Source: Felis catus (lineage: Eukaryota). From it: 64,000 nt of DNA. The position numbers and the translations under genes are program-made. This document shows, piece after piece, positions 1 to 64,000 of the stretch. Numbering within the stretch: position 1 is the first letter of the stretch; the number at the start of each line of letters is the position of its first letter. The notes under the pieces were generated by a model that was not told the origin of the DNA, ran no database searches, and saw only the letters and a program-made list of their open reading frames with translations. The stretch spans positions 39,496,001-39,560,000 of the forward strand of contig NC_058368.1 of NCBI RefSeq assembly GCF_018350175.1, given 5' to 3'.

Positions 1-37
1 AGTCGGACGCTTAACGGACTGAGCCACCCAGGCGCCC
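1..37 (-). mobile_element. 5' head of a Can-SINE, cut by the window edge
   Basis: Reverse complement reads GGGCGCCTGGGTGGCTCAGTCCGTTAAGCGTCCGACT, the tRNA-Lys-like A-box head. It abuts the tail of the next SINE. Confidence 0.9.
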
Positions 38-238
38 AAATGTTTATTTATTTTTGAGAGAGGGAGAGAGTGCGCGCGAGCAGGGGAGGGGCAGAGAGAG
101 AGACACAGAATCCGAAGCAGGCTTCAGGCTCTGAGCTGACAGCACAGAGCTGGGTACGGGGCTTGAACCCATTAACTGCAAGATCATGACCTGAGCTGAA
201 GTTGGATGCTTAATGGAGTGAGCCACCCAGGCACTCCA
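38..238 (-). mobile_element. Can-SINE (SINEC_Fc-like)
   Basis: tRNA-like head, (CT)n tract and AATAAATAAACATT tail on the minus strand. Confidence 0.93.
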
Positions 239-266
239 GGAAGCTATTTTTAAAAAGGCCACAGGT

Positions 267-360
267 GGGGGTACTTGGCTGGCTCAGTTGGTAGACCATG
301 CAACTCTTGATTATGAGTTTGAGCCCCATACTGACAGTAGAGTTTACTTAAAAAAAAAGA
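267..360 (+). mobile_element. Short tRNA-Lys-derived SINE with polyA
   Basis: GGGGTACTTGGCTGGCTCAGTTGGTAGA head and A-tail. Degenerate TSD aaaaggccacaggt / aaaaggcaataggt. Confidence 0.8.
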
Positions 361-2820
361 AAAAGGCAATAGGTAAATGCTTCAAAAAACATTTATTGAG
401 TTCCCACTATGACCAGACAATATGGTAAAATTTAGCTTTACACTGATCTTAAATTGATGGCTGATTAATTATTTTGCTTCTCTGTTGATCTGTTAGCACA
501 ACGGTACGCTCCAGAAACAAAACAGACAAACATGATAACCCAAACAACTGTTTATATCCTCACTGTCATTTCTCCAGTTTTCAACTCACACTGCCGAAAG
601 GATTGTAAGAAATATGAAAAATCATGGCATATAAAAATATAACACACTAGATGGGAACCGGGAGACAACATTTTCACCGGAGAGACTTGAAAGTGATAAT
701 AAAATGGAAGACATATTTCCTCTCTTTAAAAAGAAAATAATAACCTAACTTACACTGTTTTAGTTTTTCAGTTAATACAGATGATTATTCTGTATTTATT
801 CAAGTGGAGTCACTTCCTTTAAAAAGCTATGCACAGCTGAAGCTAAAGAACTTTAGTCTGAATTCTTACCTTAGGTCTGTTTGATATGAGGATGACTCTG
901 AGAGCAGAAGCATCCTCTGCATAAATGCCAAAATGTGCTTTGATTGAACATGCTTCCCTGCACCCATCTAAGACACATACTCACTCAACTACCTTCAGTG
1001 TGTTGGGGATTCCATTGAGTCTCTTCTTACTCTACTAATCTGCAATACCTATTTCATATGAATTAGAGAATTCAGAACCTAAAAGAAAGCTTCCTCTAGT
1101 TTGACCCTGTCTATTTACAGATAGACTTGCCTGAGGTTAAGCAGCTTTCTACTAAAAGAGGAGTGAAAACTAGGATTCTCTATCTCTGTCTAATTTTAGA
1201 ATAAATACACAGTATAGTCATTTTTTTTAGTCCTGTCTGCTGGCACCATGTAATTGATCTTTCCAGACTTGTGTACATAAAAAGCATAAGATATAAGGTA
1301 TCCTTCATAAAACTATGAAATAATTCCATAACTCTAAATGCATATAAATCTTGAATTCAATCATATACTATAGAAATAGACATAAATATGGATTTTTTTC
1401 TAGAATTTGTTTTACTAACAACAACAAAAAAGGAAACAGATATATTAAATGAGCCAAATTTTAACCTAAACAGGAAACATTTCTCTATATTCCTTGGGAT
1501 TTCTCTATTCCTTTAAAGCTACAACACTTAAAAATGTCAGAACCATTTGGCAATAATTGTTGAAGATACGCATGTGACACATACTTTTAGTTTTTCTTTT
1601 GTTCTGTTTTATTTACTGCTGAATTATGGTAAAATACATTTGGGGAAAAAAATAATCATCCACAGACGAGAAATGTAAAATGAGTTGTAGGTATGTTAAC
1701 AACCTTTCAGTTAAAACAACTGTTGTTTGGCATTAAAAAACAAAACAAACAAACAAAAAAAACCTTCAATGAGTTACTATCCCTGAGATCTCATTTAATC
1801 TGAGATACAGTTTTAAACTATTAATATTTTAATTCTATACTGTTCTAAATTTAAATACCTTCTATGGCATTATAAAGTCAGATATCTTAAGAAAAATAGA
1901 CTTTAAAAAGTCCAATATTTATTAGAAGTAAACTGAGCAATGATAAACTATTACTTTCTGTTTTAAAAGTCCATTTATTTTCCTTCTGATAAGACATACT
2001 TTAAAAAATTTTTGAAGGAAACATTAAGAAACAAAAAAATAAAATATTATTACTTCTATTTTAGCATGGTTCATTAAATCTAAGGATAATTAGGAATTAT
2101 TAAATCCTATAAAAATAAATGTGAATACTTTTATCAGTGAACAAAAAACACTTATAGTGCATCTGGGGATAGTTCCTAAATATCAAAAAAGTATATTTAT
2201 AAAATGTAATAATTCATTACATATGTATGTGCTTTTAATTTAATAAGCATATTTTAATATTTCTCCCTTTTGATATTTACAAAAATAATAAAGGAAAAGA
2301 ATCAAGCAGCGCTATTACCTCAAATATAAAGAAAAAGGAATAAAAGAGAATGACTACAGATTTTTATTCACAAACTGTCACTTCAACATTTCTGGGCTTA
2401 CCCCACAGGTTGTGTGACCGACTATACACAATTCATGGCAGCGTCTAGTTCATTAGCTAATGGAATCATCTAGGCTTTTCCATCTATAAGTTCTATAGAG
2501 GTTGCTCCTAATGTTTTAAGAGCCTTTTAGCTTTATATTTTGTATTACTTTATAAATATTGTTCCATTTTTTAATTAAGAAATTAAGCTCTGGAGAAATC
2601 TTAAAATCCCATAGAAAATAGCTACTTTTAATGGAACTTTCTTGTAAGACTAGAAGTGAGATCAAATAGTGACAGAGCATCATATTCAGGGGATTGCAAA
2701 TTGTATTTCACAGTCCTTGGACTGCTTTATTCAATGAGTAAAACTGATAAAAATCATTTTTTGAAGAATGTGGGACACTTGGCACTTACGTGGGTTGAAA
2801 ACCATTGATTTAGTTTAATC

Positions 2821-3010
2821 CAGTGGAACAGTCTTCTTAAAGTATGTGTGGTGAAGTACTAAATTTTTGTTTTACCTTTTTCTTTGTTTCTCCTGTTTTT
2901 GTAAAATAAAATAAAAATGAATAACTAGAAAAATTCAACAAAAGCAAAGATATAAAATTTAAGTCCTCAGTGTTCTAAATATTAGATTTAATAAACTGTA
3001 TATAATATTT
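2821..3010. mobile_element. Old hAT/Charlie-type DNA transposon fragment
   Basis: Resembles the Charlie terminal sequence (ttcttaaagtatgtgtggtgaag...aataaaaatgaataactagaaaa). Recalled similarity only. Confidence 0.4.
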
Positions 3011-6000
3011 AAATTAGTAAATCAGAAAAATATCACAGAATGAAATATGTAGAATGTACACATATACAGAATATATGTGTAGATTATTGAAAGCATCCTA
3101 GTAGATGTATAATTTGGAAAATTATTACATACACAGCATTTTGTTGTTAGGAGTGAAATAAGGATTCTGAATGTTGAATATCTATACACTTAAATTGAAC
3201 AAACACATTCCCAATTTCTTTACATATCTCACCAGTTTAGTGACAAACTGGACTGCCACTGGTCTGCAGAGCATGCTTGGAGTAGCACCAGCCCAAAAGA
3301 CAGTTATTGGTTGATATCCAGTATCTATACTCTCTTCCCATTTTCCCATTCAGACTTTCTTTGGAGAACAAGTGTTTTCCTCTTATTAAAGTCAACTTAC
3401 AGTTTGGGTAGAATTGACTCATTTCCTAGACTTATTTGGCCTAAATTAAACCGTGTAATTCCACCTGTTATACAAGTGTTGGTTCAAGTTTGGGCGTTTG
3501 ACTTAAGTTAGCCCAATCAAAATAAAACTCAGAAGCTTTTCTTTATTTTGTAATAGTTAAGTGATACTCTATTAGTGTGAATACAAAAACGTGACTTTAG
3601 AAGCTATGGCACCGGAAAGAGAAGGGGCCTTAGAATGACGTTGTGATTGCAAAAGGCAGAGAAGTGATCTAGAAAGGCATTGGGTCAGTGATATATTTTA
3701 CCTTAATTAAAAATGCATAATATGGAACAGCAGTCTTTTGCAAAAGTACATAAAACAAAAGGTACACAATGCATACCTTTACACAGCTGCCTAGAACATG
3801 GAATAGGAAGGAGAATGGGAGTGAAAAATTGGGTTAAAATAGAAACAGTTATTAGATAGGACTTACACAGAGAAACAAATATGCTTAATTGAAAACTCTG
3901 CACCCACTGTCATGCATAACTCTACCTATACCGACGTCTAAGTCCATATCTGCATCCATAAATACCACTGTTTAGAAAGTTGTGTTCATGTTGACATTGG
4001 TGAGTGGCTGGATAAAACCAACTTTGAAACCTTCCTTGTTAACAGTCAATGAAAGGAAACTGTGAACAGCATAACCTGTTGGCTACTGTTGTGTACTTTA
4101 GTTCATTTTATAACCCCAAAATAAAATTTAATTTTGTTTCTACAGTCAGCATTCACTTATATTCATCACACGTTTATTAACTTGTTCTTCATTACTTTCA
4201 TTTTACAAAATTTCCCATTTTCGATTTTTGTCCTTCCATATGAAATACAACTTTTAAAATATTCTTTAAAGAGGTCTTTTGATGGCAAAATTTCCCCATT
4301 GTTCTAAAAATAAATTTTTTGTTGCTCTATTATGAAATGTAATTAAGTTTTAAGTGAAAAGTCATGTTTTCTAAGAAAATTTATATATGTATGTTATCCC
4401 ACTGATAAGAAAACAGCAGTAAATGTAACATTTTATCGGAAGACATTTTATCATCTTTCTTCCCTACCCCTTTACCCCCACCCTCTGCCACTTCTATTTG
4501 TTCTCTAGATTTCCTCTTTCTCTTCTTGAATTTGTGTTTTATTGGGATGTTCTAGGCGTAGATTCATTTTTATTTATCCTTCATGGTTTTATTGGGATCT
4601 ATGGATCAGAATGTCTTATAAGTTGTGAAAAATTTTCAAATCTTATTCTTCAAATGTCCTTCTGATTACTTTTTTTCTTTCTTTTTTTGTGTAGAACTCT
4701 GATTAGATACACTAAGAATATAGCTATGTCTTCCCAGTTCTGTAAATGGATCAGAGGGAGGTGCTTTCCTCAATTGAATGCCTACTTTGGGTAAATGCTG
4801 GCTTTTGTCTTCTATGTTTCACAAACTACCACAAAACGTATACTGTGCAGAGACCAGAACAAAGTGAAATATTGAACACAAAGATAATTTACTGAACTGG
4901 ATAAACTAAAGTTTCAGTTTTCATAGGTTCAAAATTTGTGAAGGTGACATTTGCAGGTTTGGTCGGGGTATAGGTAAGCAGAGTGCTAGAAATGAGAGTT
5001 CCTCTTATTCATATTTAAAATATTTAAAATGATATGTAATTATTGAAATGTATATATGCACATTTAAAGTTTTTGCAAGAGAATGTGCTTTGTACTGTTT
5101 AAAGTAAACTCATTTTGGTTTACATTCTCCATGAATATGAGTAAGTCTTTTAGAGACTGTTTACGGCCACCTGACAGCTTACTACTTTCATTTAAATCTA
5201 GCTCTAAGTTGCTTCTGTTCATATGTGAATACGTACACACATACAGACATGCAAAAACACACTGTCTCTTAAAGTGGTTTAAAATTTCACTTTCTGGTAA
5301 AATGTATAATGATACCAATAAGAATGAACATGTCAAAAGGAACAATGTTTCTTAGCATAAAATGAAATTGGGGGTAATATTAAAAGCTGCTGTAGCTTAG
5401 ATCCATGATGTTAAAATGTTTTTGAGGTGATGGAATAAGTACAAAATTTGGGGGGAAGGGACAATGGTGGTAAGCAAAATGAGTGCTGTGAAAGGGCTCT
5501 AATTAGAAACATCTTAGGGACGTTTGTCATAACTCATGTGCTTGCTCCCTGCTTTACTTTTTAGAACATAAAACTGACTTGGAAAAGTAGAATGGAGGTA
5601 GAAAATGAGAAAGAGACATGCATGACATTTTCTGTTTTGTAGAAGTATTTACTCTATTTAAAAATATGAAGTTAATTTATGCTATAAGAATAATTTATTT
5701 CCACAAATCACTGTTATTTATCTTTGTGAATAGTATGCATATGACCTCTCGCTAAAAATTGGATGAATAACCTCTTACATTACTTAGTAGATATGCATGT
5801 GTGCATGTGTGGTTTTGCACCTTTATGCTTTTGTTTGTTTTCCTCGGTTAAAGCAAATAAACATATAAATGGGCTTTATATAACTACTCATCCTGATATT
5901 GGTTATAATAGTTATAAGTAGATGAGGTTTTAAACTAAATCTAAAACTCACCCACCCTTCATACTTAATACCAAATTTGTTGAAGCAGTAATGCAGTTCT

Positions 6001-6674
6001 CCTTGCCCATCATATTTTATGAGGGTATAAGGATTGAAGTTACCTTCTCTGAGTCCATTTAAAAAAAAAATATGTGGCTTTAGCAAATTAAATCCATGAA
6101 CCTCCACCGTCAGTTTAACACATAGTTGACATTGTCTCACAATGTGAAATTTGCTCACCCAAAGTAGAGTGTGATGTAGAGAATAATGAGTTTTTAGATT
6201 GTTTGTTGGCAGAAAAGTGACATGCTGGAAATGATCTGTTCTATGTATCCAATAGTATTCAACTGATGTTCAATGAAATTTAGGCCAGAAAAGATACGGA
6301 AGTCATTAGTAAATGAATTGAACTTGACAGTTCCATATATAAACTGCTCTAAATGTATCTAGATAGAGGCAGCATTAACAAATAAAACCTATTTTTTAAA
6401 AACTTGAACATACCCTTCTTTCTCAACTGTATAAAGCTAGAATGTAAATTGTTGTGTTATAACTAATGTATGCAATAGAGCTGCATAAAAGCTCTAAAAT
6501 TAATAATAATATTAATAATATGATTATTCAAAAAGATAATGTATTCTCTGGTTATTTGAAACCTTCAGTCATTAAGTACATCATCTAATATTTATCTTAT
6601 TGAAACGCGTATGAATAAAATCTGGAAATCACGGCACCTTGTTTATTTCTTCATCCACTGATTTAAAAGAATCA

Positions 6675-8410
6675 TCAAGATTGCTTTGGCTATTTGGGGT
6701 CTTTTCTGGTTCCATACAAATTTTGGGATTATTTGTTCTAGCTCTGTGCAGAATGCTGGTGTTATTTTGATAGGGATTGCATTGAATATGTAGATTGTTT
6801 TGGGTAGCATCGACATTTTAACAATATTTGTTCTTCCTATCCAAGAGCATGGAATCTTTTTCCATTCTTTTGTGTCTTCTTCAATTTCTTTCATAAGCTT
6901 TCTATAGTTTTCAGTGTACAGATTTTTCACCTTTTTGGTTTGATTTATTCCTAGGTATTTTATGGGTTTTGGTGCAACTGTAACTGGGATCGATTGCTTG
7001 ATTTCTCTTTCTGTTGTTTCATTGTTGGTGTACACGAATGCAACTGATTTCTGTGCATTGATTTCATATCCTGCAACTTTGCTGAATTCATGAATCAGTT
7101 ATAACAGTTTTCAGTGGAATCTTCTGGGTTTTCCATGTAGAGTATCATGTCATCTGCAAAGAGTGAAAGTTTGACTTCCTCCTGGCTGATTTGGATGCCT
7201 TTTATTTCTTTGTGTTGTCTAAATACAGAGGCTAAGACTTCCAATACTATGTTGAATAAGAGTGGTGAGATTGGACATCCCTGTCTTGTTCCTGACCTTA
7301 GGGGGAAAGCTCTCAGTTTTTCCCCATTGAGGATGATATTAGCATTGGGTTGTTCATATATGACTTCAAGCTATACTACAAAGTTATAATCATCAAGACA
7401 GTATGGTAGTGGAACAAGAACAGACACTCAGATCAGTGGAACAGAATAGAGAACCCAGAAATGGACCCACAAACGTATGGCCAACTAATCTTTGACAAAG
7501 CAGGAAAGAATATCCAATGGAATAAAGACAGTCTCTTCAGCAAGTGGTGCTGGGAAAACTGGACAGACACATGCAAAAGAATGAACCTGGACCACTTGCT
7601 TACACCATACACAAAAATAAACTCAAAATGGGTGAAATACCTACATGTAAGACAGGAAGCCATCAAAATCCTCCAGGAGGAAGCAGGCAAAAACCTCTTT
7701 GACCTTGGCCTCAGCAGCTTCTTACTCAACATGTCTCCACAGACAAGAGAAACAAAAGCAAAAATGAACTACTGGGACCTCATCAAAATAAAAAGCTTCT
7801 GCACAGTGAAGGAAACAATCAGCAAAACTAAAAGGCAACTGAAAGAATGGGAGAAGATATTTGCAAATGACATATCAGATAAAGGGTTAGTATCCAAAAT
7901 TGATAAAGAACTTATCAAACTTAACACCCAAAAAACAAACAATCCAGTGAAGAAATGGGCAAAAGACATGAATAGACACTTCTTCAAAGAAGACATCCAA
8001 ATGGCCAACCGACACATGAAAAAATGCTCCACATCACTCATCATCTAGGAAATACAAATCAAAACCACAATAGATACCACCTTACACCTGTTAGAATGGC
8101 TAACATTAACAACTCAGGCAACAACAGATTTGGCGAGGATGCAGAGAAAGAGGATCTCCTTTACATTGTTGGTGGGAATGCAATCTGGTGCAGCCACTCT
8201 GGAAAACAGTATGGAGGTTCCTCAAAAAACTAAAAATGGAACTATCCTACGACCCAGCAATTGCACTACTAGGCATTTACCCAAGGGATACAGGTGTTTT
8301 GTTTCGAAGGGACACATGCACCCCAATGTTTATAGCAGCACTATCAACAATAGCCAAAGTATGGAAAGAGTCCAAATGTCCATCGATGGACAAATGGATA
8401 AAGAAGATGT

Positions 8411-8461
<51 letters not shown>

Positions 8462-8849
8462 ATACATAATGGAGTATTACTCGGCAATCAAAAAGAATGA
8501 AATCTTGTCATTTACAACTACATGGATGGAGCTGGAGGGTATTATGTTAAGTGAAATTAGTCAGAGGACAAAAATCATATGACTTCACTCATATGAGGAC
8601 TTAAGAGACAAAACAGATAAACATAAGGGAGGGATACAAAAATAATGTAAAAACAGGGCGGGGGACAAAACATAAGACACTCAGGAGAACAAACTGAGGG
8701 TTATGGGAGGAGTTGCGGGAGGGGGGATGGGATAAACGGGTAAGGGGCACTAAGGAATCTACTCCTGAAATCACTGTTGCACTATATACTGACTAATTTG
8801 GACATAAATTTAAAAAAATAAATAATAAAATAAAAATAATAAAAATAAA
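6675..8849 (+). mobile_element. 5'-truncated, 5'-inverted LINE-1 (older carnivore subfamily)
   Basis: 6675-7361 is ORF2 RT-region sequence on the minus strand ([16 protein letters not shown]...RPQIAKAIL). 7362-8849 is the plus-strand continuation (DFKLYYK..., [12 protein letters not shown]), then 3'UTR and A-rich tail. TSD aaaagaatca (6665-6674) / aaaagaaaca (8850-8859) at a TTT/AAAA site. Carries stops and frameshifts. Confidence 0.95.
8413..8466. repeat. (TA)n(TG)n microsatellite inside the L1
   Basis: Seen directly. Confidence 0.95.
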
Positions 8850-11800
8850 AAAAGAAACACTTCAAAATAATTAGCATCAGTTGCTTTTTATACATGGAAA
8901 TAAAACTTACTTCATCATCTGTGTTAATGATTCAATCTTAAAATTTATGATTCCTTAATTTAATTTTTCAGGACAATTTTTTTTATCATTCTCTACAACT
9001 TCTTTGTATGTTAGAAGATATAATTTAGATAATTGTCTTTGGTTACTTTATATTGTTACCACTAAAACCTTCTCTATTTTGTTATCTTTCTTGAAGAAAC
9101 TAATATACAGGAAGTAAGAATGTTTTGACCAATGTAAAGTGGCAAAAAGTTCTTAGAAAATACTGGTTAGTTCATACCCTATTAAATTTTTCAATTTAGA
9201 TATTGCACTGAGTATCTAGTTGAATATAAATTGATATAAAATAATATGGCTGTAAAGTTTTTCTGTTTTTTCCCTTGGGTGTTTAGTATAACATTAACAG
9301 AGACAGTTAAATATACACAATTATACAATGCTACTTAATTTTACATTTAATAGTTAGTAATTATAATTACAAAGGATGGCCTGGCTAGGGCTGATCAAAT
9401 GTCCTCTTCCCTGGGGAAAGGTGAAATGCAACATTATGCAAATTTATTTCACAGTGGCTTCTTGGTGATTTTTTTTTTCAATTCTTGGGCCTTTTTACCT
9501 CTATCTTCTCTGACATGTGTTCCTTCATGCAGAAATACCCTTCTTTTCTAAATTTTTGGAATCTCTTGGACATTGGCATTGTTTTGATTAATGATCTCAT
9601 TTTTATTCATTCTAGTTAGATCTTGCTGAACAAAAATGTCCTTTTCTTAACTTTAGCAATGACTTTTTATTCTTAAGGTTACCACTGAGGCACTCAAACA
9701 TTACTCTATGCAAGTTCTCAGACACCTTTATAAAACAGAGCTTTAGAACTCAAGGCTCCTAATCAGCAAGTCCTTTCTTTTTGTTCAATAAGAACATTTG
9801 CTATTAAGTAGCCAAAATTTAGAAAGAATTTTACTATCTTTATTTAATCTACACAATAAAATTGGTCTGCTAAATTCAACATTATGATCATCATACAATG
9901 AACACATTATCACTCATAATACCTCAAATCCATAACCATGCATGTATTTGTTCTGTTCATTTTTACTCTAATGCCTTTTTATTTTCAATCATTATATTTA
10001 AAAAGAGGAACTTAATTCCTTACTGTGTCACATAGTGTTTTGGATGTATTAAATATTTTATATGCATTATAGTGAGACATATTTGATATTCTTGTTTGGT
10101 GAAACCAAGGTAAATTGGAAAAATTTGTTTAACCTCTCCTTCAGAGGAATTTACCGAGCATATTCAAAAAGAAGAGAACATGACTGTATTTTCATTGAGA
10201 TATGCACATCTACTTCCCTGTGACCTGATGGAAACATTCAGAGTTGAGTTATATTTTATGTTTGTAGGTCGAACAAAAGGTGTTTTTGATATTATTTAGT
10301 TTTCAGGCACTGTATGTATTCACACCATTAATTATTAATTATTCACAGATTTGCTTAATAATTGTCAAGGCTTTATTCTGAGTTGCACTGGACAGGGGCA
10401 TGTCAATTCATGTCTTTTGTCTGTCTATATCTTCTATGTATATTGCTGCAGTCAAATTGCTCAAGAAACCATGGCATCAATTGTTAAGGTGGCCAAACGA
10501 ACTGCAGTATTCTCTAGCTAATGCATTTTTCACAGAAATGTTACAATATAGTGACTTTGATCTAAAGGCAATTTAAATATAAACAAATTCAATATTAGTT
10601 CAGCTACAATCTGTCAATTATCTTCATATTTCCTATGTGAATACATTTTCTAATATAATACAGCTTCTATGAAACAAATAGTGCTATTTATTTTCATGCT
10701 TTATCTTAAATATAAAGTATTAACTTTCATGTAAGCAATCACTGGTACAGAGAGAACATTGGGAAACATATTGGAAATTAACATAATTATATCAAGAGTT
10801 CCCTAGCGGTCAAGAGCATTAGTACTCAAATTGCATTATGAATATGCAAATCCAATATTTTTGATTTAGGTCATTTGTCACTGGTATCAGAAATTGCAAG
10901 TCACTGCTGGGCTGTCTAAACTTCTGAAAGAGCTTCAGGTGACTGGTGACTTAATTCAAAAGAACCTTCTGGTACATCAACAATCTATCTGAACTGTATA
11001 AGATCTACTGATAGGCAAATTTCCTTTATGTTCTCACTTTGTTTAAGCACTAGCACACAATCTCCCTTTCCATTCGTCTTACGTTTTGGAGTGATGGAAA
11101 GGCACTGAATGAAGAGCAATTCCTCTGAAACTGGTCTTTATCAGAAGCAATTATATTTGGGTAAAATATGAATTCAGAATCAAACTTACATTCAGTTTGC
11201 TCACCTAGCTAGTGCTTATTCCTCTGTTGTGCAAGGATCATTACTTTTAAACTGTGAGTTTAGATCATTAATTTATTAATTTTTAACTGTGATTACAGAT
11301 ATTCAGCTTGCAGCTGGATTTATATAGCATGCAAACACTTGTATAGGGCATAAAATTTGAACAGGTCATAAGTGCAGAAGTGGTGTTGCTAGATACTTAT
11401 CGCATGCCATGACAAATGGGTGCAGCTCAATGAATCGGATATTAGAATGTTATTTTGCAGCATACTTCAGCCACTTCCATAGAGACAAGGCTGCTGTTAG
11501 TTGCATACTAAATATTGTTCTGACTTAGATCATTCCATCCAAATATAGACAGGTAAAAGAAAGGAATTAAACTAATAAGTGATAAATAATTTTCAAGATA
11601 AATAAAAAGAAAAAAACAATATTGGCTACAAATTTGCCTCTCTTCAGGAACTTACTTGTTTCATAACTTTGCCAAATTATATGACCTCTCTAAGATTTAT
11701 TTACAGGATGATTATGAGAATTAAATAGTATTCATAGTAAGCAATTAACAGCATGCTTGGTATATAAAAGATACCAGAGAACACTTAGAAAATAAGTTTA

Positions 11801-11859
11801 TTGTTATCAAACTGTGTATTTTTTGGAATAAGTAGTGCCTAGTGTTTTGAAATTATCCC

Positions 11860-12375
11860 TCCAATCTCATTTTCTCTTGACATCCAGCTCACTCACTCCC
11901 ACTGCAGCCATATTGGATCTCTGTGCTTCTTGGACACTCCAAGTATTCACTCTTTACAGGGCCTTTGCCCTCAGCACTCTGTCCCCATGCAGACTTGTGG
12001 CTCACTTCCTCTCTTCTGTCAAATTTTTGCTCATATCACACTCCAGCAATGAGGTCTTCTCCTGGCTACTCTTTATACCCTAGTTACAGTGCTTTTGAAG
12101 TCTTTATAAAATAACAATATGCTCACACCTGGCAGTTTACAATCTCCCTTACCTAACCTGTTTTTTTTTTTCTCTTTAGTAAATTTCACTGTTTAGCTTA
12201 TAATAAATTTAATCATTCATTCATTTATTATCCTCTTCTCCCACTCCTCATTCCAAATAAAACATAAATTCCATAAGGCTAAGAAAATTATGTTTCCTTC
12301 AAAGCATTTTCTCTAGCATCAACAGTGCTGGACAAAATCTATATTATTTTTAAATGAATGAATAAAGAATAAATG
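11860..12375. mobile_element. L2 3'-end fossil
   Basis: cagggcctttgccctc motif ending in the aatgaatgaataaa tail typical of L2. Confidence 0.55.
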
Positions 12376-14109
12376 CATTTTTAATTTTTACATATTAGAC
12401 ATAATTTAATACTATATTTAACAATATTACCTAGTCTCTATCTTTTAATCCAGAACAATGCAAATCTAGGTTATTTTATCCCAGGGATAGATTTTCACAT
12501 GTCCATCCATTAATTATTTTTAAGTTAGGGCTTAAATTATAATTTTCTTTTTATTTAATGAATACAAAATATGTCTGTGGGCTTTATCCTTACAATAAAC
12601 AGCTACTCTCTTGCCCCATTTCTAGGTAATAATAGGTATTGATCTGTAGTCTCCATCTGGAATCAAAAACTAAAGGTAACTTCTCAGGAAAAAAAAAAAA
12701 GATCGTTCAAGAAGGACACACTCAATTCACACAGTATTTATCAAGTACCTACTATGTTTGCTATAGCTCTAAGAGCTACAGAGAAAATGAAGATGAAAAG
12801 AAATACTATATCTTTGAACATGTTTAATATTTTTGAGAATACGAGAGGCACATGATAATCATATAAAAGATCTTAACAAGTCAACCATTTCTCTTTTCTT
12901 TTCCTAATGTCTTGCTTATGTACTAAATATATTCACAGAGTAAACACATTGAGAATCTCAGTAAGTTCAATAAAAACCTCAGCTCCTCAACAGAATCACT
13001 ACCCTGGGGCTGTTTGTAGTTTCCAACATACAAAAGTCAGTACTACATTAAAATTAGATGATCTATATTAAAAATCTGTATGAATGAAAACAAATAGCAT
13101 CAAAGGAAAATGTTTATCAATTGGGTACCCAATCTTCACAGGAACTTATATTCCTTAAAAGTAAACTTAATATTGTTAAAAGATTTTTCAATGATTAAAC
13201 GAATTCAAAAATGTTTATTATGGTCTCAGTAAATATTACTAATATAAGAAAGCTTTGATGTTTTAATTAATTAATTTTAATAAGCTATATTCTTTAGCTT
13301 GCACAGAAGACCATGATGTTTTAACTGAAAAATGGTCAGAGTATTTCCAAAAATCTTGTTGGTCCTAAAAATGTTCTAGATATGTTTATTCTTTTTGGTA
13401 AAGCGTCATGTAAACTACTACTCATAAATATGTCATAAATGAAGGACATGGCACGAGGTGAGAAGTTCTTAGAAAAGGAAGTGTGTAAAAACAACCTCAA
13501 TAATGAAAGACCTTTCTAAGCACTCGTAAGTTATTTGCTTTTTTTTTTCCTCCAGCATATACACTTCTTAGATCTAGTACATCAGCATTAACTAATAATT
13601 GCCTTTACTTTATGTTTCTCAATATAAGAGAAACATACAAACATACTCACCCTTAACCACCATTAAAAAAAATGTTGCTTAAAATTTATCAATCAAATCT
13701 CAAATTGACAGATTCTTACTAAAATTAAAGATTCAGTCATAATGGAAAGCTCAAATCTGTTTCCTTATTCAAAAATAATAAAGTTTTCTTGACTATTAAA
13801 AAATGATACCAATTTCTCTTATCACGTAATTACTTCAGTTGCTTCTACCACACACTTTTAGCAAAATTATACATCGTCCTATCTTGCTGTTAGTTATTTT
13901 ATTATGTTAATGTCATTTCACAAGATGATATATTTTTTAAAAACCTGTTAGCTTTATAAACCTGTATCTCAATTGCTTATTCTTTATGAACCAAAAAAGT
14001 TTGTAGTATTCCTTTTAAAGTGTTTGCTAGAAGACAGGAATCAGAAGATATATAAGATGTAGTATCGTGTCTCTCAAAGATCCTTAGGATCATCCTACAG
14101 GTGTCTCTG

Positions 14110-14510
14110 TGTTCTTTGAACAGGCCAAGGTCTTTTCCTACCTCAGTATTTTTGCACTTGCTGCTCTTACTTCCCAGAATGCTCTTTGATTGGATACCAT
14201 CAATTCATCCATATTCCTATCCTTTGGTCTTAGGACATATCCTTAGCAGGGTCTTTTCTGATCGTTTTACAGAAGATTGATGCTTTGAATATGCTTCACT
14301 CAGTCACATATTTTGTCATATATTACCCAATTTGTTAATTTCATGACATTTCTCACAATCTGCAGTCATCTTGTTTATTTACTCTAACTTCTCCTTACCC
14401 CATGCATGTGAACCCTGTTAGAAAGAGAACATATCTCTCTTAACTTACTATATTTTCTTGCTCAAAACCTGTGCTGACACTCAATAAGTGTATTAAATTA
14501 ATAAACAAAT
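14110..14510. mobile_element. L2 fossil
   Basis: tttgcacttgctgctctt...gacactcaataagtgt resembles the L2 3' end. Confidence 0.5.
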
Positions 14511-16009
14511 GTTGTTAAATAGTATGAGGAAAACAGTTACTCTAAAGGAGAAAGCTTGATAAAGCTTTAGAGACTTCATGACATTTAAGTTGATTGTGAC
14601 AGAGTGAAGGGAACACTTCCAGGTTGAATAAAAATCATTCACTACTTCATAGAAGTAAAGAAAAACCTATGATTTAGTGGAAGTATGTTTCTATTATTAA
14701 TACATGAGACTTTAAAGGATTTTCTATCTTAAGAAAATATAAATCATTTGGACCAGAAAACTCAAACTATTTGGGGGGGGGGGATGTCCACAAACTGCAA
14801 GGAAGTTGAAATGTTTGTCATTTGTCACTTAAATTATTTTAAGATTTTGTGGTGTGCTATACCATTCACTGTCAGTCATGGAATTATTATTATTGTTGTT
14901 GTTGTTACTGCTATTTTCAAAGTGACATAAGTCTACTGTAAGCAACTTCCATGCCAAAGATTTCTGCTGTGACATTACTCTTCACGGGGAAGGAAAAACG
15001 CCCTGCATAGCATTGTCTTCTACTCTGCCGCCATCAGATATATTGGGTAGGAAATGTCATTAGGTTTTCTTTCCAAATCTCATTACCAGCAAGGAGTACA
15101 TGTCAGGCTGAATAGCAAACATACCAGTTACCATTACAGGCTATCAACCCAAGGTAAAGACAGGCAGCTTTGGACAGCAGTCCTAGGTAACAGATTTTGC
15201 CTGGTGAAATCTGATGTCTTATTCTATCCCACTACCATTGACATTGTATCTATGGATGGAAACAACAGTAGGATTTTTCACCTGCTGCTTCATTTTGCCA
15301 GTGATGAAACAGTTGCATGACTTGTAGTTTTTCATTAAGGAAAAGAAAAACGGTATTATTAAAGAACAAATACTTCAGCTTTTGGAATTATAAATTAAGC
15401 GTGTAATGTATATCTCTACCTATATTAATCTATGTCTAGTAAGTCAGTATAACTTAAAACCAAATTTTATTGCACCTGCGAAAACAGCATTTACTATAAT
15501 AAATTCTACTGTTTATAGTGATTTTTTCTGTACCTTGCAGAGTAGTTCCTTTATAAATATGTTTTCATTCAAAGTTCACAATAGAGTAAATTTTAACATT
15601 AGGAAATGTTATTGGGAGTCGAAATGCCAAAGATGTACATGAGGTGAAAGCTCAAAGGAGTGTAATTACTGGAGAGAAAATGATCCCATCTACATAAAAT
15701 GCAGGGCCAGCCAGTGTTTCCGTGGATAGCAGTATTTCCATTGAACCATAGAGCTACCTATTGCTGTTGGCTTCTTTCAGAAGCATCTCTCAGCTTGGTA
15801 CTTAGAGCTACAAATTCATGGGCAACTTCTAATGGTCACAGACATACCTCTGGATGCAGCGATTGCATTTTGCTCAGCGCGTGTTTCTCTGAGGGATAGA
15901 AGAATTGAGGAACTCATTCTAGTTGGCTATCTGCTTTAGAGAAATTGTATTTTGGTAGAGAAGATTTGCATTTGTGTCTGATTATCAGAGATAATCTAAT
16001 AATGCAAAC

Positions 16010-16472
16010 TGTTAAAGAGAAATAGATCCATACACTTGTTGAAGGCAGTAAAGACAAATTTTATCTGGTACTTTTTCAATAGGAAGGAGAGATTTTGGTG
16101 TATCACTGAGCTCAACTCTAAGTTCAACAAGCACAATTTGGAATTCGTGGCCAAAGAGAAAAGTGACAAGGTCAGTAGATGGAAATTTTCTAAGAGGAGA
16201 GAATCATGAATAGGGAGATTTTCAGTAAGTTGGCTTAACAAGATTCATGCTAAAGGCAGGCCAAAGTGATCAGATATCAAGGGTTGTAATGAGGACTTTA
16301 AACAGATATCAAGGGGCATCAGATATCAACAATGCAGGCATTTGGGGGAGATTCTCCTTATACTTCCTTGGCAAGATTCTTGCCAAACTGGGCTAAGCAG
16401 GCTGAGGACAGGTCCAAGATGAAGCCTAATTGAAAAGAGGACTAAAATTGGTCAGTGAGACAGTCTTCATCA
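16010..16472 (-). mobile_element. Solo ERV1 LTR (MER31-like)
   Basis: TG...CA termini, 4-bp TSD AAAC (16006-16009 / 16473-16476), and repeated internal CAGATATCAA motifs. Confidence 0.75.
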
Positions 16473-17167
16473 AAACTCACATATCAAAGTCAGCATGTCC
16501 AAATTGGAGCTCTTTTTTCCCCCTCCTAAATCTGTTTCTCCCCAGCCTTTCATTTTATTTAAGGATACCACCAACCATCTTGTTGCTTATATAAAAGTCT
16601 CTGAAGTCTGATCCATTAGGAAATCCTGTGAGTGCTACTCAACAAGTATAGTTTGAACTCTCTACCTTCAATGACATAACCCTAATTCACAATACTATCA
16701 GTTCTCACATTGTTTTCTACACTTGCCTCCTTCCTGGTCTTTCTTATTCCATTCCCACCACCCCAACCTCCCAGTGAGAAAGTGTTTTAAGTGTAAACCA
16801 AACTCTGCTCAGACTTTTTAATGGCGTATGCAAGGAGAATAATAGCCAACATATTATTGAGTCTGAAAAGACCCTGCACAATTTGACTCCAACCCAGCCT
16901 CCAATATCAATTTCTTTCTACAGTCTCTTCTTCACTTTTGATGCTCTGAATATGCAGCCTCCTTAGTATTTTCATTAATATTCAACAAGCTTTGCATTTG
17001 CTGTTCCTTCCTCCTGAAAGTCTTACCTTGGCTTTTTGCAAAGTTCCCTGACTTCCTATCATTCATGTCATAATTTAAATTAAAATGCCAGGCAACTTTT
17101 TGTATCTGCTTTATTCTGCAGATTAAGATTTCTAGATTCTTCCTCCTCTCAATACCTATCACACCCA

Positions 17168-17538
17168 TCTTAGTCACCTTGGGCTACCAGAAAAAAAGTA
17201 CCATGGACTGGGTGGCTTAACAACAGATATTTATTTTCTCACAAGTTTGAATGCTGGGAGTCCAAGATCAAGATGCCAGTATGATTGGGTTCTTGTCAGA
17301 GCCTTTTTCCTGGTTTGCAGACTGTTGCCTTCTCACTGTATCTTCACATAGAAGAGAGAAAGAAAGCCCTGGTGTCTCCTCCTCTTCTTATAAAAGCATA
17401 TTCCATCAGGATGACTCCGCCTTCATGACCTTATCTAAGCTTAATTACCTTCCAAAGGCCCCACTAAATACCATCACACTGAGTATTAGAGCTTCAATAT
17501 ATGATTTTGGGGGGAACATAAATGTTTGGTCCATAACA
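17168..17538. mobile_element. MaLR solo LTR (MLT1A-like)
   Basis: ctgggtggcttaacaacaga...tttattttctcaca...gtccaagatcaag...ccataaca. Confidence 0.8.
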
Positions 17539-17850
17539 GCCCAAGTTAATAAAATTAAAAAGATATGAAATCCCATCTCATTTAGACCAAACTAAAAATA
17601 AATGATTGCATATTAAATATTAGTAATGTAAACCCTCAAGTTTTCAAATTGCATTCAATCACATTTGAATGTGAATGAATCACATTTGAATCACATAGCA
17701 AAATTGTACAGCTACCCTTAGCATTCAGTACACATACACATATACATGTATGAACACCCATTTCCTCTGATCTTACTCTACATTCTCTGTAAAATCATTC
17801 CAAGGAATAGGCAATGTCTTTCCTGCTACTCCAGGATGAGTAAACTGGTA

Positions 17851-17852
<2 letters not shown>

Positions 17853-17899
<47 letters not shown>

Positions 17900-17936
17900 T
17901 AGATGTAGATAGGTATAGATATACATATAAATATCT

Positions 17937-17975
<39 letters not shown>
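17853..17975. repeat. (CT)n and (GT)n microsatellites
   Basis: Seen directly. Confidence 0.95.
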
Positions 17976-17978
<3 letters not shown>

Positions 17979-17993
17979 GGGGGAGATTCTGTC

Positions 17994-18325
17994 TTTTTTT
18001 TTCAAGTTTCATTGAGAAATAAATGACATACATCACTATATCAGTTTAAGGCATACAACATAATAGTTTGATTTACAAATATTATAAATATGATTACTAC
18101 AGTAGGTTCAGCTAATATCCATCTTCTTATATGGATACAATAAAAGGAAAAGAAAGAAGGGGAAAAATGTTTCTCCTTGTTGTGAGAACTCTGAGGATTT
18201 ACTTTCTTGTGTATATCACACAGCACTGGTAGGCATAGTCATCATGCACATTACATCCCTAGTATTTATTTACCTTATATTTGTAAATTTGTACCTTTTG
18301 ACCACCTTCTGTTAATTTCCCCCAA
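17994..18325 (-). mobile_element. Old L1 3'UTR fragment
   Basis: PolyT followed by antisense L1 3'UTR-like sequence (attgagaaataaatgacata...ttgtaccttttgaccacc). Confidence 0.7.
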
Positions 18326-18508
18326 TTGGTTGTTTTAATAAACCAATTCAATACAAGATTTAACTTGGAACATTGATGTATTTTTATTAGATAACACATG
18401 TGAATAATCACCTTACCCAAACAAGAACTATTAGGTATATTTATAGGGAGAAGGTAAACAATGACTTAATAATTTTAACCATCATTACAATAATGACTCT
18501 GTTTAGTC

Positions 18509-19343
18509 TTTTTTTTTACTAGGCAAAGAACTTTATTAATCTTGTCTCAAACTTTATTCCCAGGCTTCTTCAGCTTAATTAGCTGCAAAGAATGAATTGT
18601 GTATAAGCAAAAACTGAAAAGAGCTGCAGTATCCAAGAGGCTTGGGCTTAAAAATATTAGAGATCTAGAATTTATCAGATCCATGAACAAAATTTTTAAA
18701 AAGCAGTCATAATATAAAATAGCAGCTCCCAGTAACTTCTTCAAGTTTTATCTTCTTCAGAAGTTGACTCATCTCCGTTTGCTCCATTCTTGGAAGCGTC
18801 ATCAAAATTCTCCATAAGATCTGGAACTTCATCATCATTACCCTCTCCGGTAGCAAGTGGTGCCTTTCCATCCACAGATTGTTTGGGCAGAGCTTCAGCC
18901 AGCCTTCTTAACCTCGTCAGACTGTCTGCACCAAGTTGGTTTAAGATAATGGGCAGCATTTCTGTCAGCTGCTTTGTCTCAGCGCAGCCTGTAATGGTGA
19001 AAGTGTTCACTGCCAGGGATGCCTGAACTTTAGGGTTGTTCAAGTGGTCACTGTTCCGTGGTTTGTGAACATACTTCTTCAAAACCAGAGATATTGTTTA
19101 CCCCTAACTTCTTTAAGGAGAACTGAAGTTTTTTTATCATCTGCTGTAGCTGTTCTATGAACCACCTTCTTCTTTCGCGAGCAGTTCCTTTCCCACCAAT
19201 GCACACTTGTGCTTGCAGTTTGGTGAGTTTCTCTTGGTTCTTGATAGTTTCTGTCATCTTGTTGGAGCGGAAACGGGACCGCGCCTGGGACTAGGGTTGG
19301 CGCTCAGGGGGCCTCGGGTGGGCCAGCTGAAATTAGGCGCCTA
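18509..19343 (-). pseudogene. BTF3: Processed pseudogene of BTF3 (beta-NAC), short isoform
   Basis: Intronless. The original CDS spans about 19257-18774 across shifting frames: [62 protein letters not shown]...[16 protein letters not shown]...EVPDL. Several frameshifts, and the stop has mutated to GGA. Has 5'UTR, 3'UTR, AATAAA (18532-18537), polyA remnant (18509-18517) and TSD actctgtttagtctt (18496-18510) / attctgtttattctt (19344-19358). Confidence 0.97.
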
Positions 19344-19489
19344 ATTCTGTTTATTCTTCTGCAAGTATCATCCTAAACACTTTTACATCGCATTTTTTGT
19401 TTGCTTTAAATTGTTCAGTACACACACAGGTATACAGAAACACACAATGAAGCAGGGGCTACTAGGAAATATTTCTTTTAATCAATGAA

Positions 19490-21645
19490 TAATTTAGAAC
19501 GTACAATAGGTTTCTGTTGCCTTTCTGTTATTGATTTCTAGTTTTATTCCATTATCATCAGAGAATACACTCTGTGGGATGCCAGTTCTTTTAAGTTTAT
19601 TGAGGCTTGTTTTAGGATACAAAATATGACCTATCTTGGTGAATGTCTTATTGGTGCCTAAAATAAAATTGTGTATTCTCCTGTTGTTGAGTGGATTGTT
19701 CAATATATATATCAATTAGATACTGTTTATTGATTGTGTTCTTCAGATCATCTACGTCCTTTTAAATTTTCTTTCTAGTAGTTTTATCAGTTTCCAAGAG
19801 GGGTGTTGAAAACTGTAATTGTGGATTTGTTTATTTCTCTTTTCAACTCAGTTTTTATGTATTTTTGAAGTTTTATTTTTTAGTGTGTACACTTTTATGT
19901 CTTCCTGCTGAATTGAACTTTTATCATTATTTAATGTCCTTCTATGTCTCATATAATTTTATTTGTTCTATGGTCTAATTTACATATAGGTATATACATA
20001 TATAGCCATTTACGTTTGTTTTAAATTAATGTTTTAAATTAATGTTACATGGCATTTATTTTTTCCATTCTTTTACTTTCAATTTGTCAATATCATTGAA
20101 TTTGTAGTGAGCTTCTTATAATTTGAATATATATGGGACAATTTTTAAAATCCAATGTCTGGTTTTTGATTTGTGTATTTATATCTTATACATCTAAAGT
20201 GATTACTGATACATTAGTGCTTTACTCTGCCATTTTTATTATTTTCTTTATTTCTTGTTTCCTCTATTCAAGACTTCCTGTGTGTTACTTGAGTAGTTTT
20301 TTTAAAGATTTTGTCTTGTTTTATCCACAGATATTCCTCAATTTATGATAGGGTTATGGCCCAACTATGTTACTGTGTAGCTGACTGGGAGCTCAGTCAG
20401 CTGAGCTGGGAGCTCAGCTTGCTGCCACTGCCCAGAATCACAAGAGACTCTACCAAACATTGCTAGCCTGGGAAAAGATCCAAATACAAAATTGAAAGTA
20501 GTTTCTGCTAAATGCGTATCAGTTTTGCACCATCATAAAGTTGACATATCCGAAATTGAGCCCTCATAAGTTGGAGACCATCCGTACAGTGTTTTTGAGT
20601 ATTGTATTTGCGTTGTATCTGTTGTACTTGCTATGGGTATTACAATATACATGTGTGACAGTGCAGTCTACATGTTCTGTGTTTTACCACTTCAGGTCAA
20701 GTATGAAAATTTCATTTCTACTTATATCCCTTGACATTCTCTAGTAAAACATTATCATGATTATCAGATGTTATAAGTTTAGTTTCAACCATCCAACATG
20801 ACATAAAATCCACGAGGAAAGGGCGCTGTATTGTGTGTGCGTATACTTCTGCCCTACGTACCACACTGATCCTCTGGGACTCTCTTTCATCATGTCTTTT
20901 CTGCTCAAAGAACTTCTTTCAGCCAATCTTAAAGTGGGTCTTGTAGCAAAACATTCTTTAGTTTTCCTTCATCTGAGAATTTCCTCATGTCCCCTTCATT
21001 CCTGAGGGTATAGTTTTCACCAGATACAGAATTCATAATAGGTAGTTGTTTCCTTCCAGCATTTGGAAAACTGTGTATCACTTTGTTCTGCCCTCCATGA
21101 TTTCAGATGCATTCTTTGGCATTCAGTTCTCTGACATTCTTTACCTACTGGTAATACATCATTTTTCTCTAGCTGCTTTCAAGGTTCGTGGGTTTTTTGT
21201 TTTTTTTTTTTTTGCTTTTTGTTTGTTTTTTGTTTTGTTTTGTGTTTTATCCTCTCTAGCTTTTAGAAGTGTAAATATGATGTGCCTTTGGCATAGATTT
21301 CTTTGGGATTATCCTGTTTGGGATTTGGTCAACTGCCAGAATGTGTAAATTTGTGTTTTTGCCAAATTTGGAAAGTTTGCATCTATATTACTGCTTAAAA
21401 TAGTATTTTAATGTCATTTTTTTTTCTTTTCCCTCTGGGATTGTGATGTTAGGAATATTGGGAATTTTGTTGTTATCCCACAGATCCTTGAAACTCCATT
21501 TCTTGTCTCGTTTCTCTTCACTGTTCAGGTTGGGTAAATTTTATGAATCTGTCCTCAAGTTCACTGATTCAGTCAACTGTCATCTCTACCACTGGGCCCT
21601 TCCATTTTGTTATTTCTGTTCTTGTATGTTTTCATTTCTATAATC
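19490..21645 (-). mobile_element. Ancient L1 (L1M) fragment covering the ORF2 endonuclease and ORF1 region, interrupted by a MITE
   Basis: The ORF at 19494-19715 reads TFTKIGHILYPKTSLNKLKRTGIPQSVFSDDNGIKLEINNRK, homologous to ORF2 EN ([11 protein letters not shown]...[11 protein letters not shown]). Upstream is a T-rich antisense ORF1-like sequence. Confidence 0.8.
20328..20584. mobile_element. Tigger-type MITE (MER47/Tigger5-like)
   Basis: Degenerate TIRs cagatattcctcaatttatga / tcataagttggagaccatccg followed by TA. Internal gctgactgggagctc...gggaaaagatccaaa motif. Confidence 0.7.
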
Positions 21646-22096
21646 CGTTATATATATATATATGTATATATATACACATACACACATATATATATATGAA
21701 AATTAAAATTTTTTAATTAATAAACTTTATTTTTAAAGTAATTTGAAATTTTCAGAAAAATTGAGCAGAAAGTATAGAGCTCCCACATACCACTTCATCT
21801 GACCCCCAAACATATATACAGTTTCCCCCATTATTAACATCATGCATTAGTGTGGCACACATTGGTTACAATCAATGAGTCAATATTGACATATTATTAT
21901 CAACTAAAGTCCATACTTTACATTAGGGTTCATTCTTTTTGTTGTAAATTCTATGGGTTTTAACAAATGTATGGTGACTTGTATCCACCCTAACAGTATC
22001 ATATTGAAAAATTTTACTACACTAACAATTCCCTGTGTTTCACTTATTCATCCCCCTCTCCCTTCCCTAGAACGCTTGGCAACTATTGATCTTTTT

Positions 22097-22309
22097 TTTT
22101 TAATTTTTTTAACATTTATTTTTGAAGGAGAGAGAGACAGAGCATGAGCGGGGGAGGGGTAGAGAGAGAGGGAGACACAGAATCCAAAGCAGGCTGCAGA
22201 ATCTGAACCATCAACACAGAGCCCAGTGTGGGACTTGAACCCATGAACTGTGAGATCATGACCTGGGCCAAAGTCAGACAGTTAACCGACTGAGCCACCC
22301 AGGTGCCCC
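22097..22309 (-). mobile_element. Can-SINE
   Basis: Full head, body and tail. TSD gcaactattgatcttttt (22079-22096 / 22312-22329). Confidence 0.95.
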
Positions 22310-22945
22310 AAGCAACTATTGATCTTTTTACTGTATCTTTAGTTTTCTTTGGTCAAGAATGTCACATAATTGGAATTATATAGTACATCACCTTTTCAGA
22401 TAGATTTATTTCTTTAGCAATACAAAATTAAAATTCCCATTCTTTTCATGGCTTGATAGCTTTTTCCTGGAGGGGCACTGAATATATTTCTTCTATCACT
22501 GTACAACAGTTTGTTCACCTTGAAGGGCATCTTTGTGTCTTCTAAGTTTTGGCAATTATGGATTAAATTGCTATTAAACATTTATGCGCAGGTTTTATGT
22601 GGACATACTTTTTAATGTATTCTAGTAAACACTAAGGATCATATGATAATTATGTTTAGGTTTGCAGAAGACTGCCAAACTGTTTTCAGCGTGGCTGTAT
22701 TGTTTTATATTTCCACCAGTAATGAATAAGGGTTTCTTTTGCAGCATATTTTCTCCAGCATTTGGTGTTACCAATGTTCTGGAGTTTGGCCATCCTAATA
22801 GATGTACAGAGATACATCATTGCTTTAATTTTCTCTCTTGATAGCTGATGTTGAATAATACCTCATATGCTTATTTTCCATTTGTGTAACTTCTTTGGTG
22901 AAGTATCTCTTAGATCTTTTGATCATTTTAAAATTGGGTTGTTTA

Positions 22946-23143
22946 GGGGCACCTGAATGGCTCAGTTGGATAAGCATCTGACTTTGGCTCAAGTCATGGT
23001 CTCCCAATTCGTGAGTTCAAGCCCCATGTTGGGCTCTGTGTTGACAGCTCAGAGCCTAGAGCCCATTTTGGACTCTGTGTCTCCCTCTCTTCCTACCCCT
23101 TCCCCAACTTGCACTTTCTTTCTCAAAAATAAATAAACATTTT
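22946..23143 (+). mobile_element. Can-SINE
   Basis: GGGGCACCTGAATGGCTCAG head. Degenerate TSD aaattgggttgttt / aaatggtttgttt. Confidence 0.93.
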
Positions 23144-23494
23144 AAAAATGGTTTGTTTGTTGGCTTATTGTTGAGTTTCAAGAGTCCTTTGTGTATTTTA
23201 GATACCAGTCTTTTACCAGATGTGAGTTATGCAGAGATTTCCTCCAGTGTGTGGCTTGTTCATTCTCCTAAGGGATCTCAAAACAATAACAACATACAGC
23301 CTTATTGTGATATAATTCACATACCATACAGTTTATGCCACTAAAATATATAGTTTTCTCCATACTTTGGTCATGCTAATATAACTATATCCACACAATA
23401 CAAAAGTACGTGAAATTTATCTTGGTGTATGATTTTTATTTTGCTTTCAGAATTTATACTCATTATAAGAAATTAAACTCATAATGAAATAGAT

Positions 23495-23497
<3 letters not shown>

Positions 23498-23540
<43 letters not shown>
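23498..23540. repeat. (TA)n microsatellite
   Basis: Seen directly. Confidence 0.95.
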
Positions 23541-23543
<3 letters not shown>

Positions 23544-24965
23544 TAATAATTTGAAATGTCCGGATACATCTGTATTTGTGTAAGAGAGGCAGGGTAGAAA
23601 AGCTTATCTATCACAATACACCTTTCACTTTTTTTCATGTTTTGAAAGCACCATCTATTATAACACCTCTTGGACGTTTATATGCTAAAGTAGCCAGCCT
23701 AATTCACAGCAGGATTGATCTGCTTGATTCTGACATTCAAACAAAATGAAATTCTGAGATTCCAACATAAAAAGTACACACATTTAACTTTTATTTTGGT
23801 AGAGAGCTGAGCAAGCAAGGATTTCTACCAGTAATGCTGTTTCTTGTGTTGCTTTTTGAATGCATAGAATACTGCTGTGGTTTTCATGGGAAGTGCCTTA
23901 GCACAAGAATCTTTATTCTAAAGGTGCAAGAGTAAATTCATCTTGGTACAGTCTAAAACTTTAAACTCTAACTCATCCAGAGTTCAGGTAAGCCAAGCAC
24001 ATGGACACCATGTCCCTATTAACTAATCTGCCTTAAGTATATAAACTATCCTCAGATCTCTAGCGTAGATTTTAGGTCAGTCCTCTAACTGGGTCCCTGC
24101 CTCTAAGAACATATATTAATGTGTTACTTTTCTTTTTGTTTCTAAAGAATATTAAAATATCTTCTTATATAAAGTGATATTTTGTTTAAAGAAGTTAGGT
24201 AAACAAGTTATGACCACTTTAAAATGCATAACTTTTTTTTTTTTTTTAATGAAGGCATCACTCTTTCAGTTTCAGTGAAATAACGGTAGTGGGAGTAAAG
24301 CCTCTACTTGGGTCAGTGCTAAGATGCCAGCATTGATTGAAGGACCCCCATGTCCTTGGAGAGCTCAGTATCTCAGCTCTTAGTCCAGAAGGGGAAGTCA
24401 ATGAGGAAACTGCTAATTACAACAAAGTGTGATACATATCAGGATAGAAAAGAAAGAACAGAGTTCTGCATGTTCACAGACATGGGAAAAATGTAACAGG
24501 CATATTTATTATCCAGTATCACTGATACATATACCTCAAATAACAATCATACACAAAAAGAAGGAGAGATAATCTTCTTAGTGTTAAATTTAGGGAGATG
24601 TCTCTGTCTAGGTATTTTTCATTGTGAACTTCTATGATGTGGGTTTGTGATGAAATAAATCTTGAACTCTAGGTATTAAGTTTGGAAACTTTTGATAAAG
24701 AGCAGTTTGGGTTGGCTGAAGCTTTTTCTACTTGAGTATGAAATTTTATCCCTGGAAAGCTAGATCTGACCTTGGTTTAGACTTGAAGAGCTAGTGAATA
24801 TATTTTGTGATGGGTTTATTCTAAGATCTATGTTTAAGGAGTTCTTCAAAGTGTTAGAAAGAGGTTCTCTGAAGAGCCATCTAGAATATCTTCTCTAGTA
24901 CACCAATGCAGAAAAAGATGTAGAAACTCAGAATCCCTTTGCAAAAATATGTTTGTGTACTGGGA

Positions 24966-25469
24966 ATGGTAGGCGGAATTCTAATATGGAACCCATGTTC
25001 TCCAATTGCTGGGTGTTATTCCTTGTAATACTCTCCACTTGAGTGGATGTGACACATGACTCACCTGTATAAGTAACATATGGCAAAGGTGATGGGCATG
25101 GGATGTCATCCCCATGATTTGGTTATACATGATTATCTGTCTATATATGAATTAGGTAGACTCTCCTGCTGGTTTTGAAGAAAAAGCTGCCCAGGGGCTG
25201 AACTGCCCGGGGAAAGAGAGCAACATGGCAAGCTATTTTTTTTTTTTTTTTGTCCTACAATGTCAGGGAACTGAAATGTGCCAATAACCATGCGAGCTTG
25301 AAAGAGGAGTGCTCACTTGAGCTGTGTTGAGACTTCCGACACACAGAAACTGGGAAAGTTAATAGATATAATAAGTTAGTAGAGTTAGAGAAATAACAAA
25401 TGGTAAATGGTGTGGTTTTAAGCCTCTAATTTTGTGATGATTTTCTATGTAACATAGAAAAACAATATA
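24966..25469 (+). mobile_element. MaLR solo LTR (MLT1E/F-like)
   Basis: Starts ggtaggcggaattctaatatgg, has internal atggcaaaggtgatggg, and ends gttttaagcctctaattttgtg...aacaata. Confidence 0.7.
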
Positions 25470-25711
25470 CAGTAAAACCTTGGTTTGCGAGCATAATCCT
25501 TTCCAGAAACATGCTTGTATTCCAAAGCATTTGTATATCAAAGCGAATTTTAAGAACCATTGACTCAATTGTGATCATGTGACATTCGGTGTCTGGTTCT
25601 ACTCGTATTTCAAGACATCGCTTGTTCATGAAGTTAAAATTTATTAGAAATATTTGTTTGTCTTGTGGAACACTGGCAGAAAAAAGGTTACTCTCAATCC
25701 AAGCTTTTATG
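25470..25711. mobile_element. TcMar/Tigger-type MITE
   Basis: TIRs CAGTAAAACCTTGGTTTGCGAG / CTCTCAATCCAAGCTTTTATG with TA on both sides. Confidence 0.8.
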
Positions 25712-28095
25712 TACTTACTAAGAATGTTTCTATGTATCTCAATCTCTCCCCAAACTACACTTGGTTAAAGGTGGTATAGAATTCCTTTGTATTAAGAATT
25801 GATTTCAGTAGTATGTTGAAGGAAACAAAATGAAAACATTTTAAGTCTTGTATTTATTTTACTTTCATATAATGGAAAAGTCTTCAAGAAAATACCGAAA
25901 GCCGCTTTGATAACTCGACTGAGGCACTGGGGACCCAGGCTCCTTCCAGCCCTCTTCAGCCTTTATCCTGATGTTTACAGGATGACTGCTGAAGCCTAAG
26001 ACATATTCATGGTCCAGGAAGCAAGAACAATGAGACATGGGCAAAAGTTTGCCTAAGGGGACAGTCCCCTTTTTAAGGAACACTTCTAGAAGGACAACTC
26101 AGCAACTTTTACTTCTATTCCTTTAGCTACAATTTAGCCAACTAGCCGTCCCTATTTGCAATAAACACTAGAAAATATAGCTTTTTATTCAGGCAAGTCG
26201 TTCTTCCAACAAACCTGGATTTCCGTTAGTAAAGGAGAAGAGAAACATGATATTCTGGCACATTAGATATATATTTTATATCAATATGTATTTCTTATCT
26301 GAAAAAGTTTTGAATAATGAGTATTATTTTATGTAATAGAAACATGAGGAAAGTTTTAAATATTTTTCTTATGTGAAAAAATTTAGGTTCTGATCATATG
26401 AGCAAGTAATTTACTAAATACTCGCTTCTGCAAATTAACTGATTTTCAATTATGAATAATGACTTAGTAGGCTATAATCATTCCTTCTTTGCAAATAGAA
26501 ATGCATTTTTCTTCATACCTATTGAACTCATTTATTCTGATTTATTGGGAAATGTATTTTGTGATAATTACAAATCATCTGTGATGATTCAATGAGTACC
26601 ACATTGGTTTTAATAATTTTCTCATTTATCCTCAGTATCCTATGTTTCATTTTCAATAAGTAGGAATGCTGGAGACTAGAATATATTTCTTGTAATGCTC
26701 TTCAACAGTAATTACTTCTTAACATCATTAAAAATTAAAACATATATTTTTTAAAAAATATTGATAGATTGACTAAAATAAAACATTGCCAAGCAAAACA
26801 TCTACTTCATCCTCATTCTATTTCTACTGTATCCAGTGTCCTCTCACTGTTAAGATTATTCAAAATTTTAAATTGGGTAGAAGTTTTATATTTTTTCAAC
26901 AATAATTTGGTGAAAGTAGTGAAGAGTGTTTCTTGGAAAATGGTTATAGAAATAGATGCTGGGAAATTATTTATTGGAGCTCTTTTGAGGGTGACAAATA
27001 ATTACACCTCTGCTTTGCCCATTCCAAGGCTAAAACCAGTTGAGAACTAAGAAACGCAACTTGAGAAATGAAGATTAAATATGCTATATCTCCGATAAAC
27101 CTGATTAATAACATACCTTAGGTTTAAGAGAAGGTGTGCTTCATCAGACCTCCATCACTGAATTGAATTTACTCATATAGTTGCAGGTAAAGAAGGACAA
27201 CTGTAGATGCTACCCAAAGGATGGTAGAACACTTACCTCCTGGCAGAGGTGAATACGTGCATCCAGGATCAGCTTCTCCAAAGATCTCCAAAGAGAACTC
27301 AGGAGTTCCTAAGCTACTTATTCACATGTGTTTCCTTCTGTTCAGTTCTCACTGAACTAGAGAGATTTGGCATTGGGTGGAAACTACAGCTGCTCTCAGA
27401 TTTTTTTCTTCTAGAGAATTGAAGTCAACTCTCCTCTATAGAACAGAGAGAGCAGAGGATATGTGTTTCTCCCTAGAAATTTTATGATATTAACAGTGCT
27501 GCTTTTAGTTAAGTTCTTTAAGTGTTTGAGCACAAAGTTCTCTTAATATGGTACATATTGAACCTTAGTAATAATAACTTCCTCTAAGTGAAGGTTTATT
27601 TATTTACACACTTTGTTAAATATTATGCATTCATTAGGTCACTCCCTGGTTGTTGTTGTTGTTGTTGTTTTTCCCCTCAGATGATGAAACTGAGGCTCAT
27701 TCAGATCTGACAAGAAAATTGTTCAAGATTTCATGTAACGAAATTGTTAATCTAAGCTCCTGTTAGTCTAATTCCAAATTCCATTTCTTTAAACACTATG
27801 CAATCTACTCCACCCCACTGAGGACTAACATCACCAATAAAACTTGGAATTGCCATATTGGAAACTGTTTCAAATAAATACAGGAACAAAAAGATGTGTT
27901 TGTTAATATTATTCAGAGTCTTCAAGAATTTCCAATTTTTAAATGGTCTTTAAAGCCCTCTGCATTTATTTTAAAAAGTAACATTAAAAACATAACTGAT
28001 GGATGAAAAATATACATATATGTGTCTATATCGTTTCCATTTTTCATATAACTGCAAAATGAATGTAAACTTTGTATGTTACAATATGAATTTTA

Positions 28096-28244
28096 GGGAC
28101 ACCTGGATGTCTCAGTCAGTTAAGATCCGAATCTTGATTTCAGCTAGGTTATGATCTCACTGTTGGTGGGATGGAGTCCCAGCTGACAATGAGGAGCCTG
28201 TTTGGGACTCTGTCTCTCCCTCTTTCTCTGCTCCTCCCTTGCTG

Positions 28245-28281
<37 letters not shown>

Positions 28282-28312
28282 AAATAAATAAATAAACTTA
28301 AAAAGAAAAACA
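28096..28312 (+). mobile_element. Can-SINE (older)
   Basis: Diverged head, long (CT)n tract and (AAAT)n tail. Confidence 0.9.
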
Positions 28313-28457
28313 ACTTAAATTTTACTTTTAAAACATCTTAGGAATTTTGAGACATGATATTTCTCTATAGAGCAGACTCAGATTTAAACCTTGTATTTCC
28401 AATCTACAGGCTGGTATTATAGAAGAAAAATCTCTGGAGAGAAGAGACTCTGCTAAT

Positions 28458-28516
28458 GGAGATGACTAGGAGATGACTTAGGAGATGACTAAGTCATTTT
28501 AGGAGATGACTAAGTC
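28458..28516. repeat. Short tandem repeat, four copies of GGAGATGACT
   Basis: Seen directly. Confidence 0.85.
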
Positions 28517-28842
28517 TTCATTTTTAACACTATCACTATAATTTTGTTGAGAATTCAGAGAATAGAGAAACAATACACAGTATTCCTATTGCCCAAGAAA
28601 TGTATCAGCATCCTGTGGAGAGTTGTGCAAGGTTTATTTTAGAGAGTAGTACCACAAATGCCTAGTTATAAGATCAAGGTGCAGTAGACAAAATCAGAGT
28701 TGAATTTCATGTTCTTCACTTATTTGTGACCATGCTACAGGTGAAATGTGCAGATGTGATGAATAAAATTTAGGTGATTCAAAGCACTTGAGTGAAGCTT
28801 AAAATGTATGATTCAGAAGTAGATGTTTAAAAATTGCACACA

Positions 28843-29054
28843 GGGGCTCCTGGGTGGCGCAGTCGGTTAAGCGTCGGACTTCAGCCAGGTCACGATCTCG
28901 CGGTCTGTGAGTTCGAGCCCCGCGTAGGGCTGTGGGCTGATGGCTCAGAGCCTGGAGCCTGTTTCCTATTCTGTGTCTCCCTCTCTCTCTGCCCCTCGCC
29001 CGTTCATGCTCTGTCTCTCTCTGTCCCAAAAATAAATAAACGTTGAAAAAAAAA
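28843..29054 (+). mobile_element. Young Can-SINE (SINEC_Fc-like)
   Basis: CpG-rich with intact A and B boxes (GGCGCAGTCGG; GAGTTCGAGCC). Perfect TSD ttaaaaattgcacaca (28827-28842 / 29055-29070). Confidence 0.97.
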
Positions 29055-31830
29055 TTAAAAATTGCACACAATTTTTGAGGAAAAATCTGAGATTATATAA
29101 ATAGTATTTTGACCAATCTAGAACCACTAGATTCATATTTTCATTGATTTTGTTTCTAGTGCCAATAATAAAAACATGATATTTAGAAGACTGCAGATTA
29201 GGATGCATTTTTAATTATCCAACAGGCCTACTAAAATGTGAACAGATGGTAAACGCAAATCTTACTTAATTGGAAAACTGGCGTTACGAGAAATAACTAA
29301 GTAGGAAAATATTTGCGTTAAATATACTTAGCAATTGAATTACATCATATTTGTACATATCTGTTTATGAAGGCATCTTTAATATTAAACAGGTTCTGAT
29401 TTTACACTAACCTGTTTTAAAGAGTTAATATTTATTTATGGGGAGAGGGATTGGTAACTAGCAAATTGGAATGGGCACAGTGATATTTAAGAGGATCACT
29501 TGATAATCCCCCACAGATTGGAGCTACCATTCCCAATTCTTTTATTTCCTGTTGCCTAGAAGCAATAGCAAAGTATTTCTTCTCAGTATCATTTGTGGGG
29601 CAGAAGATGATCAAGTTTTATGGATACACATTCTACAGTCTCATTTCCATCAGCTCTGGAATTGTTTCACTGATAAGCACTAACAGGAGGGAGATAGAAG
29701 TAAAATTTATAACCCTCTTCTAAATCTTCGTGATTCCTGTGAACGGCAGCAGATCACTCTTGCCTTGGCTGACACAAACTACCACCATGATCAAAAGGCT
29801 ATAATAATGCTGTTTTATTAAGAAAGATAGCAGTCAAAAAGGTGAGATTCCCAGAGGCAAAGAAATAAATAAAAACAGCAGTAACAGAATGAAAGAAGAT
29901 GGTATAAAGTACTATTTAGGGCAATAACCGAGTAGAATGAGAGATAATATGCAAATCTCGTGCTGGGAATCTGAATTGGATTTTTGTAAACATCAGTTTC
30001 TGACTGTAATATCCCAGTAACTAGTAAATGGTGACCTTAGTATTAACTAAACTGAGTACTGGGGAACACAGAACAGAAAGCTTGCGTCACAACTCCACCT
30101 TAACAAAGATAGGGATGTAGTAGGAAGAGTGGCTACGCTGAAAAGTGCCATTGAGTATGGCTTCACTGGGGTGTCCTGTGTGGGTTCAGCTATCATGTGT
30201 TAATACTATATTTTTCCCAAACAAATTATACATTGTCAAAAGCCTATTAGGAGAGTAGCAGTCCACGCATATATTTTTGGATCGTGGGGGAGTAATAGCA
30301 TCACGTAATCATATGGAGATTCATTAGTTAGTTCATTGTTCAAAGTATGCGATAGTATCAACTAGTAGATCCCCAGAATTCAACTCGGCTTTTTTGAGCT
30401 GAAAATGCACAATATGATGATGTTTCCTTTAAAGGTCATTCACCATTATAAGGCAAAAATTCAAAAAGCCATATTGATTATGAGGGGGACTTCCATCATA
30501 CCTTTAGTCACCTATATTACATTCTGAGGCATTTAGCACAATCAAAATCCATCATTAAGTACTGCTTCAGCCCCGGGCAGTACCTATTTTCGTTTCACAT
30601 TGACTTAAATGTTTTTACTAATTTTTAGTATCCTTGGAAATTGTAGCAGATTTATTTTACAGATAAGAAGACTGAGAACCATTTCATTGGAATAATTGTT
30701 CAGCATCACATTAGTTGATTATCGGATGATAACTAGAAAATAGTTCACCTTGTCAGCCACTCATATCTTAATTACTTGTGTGTTATTGAGCTCCAACTCT
30801 TGTTGAAATGTAAGCTCCACAAGGCCAGGGGCAGGTATGTGTTTCTGTGCTGTACTCTGTATACTTAGCACCTGAAGTACAGATGCTTAATATTGTTTCA
30901 AAGATTGCACGGAGGTTGATATTCATAAGAATTTTTTATCAAAATTGAGATTTGTTACTTAAAAAAAGATCATTGAGATTAACTTTGCTTTGTTTTTATA
31001 TGGTGTCAGTTCCTACATACCTGTTTTAAAAGAACTTTAAAAGCATAAGTATTATTGAATTAAGCTGTAGTCTTGCAGACTTGCAGAATAAAGCATTTGA
31101 ATATTGACATTCCGCAGAGCTGAAAGGTCGAGATTCTTGTGGAGCAAATGCGAACAAGGACTAGAAATGTTAACATGAGCAGGGGACACAACTAAGAGAG
31201 ACCGCATGTTGCAATTATAGACCTCCATCATGCATTTGTAGCCATGAGAACATTTATCATCAATACGTTATCAGTGTGTCTTTTTAAAAAACAATTTAAT
31301 TGCTAATACAGTGGGCAAATTCAGTTATTTTACTTCATAGACTGTCAATGGGCAATTATAAGGCAGTCCTAGGAATAAAGCATTATCTTCCACCAAACCA
31401 ATTACTTAAGTTTAATCTTAGGCCTTTTTCCTCATTTACTTAACTGCCTTGCTATTTATTCTCTCCCTTAAACATAACACCTGATCATTTGTCTCAGTTA
31501 TGTTAAAAAAATGAATTATGTGGGAAGAAATTCAACTAGTTGTTTGGCAAGACAGAGACAAAATAAAACCATCAATTAAATGACAAATATGTAACTTTTC
31601 TAATGTTGGTAGTGGGAGATGGATAGGTTATTTTGAGCTAATGTCTAACATTTTTTTGGTTATCTAGACAATTCTAATGGGTCTGTTTTTACATATGTAA
31701 TTTGAAAACCTCAAATAATAGAAATTTAATGAAATACACCATCTAAACTTGGAAATTTTCAAATTTCAATTAATATTTTAAACATACCTCATGGAGGAAA
31801 TGCAAGGTCATTAAGAATATTCTCTTAGGA

Positions 31831-32759
31831 GAGGAAGCGGCAAGATGGCGGCTTAGGAGGACGCTGGGCTCACCGCGCGTCCTGCTGATCACTTAGATTC
31901 CACCTACACCTGCCTAAATAACCCAGAAAATCGTCAGAGGATTAGCAGAACGGAGTCGCTGGAGCCAAACGCAGACGAGAGGCCCACGGAAGAGGGTAGG
32001 AAGGGCGGCGAGGCGGTGCGCGCTCCACGGACTGGCGGGAGGGAGCCGGGGCGGAGGGGTGGCTCGCCGGCCAAGCAGAGCCCCCGAGTCTGGCTGGCAA
32101 AAGCGGAGGGGCCTGAAGGACTGTGTTCCCACAACAAGCGCGACTTAGCGTCTGGGAGGTCATAAGTTAACAGCTCTGCTTGGAAAGCGGGAAGGCTGGA
32201 GGACAAAGGGAGGGAGAGCTGCTGAGCCCCCTGACGACAGAGCTCAGCTTGGTGGGGAACAAAGGCGCTCGCCAGCGCCATCTCCCCCGCCCATCCCCCA
32301 GCCAAAATCCCAAAGAGAACCAGTTCCTGCCAGGGAACTTGCTCGCTCCGCGCAAACACCCAACTCTGTGCTTCTGTGGAGCCAAACCTCTGGCAGCGGA
32401 TCTGACTCCCTCCCGCTGCCACAGGGCCCCTCCTGAAGAGGATCACCTAAGGAGAAGCGATCTAAGCCTGCCCCTCCTGCCCCCGTGCACCTTGCCTACC
32501 CACCCCAGCTAATACACCAGATCCCCAGCATCACAAGCCCGGCAGTGTGCAAGTAGCCCAGACGGGCCACACCACCCCACAGTGAATCCCGCCCCTAGGA
32601 GAGGGGAAGAGAAGGCACACACCAGTCTGACTGTGGCCCCAGCGGTGGGCTGGGGGCAGACATCAGGTCTGACTGCGGCCCCGCCCACCAACTCCAGTTA
32701 TACACCACAACACAGGGGAAGGGCCCTGCAGGTCCTCACCACGCCAGGGACTATCCAAA
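31831..32759 (+). promoter_or_regulatory. L1 5'UTR internal Pol II promoter (CpG-island-like) with YY1 site
   Basis: CAAGATGGCGG at 31841-31851. This is the only long GC/CpG-rich stretch in the window. Confidence 0.9.
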
Positions 32760-33653
32760 ATGACCAAGCGGAAGAATTCCCCTCAGAAGAATCTCCAGGA
32801 AATAACAACAGCTAATGAGCTGATCAAAAAGGATTTAAATAATATCACAGAAAGTGAATTTAGAATAATAGTCATAAAATTAATCGCTGGGCTTGAAAAC
32901 AGTATACAGGACAGCAGAGAATCTCTTGCCACAGAGATCAAGGGACTAAGGAACAGTCACGAGGAGCTGAAAAACGCTTTAAACGAAATGCATAACAAAA
33001 TGGAAACCACCACAGCTCGGCTTGAAGAGGCAGAGGAGAGAATAGGTGAACTAGAGGATAAAGTTATGGAAAAAGAGGAAGCTGAGAAAAAGAGAGATAA
33101 AAAAATCCAGGAGTATGAGGGGAAAATTAGAGAACTAAGTGATACACTAAAAAGAAATAATATACGCATAATTGGTATCCCAGAGGAGGAAGAGAGAGGG
33201 AAAGGTACTGAAGGGGTACTTGAAGAAATCATAGCTGAGAACTTCCCTGAACTGGGGAAGGAAAAAGGCATTGAAATCCAAGAGGCACAGAGAACTCCCT
33301 TCAGACGTAACTTGAATCGATCTTCTGCACGACATATCATAGTGAAACTGGCAAAATACAAGGATAAAGAGAAAATTCTGAAAGCAGCAAGGGGTAAACG
33401 TGCCCTCACATATAAAGGGAGACCTATAAGACTCGTGACTGATCTCTCTTTTGAAACTTGGCAGGCCAGAAAGAATTGGCACGAGATTTTCAGGGTGCTA
33501 GACAGAAAAAATATGCAGCCGAGAATCCTTTACCCAGCAAGTCTGTCATTTAGAATAGAAGGAGAGATAAAGGTTTTCCCAAACAAACAAAAACTGAAGG
33601 AATTTGTCACCACTAAACCAGCCCTACAAGAGATCCTAAGGGGGACCCTGTGA
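32760..33653 (+). CDS. L1 ORF1p (RNA-binding chaperone), 297 aa
   Basis: ATG to TGA uninterrupted. Coiled coil, RRM ([15 protein letters not shown]) and CTD motifs QARK and YPASLS. Confidence 0.97.
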
Positions 33654-33706
33654 GGAGACAAAGTCCCAGAGACATCACTACAAGCATAAAACATACAGAC
33701 ATCACA

Positions 33707-36700
33707 ATGACTCTCAACCTGTATCTTTCTATAATAACACTGAATGTAAATGGATTAAATGCACCAACCAAAAGACATAGGGTATCAGAATGGATAAAAA
33801 AACAAGACCCATCTATTTGCTGTCTACAAGAGACTCATTTTAGACCTGAGGACACCTTTAGATTGAGAGTGAGGGGATGGAGAACTATTTATCATGCGAC
33901 TGGAAGCCAAAAGAAAGCTGGAGTAGCCATACTTATATCAGACAAACTAGACTTTAAATTAAAGGCCGTAACAAGAGATGAAGAAGGACATTATATAATA
34001 GTTACAGGGTCTATCCATCAGGAAGAGCTAACAATTATAAATGTCTATGCGCCGAATACCGGAGCCCCCAAATATATAAAACAATTACTCATAAACATAA
34101 GCAACCTTATTGATAAGAATGTGGTAATTGCAGGGGACTTTAACACCCCACTCACAGAAATGGACAGATCATCTAGACACACGGTCAATAAAGAAACAAG
34201 GGCCCTGAATGAGACATTGGATCAGATGGACTTGACAGATATATTTAGAACGCTGCATCCCAAAGCAACAGAATATACTTTCTTCTCGAGTGCACATGGA
34301 ACATTCTCCAAGATAGATCATATACTGGGTCACAAAACAGCCCTTCATAAGTTTACAAGAATTGAAATTATACCATGCATACTTTCAGACCACAATGCTA
34401 TGAAGCTTGAAATCAACCACAGGAAAAAGTCTGGAAAACCTCCAAAGGCATGGAGGTTAAAGAACACCCTACTAACGAATGAGTGGGTCAACCAGGCAAT
34501 TAGAGAAGAAATTAAAAAATATATGGAAACAAACGAAAATGAAAATACAACAATCCAAACACTTTGGGACGCAGCGAAGGCAGTCCTGAGAGGAAAATAC
34601 ATTGCAATCCAGGCCTATCTCAAGAAACAAGAAAAATCCCAAATACAAAATCTAACAGCACACCTAAAGGAACTAGAAGCAGAACAGCAAAGGCAGCCTA
34701 AACCCAGCAGAAGAAGAGAAATAATAAAGATCAGAGCGGAAATAAACAATATAGAATCTAAAAAAACTGTAGAGCAGATCAACGAAACCAAGAGTTGGTT
34801 TTTTGAAAAAATAAACAAAATTGACAAACCTCTAGCCAGGCTTCTCAAAAAGAAAAGGGAAATGACCCAAATAGATAAAATCATGAATGAAAATGGAATG
34901 ATTACAACCAATCCCTCAGAGATACAAACAATTATCAGGGAATACTATGAAAAATTATATGCCAACAAATTGGACAACCTGGAAGAAATGGACAAATTCC
35001 TGAACACCCACACTCTTCCAAAACTCAATCAGGAGGAAATAGAAAGCTTGAACAGACCCATAACCAGCGAAGAAATTGAATCGGTTATCAAAAATCTCCC
35101 AACAAATAAGAGTCCAGGACCAGATGGCTTCCCAGGGGAGTTCTACCAGACGTTTAAAGCAGAGATAATACCTATCCTTCTCAAGCTATTCCAAGAAATA
35201 GAAAGGGAAGGAAAACTTCCAGACTCATTCTATGAAGCCAGTATTACTTTGATTCCTAAACCAGACAGAGACCCAGTCAAAAAAGAGAACTACAGGCCAA
35301 TATCCCTGATGAATACGGATGCAAAAATTCTCAATAAGATACTAGCAAATCGAATTCAACGGCATATAAAAAGAATTATTCACCATGATCAAGTGGGATT
35401 CATTCCTGGGATGCAGGGCTGGTTCAACATCCGCAAATCAATCAATGTGATACATCACATCAACAAAAAAAAAGAGAAGAACCATATGATCCTGTCAATC
35501 GATGCAGAAAAGGCCTTTGACAAAATCCAGCACCCTTTCTTAATAAAAACCCTTGAGAAAGTCGGGATAGAAGGAACATACTTAAAGATCATAAAAGCCA
35601 TTTATGAAAAGCCCACAGCTAACATCATCCTCAACGGGGAAAAACTGAGAGCTTTTTCCCTGAGATCAGGAACACGACAAGGATGCCCACTCTCACCGCT
35701 GCTGTTTAACATAGTGCTAGAAGTTCTAGCATCAGCAATCAGACAACAAAAGGAAATCAAAGGCATCAAAATTGGCAAAGACGAAGTCAAGCTTTCGCTT
35801 TTTGCAGATGACATGATATTATACATGGAAAATCCGATAGACTCCACCAAAAGTCTACTAGAACTGATACATGAATTCAGCAAAGTTGCAGGATACAAAA
35901 TCAATGTACAGAAATCAGTTGCATTCTTATACACTAACAATGAAGCAACAGAAAGACAAATAAAGAAACTGATCCCATTCACAATTGCACCAAGAAGCAT
36001 AAAATACCTAGGAATAAATCTAACCAAAGATGTAAAGGATCTGTATGCTGAAAACTATAGAAAGCTTATGAAGGAAATTGAAGAAGATTTAAAGAAATGG
36101 AAAGACATTCCCTGCTCATGGATTGGAAAAATAAATATTGTCAAAATGTCAATACTACCCAAAGCTATCTACACATTCAATGCAATCCCAATAAAAATTG
36201 CACCAGCATTCTTCTCGAAACTAGAACAAGCAATCCTAAAATTCATATGGAACCACAAAAGGCCCCGAATAGCCAAAGGAATTTTGAAGAAGAAGACCAA
36301 AGCAGGAGGCATCACAATCCCAGACTTTAGCCTCTACTACAAAGCTGTCATCATCAAGACAGCATGGTATTGGCACAGAAACAGACACATAGACCAATGG
36401 AATAGAATAGAAACCCCAGAACTAGACCCACAAACGTATGGCCAACTCATCTTCGACAAAGCAGGAAAGAACATCCAATGGAAAAAAGACAGCCTCTTTA
36501 ACAAATGGTGCTGGGAGAACTGGACAGCAACATGCAGAAGGTTGAAACTAGACCACTTTCTCACACCATTCACAAAAATAAACTCCAAATGGATAAAGGA
36601 CCTAAATGTGAGACAGGAAACCATCAAAACCTTAGAGGAGAAAGCAGGAAAAGACCTCTCTGACCTCAGCCGTAGCAATCTCTTACTCGACACATCCCCA

Positions 36701-37531
36701 AAGGCAAGGGAATTAAAAGCAAAAGTGAATTACTGGGACCTTATGAAGATAAAAAGCTTCTGCACAGCAAAGGAAACAACCAACAAAACCAAAAGGCAAC
36801 CAACGGAATGGGAAAAGATATTCGCAAATGACCTATCGGACAAAGGGCTAGTATCCAAAATCTATAAAGAGCTCACCAAACTCCACACCCGAAAAACAAA
36901 TAACCCAGTGAAGAAATGGGCAGAAAACATGAATAGACACTTCTCTAAAGAAGACATCCGGATGGCCAACAGGCACATGAAAAGATGTTCAGCGTCGCTC
37001 CTTATCAGGGAAATACAAATCAAAACCACACTCAGGTATCACCTCACGCCAGTCAGAGTGGCCAAAATGAACAAATCAGGAGACTCTAGATGCTGGAGAG
37101 GATGTGGAGAAACGGGAACCCTCTTGCACTGTTGGTGGGAATGCAAATTGGTGCAGCCGCTCTGGAAAGCAGTGTGGAGGTTCCTCAGAAAATTAAAAAT
37201 AGACCTACCCTATGACCCAGCAATAGCACTGCTAGGAATTTATCCAAGGGATACAGGAGTACTGATGCATAGGGCCACTTGTACCCCAATGTTCATAGCA
37301 GCACTCTCAACAATAGCCAAATTATGGAAAGAGCCTAAATGTCCATCAGTTGATGAATGGATAAAGAAATTGTGGTTTATATACACAATGGAATATTACG
37401 TGGCAATGAGAAAAAATGAAATATGGCCTTTTGTAGCAACGTGGATGGAACTGGAGAGTGTGATGCTAAGTGAAATAAGCCATACAGAGAAAGACAGATA
37501 CCATATGGTTTCACTCTTATGTGGACCCTGA
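33707..37531 (+). CDS. L1 ORF2p (endonuclease/reverse transcriptase), 1274 aa from the first ATG
   Basis: EN motifs LNVNG, LQET, GDFN and SDH; PIP-box-like KSWFFEK; RT motifs QGCPLSP and FADD; C-terminal [18 protein letters not shown]. The ORF track start at 33650 is a GTG, and the first ATG is at 33707. Confidence 0.98.
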
Positions 37532-37794
37532 GAAATTAACAGGAACCCATGGGGGAGGGGAAGGAAAAAAAAAAAAAACAGGTTAGAGTGGGAGAGAGCC
37601 AAAGCATAAGAGACTCTTAAAAACTGAGAACAAACTGAGGGTTGATGGGGGGTGGGAGGGAGGAGAGGGTGGGTGATGGGTAATGAGGAGGGCACCTTTT
37701 GGGATGAGCACTGGGTGTTGTATGGAAACTAATTTGTCAATAAATTTCATATAAAAAAAAATAAAATATAAAATAAAAAAAAAAATAAATAAAA

Positions 37795-37960
37795 TTTAAA
37801 ACACTGTAAACATGAGAAAAAAAATTTAGTCAAACAAAACAAAATGTGTTATTGAATATTTTTTTTCAAAAATAGACTTTACTCTATCTCAAACAAAAAA
37901 TAATGAGATTAAAATATTTTATAATGATGAATTCTTTCCTAAATAAAGTGCTCAAAATAC
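37795..37960 (+). other. 3'-transduced flank of the source L1
   Basis: Non-L1 sequence between the first A-rich tail (about 37751-37794) and a pure A27 (37961-37987), with AATAAA at 37942-37947. Lies inside the TSDs. Confidence 0.9.
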
Positions 37961-39399
37961 AAAAAAAAAAAAAAAAAAAAAAAAAAAGAATATTCTCTTA
38001 GGAAAAAATAATATTCTATTAGATATATAAAAGCAAAGTGCAATATATGTTACAAAATAAACTCTGATAAATTTATTTTAAAGTCCTTTGAATTTTTTTT
38101 GAAATTGTATAATACATTCCTCACTCTAGCAGTATATATGCAAGCCTTTATATTTTTTCTTGGAGGCGAATATTAAGGAATTCAAATCATCAGCCTGTTT
38201 ACCATGTTTTTCTGTGATTTATCAGGGAAGTCAACAAACCACTTCAGTTTTCTTCTGGCAGTAAAATAGGAAACGAGTGTCCAGGGAACATAAATCTACT
38301 GTGACTTTTCTATCCAATTTCAGTTGTTCTGCCACCATTGATTCCAATGTGTCACACTGTGTGAGAACAATGGAAATTAACACTATGTTGGGACTGCCAA
38401 ATTCATTTCACACAACAGTAATCGCAATAATAACCAAAATAATATATAATCACCCATGAGAATAAGCACAATTCCATGAATCAGAGTCCTAAAGAAATCA
38501 GTCTCAGTCAAAAGAAAATCAGACAAATGTTTTTAAAGAGATTAATGATTCTACCCCATTCCTTGTTTTGCTGGTTTTCATGAGCATCTGTTACGTGGGA
38601 ATACATTTTGTTTTACAGGTTTTTTTTGTTGTTGCTGTTGTTGTTGTTTTATCAGGCAGATGTTTGTATTTTCTCATCCTAGTAATTGGAAGAGCAATTA
38701 GAGACAATGAGAAGGCAACAAAGAGGAACTTTGCCAAAATCTCTTGGTTAAGCTGAATTTCCAACAAACTACCTATGAAATATATTTTACTCTATTTGGC
38801 TAAGCAGAATATTCAAGAACACTTCATTTTTACCCTTTGGCAAACAACCACTCTGGCTGTGAAGTAGGTGAAAGGTATTGTCAGTTTTTGAACAAAAAAA
38901 AAAAGTTTAATCGGGATAAATCCAATTTATGGCAGCCTGTGAAATTTCTCTTCAGTTTAACCTTTGTATTTTTATTTTCTCTTCTTTCATTTATATTCAT
39001 CTATAAATCTTTTTTTTTATTCTGATGCAAAGCCTTCATGAGCCTCAGATTCAATGTATATTAAATGCCATATTGTAGTTCCATATCCAGGCCATCTCAT
39101 ATCCCAAAATTGTATCACTGCTCCTCAAAGAGAACGTTGAGCACATGGAAATATGTATTCCAAGAGTCCTTTCTGAAGGATATTATGAAATACTGTGCTA
39201 AACCTGAAACAGCTCAGCACAATATACAAATATTGGGTTAGGCAAATTTATAAACAATATTAAGATATATTCTTATATTGACTAGAGAGAGCAGCTGACG
39301 AATTTATGAGAGAAATAAATACAAAATGCTTGATATTGGGAAGTGTACACATTCAGTCTAAGGAATATTTTCTTGAATACCTCAAAATATTAGCCTTGC

Positions 39400-40200
39400 A
39401 GAAAAGATTTAAAAAATAACTATATTAAAATGTAACTCCTTTTTATAGTATATAAGATACATATAAACTTCAAAATTAACTGGTAGACTGAGAAGAGATA
39501 TTTGCATTTTACATGACATGTAAAATAGATAAAATTTGTATTAGTAAGCATACAACTAATGCAAATATTAGTAAGTTAATATCTAGAATATATGTAAGTT
39601 CTCAGAAATTTAAAAGTAAAATGTGTATAATCTGGAAGAAAAATAGATAAAGAAACAGCGCATTTGCAGAATATGTAAGTGAATGGTCAATAAATATAAA
39701 GAGGCACTCAATCTCACTATTGATCAGAGGAACTAACAATAAATTACCTGTATTTACCCAAATAAACTTGAAAAAATAAGTTGAATTAGAATCTAGAGAC
39801 AGTAAGGCTGTGAAAAAAAATCATACTGCAGGTATTCATGTAAATCATTCATTTATAACAGAGAACTGTGTCAATTTCAGTTAAGGGGGAAATGCATACC
39901 CCAACAATCCACGCATGCTAATCCAGAAGTTTTTACACTGATATGCAGAATATATACAAGAATACACATTGTGCCATTGGTTATAGACTTAAAATATGGA
40001 AATAATGACAATGTTGTTAGTAATGGATGGATAAATGTGGTGTAGACATACTATGCACCATATAGGAATTAAAGGAAAATACTTCTATAATTAACCACAT
40101 GGATACTACGCAAAATAAAATGTTTAGTAAAAATCAGTTGCAAAATACATTGAAATTTTGATAACATTCATATAATTTTAGAAAAGTATACTTAAAATAT
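39400..40200 (+). mobile_element. Ancient L1ME-like ORF2 end/3'UTR fossil
   Basis: Degenerate motifs gagaagagatatttgca, ctcaatctcactattgatcagag and ggatggataaatgtggtg. Confidence 0.6.
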
Positions 40201-40407
40201 CACAATGTGTGTGTGTGTGTGTGTGTGCATGTGTGTGAAGGTAAGGAGGAGTGTCTCATAAATTTGTAATAGGGACCCCAAGTTGGGGCAGTGAGTGAGG
40301 TTGGGAATAGGAAGAAAGATTAGAAAGAAAATAGTGATAATATGCCACTTCAAAATGAACTGTTTCAGTAATCAAATCCGATGTGTATCTGTATCCATTA
40401 ATATAGT

Positions 40408-40999
40408 GTTAGTATTAGTATTAGTATTATTTAGGGAGACGCCACCGTAGGTAGAAACTAGATAGGAGCAGTGGATAGAATGCACAAGTCAGAGTCCCAA
40501 GTCCTTGAGGAGGGAATGATAGAGACATGACCTGGAGGTAAGGATGGTGATAAATAGGTTACACATTAGAAGCCTGGGGACACAACATCCTGACCTTGTG
40601 GCTTCCTAGACCATGACGCTAATAGACCAAAAGAGCAAGGGATCTCCTCTTCCATCTCTGCCCAGAGTAATCCCTAAGACTCAATGGAGAAAGGCTGTCC
40701 TGACAGTTTGGCAAACACCTTGTGGGACCAAAAACTCCCTCTTCCAAACTGTGGGAGGAGTCCCCCAATGACTAGAAGCAGCCTCCATTAGAGACCACCT
40801 CACTGTATGTCACAGTTCCTGCCAGCCCAGAAAGACCCAATAAATATGCAATCCCCAAACAACTAGGTGCCAGTTCCATCTGGGAGACGGCCTGCTCTCC
40901 CCTAGAGAGTATACTGTTTCTTTAATAAACCTGTCTTCTGCTTTCACTTTGGACGCCGGTCTCTTAAATCTTTATTGCAACGGGGCCAAGAGTGGAGAC
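40408..40999 (+). mobile_element. Probable solo ERV LTR
   Basis: Raised GC, TATA-like ataaata at about 40840, AATAAA at about 40924 followed by U5-like sequence. Boundaries are uncertain and I could not resolve a TSD. Confidence 0.5.
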
Positions 41000-42256
41000 A
41001 CAAGGCTTTTCACACAGACACCACCTTTATTAAGTGGGACTGGAGGTTTACTCAAAGTTCTCTGGACAAAGAACATCAGGGAACCATTCTTGAAGAGTAC
41101 ACACACGAATTGATAGCCACCCCAAGAGATCTGCTGTCTTTCTGGAGGGTAAGAGAAGTACATTCTGAGAAGTTCATGACGCACAGCAAAGGAGACAAAA
41201 AGTGGACTTTCACGGTTCAAATTAGGACACAACCACTTGAAGGGAAGGTCTTGGAAGGAGTTCACTTATAAATCAGTTAATCACGGCAGATATGATAGGG
41301 TACATAAAATTTTAAAAGGAGTGAATGCTCTCCACATTAAGAAAAAGTATTTAAAAGGAAGATGCAGCATTAGAATACAGGAAAAGGATGCTATAAATTA
41401 AAGCTTTTAGCTAGGCAAGAGCAACCTAACCGATTTTTAACCTTTTTGCCAACTTATGGAAAATTTTAGTTTTCATCAACTAATTGATTTGATTTGCTTT
41501 AAGACTGAGAAAGGGGCAGTTTTACAGATAAGAATTTTACACAAGCTATCTCTCCTCTTTTGATATTCACATTTGCACATTCTAGAAGTAAACCAGAAGA
41601 GAAGCCCAAATATATTCTCTGTTTTAGCTTTTCCAGATGTAGATTTCAGTAATAGCTGCAAAAGAACCACATCATAAATAAGTTCAGAGAAGGATGTGAA
41701 ATGTACCTTTCAAATGCACTCACTCTAAGTTATGGAACTGGTTTAAAAAAAACTTAGTTTTTTAGAGGATTACTAGACAATTATAATGACTGATTTGCTT
41801 ACTTTATATAGTAACAGTGGAAATGTCATTCATATTCAAGAAACACTAACTGAATCCTGCTTGCAAACTCTGAGTTTATAAATTTATGTCAAGTATGTAC
41901 ATTGGCAGAGAAAACAATATTGAGGAATATAACAAGCATCTTCTATTATAACAGACATAGACCTTTCAGTCAGTATTTTCTGCCCACCTCCACTTAGTTT
42001 CTCTTCCCCATTAGTCTCTATTCTCCTATCTTGCTTTAATATTCTTCTGTGGTCGTTACCTCTTGATTTTTATCTGTCTTTCCAGCCCCTCATCTCCCCC
42101 ATAGAATATAATCTTCATGAAAGCAGAGAGTTCATTTTGTTCATTGCCATCTCCCACACCAGAGGCTCAACAAATAGCCATACTTTGTACCTTGAATGTA
42201 TTAGACACTATCCTCAGCAGTAAAGGTATGATGCTGAATAAAATAGATGCAATCCC

Positions 42257-42350
42257 GAGGCACCTGACTCTCTTCATCAGTAGAACATGTGACTCTAAAT
42301 CTCAGGGTGGTGACTTCAAGCCCGGCACTGGATGTGAAACCTACTTAAAA
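42257..42350 (+). mobile_element. Short, old tRNA-derived SINE
   Basis: gaggcacctg...acttcaagccc...cctacttaaaaaa, the same type as 267-360. Confidence 0.7.
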
Positions 42351-42363
42351 AAATTCAAAGAAA

Positions 42364-42573
42364 GGGGCGCCTGGGTGGCTCAGGCAGTTGGGCGTCTGAC
42401 TTTGGCTCAGGTCATGTTCTCACAGTTTGTGAGTTCAAGCTCCGCATCAGTCTTTGTGCTGACAGCTTGGAGCCTGGAGCCTGCTTCGGATTCTGTGTCT
42501 CCTTCTCTCTGCCCCTCCTCAACTTGTGCTCTATGTCTCTCAAAAAATAAATAAATGTAAAAAATTTTTTTTT
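42364..42573 (+). mobile_element. Can-SINE nested in the tail of the preceding SINE
   Basis: TSD aaattcaaagaa (42351-42362 / 42574-42585). Confidence 0.95.
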
Positions 42574-43297
42574 AAATTCAAAGAAGAAAAACATATAATC
42601 TTTGCTTTCACGGAATTCACTCTTATTTTTTAGGGTGAAAATAAGTTATCAAGCAAATATGAACATTTCAGAAAGTGATAAATGGTAAAAAAAAAAGCAT
42701 GAAACAAACAGCGAATACTGTATATTAAGAAGTGACATTGTGACATTTGTGAATGCAGCAAATAAATGGAGTCAAAGTGGCATTAATAGCTGAGTCAAGG
42801 ACACATATAGAAATAGTAAAATACTCAGCTTGTTCTGACACTGAATATTCCTCACCATTACTTTCCTGTTATGAACACATTAAATAGAAAGACTGGTTGG
42901 TTGTATGAAGAGGAAAAAAAATTAGGTAAAACAGAAAGCAAAAAAGTCTTGAATTTTTTTTTTGGCAGTATAGTTCTATAAGTCATGTTTGAGTGACATT
43001 TGTTTAACACTAAAACATTTGTTTCTGGAAGATGAATGCTGTTTCCCTATGCTCTATTCCTAAATGGGTAAAGCACCTGATAAAGGGAGGGACGTTTTTC
43101 CTCTATGACTGTATCATCCAAAAAGGTTCCCAGTGTCCTAGTGAAGACATTTTGTCATAGTATGGAACAGTACCAAGGTATTGTGTCTTTATGCTTATTT
43201 GAACCATGCTTATAAAATTAAATTTCCCTCCAAATCATTAGTATTAACACAATATATGTATCTGCATATGCACATATATATATACATATATGCATAC

Positions 43298-43355
43298 ATA
43301 TAGGTGTATATATGTATGCATATATACATATATGCATACATATATACACCTATAT
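43298..43355. repeat. Near-perfect 58-bp AT-rich palindrome
   Basis: 28-bp perfect arms (atataggtgtatatatgtatgcatatat and its reverse complement) with a 2-nt spacer. Confidence 0.9.
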
Positions 43356-44604
43356 ATCAATTGTGCTTAAAACTAATGGCAAATTATGTTCCTTTTTAAC
43401 CTTCTCCATTTTTGCTTCATATTTACTCTTACAAGTATCATTAATGCAAATGAGGCATTTCAGTTGACCCCATAATGCCACAAAATGTTTTAAGTAACTG
43501 CAACCATTGGGTAATAAGGTACCCATATTTTTAGGAACAAGAATGAGGTGGTAGAAAGGTCTCTAGAACACTTAATTCCCAGATATTTTGTACTATTTTA
43601 GTCATGAATACAGAAATCATAGATATTATAAATTTCAATGGAAGCCCATCTCTGATTCAGAGCGATATATACATTAAATTATGCTTGTTATTGCCAACGG
43701 TGTTGTATCTGAAGTTGAATTTTCCCAATTTCTCAGAAGTGACAGTTAAGTTATAATCTCAGCATGTTCAGCATGCTTAATGAACTCCTTGGGGAGACCA
43801 GAATATCTGTAACACAATTAACTTCCCATTCTTATGTAAATGAGGAGTTTCAGAGTCCCTGATGGAAGGCTGCTTTTTGGCTACAGTTAGCAAATGTATG
43901 CTATTAAATGACACACGGAGCCTTAAGCTGAAATTTAGACTTCACTAATTTGTGCTGTGACATGTGCAAAGTGCTTTGGAGGAAATATGAAACCCAGTTG
44001 TTTAAATGTAGCTGATGAAATAGGGATTATCACCCTTGGCTAAACTGTCAGCAGCAGCCTGACTGCTTTTACCAGTTTCTGCACTTTCAGAAGGAATATT
44101 CAACGTGTCTTTCACTGGCAATATTTGCTCTAATATTACCATTCTCTCATTACATAACTGAAGTTATTTTTCTCAGATAAAACAAACATAACAGCAGACA
44201 GTATGTCTTTTCCTCAGTTGACCTCGAAGTGAATATACACTCACCCAATATTTATTGAGGATCTAAAATACGACATTTACTACAAAAGTCTTAAAACTAT
44301 ACTTAAGAATTTTAAAGCTAAATATCTTAATATAAAGAATATCAATTGGAAAATGTAATGCGTGAAATTAAATATATTCTTTTTGTGCATTCTTGAGCAT
44401 GCATAATATCTGGACAAGTTTTATGAAATCTAAATGTTAAATCAAAACACAAATCTGAGATTTAAAATGTATTTCTTGTGTAGGCCATGCAGGGATAATA
44501 TTTAAAATAAAATCATCTAGCAAGAGTATACCCACAAAATAAACAAAAGAACATACATACCAAAGGAAAAGCCCTTGAATACCTTTAGATATTAGGAAGT
44601 AGAA

Positions 44605-44802
44605 TGACTGCTTAAAGGACAGGTTTTTTTTGGAGTAATGAAAATGTTTTGGAATTAGAGGTAGTGGTCGTACTACATTATGAATGTACGAAATGCCCCT
44701 TTATAATATTAATTATAAGTAATTTATATAAACTATTTTTTCTTGCCCTATTCAGAGGCAAGAATTTTATGTCATATAAATTTCACCTCAAAAAAAAAAA
44801 AA
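44605..44802 (+). mobile_element. Old L1 (L1MB-like) 3' end
   Basis: ggagtaatgaaaatgttttggaattag...aatttcacctcaaaaaaaa. Confidence 0.7.
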
Positions 44803-45072
44803 GACAGGTAAACTAGTCTCAAATACAATCTTAAATATATTCTATTTACCTTAAAATAAAAAAGGAGTTTAAAATTTAGAAACACTGTGATTATTTAATG
44901 TTCTTGAAATAAAAATAATCCTTAAAAATTAACTTCAGAAAAAATGCCTTGCTTCAGTTAAAAAAAAAAAAAAGGCAACATAGTCTTTGATATCTGCCCA
45001 TCTTTTCCCAGATCTTGAACGAATTTTTTCTTCAGGCACAGATTCTGGTGTTCGGGAATTCTTAAAGATTTG

Positions 45073-45260
45073 TGGAACTCCTCAGTGGCTCAGTAGGTTA
45101 AACATCTGACTCTTGATTTTGGCGCAAGTCATGATGGCTCAGTTCATGGGATGGAGTTTCCCTGTCAGTGCAGAACCTGCTTGGTATTCTCTCCCTCTCT
45201 CTCTCTGTCCCTTCCCTGCTTTCTCTCTCTCAAAATACATAAATATACATTTAAAAAAAA
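45073..45260 (+). mobile_element. Can-SINE
   Basis: TSD gaattcttaaagattt (45056-45071 / 45261-45276). Confidence 0.92.
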
Positions 45261-45408
45261 GAATTCTTAAAGATTTATAAGATTTGTATTAATTCATGGT
45301 GGCAGGGCTAAAAATAAAGTATTTCCCATGAATGTGGAAATAACACTGTCTGCAATTGTTAAAATATAATTTTATCTATGATGGATCGGAACTGAATAAA
45401 TAGAACTA

Positions 45409-45610
45409 TTTTTTTATTATTTTATTTTATTTTATTTTATTTTATTTTATTTTATTTTATTTTTATTTATTTTGAGAGAGAGAGAGCGGGGTAGGGGCAG
45501 AGAGAGAGAATCTCTGGCAGGCTCTGCACTGAGATAGGGCTCCTCCTTGGGATCATGACCAGAGCCAAAATCGAGTCAGGCACTCAACCGACTGGGTCAC
45601 CCAGGAGCCC
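45409..45610 (-). mobile_element. Can-SINE with (TAAAA)n tail
   Basis: Head at the right end and expanded pentamer tail. Confidence 0.9.
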
Positions 45611-45714
45611 AAGAACATTATTTTAAAAAGGAAGAATGATTCCAAGTGAGATTCTGACTCTGATCCCACTTTTGATCACTAAGCCTAGTTGTTGATTCCA
45701 TTACATAGGTTCCA

Positions 45715-46496
45715 CCTCACACATTAGGTAATTCTCTAACACCAGCTTGCTGTCTTACATTTCAACTCAATTGTGACAGCAGGGATCTACCCAGAGATAG
45801 CTTCAGCTCCCACAGTTTAAACTCAGTCCCACAAGAATGACCCTCACTTTAGACTTCAATAGAAAGTCTAAGTTGTTACCTGTGCTTCTGACCTACTGAC
45901 TAAACCAGAGGTTCCCACATTTCTTACTTGGGTTTGATTAATTTGCTAGAGCTGCTCACAGAACTCAAAGAAGCATTTTACTTCCTAGATTTCCAGTTTA
46001 TTATAAAAAGATATAACTCAGAGACAGCTAGAAGACATAGGGTGAGGTATAGGAAAAGGGCATAGAGCTTAGAAAGGGCACCACTCCACATGTTTACTAA
46101 AGCAGAAACTCTCCAAACACCATCTTTTGCCTTTCTATGGAGTTGTTATTACATAGTCATGATTGATTACCAAACTGGCCATTGACAATTGATTTAACCT
46201 CCAGAACCTCTCTTCTCCCCAAAGTCATGGGCATTACTGAAAGTTCCAACCCTCCAATCACAAGGTTGGATCCCCTGGCAACCAGCCCCCATCTATAGAT
46301 TATTCAGTTGGCTTCCAAAGTCACCTCATGAACATAACAAAAGGCACATTTATCACTCTCCTCATTTAGGAAATTCCAATGGTTCTAGGAGTTCAGGGCC
46401 AGAAAAGGGGAGAAAGATATATATATAGATATAGATATATAGATATATAGATATATACATATATATAGATATATTTCTTATTATAAATTGCATCAC
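45715..46496. mobile_element. Solo LTR (MER21-like)
   Basis: aattctctaacaccagc...ctcagtcccacaaga...taatttgctagagctgctcacagaactca...ttcttattataaat...tcaca. Confidence 0.75.
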
Positions 46497-47238
46497 ACCC
46501 AATTTGCTAATAACTTCTGTGGCTTGATGAATAAAATATTTATGTCCTGCATCATCAGAGTCTACCAACACTCAAAGTACATACACACACACAAAAAAAA
46601 GGAACATTAGGGAGGCAACTATTAGCACTATTTATTCTTAACCCTATTCAGGGGAGAGGAATCCTTGTCCTCAGGGCTCTATAGGTCCACGTCAAGCAGT
46701 AGATCTGTATTAAAGAGGTGAGTAACATCTTTCTTGGATCTGATTTCCATCCTCTCCACCATGCGTACTCTTCCACTTGTAATTGGTTTCTCATTCATGT
46801 ATTTTGTGATTTTTGCTCTTGTGACCCTGTCCAGTGAAAGAAATTCATTATTTTTGTCTTGCTAATTTAGGTTTTGAGAATGAAAGTCTGAAAGCCTCAA
46901 CCCTGTGACAAATCATTTGCCAAGATGATGCCACCCAGGTAAGAAATCTATTGTTAGAGCTAATTGGGTATGACCAGTCATATCTATGTTTTGCTGATAA
47001 TTTCCATTTGGAATATACAGTCCCTTAAAAGGCATGATGTATTTTGAAAATGTAAAGATTAGAAGTGGCATATTTGGAAAAAAACTGTATCAGTAGAGTT
47101 TATGCAGAAAGTAAGAACCTCCTAACCTATGTCACAGGTTACTAGAGGAGGGTAAGAGAGTGTGCAGTGGAACGGGGCCAGAGTATCTGAGCCCAGCCTA
47201 GATAAGCTAACCTCCAGCCCATTTAAGAAGAGTGCTTA

Positions 47239-47460
47239 GGGGAGCCTGGATGGGTCAGTTGGTTAAGTGTACCACTCTTGGTTTCAGTTCAGGTTATGAT
47301 CTCAGGGTTTGTGAGTTCGAGCCCCATATCAGGCTCTCTGCTGTCAGCACAGAACCTGCTTCCAGTCTTCTGTCTCCCTCTCTCTCTGCCCCTCCCCTGC
47401 TCATTCTCTCTCTCTTTCTCTGTCTCTCAAAAATAATTTAAAAAAAAACAAACAAAAACA
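47239..47460 (+). mobile_element. Can-SINE
   Basis: TSD aagagtgctt (47228-47237 / 47462-47471). Confidence 0.93.
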
Positions 47461-48599
47461 TAAGAGTGCTTCAAGCTAAAATCAATAAAAAATGCAGTCA
47501 CTGAGTTTTGCAGTGGATTGTTAAACAACAGTAATAACTGATACAGTGAGATATATTAAACAAAAACAAGTGATCCTTGTTTGAAGAGAAAAAGAGGGAG
47601 GGGAGGGAGAAGACAATAACTGAAAATCACAAGGCAATTACAGAAATTTGAAGACGATTGCTTATTTAGTGAAGTTAATAATAATTATTACTTTCCCAGA
47701 TGTGAGAAAATATCTGTGGTTGTTCTTATTAAATATTTCTTCTCTTCTATTTATACAGCCTCTAATAATGGTGGATAAAATGGTGGGGTAAGGGAGAAGC
47801 CAGTTGAAAAAGGTATATACGTGAGTTGATAACTATTTATGTGGATGGTGAGTACACGGAGATCCAATGTATTACTGTTTCTGCTTTTGAAGGCCATCAG
47901 AAATGTCTATACTAAACATGTAAAATAAAATCCACAGTAAAAGCACAGGAAAGGTGAAGAGATACTTTTGCCATGATCATAGAGCACTACATGGATAAGC
48001 TGCAGAAATAGTGACACAAATGGAGCACAAGGGTAAAAGAACCCAAACTCTACAAGCATTCTGACAAAGCTAACATTATGAGGGGAATACAAGGTCTTTA
48101 AAATCAGCAAAATACGCACTTTTTTACTACATAAGTTACTTACTGGTTTTGTGACCAAGTATTTAACTTTCTGAGTCATGGTGAACTACTGGTAAAATAA
48201 GGTATACTTTGCAAATGAATATGTGGATTACGTTAAAAAACAGAAATAATGCAAGCACTAAGTTATATAGCAGGTGACATTTATGCAAAAGTTAGAGCTA
48301 TTACCACTGTTTTTGGGTCTGACCTATAATATCTGCGATATACACAAGGAAGTTCAGCTTCTTGTAGTAAATGCACTGAAACCATTATAAATTATGTCTC
48401 ACATAAATAAATAAAGTCTGTATTATTGTATATAGTATCCAATAATGAAGCTCGCTATGATTAAAATTTAACTTGGGACAAAGGATGGACAAGCATGTCT
48501 CTGATTTTTTATATTATATAGAGAGCTAAACTCCTAATTTAAATGTACTCAGTGTAAGCTCATGAACATTCCTGTGGAGTGGCAATGCAAGTGTAAAAA

Positions 48600-48809
48600 T
48601 TTTTTTAGTTTTTTTTTTTATATTTGAGAGAGAGAGAGAGACAGAGCATAAGCAGGTGAGGGGCAGAGAGATGGAGACAGAATCTGATGCAGGGTCCAGA
48701 CTCCTAGCTGTCAGCACAGAGCCCAAGGCAGAGCTCAAACCCATGAACCATGAGATCATGACCTGAGCTGAAGTCAGATGCTTAACCAGCTGAGCCACCC
48801 ATGCGGCCC
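48600..48809 (-). mobile_element. Can-SINE
   Basis: Head, (CT)n tract and tail on the minus strand. Confidence 0.93.
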
Positions 48810-50318
48810 ATGCAATGTATTTTTTTAAATGCCTTTACTAGTTACACCCCTAATTTGTAAACATTTGTTTTGGGCATCATAGTTTTGTTTTCTTTGTTTT
48901 GTTTTGTTTTGTTTTTACTGAGACAAAAATGTCAGTTATCATTTCCATCTTTTGATAGTCAGAGAAGCAAACATCCACAAATAACTGCTGGTAGTAAAAC
49001 CATCCCATTTTGTGTGTGTGTCACTGAAGTGTTTTTAAAAGCACTTCAAGATGCTTTATAGATATTTTCAATCTATAAGTGGTTGCTTTAGACTAAACTA
49101 GCAAAGTTCAAATAATAAAATACTTAACTTTAAATATTTTATATTATGAAGGTGGGTCATTTTAGGGCGGAGATTCTCTATGAGGGCTGTAAAGGTGTTT
49201 TCCCCCGCTTCCATTACTAAAGCAAGGGGTTGAGACACAGAGGAAAACAATATCTTTAAAGCACTGCTCTGTATCTCTTTGTCAATTGCTGTGTCATACA
49301 GTAATGTGTACTTGCTGAAAGATTTAATAATATCCAATTCTACTATAGGGAACAAGAGAAGTGAACATGAGGAACAAATAAAGAGAAAAAAATGAAAGTA
49401 TAGACAGCAAATAGCTTGTAAGTCACAGGTGAATCTTATAAGCTGTGTTAAGTACTGATATAGAAAATTATCTCCAAATTATAATAGAGATTGAATAAAA
49501 AGAACATATGTAAGAAGAACCAAGGTGTAGACAGAGTAATTAATTAATATCAATTATACGTAGGAAGGGATGGCAGTACCAAATATATATTAAATATTCA
49601 TAAGGGACATTTCATATCACTTCCATCTTGAGAGCTGTGACATCCCTAAATTAACCACCCAATGGTGACACTCATTCTGGCCCATATGTCTTCTGCCCAA
49701 AGCACAGCAACAGCTTCAATGCTGTCATTAGGCTATCTGCAGATTACTATTGTAGCCAGATTTGCTTGCCTCTGCATCTTTTCTATTGAACAAGTGTGAC
49801 TTGAGTTTATGTATCTTCAGCCACTAAGGCCACTCACCCATGGTGAACTCTAATCCTCAAAAATCACACTATTAGTGGAGAAAGCTGATGCAGCAGATAA
49901 AGGACAAGACACGTGGACGCTGTACAATATGGAATTCAGGCAATGTGGTTCTTCCATCCTGCTTGAACCCTACCTTAGAATTTTAACCTATCCATCTCCT
50001 TCTTTCTCTTTGATTATTTCTCTGCTTTAGATAGATTCAATAAACCATGCAATTTAAATTGGAATTATTTATCTGTGATTCTTTCTGTTCCACGACCTCT
50101 AGAATAGCCTGCTTGGTAGTATATGGATCAGTATATGTATATATATGCATACATACACACAGAAAACACACATATATATATACATATCTGTGCATATATA
50201 CAGACTTGCAAATACATAATATATATATGTTTACATATTATATATGAAAGCATTACTGTATATATAGACATATAAAATAATATTTGATATAGTATTTTTA
50301 GAAAAATGTATTTTGTGA

Positions 50319-50541
50319 GGGGCGCATGGGTGGCTCAGTCAGTTGAGCTTCCGACTTCGGCTCAGTTCATGATCTTGGGTCCATGGGTTTGGCCCTGCAT
50401 CCAGGCTCTGTGCTGACAGCTCAGATCCTGGAGCCTGCTTTGGATTCTGTGTCTCCCTCTCTCTCGTCCTTCCTGCCACTTGCACTCTGTCTCCTGCTCT
50501 CTAGAAAATAAATAAACATTAAAAAAAGTTGTTTTTTTTTT
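50319..50541 (+). mobile_element. Can-SINE
   Basis: GGGGCGCATGGGTGGCTCAG head. TSD core tattttgtga on both sides. Confidence 0.93.
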
Positions 50542-50702
50542 AAAAAGCATATTTTGTGATTAAACCAGGAATGTGTGATTCTTATCACATTGTTTCTGTA
50601 AAAATTAGAGTGGAAATTTTTATTTTTATTTTTAAACCAAAAAAAGTGTGAAGCATAAATCAACATTGCATTCTTGTGTACTTTTTATCCTCATTACTTT
50701 TC

Positions 50703-50921
50703 TTTTTTTTTTAATTTTTTTTAATGTTTATTTATTTTTGAGAGAGAGAGACAGAGTGTGAGCAGGGAAGGGGCAGGGAGAGAAAGACACAGAATCCGAA
50801 GCAGGCTCCAGGCTCTGAGCTGTCAGCACAGAACCCAACGCAGGGCTCGAACCCACAAAACGTGAGATCATGACCTGAGCTGAAGTTGGAGGCTCAACTG
50901 ACTGAGCCACCCAGGCGCCCC
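50703..50921 (-). mobile_element. Can-SINE
   Basis: Perfect TSD atcctcattacttttc (50687-50702 / 50923-50938). Confidence 0.96.
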
Positions 50922-52267
50922 AATCCTCATTACTTTTCATAAGTACACAGGACAGATCAGTGTTAATATAATTTTACATGTAAAATTCTGGAATGTGTTA
51001 TGTACATGTAATATAGTACTTCAGTGCATTACTTAGGACATTATCATTAATCCATCCTCTTCACTTCATTCAGAAGTCTGGGTAAGCATGGCTACTTAAT
51101 TGATGATGTCACTGAGAAATGTTGACTTTTGACCCCATCTGTATGCCATGACATGTTTGAAGCAACCATATTATATGTTGCACTGTATTCCTCTCAGATT
51201 ATCTTGGAGCTTTGTGAACAGTTGTGATTGTATTTCCATAAACATGTGCTTACTGGATAATCAATTTCATTTTAGCAATGAAAATCTTCTTTGACTTGTT
51301 AAAAAAAGGAGGGGGGTCAACATTAAAGATCAAAGTAGCAGAGTGCAAACTGCAGAGGAGTTTCAATAATAATTTTGACCAATTGCTAGGCATAGAACAA
51401 CCTGTAAAATAAATCAAATTAACAAATATATTTAAGCAACTATAATAAAATATTTTCAATATTTAAGAATCCAGATTCAAAATGATATAATATTAAAATC
51501 ACCGTTTGATCACTATGTAATTCAGCAATTTGATGCACTCATGTTATAAAATGGCTTTTATTGTAAAACACTTCTGAGCTCTTTTGCAAGATATTCTATT
51601 ATTTTCTTACATACTCTGCATTAAGCCCAATAGGTCTATAAAATGCCTTTATCCAGTGGTGATAGAGACCATAAAACCAGCTGAATAACTGAACATTTCA
51701 TTTCACTTCACCACTAACTAGTCTTATAAAGATCACTGAGGGAATGCCATTTTTATATTTTTTCCCAATACTAAACTTCTTTTCTGAAATTTTAATGCCT
51801 CTTTTGTGAAAGATTACTTTAAATCCCATTTAAAGCTATTAGATTTCTCTGATGAATATTTTAGAGATATGTCTCATGACACTCTTAAAATTAAAAAAAA
51901 AACAATACTAAGGGAAAATATCTTTCATGTCAAGAAACTGAATCATTCAAAGTCATTTTAATCAAGGCATATCTCATGTATAATTTTAGATATCAATCCA
52001 CAAAACTTTATAAAGCATTTTTATATACGAATGACCAATTTGTGAAAAGTGGAATGAACGTTGTAGATAAATCTAAAAGATACATAAAAATTATTTTACA
52101 TAAAACATCAAATCATTATTCCATGCTGTTTACATTTATTTTTTTGAAAATAAACATGTTAGTTCATATTTGACAAAGACAAGCATGAAGCTTTATGCCA
52201 TCAAGGATACAGATATGAGTCAAAAAAATCATACATGATGACTACATTTCAGTGTTGACTAAGTCAC

Positions 52268-52635
52268 TATATTGGTTTGCTAAGGCTGCCATAACAAAGG
52301 ACCACAGAGTAGGTGGCTTAAATAATATAAATTTATTTTGTCACAGTTCTGGAGGCTATAAATCTGAGATCAAGGTGTTGGCAGGATTGGCTTCCTCTGA
52401 GACCTCTCTCCTTGTCTTCTAGGTGGCCATCTTCTCCCTATGTCTTCACATGGTCATCCCTCTGTCACGATATGTGTGCAAATGCCTCATACTGGGTTAG
52501 AGACCATCCCAAACAACCTCAATCTAGTGTAAGTATTGTTTAAGGTCCTACCTTCAATACAGTCACATTCTGAGATACTGGGAGATAGGACTTCAGCATA
52601 CAAATTTTAGGGGGACACAAAGCTGCACATCAAGA
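52268..52635. mobile_element. MaLR solo LTR (MLT1B-like)
   Basis: ggctgccataacaaa...cacagttctggaggct...gagatcaaggtgttggcagg...acagtcacattctgag. Confidence 0.85.
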
Positions 52636-52794
52636 CAAATTTGCATGAAAAAAACCTATTACTGTAAATTTAGTCTACTCTTTGAGCTAGAGAAGTGTGC
52701 ATCTCTAAGTGTCTGCCTGATGCACATAACTTTATGAACAAAATTAATAAGGCAGCTTTTTATTCAAACCACTAAGAAGCATAGATTTACCTTT

Positions 52795-53202
52795 TGCATT
52801 CGTCTGAGTCCTTCAGAAAAACAAAATAAATAGGACACACATGCACACACACACACATACATGTACACATATAGTGAGGATGAGTCATCTCAAGATCTGC
52901 AGTCAATGACCAAGGCAAACTGATGGTATATTTCCAGTCTAAATCTGAGTCTGAGGGCAAGACCAGGGTCCCAGGTCAAAGACAGCAGAGAGAGCAAATT
53001 ATCCCTTACTCAGCCTTTTGTCCTATCTAGGCCTTCACAGATTGGATGAGATCCAGTGACATTGGAGAAGGCAAACTGGTTTACTCAGTTAACGAATTCA
53101 GATGTTACTCTCACTCAGAAATACCCTCATAGACACAGTCATGAAAATTTTTAACCAAATATCTGGGCCCACTCAAGTTGACACATAAAATTAACCATTA
53201 TA
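52795..53202. mobile_element. ERVL solo LTR (MLT2-like)
   Basis: Starts tgcattcgtctgagtccttcaga with (CA)n, and ends caagttgacacataaaattaaccat. 5-bp TSD CCTTT (52790-52794 / 53203-53207). Confidence 0.85.
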
Positions 53203-53493
53203 CCTTTTAACTCCTATATTCCTATCTCCTAACACAATGACAGATAGATTTTGTGAGTTCTAAGACTTTGACAATTTTGAGGGACACTTTGCAGGAAAAT
53301 AAAAAAGATGGGATTAAAAATAAAAATAGGCACAAAATGAATAGTAATTTAGAATGAGAAACCAAATCACATCAAATAGTCTTTAAAAATTCCAAATGGT
53401 AGTGATTACCATGAAGAGACCAATTCTACTCCTTCCTAGCTAGGGCCTTCAAGAAAAAAAAAAAAACTGCCCTTTCAGTGCTGCCACTGATCT

Positions 53494-53589
53494 CTTTTTT
53501 TTAAAATGTTTATTTATTTATTTTGAGAGAGAAAGGGAGGGGAATACAGAAAGGGAGAGAGAATTCCAAGCTGGCTCCATTCTGACAGG

Positions 53590-53628
<39 letters not shown>

Positions 53629-53888
53629 GTGTATGTGTGTGTGTGTATCCTATTTGTTTTTCTGGAGGACTCAAACTAATACAAAAGGTAAATCTATGCT
53701 TCTTGGTGGTCTGAATAAAAAACTGCCTTGTTAATTTTGTTCATAAAGTTATGTGCATCAGGCAGACACTTAGAGATGCTGACAGTGTGGAGCCCGAGGC
53801 AGGGGTAGATCTCACCAACTGTTGAGATCATCACCTGAGCCAAAATCAAGAGTCGGACACTTAACAGGCTGAGTCACCCAGGCACCCC
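53494..53888 (-). mobile_element. Can-SINE split by a 190-bp insertion
   Basis: Tail half at 53494-53588 and head half at 53779-53888. TSD cactgatct (53485-53493 / 53891-53899). Confidence 0.9.
53589..53778 (-). repeat. Inverted duplicate of 52699-52870
   Basis: Reverse complement reads catctctaagtgtctgcctgatgcacataactttatgaacaaaattaa..., matching from 52700 onward. Flanked by a duplicated ctgacag. Confidence 0.95.
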
Positions 53889-56180
53889 ATCACTGATCTT
53901 AACAGTAATCCAAATAAACACCATAACTTGAGGAGGTATTGTGTAAAGATTGGGCTTTATTAGACAAATGGAAACCTCACAAGAGCAGTCATCAGGACAA
54001 AATGTCCAAGAATATGTGTGGCAGTACCAGGAGATCTGTAGCAGTTAGCATGAATTTCATTTCACAGAGAAACCCACTTCCCCATATGAGTATTCTGTAG
54101 GAGAGCTGTATTTTGCATTTAGAATTTCGAGGTCTCTTTTGCTTCCACAATATCAATTGGCCAGAGTAGCAATTGCTTTCGTAGTCTGTGAATGTGTTCT
54201 TTATCCCCTATAGCCCAGAGCACTTCTACTCCAAGGTGCTTTTGTACTTTAGTTCACTACTAGCCCACACTAACTGGCCCTCTTTGTTTTTCCAAATGAT
54301 TTCCCTTCTTAACATGACAAATCTTGGATTCCTGAGTAATCTTTCAGTCCTAAAAAGATTCTGGATTCCAAAGAGACAATGCAGCCACCAGATTATTATT
54401 CCTCTTTGGGCAGAATAACATGTCCCTTTGAGGACTATAATAACCACTTAGTACAACAGCTATTCTTTAATTAACTTTCCAGTATCTTGTCCTCACTCCA
54501 AACGGATTGACTCCCAGACCCAGGGATGTTAGGTTGATTCCTGATTGTTAAACTCCTGTTGATTCTCACCCCCAGCCCTAAAAACAGCCCAGTGATTCTT
54601 TTTGTTTTTGTTTTTGTGTTCAAAAGGTCTTAGCCTAAAGAGGGTGGAATTCATCTGTTCTTGGTCATCACTGGCAGGCCAGTAGCATCTTTTAAAGACT
54701 ATCATCAATAATACAATGAATCAGGATGAATTCCTCCATGTATGAAAAATGAAATAGTTGAAATGTGAAATAAAATTGAATAAATTGGAATCAATTCACC
54801 CAATGAAACTAAAACAAAATTGAGAACAGTCCTTAATGAAATATTTAGTCAGCAGGTTTATATCATTCCTTTACAGTCTGAGTTCTATTCCTTATACTAT
54901 TTCTTATAGCCTGAGTTCAATGTTAATTTCAATAATTTTTCAAGTTTCTGAATTTCCTATAGCATATCATTAATATGGCAGCAATACTCATGGTATACGG
55001 AGTTTCACAAAATTCCTTAGATAATCTGCTATTAAGTATGATTTTCCTGACATGTGTTAGAAAAAAAATTCTCTTCACTACTGTAGATGACTCATGAATA
55101 TTTAACATACTTGCTAGCTAGTATTTAAAATACTCACCAACACAAATAATAGCAAAGTACAAACCATCTTTATTTTAGCCGAGAGCTCATACTTATTCTT
55201 GCACAGGAATGGTTGTGATTTGTTTTGACTGCCTGCCATACAATGGAAAGATTGTTAATAAGCATTTCAAAAGATCCAATATCAGGAAACTAGAGACAGA
55301 AGAAAAAAAATGTGATTCACATACATCTGAAAGTGAATAAACAGTCTTTATAAAAGCAATAGTTAACCATGTTAAACCAGCAATGTAATTTCATAGATGA
55401 AATCATAGGTTTTCATAGCAAAACACTATTTCTGTGATAAAAATGAAGGTTGATGTATTATTTTTATTATTTATCATAGTAGTCTAGAAAATAGAAACAT
55501 ATGCATTTTTTATCATCTGAAGTATCTGTTGAATGCCTTTTAAATTGCCACAAAATATTTTTTTGGGCAAAATTACTTCACATACTTTTTGATAATTCTA
55601 AACAGAATGGCTTCTTTTTTTGTTTTTAAGCAATTGTACAGAATAATAAAGTTTGTAAAGTCAGCTGGGTATATATTTCACCCAGTTCATTTCTAAGTAT
55701 CTCATGAAGGGATTCATCTTCATTAATTAAAATCCAAGTCTTCCATACATTAATTGAATTGTATTTTTATATCCTTTTTTATACAAAGATCCCCAACTCT
55801 GTGTATGAATGTTATTTATGACATCAGAAATGAAGACATACTTTTAATTAGATATGTTTATGTTAAATCAGAGTATTGATACCTGGAACAGATCAAATAC
55901 AGAGACTTGGAAATATACTCATATGCTCCATGCAAGAATCTTTACTAGTGAAGGTGAGATTGAAAGAATCTGGAGACTTTATCATTTTCAGATTAAAGAA
56001 ATCTTGTACTATTGAACAAGTACTAAAAAACAGATTCAAATTTACACTTACTGAGCACCAGTATGTTGCATACATTATATGGAGGTAATTTGCAATTGCT
56101 TATTCCATTTAATACCACAACCACATTGTGAAATTGTTTTAATTATATTAAGTGAACTAGTAGTGTGGTATGAATGTGGC

Positions 56181-56235
56181 TTTTTATTGTTGTTGTTGTT
56201 GTTTTAAGAGAGATAGAGCACAAGTAGGGGAGAGG

Positions 56236-56281
<46 letters not shown>

Positions 56282-56405
56282 CTCAAGCAGGCTCTATGCT
56301 CAGCACAGAGCCTGATTCAGGGCTCAATCCTACAACCCCGGGGATCATGACCAGTGCTGAAATCAGAAGTTGGATGTTCAACCAACTGAGCCACCTAGGC
56401 ACCCC
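56181..56405 (-). mobile_element. Can-SINE with (GA)n tract
   Basis: Head at the right end. Degenerate TSD gaatgtggctt / gaatttgactt. Confidence 0.9.
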
Positions 56406-57399
56406 GAATTTGACTTAGTTTTTGGAGGGGTAAGGATTTATGGCCTCACTCTATTCATACTTTTGAACCTGTTTCTTTATCCCTTCTAGTAAATTCTATG
56501 AATTACTCATTTTCACCTTAATAATTCCCTCTGCTTAAATGTCAAAATTTGAATCATTTGCTTATAGAGTTCTTGCTGATAAACTACTCAGTCACCGAGT
56601 GAGGCTGATTTTAGTTATGTAATCATTTTTTACAGTGTCTCTTAATTTCATGTCAATATCAACCTATTTATACATCAATTGGTCACCATTTGTAAATTGG
56701 CCTCCAAGTTTGTTTCCATACTGATCAGTGTCTTAGTTATATCCATTAATCACACTTAAGACAGAACAAACTAATGTATCCCTTTTTCCCATGTTCAGAA
56801 GACTACAGTATTTCTCCATTGCTTAAAAAAACAAGGAGAAAATAAGATGTATGTTAACATTTTATATCCATTACTATTTCTAAATTTTTAGAAAATTTAT
56901 TCTACACAAAATATATTTTATCACTACCAACTTTGAAACTTTTCCCATGTGATTTCTTTATATCAATGCCCTTCATCACATGATATAAAAATCCACACTA
57001 TCTCTCAGTGCCTAGCATAAGTAATATGTATTCAATGATTCTTTCCTATTTCATCAGTACACACACACACACACACACACACATGAATTAATTTGTCTTA
57101 TGTTATTTTTATTTAAACTTTAAGTCCTGGATCAGAATCAGTCCTTAATCTGCTGTTTACCAATTGGTTGTATCAACATTGCTAATATTTAGAAACTTAT
57201 AGAAAAGTGATGTTATTACATTCAAGCATGGGATCAGTGGATTTTCTCACTGACAAGATGATATCACATGTGATGTGAGCTAAGTTCCAATCATATGTAT
57301 AGGGACCACCTTATAGCATGTGATGTTTTAATATTAGATTGCCTACATTTACTTAAAATTATGAGAAGATGTAAGTAATTTGTTCTTCTTTTTAGTAAT

Positions 57400-59420
57400 T
57401 TTCTCTTTTAACTTTAATTTTTCTAATCATTTTCATCAAGTTATTCTTTTTAAATCTATATTTTAACATTATTAGCTAACGTAGAGAAGCAAAACATGTT
57501 TGACCATATTTACTAACAGTAAAAAAGCATCTCTGAACTTGTTGTCAAGAAAAGACACAGTTCTTAGGGATGTGAAAGAAGTAAATCAACTAATGATAAT
57601 GGAAATGATTCCAAGAAATGAAGACCACACTAGATCAAACTAGTTGTGATTGGGAGTTCTATTCTTCACGTAGCTGAGTTTTGTTTTTGTAGCCATAATT
57701 GAAGTGAAATGTTAAAACTAACTATGCTATTTCAAGATGTAAAAATATTATACAAAATCATAGAATCTGAAGAGGTATTTATATACAAAGTATACAAATA
57801 TACTTAAAGCCCAAATGAATTATTTGAAATAGTAAATGCTGCTTTAAAATCTGTCAGAAGCAGATATTCACTATTTAACATGTAAATATTAATGCTTTAC
57901 AATTTCCCTATAAAATAACACTCTTTTTTTTGCTAACACTGAATATATATGATTGCTGAGACATTAGTAAAAGACTATATCAAGAAGATATACCTGGAAA
58001 CATTGGGTTATGACTCTGAGGCAAAGAGAGTAACTCAAGTCCTACTTTCCAATTGAGCACTACAGCCCAATCTATTCAGAAACTGCCTGATAGATAATAT
58101 AAAGACTAATACAGGACAAATAAAATTAGCAAAGTACTTTTTATTTACTGTTTAATGCTGACTTAGCTATTGCTAAGTTTTGTAATTTATAGATGATATG
58201 TAATTTATGGATGATGTGCTTATGAAGAAAAAATTATTTTCTTCCCCAAATGTAATGACAGTAAACAAGACTATTTCTGACCTGTATAATGAAAACTTAC
58301 ATTATCAGCAAGTGTTTGGAGTGTAAGTTAAAAATGAAAATGTTCTGACAATGCAGCTGCAATAAGAAAGGATAGTTACCATTTCAGGAAACTTGCAGAA
58401 AATGCATATCAGTCAATACATGTCTTCTTTCATCAAGAAAGTCATAATAAAATCAAACCAAAACAAAACATCAGTTGAATTCAATAGGGTATTTAGTGAA
58501 CTGCAAAACAAATACCATATTAAATTTGGCATTATTTTCTTTATGACATGATTACGTAGTATCTGATCATTAGTAACTATTTTTACATGCTTGGGTACAA
58601 TGGCTATCATGGAAAAAATTCTGGAATGAATTTTTCACATAAAAAGAAACCAGTTTGGCCCCAAATTTTAGAGATATTAGTTGGACAATTGGCATTGCTT
58701 ATTAGCCTGATATATTCAATGATTTTAATGAGCTTATAACTTCCATTAAAAGAGGAATGCAATATGATTTTCAAAGGTAGATAAGGTCAAAAGGCAGAAA
58801 TGAAAATTAGTGTAAGGACAAGTTTTCGTCATATTTTATAGACATTATTAAGAGATACTCTGTAATTTGACCATAATAATCAAAGAAGTAAATGCTGATC
58901 CCTTAACACTTTATGTTTAATGTAATGTTTTGAGTTTATTTTCAGATTAAAATAAGAACACCCACACATTGGAAATTTAGCATCTGGAATCAATTTATTT
59001 CATTGAAAGAAGATTTAAATTCAACTCTAATTTTTCTGCATAAATTGCAGAACTATCTACTAATTAAAGAATGAAAATATACATTTCATTTTAGATAAAA
59101 GTTAAAACTGAATATATTAAACTTGCTTAAAATGCTTTAAAATCTTTTTTCACCAATGATATATTAATGTGAGTAAAACAAAACAAGGAAGTTCTGATAT
59201 GATAGAAGTTTTTTTGTTTATTTTCCTTTTCCTATGTTAGGCTTGTTCAAATTATATTTATTGAAATGTAACTTTATGTTTGTTGAATCCAAGAATAAAA
59301 GGAATAGTGCTTCTATTATGTATGTCTAATGTTTAATCTCATTTCAATGTTTTTATAGCTTTATTTTCATTTTTTATAAAAGTATCAATCGAGAAATGTG
59401 GTCTTTCACCACAAAGGTAC
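57400..59420 (+). mobile_element. Decayed hAT (Charlie/Buster-type) transposon with transposase remnants
   Basis: Hand translation gives CSDNAAAI (similar to CTDGAAAM) at about 58340, HAWVQWLSWKK (similar to HTEVRWLSRGK) at 58586, and IAY*PDIFNDFNEL (similar to LAYLADIFxxLNEL) at about 58694. Boundaries are approximate. Confidence 0.75.
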
Positions 59421-59883
59421 TGTCATTACCCTTCTTTGCTGTGTGGTGATACCTATATTTGTCTTATTTCATTGCTACATTATAGCCATTTGCACATACT
59501 CTGAACTTGTAGCATTATACCCTGAGTGTTCCCTGCTTTTGGAAAAGATTAAATGAGTGAATAAACATCCAAGGCACTTACATTAAGCAATTGATACACA
59601 AAATTGGTTACAAGTGGTGGTCTTGAGCTCTAGGCACTGCAGGTAACAGGAAAGAATCATAAATTTGTGATGTAGCCAGGATGAAGGATAATTCAAGGTC
59701 AACTGTATAAATGGAATGTGTGCATGATATTTAAAGTTAGTCAAATTTCAGCTTTTAAAAAACTATCCTAGCCAAACAAAATATGGCTTCAAGCTCAATC
59801 TATGTTTCTGTTCACCTTTTCAGGATCTCTGATTAGAACAAGGGGTTTATAAGTAAATAATTGGAGACAAAATAATGTAGTGA

Positions 59884-60077
59884 GGGACACCTGGGTGGCT
59901 CAGTCAGTCAAGTGTCTGACTTTGGGTCAGGTCATGATCTCATGGTGGGTGAGTTGGAGCCCTGCATCAGGCTGTGTGCTGACAGTTCAGAACCTGGAGC
60001 CTGCTTCAGATTCTGTGTCTCCCTCTCTCTCTGCCCCTCCCCCCTCTCAAAAGTAAATAAACATTAAAAATAATAAT
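59884..60077 (+). mobile_element. Can-SINE
   Basis: TSD aataatgtagtga / aataatgtggtga. Confidence 0.93.
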
Positions 60078-61989
60078 AATAATGTGGTGAAAATACCTTC
60101 ATTTTTTTCCCAAAACTCTTCTTTAACTGAATTGTATATAATCTGTTTTCAGTATTTTAGTATGTATGTATGTTTGTATGTATGCTTGTATGTATGTATG
60201 TATCTATCTATATTATCTGTACCTACATATATCTATATATCCTAAATCTGTATGTAACTACAGCCAGTCTCTTCAACTGTAGTTCTCCATTTCCAATTCT
60301 CTGCAAGACTCTGTCCACCTGGTATCCAGTCTGCATCTCAAACACCACAGACTAAACCTGAACTCATCATCTTTTCCAGAGTCAGTTCCTGAATGCAAAT
60401 TTTACATTTTATTGGTACCATAATATTTTACTCATTCAGATCTCCAAATTCGTAGTCATCCCTGACTTTTACTACTATCTTTTCATATGCCCTATTGGCA
60501 GGCAATCCCACAACATGCCCAGGAGTGCTTTCTTATTTTATGATCTGCTTGCATAATTTCTGTCTCTGATGTCCTTCAGCCGTATTCATATGTGCAGATC
60601 CTAAGAAGCCTTTAAAGCCCAGATAAAATATCATAGCCAGCCAGTTTCCCCTAATTCTCCCAGTATGAAGTAGTCTCTCCCTACACTTTACTATTTTAAC
60701 ATTCCCTTCTAAGCATCTTTTGACAGTGCTTTGGGGCAGTTATACTGTATACTGTCATTTTCTTTGTGGAGGCAGAGGTTGTCATTTATGATTTTGTGGA
60801 CACCATGCCATCATGAAAACAATCTCTCACTGGTAAGTGGTAAATGAAAGTTTGTTGAAGGACATTTAAGCAAAGATATTTTAAATTATATTTCTCCATC
60901 ATTTTAAGCTCATACAGAGGAGAAGAATATATATGTTTGAACCTTTGGCTTAGACCACTAAAGCAGGCAAATACAAAGCATCATATGGATATTGAAAATG
61001 CTGATGATTAAACTGTGAACAATTTATGTTGCTATTTACTATCAGAACAATAAAGTAGTCTTAAACCATGGGGGGAGGTGCATCAAGTAGGAGCTGTGAT
61101 GAAAAAGAAGCAATTATTGCAGAACAATAAATAAATGTTTGAAACTTATGCACGGACCAATGAAAAATGTAGGAACTATCAGAAAGTAAGACTCTCCTTC
61201 AGTGGCTTGAATCTACAGTCTTGAGGGAAGTTTTCTACTCTATCTCATGTAAAACTCTTATGTCACTAGCAGTTGCGGATACATAGGGAGAAGAATAAAA
61301 TATAAACCCTCCTGTAAACATAGGTTTTGTTTTTTGTTATTACTGTGTTTTTAAACAAAGCAACTAGATAAGAAGAAAGGCAATAATAATGATGTTATCC
61401 ATTTCACTTCAAGAAACATTGTGCCAATTAGGAATGGTTTCAATTCCCTGAAAAAGAGTTCTAAATTTTAATATAAACTTTATAGCATAAATGGTAAATG
61501 TACCATATATTTTCAAAAGTTTATAAACTCTTGGTAATGGAAAGAAAGATTGAAATCACGTTCTCATGCTGTACACAAAGAAATGTACAACCCTTTTAAA
61601 GAAGTGAAGATAAATCCAAATATGTATATTAATTCTGAGTTAAATGTTTATTGATTGGTCAGTTGGTTGGTTGACTAATTCAGTGGGGTTTGGTGGATAA
61701 AGTATTTTATACCTTGTCCTCTCCACAGCATAAAAACATTCATATGACATAACCCATTCCTCAAGGATACAGTCTTATAGAAGAGACAGATACATAAACT
61801 ATAATTTGAAGTCAGGATAACATTTAAAAATTTTCTTTATAATGCTCTGGAAGCATAAAGAAAGTAAACTAACTGAGGATGAGAGAAAACAAGTCTTAAA
61901 AAAGAACATTTTACAGAAGAAGTATAATTTCAGCGGACTCTTGAAAGATGTGTTAGTATCAATGTTCTGGTTGTCTATTGCTTGCAAGT

Positions 61990-62425
61990 TCTTAGTAGGT
62001 TAAAATAATAATTGTCATTCTATTACATCTCACACTTCTGGAGGTTGCCTGTTTTATCCAGGTAGGACTCTTTAGGGGTCTATAATGAGTTCATATTCAG
62101 ATGGTGGCTAGGGATGGAGACATTGAATAATTCCTTCCTCATGTGAATGTTGGTTGATGCTGTATGTGGACTGAGACCAGAGCTAAGGCTTTCAGTTAAA
62201 AAAGAACAAAAAACAAAAAACCCTACATGAGGTCTTTTCATATGGGTTTCCTCATGTTGTGGTGACTTGGTTCCTGGAGTCGGCATCCCTGGAGAACAAG
62301 TCAGTTATCTGGCATTTTTAAGAACTAGCCTCACATGTCACTTAATCTCACTTTCACTATATTCCTTTGGTTAGGTCACAAAGGACTGCCCAGGTTCAAA
62401 GGGAGGGCTTTGTAAGAAGAACACT
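61990..62425. mobile_element. Old MaLR LTR (MLT1-like)
   Basis: ctagcctcacatgtcac...gtcacaaaggactgcccaggttcaaagggaggg. Confidence 0.55.
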
Positions 62426-64000
62426 TGGAATGGAACATACCATGTCAAACACATTTGGAAAATATAATGGACCATACCATGTTACATGTTGAATGTGTAA
62501 ATGAACAAAGGGAAGAGAAACAGGACATTCTTGTCATGTTAGCAGCATGTGGAAAACATGGTGGTGATTTCTCCAGCATTCGCTGAATCTTTCCTTTATT
62601 AGTTAGCTGCCCTTCTCGTTCCAGGGGCCAGGGACAGTTTAACTGACCTGAGCCAATCAAAAAAATTCTCACCCCCCTCCCCCATGCCAAAGTGATTGCT
62701 TCAGGATTAAGTACTTTCCCCAATATGCCAAATCTGGAGGAAGTTCAGGACATTTTTCATGATTAAAAAATCACATTTCCTTTTTCTCAAATATGGATGA
62801 AGATTTGTATAATCTAACATCTATTTGAAGCCATCTTAAGTTCATAAATAGAACATGCATTAAATAAATTTGAAACTAACACAGGCAGATAGGACAAATG
62901 AGAAGAAATTATGCCTTTGCTACATTATTGATTCACTGGAATGAGCAAACCCTGAAGACTGTTCTACCTTCCAAGTATGTGAGTTAATAATTTCTATACA
63001 ATTTAAGCCAATAGGAATGGAGTTTTCCAGAAAGCTAAAAATACCACAGTGAGGGATTTAGACTTTGTGCTGTAGGCAAGATGATACAACTAATTAATTT
63101 GTAACAGAGAGAGAACTGATATTGGCTTTAGAAGGATCAGTTTAGAAGCAGTGTGGAACATACATGGAAAAGCTGCAAAACTGTAGGGTAGTTGCTGGAT
63201 GACTGCAGTGACTCATGAACATGAGAACAGAGTAAGTTACATTTTAGGATTGGGATGGAGAAGACATGTTGAGGAGGTATATTTCATTTTACTTTGTGTT
63301 TTAACATATTTTATAAAAATAATAGTGGAATTTAGGGTAGATGTTTTCTGTTCTTTCTTCTCATACCTTTTATCTTCGTATTTCATCACTTAGTCGTTTT
63401 TTGCATGTCACAGGAGAACTGAGGTGGGCAACATAATTAACAGAGTATCTCCCACGCTCCTTCTTAGAGATAGGATTAGTTAGTGTTCTCTACATAAAAA
63501 TATTTATAAATATAAATAAATTTTCTAAAGCCTTCCAATTGCTGAGGAGAGGCCAAAGAGGTCTCAGGCAATTCTTTCCTGGGGCATGCACTGGGGAAGA
63601 TTATGTTGCCCTCCCAGGCGTTTAAACAATTTCCTGACTGGTAAACTGTAATCCTGGATAAAGTGTGCTTAGAGATTAGCAGCATGGGTTTGCTGTTATT
63701 GCTGTTGTTATTTTCCCTGCTGAGTAGAAACTAAATATCATCTTCCCAGGTGACAAATAGGTCCCAGCCTGGCAATGTGCACGAAGTCTCTTAGATGTAG
63801 TTTCCAAATTGTATGGGCAAATTTGGCACAAGTTAAAATATTGTGAAAAATTGAATAACCTTATCTACCTGAATACAATGGATTAAGAGGCTCTGCTGTG
63901 ATTATATTGTGGCTGCGTCTCTTCTTACTCAAGCTCTTTCTAAAAAAATTCTCTTAAAGTGTCATCTGAGATTTAATCAAGTCCTGGAATACAGATATTG

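Follow-up and report, generated by a model that had tools for sequence, protein, structure and literature searches.

Among described systems, canine L1_Cf offers a close parallel to the element reported here. It is likewise a carnivore LINE-1 (L1) with a target-site duplication (TSD), a poly(A) tail and read-through flanking DNA that tags its source, and its ORF2p is 75% identical to that of the cat copy. According to the accessible parts of the two dog reports, most dog transductions are "parentless" (17/18 and 24/27), dimorphism has been seen and one element jumped in HeLa cells, whereas the cat copy is known from sequence alone (PMC7980453, PMC13141329). Human L1HS/L1RP belongs to another lineage. 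Its ORF2p (PDB 8uw3 and others) aligns end to end over residues 4-1273, and the catalytic residues fall in the same columns (the human number is ours plus one), but its ORF1p has 338 aa against 297 here, and it carries I at human position 538 where the cat copy has T.

As a class, full-length L1s with both ORFs intact and the same domain order as our copy are collected as FLI-L1 in L1Base 2, whose table of 2016 gives one such element for cat versus 264 for dog (PMC5210629, accessible text). The same source links its counts to assembly maturity, so the single cat entry probably does not reflect real rarity. The nearest cat relative is a young Felis catus L1 family represented by an ORF1p cluster (P0001) of 234 members, a size which suggests that intact copies are not rare in cat. 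Our copy matches its representative at 291/297 ORF1p residues, and differs by a few apparently private residues and by a 166-bp segment at the 3′ end.

Anatomy of the insertion and its reading frames

All positions below are those of the window, that is, the whole 64-kb stretch of cat DNA analyzed, and all features lie on the plus strand. Repeat search and letter comparison placed 6,155 bp of L1-containing insertion between two 18-bp TSD copies, the left at 31813..31830 and the right at 37986..38003. The copies are identical at 18/18 positions, as the first-pass annotation had claimed, occur just twice within the window and cannot be extended on either side. Chance origin was rejected, the probability of a fixed-place match of the 16 TSD letters outside the A-run being about 7e-10. 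The last three bases of the left copy are possibly common to the 5′ end of L1. The empty-site string proposed earlier agrees with both flanks. The bottom-strand nick site is TCTT/AA, close to what we take to be the consensus of the L1 endonuclease, TTTT/AA. The copy shows the marks that target-primed reverse transcription leaves: the 18-bp TSD, an A25 tail and an endonuclease-type site.

The 5′UTR (31831..32759) is a GC-rich leader of 929 bp, with 62.5% GC and 48 CpG, and presumably contains the internal Pol II promoter that is established for L1 5′UTRs. At +11 (31841..31851) there is a motif that we take to be of YY1 type, in agreement with the first-pass annotation; it suggests a complete 5′ end, and the leader may reach base +1. 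The claim that the CpGs of this leader are largely unmutated holds only loosely. Over the first 310 bp the observed/expected ratio is 0.83-0.86, but it is 0.27-0.40 in the 3′ half, and 0.53 overall compared with 0.15-0.20 in the flanks; these are ratios within the window, not counts of CpGs lost relative to a felid consensus.

Both reading frames are open, as had been stated. ORF1 (32760..33653) encodes 297 aa with a coiled coil, an RRM and a CTD, as read from the ORF list, Pfam (Transposase_22, PF02994; Tnp_22_dsRBD, PF17490) and alignment to human ORF1p structures. After a 53-bp spacer (33654..33706) follows ORF2 (33707..37531), which encodes 1,274 aa with an APE-type endonuclease (EN), a reverse transcriptase (RT) and a CCHC domain, identified from the ORF list, Pfam (Exo_endo_phos, PF03372; RVT_1, PF00078) and alignment. 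The CCHC pattern, CX3CX7HX4C, lies at ORF2p residue 1129. In the 120-row alignment all 14 EN, RT and CCHC residues that were checked are the majority residue (14/14), which together with the Pfam domains bears out the EN, RT and C-domain motifs reported before. On the features tested, namely ORF1, ORF2 and the hallmarks of target-primed reverse transcription, the element is confirmed as a full-length intact mammalian LINE-1.

Around it, the window contains about 13 SINEs, which resemble what we take to be feliform Can-SINEs. An Rfam search gave no matches within the window.

A non-L1 segment inside the target-site duplication

The L1 3′UTR (37532..37752) includes a G-rich tract and its own AATAAA at 37739, and is followed by a first, interrupted A-rich tail (37753..37794). 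An older L1 of the window (7362-8857, 76% identical) can be aligned through the 3′UTR and this first tail, and its alignment stops at 37793-37801. The L1 therefore ends at about 37794, on the evidence of this single older comparator, with which a tail common to the whole subfamily is possible. What follows, still inside the TSD, is 166 bp of non-L1, unique DNA with about 80% AT (37795..37960). It has an AATAAA at 37942..37947, separated by 13 nt from a second, pure poly(A) tail (37961..37985), which the right TSD follows. A TSD of the L1 itself at 37795 was considered and rejected, as the left flank has no match there.

The first-pass annotation had described a pure A27 tail on the L1. Its purity stands. 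It is 25 A long and followed by the 18-bp TSD, the run of 27 taking in the first two A's of the right TSD, and it does not adjoin the L1 3′ end, the 166 bp of non-L1 DNA lying between. The probable transduction that this segment represents escaped the first-pass annotation, although nothing else in the copy is as informative.

We consider it likely, from the order of features, that the segment is a 3′ transduction and thus a tag of the parent L1. A partnered 3′ transduction is recognized by three features, of which two are present: DNA foreign to L1 that separates the L1 3′ end from the final poly(A) while staying within the TSD, and a poly(A) signal in the carried DNA. The third would be a match of the segment at a second locus, behind an L1 or behind an empty L1 site. 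The read-through model of L1 3′ transduction, as given in the accessible parts of the dog studies, fits this feature order (PMC13141329, PMC7980453). Here, a parent L1 elsewhere would have been transcribed from its own 5′UTR promoter, and Pol II would have read through the parent's own poly(A) signal (the one at 37739 in this copy) and its A-rich tail, the first tail presumably being that of the parent copied through. The read-through RNA would have received its poly(A) at the AATAAA that lies some 150 nt further on, in the flank of the parent. ORF2p would then have nicked the AT-rich TCTT/AA site at the present locus, and the whole RNA would have been copied to its 5′ end, leaving the 18-bp duplication. 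If the copy is active, ORF1p and ORF2p made from one RNA could mobilize it in cis and Can-SINEs in trans, and the tag could be passed on. Mobilization in trans has been demonstrated for the dog element (PMC7980453, accessible text).

Against a transduction may be set its rarity in the dog, where mappable transductions were found in only about 1.8% of dimorphic L1s, the share being higher among long copies (PMC13141329, in the part available), and also the blanks of our source search. Within the 64-kb window there is no second copy of the segment, a 39-base pattern taken from it had 0 matches in metagenome contigs, and it is absent from 21/21 metagenome loci fetched. These blanks carry little weight, because the collections scanned are not expected to cover the cat genome; the metagenome scan returned 21 loci of 44-82% identity, none of them felid-like. 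Alternatively, the 166 bp may derive from the end of a host mRNA that was attached to the L1 by template switching or inserted later into its A-tail as a short retrocopy. An mRNA end, too, would show a canonical AATAAA 13 nt ahead of a pure tail, and many 3′UTR ends are AT-rich like this segment. However, no second TSD was found around the segment, the TSD of the element follows directly after the pure tail, and the intact L1 A-tail ahead of the segment is what read-through predicts, so that we regard a host mRNA origin as very improbable. No greater chance is given to an old transduction that has become a heritable 3′ extension of an L1 sub-lineage, in which case the segment would mark a subfamily and not the direct parent. 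In the dog, some transduction lineages have produced several offspring (PMC13141329, PMC7980453). Our own 3′-end comparison covered the older L1 of the window only, and that L1 does not carry the segment.

Lineage and age of the copy

The ORF1p protein search gave 955 matches, and the best 120 were examined. Among these the best was the Felis catus UniRef cluster mentioned above, at 98% identity, while lion sequences reached 88% and 77% over full length and 95% in one partial row. For ORF2p, identity is 97-98% with four partial proteins from lion, and 95-99% with three metagenome proteins presumed to be cat-derived (cat origin is our assumption for all the metagenome proteins used: P0009, P0244, P0315 and P0354). 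Neither the exact ORF1p nor the exact ORF2p sequence is in the protein collection (0/2). Relatives of ORF1p and of the ORF2p C-terminus in viral contigs were not confirmed among 64 and 2 candidates (0/64, 0/2).

High identity alone gives no date, because the lion ORF2p fragments come just as close, and we rejected 98% protein identity as proof of extreme youth on the same ground. Individual sites say more. The copy is 98-99% identical to cat-type rows at the protein level and distinct from lion at six sites. At ORF2p 752, 789, 790, 795 and 808 it agrees with the presumed cat protein P0244 versus 4/4 lion rows, and at 552 with 3/3 presumed cat metagenome rows versus 3/3 lion rows. Lion ORF2p rows differ among themselves by 0.3-1.1%. 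These differences suggest that the insertion probably took place after the Felis-Panthera split. The copy would then belong to a Felis-side L1 lineage and should be missing at the matching Panthera site.

How much change has the copy accumulated since its insertion? ORF1p deviates from 0/101 conserved columns of the 120 rows and ORF2p from 36/662. Among the latter, 27/36 lie within felid-type rows and all 27 are common to at least one such row, four more are common to a row of 84% identity, which leaves five (56, 132, 160, 1259 and 1271). For nine ORF2p differences in 858-1199 lion is the only comparator. Some 2-6 amino-acid changes appear private. ORF1p T150 (A in 27/30 felid-like rows, although the wider alignment has 21 rows with T) and ORF2p T537 are of this kind; ORF2p M398 is less surely so, as lion also has M, and so are F216, T257 and E259, which were compared with one row only.

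The DNA divergence estimated from these protein changes is about 0.13-0.33%, down to 0.02% at the lowest, with an upper bound of 0.60% (0.34-0.99) if all nine lion-only differences are counted. With an assumed clock of 2.5e-9 per site and year the copy would be about 0.5-1.3 Myr old and at most about 2.4 Myr, with wide intervals and on the basis of few protein rows. Some of the private changes may go back to the parent, in which case the copy would be younger. Under assumed rates, including an indel rate, the probability that both ORFs stay open is 0.32 at 0.2% divergence, 0.06 at 0.5% and 0.004 at 1%. The perfect TSD says little on age, because its probability at 1% divergence is still 0.70. 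The open ORFs, together with the residues distinct from lion L1s, uphold the earlier proposal of a recent insertion. "Very young", as the first-pass annotation put it, holds only in part, given the 2-6 apparently private changes, one of them in a near-invariant RT block.

Activity, polymorphism and use of the copy

That change is T537. Column 537 of ORF2p is I or M in 118/120 rows, and the other 14 positions of the RT block around it are each at least 95% conserved. In human ORF2p, K541 is a contact of the fingers, and the equivalent site precedes it by three residues (PMC10830420, accessible part). We take T537, from its conservation, as the main caution against competence.

In its strong form, the reading of the first-pass annotation is a brand-new, still competent element that segregates among cats. 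The pure A25 tail, the perfect TSD, the open ORFs, the presence of every checked catalytic residue and the lowest divergence estimate speak for it. So does the dog, whose intact L1s are mobile in cultured cells and in many cases dimorphic, and so do human polymorphic "fit" L1s, active in 15/20 cases (PMC7980453 and PMC10883270, in their accessible parts). Against this stand at least two and up to six apparently private amino-acid changes, among them T537 in its highly conserved block. ORF2p is very sensitive to mutation, only 16% of trialanine mutants keeping wild-type activity (10.1101/721357, as far as accessible), and the human base rate is low: in CHM1, 29/142 cloned intact L1s were active and 77/142 were fixed and inactive (PMC10883270). 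Taken whole, this combination seems to us distinctly unlikely. The copy might also be older, fixed and dead though still open, and common to small cats; this overlaps our preferred explanation except on age. The upper-bound divergence, about 2.4 Myr at the assumed rate, would allow it, and more than half of human intact L1s are fixed and inactive according to the same CHM1 study. The long and pure tail and the low probability of two open ORFs at 0.5% or 1% divergence argue against it, and the lineage residues disfavor sharing with Panthera. We consider such an age unlikely, if somewhat less so than the brand-new competent element. Our preferred reading, which we hold to be likely, is a full-length Felis-side felid L1 with a read-through segment, which entered this site through target-primed reverse transcription, roughly 0.1-3 million years ago.

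With regard to activity today, we think it unlikely that this copy still jumps. Presence/absence polymorphism among domestic cats is possible, at slightly less than an even chance. In a run index, the segment with its right flank was found at 0.96-0.98 in 20/24 of the runs listed, which come from 10 studies under one organism label, and in none at 1.00; five runs carry a flag as a possible source. The shortfall was rejected as a sign of the empty site and cannot be assigned, because the junction makes up about 1.2% of the words (the segment 3.0%) and a single SNP 0.7%, so that the two are inseparable.

The element exists as described, was rightly identified, and is a young copy of an ordinary kind. 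Its element class and mechanism are textbook matter and will not surprise a specialist; the value lies in a handle on felid L1 activity, to which the probable transduction adds a practical one. The accessible text of PMC8006817 and PMC13756887 has nothing on cat L1 activity, and among the matches listed in the open-access literature we found no assayed felid L1, no cat L1 transductions and no cat equivalent of the cloned active element and mapped transduction sources of the dog. In mammals, intact L1s are the driving force behind SINE and retrocopy insertions as well as structural variation. A tagged full-length copy makes two questions cheaply testable, namely which locus spawned it and whether its lineage is mobile in cats. 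That it segregates in domestic cats, still jumps and carries a tag leading to an undescribed, repeatedly firing Felis source L1 is, all together, improbable. If it is true, however, this segregating, active and tagged copy would offer a functional felid L1 assay its natural first clone, and its tag would allow a transduction lineage to be traced in the cat.

Antisense reading frames and the 5′UTR of the young L1

The young L1 copy, which is full-length and has both ORFs open on the plus strand, also carries open frames on its minus strand. The longer of the two lies over ORF1 (32957-33529) and runs 190 codons from stop to stop, or 127 aa from its ATG. PMC5203782 reports reverse ORFs of roughly 1 kb in dog and tiger L1s; the frame found here is shorter than those, and codon use in ORF1 may have produced it incidentally. 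A second antisense frame, coding 115 aa from an ATG, is located in the 5′UTR (31934-32281, minus strand). Its placement is similar to that of primate ORF0; a frame of this kind can be produced by chance in GC-rich DNA. On the sense strand, the 929-bp 5′UTR has a single ATG, at 31845, which falls within the YY1-type motif.

An older L1 fragment and other repeats

The comparator for the young copy's 3′ end was a broken L1 3′ fragment at 6672-8857, older and 76-82% identical to the young copy. Its 5′ part is inverted (6672-7366 minus, 7362-8857 plus), which looks like the result of twin priming. SINE-like copies, which we take to be of the Can-SINE family, occur at about 13 places in the window and are 67-83% alike (for example, 28843-29061 and 50701-50923). 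An inverted repeat of about 175 bp with 87% identity (52699-52869 and 53606-53779) does not belong to this SINE cluster.

Genomic setting and target site

The window is AT-rich, with flanks of about 34% GC. None of the 13 frames of at least 120 aa in the whole window gave a host-gene-like long frame outside the L1. Since this check covered only frames of that length, the window could still lie within an intron. At the insertion point, the TSD motif recurs as a 78% match (38007-38024) 21 bp on from the right TSD (37986-38003), and the target site was therefore a short imperfect tandem repeat before insertion.

Follow-up and report, generated by a model that had tools for sequence, protein, structure and literature searches.

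Partnered 3' transduction by human L1 elements is said to have been described by Moran in 1999, Goodier and Pickeral in 2000 and Szak in 2003. The mechanism is textbook, and transductions are routine in both human and dog. A candidate partnered 3' transduction is operationally defined by a two-tail layout, each tail being at least 10 nt long at 90% purity, and 466 of 5,311 polymorphic human L1 insertions (8.8%) carry a transduction, mostly 3', in the accessible text of PMC12350158. For human source elements, the available part of bioRxiv 10.1101/2024.08.27.596794 describes transductions that stop 234 and 64 bp further on, at a downstream polyadenylation signal.

Among carnivores, the canine L1_Cf elements provide the nearest comparison. 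One comparison of dog genomes yielded 18 3' transductions, 17 of them 'parentless' in the assembly (PMC7980453, in its available part). A later one covers 322 loci; among them is a full-length insertion whose source, intact and dimorphic, was identified, and 10 copies share one tag (PMC13103737 and the review PMC13756887, as far as their accessible text goes). The full-length intact L1 (FLI-L1) class was catalogued in 2016 by L1Base 2, which held 1 such element for the cat against 264 for the dog, counts that the authors tie generally to assembly maturity in the accessible text of PMC5210629. What of the cat itself? Our search of mostly open literature, in main texts, found no title devoted to L1 transductions or source elements of the cat, and neither is mentioned in the available portion of the paper on the cat assembly (PMC12789764).

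Here we analyse a 64,000-nt stretch of the forward strand of the Felis catus genome (assembly GCF_018350175.1, contig NC_058368.1, positions 39,496,001 to 39,560,000), referred to as the window, with positions counted from its first letter. On every feature that can be read from it, one element in the window is probably a partnered transduction. We place the probability at about 0.85 that one recent insertion event brought in an L1 together with a partnered 3' transduction, a reading based on two A-tails split by non-L1 DNA, one target-site duplication (TSD) around the whole, and a full-length L1. The order is that of the human cases, L1, first A-tail, unique DNA, second A-tail and a single TSD, and the transduced DNA likewise ends after a downstream polyadenylation signal; here, in a cat, this is known from the sequence of the insertion alone. 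The L1 is a carnivore element like that of the dog, whereas the dog cases have been mapped to donors.

The insertion measures about 6.15 kb between the TSD copies, and its L1 is full-length, with a body at about 31829 to 37752. L1 5' UTRs have a promoter role. This one, at 31829 to 32759 on the plus strand like all the features of the insertion, is about 930 nt long and GC- and CpG-rich, with a CpG observed/expected ratio of 0.53. ORF1 (32760 to 33653) is open and encodes 297 aa with the expected Pfam domains. Its product is identical at 291 of 297 residues (98%) to the representative of a Felis catus UniRef cluster with 234 members. The 234 near-identical ORF1p sequences in that cluster show young cat L1 copies to be numerous, despite the single FLI-L1 tabulated in 2016, and this L1 is a member of the cat's young L1 family. 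One of the six differences, counted against that single representative, is T150, where the representative has A. Comparison with Panthera leo entries gave a best full-length identity of 88%, and 95% with a partial entry over 59% of the query. The canine L1_Cf lineage differs, the best dog ORF1p among the matches listed being 52% identical.

ORF2 (33707 to 37531) is likewise open, and encodes 1274 aa with endonuclease, reverse transcriptase and a C-terminal CCHC motif. The protein has the expected Pfam domains and aligns lengthwise to the solved human ORF2p at 1986 bits. Mapping the known catalytic positions of human ORF2p through this alignment shows that N13, E42, Y114, D144, N146, D204, H229, D599, D701 and D702 are all kept, together with the CCHC motif at 1129. 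ORF1 and ORF2 run without frameshifts over 4.7 kb. A letter-for-letter look-up of the exact ORF1p and ORF2p sequences in the protein collection found neither of the two. The copy thus resembles the FLI-L1 class in being full length with ORF1 and ORF2 open, and the features of that class are present: a length of about 6 kb, a 5' UTR, both reading frames, the endonuclease and reverse transcriptase catalytic residues, and the CCHC motif.

The 3' UTR (37532 to 37752) contains the element's own AATAAA at 37739–37744. It is followed by an interrupted A-rich tail (37750 to 37794) that is 82% A over its length and 88% A over 37753–37785, with a pure A11 at 37775–37785 and four additional AATAAA motifs at 37760, 37772, 37784 and 37788. 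Next comes sequence unlike L1, the candidate transduced tag (37795 to 37960), then a pure run of 27 A (37961 to 37987). A second AATAAA, read directly from the window at 37942–37947, is separated from this run by 13 nt (37948–37960). Both the pure A27 and the inner A11 are of the length and purity that the human tail rule asks for. The outer tail is 100% A against 82% for the inner one, which is old-looking and would be the aged genomic tail of the parent; the A27 would be the tail of the retrotransposed RNA itself. Within 56,812 nt of examined flank there is no run of A or T of 20 or more. The two AATAAA signals, the interrupted tail, the 13-nt spacer, the pure A run and a 3' TSD after it had been noted in an earlier sequence-only reading, and each coordinate that it gave is confirmed here. 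Its figure of about 165 bp for the transduced DNA agrees with the 166 nt at 37795–37960, with the qualification that the 5' boundary is fuzzy, lying as it does in an A-rich tail with further AATAAA motifs, so that the tag is about 166–200 nt long. The span it marked ends at 37987, with the pure A run; the final two A of that run belong to the 3' TSD.

The TSD is the feature that binds these parts together. An 18-mer at 31813–31830 is repeated exactly at 37986–38003 and is the longest exact match between 31700–31900 and 37700–38100. Sixteen of its nucleotides are certain, and the final two of the 5' copy could be the start of the L1. The chance of a 16-mer match over these 200 × 400 position pairs is about 1e-4, and there is no third copy on either strand of the window. 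TT precedes the 5' copy, and the resulting site, TT/AAGA, is of the endonuclease type, one mismatch from the L1 endonuclease consensus 5'-TTTTT/AA given in the available part of PMC7980453. This single TSD encloses the L1, the first tail, the tag and the second tail, and therefore one insertion is indicated. Had the tag already been part of the target, as the sequence-only reading allowed? The 3' TSD copy sits beyond the tag and the final tail rather than right after the first tail. The tag was therefore inserted and not pre-existing, and presence at the empty site finds no support in this indirect test; the position of the TSD implies that an empty allele would have a single TSD copy and no tag. 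Separately, the stretch 37982–38022 holds the target site and, after it, a degenerate repeat of that site (period 21, 90% match), which provides another AT-rich endonuclease-like site adjoining the one that was used.

The second AATAAA would have been used by the read-through transcript. However, when the tag was put through 20,000 dinucleotide shuffles, an AATAAA lay 10–30 nt before the end in 2661 of them (13%), and in the flanks the same spacing occurs at 2.7–4.8% of positions. Taken alone, the second AATAAA counts for little, and the main weight falls on two tails inside one TSD. The earlier reading of the segment as a 3' transduction agrees with all of the anatomy and with the indirect tests.

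Does the L1 body really end before the first tail? An older L1 in the window, at 6672–8857, provides a reference. It is arranged with a 5' inversion, 6672–7366 being antisense and 7362–8857 sense, a twin-priming layout; no clear TSD was detected for it. It is 82% (6672–7366) and 76% (7362–8857) identical to the young copy. Its terminal 20 nt, at 8792–8811, are homologous to 37728–37747, matching at 17 of 20 positions with a score of 25, which was reached by none of 1500 random window segments, and an A-rich tail follows in both places. By comparison, the tag scores 27 against the sequence after the older L1, a score reached by 105 of 1500 controls, and the match consists of the A-rich tail alone. 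The L1 body would accordingly end at about 37750, before the first tail, as judged against a copy of an older family (76–82% identity). Two far older remnants of L1 ORF2 lie on the minus strand at 19515–19812 and 22521–22959, with 32–45% protein identity.

The sequence-only reading had named a normal subfamily 3' end as the finding that would overturn a transduction, and the homology with the older-family L1, an indirect test, lends that no support. On this alternative, a transduction that took place long ago became fixed in a master element, and the tag is now how many copies of one young cat L1 sub-lineage normally end, so that it would mark a subfamily and not a parent. As the reference copy belongs to an older family, the homology result is compatible with young elements having a longer end of their own, and a multi-copy sequence would also place tag words in all 14 of the genome-sized sequencing runs described below. 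Yet the terminus homologous to the older copy precedes the first tail, and the young cat L1 consensus, as we take it to be, stops at the first tail too. We regard this alternative as very unlikely.

The tag itself is 166 nt of 80% A+T with a longest open frame of 38 codons. Its landmarks are a TGTA at 37805, an A8 at 37817–37824, a TGTG at 37845 and a T8 at 37859–37866. It has an internal degenerate repeat (37830–37862 against 37889–37920, 79%) and an imperfect palindrome (37857–37902), both probably due to chance in AT-rich DNA. Comparison with the whole window revealed no source for it, which is compatible with a more distant chromosomal one. The longest exact match of the tag elsewhere in the window is 14 nt, and the best alignment scores 43. 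With 37701–39000 left out of the targets, 19 of 200 dinucleotide-shuffled sequences and 5 of 60 AT-rich segments of natural DNA scored as high; a local templated copy was rejected, the match being no better than controls. The same match had beaten 12 of 12 block shuffles (43 against 31–39), a signal left unconfirmed by the larger controls. A likeness of 37882–37920 to SINE tails (74–82% over 33–40 nt) was also dismissed as within control noise. Exact primer scans with the tag in metagenome contigs, and with the L1 3' UTR in metagenome and viral contigs, returned nothing and are uninformative, as these collections apparently lack cat L1 DNA.

An end such as that of the tag, with AATAAA, 13 nt and an A-tail, is mRNA-like, and could have been produced by two events or from two templates. 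In the first case a short 5'-truncated retrocopy, of an mRNA 3' end or an orphan transduction, would have landed in the A-tail of the L1; in the second, reverse transcription would have switched from another polyadenylated RNA to the L1 RNA. The A11 at 37775–37785 could conceal an all-A duplication, and the accessible text of PMC4476161 names, among the ways in which tripartite structures may arise, a second insertion in the 3' extremity of a first. Against this, a rare second event would be needed within a 45-nt target in a young element, as opposed to a base rate of 8.8% for transduction among polymorphic human L1s. Known RNA/L1 chimeras, moreover, place the foreign RNA 5' of the L1 in the available parts of PMC4476161 and PMC13174262, the latter a catalogue of 5' partners only, and the two-template version fits poorly with that arrangement. 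At our locus the L1 body is 5' of the extra sequence and in the same sense, as in a partnered transduction. A template-switch chimera of the U6/L1 or mRNA/L1 kind was ruled against on the 3' position of the extra sequence and the lack of any Rfam match over 37500–38100 at E values up to 1. Two events or two templates seem to us a quite improbable origin.

An index of sequencing runs was queried with 37795–38300, from which 52 words were sampled. Of the 24 rows listed, 14 are genome-sized runs that belong to a single organism and come from 8 studies; one of them may be the window's own source, and all 14 hold a share of 0.90. By k-mer count the predicted shares are 0.60 for the flank alone, 0.29 for the tag alone, and 0.88 for tag and flank without the junctions. 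Given a share of 0.90 against 0.60 for the flank alone, and a chance of 5e-4 that at most 5 of the 52 words fall in the tag, the tag is therefore present in all 14 genomes, where its position is not given by word share. The ceiling of 0.90 in every run agrees with a donor locus and a separate empty site, a hint of a rare insertion. The five missing words have a probability of 0.17 under absent junctions and 0.13 under one private SNP in a fixed insertion, and poor indexing of A-rich words may be another source of them.

None of the six indexed RNA rows is labelled with the organism of the 14 genome runs, many runs not being served by the index. A high-copy L1 end would be expected in many RNA runs at about 0.29, and the absence leans weakly against that as well as against a commonly expressed mRNA end, and thereby bears on both of the alternatives above. 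A run labelled 'feline metagenome' holds 0.48 of the flank-and-tag words, and three metatranscriptome rows hold 0.42–0.60, above the 0.29 of the tag only; the metatranscriptome shares probably reflect host DNA. Three RNA rows with shares of 0.04–0.06 were set aside as no evidence.

The word shares also bear on whether the tag was joined to the L1 by the assembly, through the A-rich tails. No listed run holds all the words of the tag, tail and flank stretch (maximum 0.90), and A-rich junctions are, as a matter of general knowledge, error-prone. On the other hand, an exact and unique TSD closes the structure, both reading frames are free of frameshifts, and the window contains no N. A misjoin is also unlikely to stop 13 nt past an AATAAA and then restore a TSD. 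An artefact is, in our view, scarcely credible.

If the insertion is a partnered 3' transduction, how would it have arisen? A parent L1 elsewhere would have been transcribed past its own polyadenylation signal and aged genomic A-tail into 170–200 nt of flank. The strength of a polyadenylation signal is linked to a downstream GU- or U-rich element. After the first AATAAA there is none before 37845–37866, and this late position may weaken the L1's own signal. The read-through RNA would then have been cleaved 13 nt, or a little further, past the flank AATAAA at 37942 and polyadenylated there, and the parent's ORF2p would have reverse-transcribed the whole 6.15-kb RNA into the site by target-primed reverse transcription. 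The new copy, with both polyadenylation contexts and intact ORFs, would be able to hand the same tag to its progeny, and on this basis it could become a secondary source of tagged insertions.

A variant of the transduction reading has two steps, with the A8 at 37817–37824 as the remnant of an earlier tail. This A8 lies 23 nt past the AATAAA at 37788. The variant is speculative, since 41 runs of A or T of at least 8 occur in the flanks, and we think it rather improbable even if the transduction itself is accepted. The tag may also fail to single out one parent in any one assembly, as may be judged from the 17 'parentless' cases among the 18 dog transductions in the accessible text of PMC7980453.

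Elsewhere in the window, 52699–52825 and 53653–53779 form an inverted repeat of 127 nt, 94% complementary and 827 nt apart, which looks like a local inverted duplication. On their inner sides the arms pass into microsatellites, CA and TG, and a SINE-like fragment is enclosed between them. At least 12 copies of a tRNA-type SINE, presumably Can-SINE/SINEC, are scattered over both strands, for example at 20–239, 22092–22311, 28841–29061, 42363–42541, 50704–50946 and 59883–60043.

For the biology of the cat, the tag offers a barcode for finding the parent and currently active cat L1s, as has been used in dogs. A more far-reaching proposal, which we hold only tentatively and consider unlikely on balance, is that this cat L1 inserted very recently, is rare or dimorphic and is a candidate for retrotransposition competence, and that its tag, possibly acquired in two steps, marks a hot lineage with several siblings segregating in domestic cats. 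If such a hot tagged lineage exists, a felid would have an active L1 lineage defined by its transduction, of which our literature search found none described, and the present copy would lend itself to a cell assay. Dimorphic siblings with a shared tag would point to a source that is still producing insertion mutations in cats.
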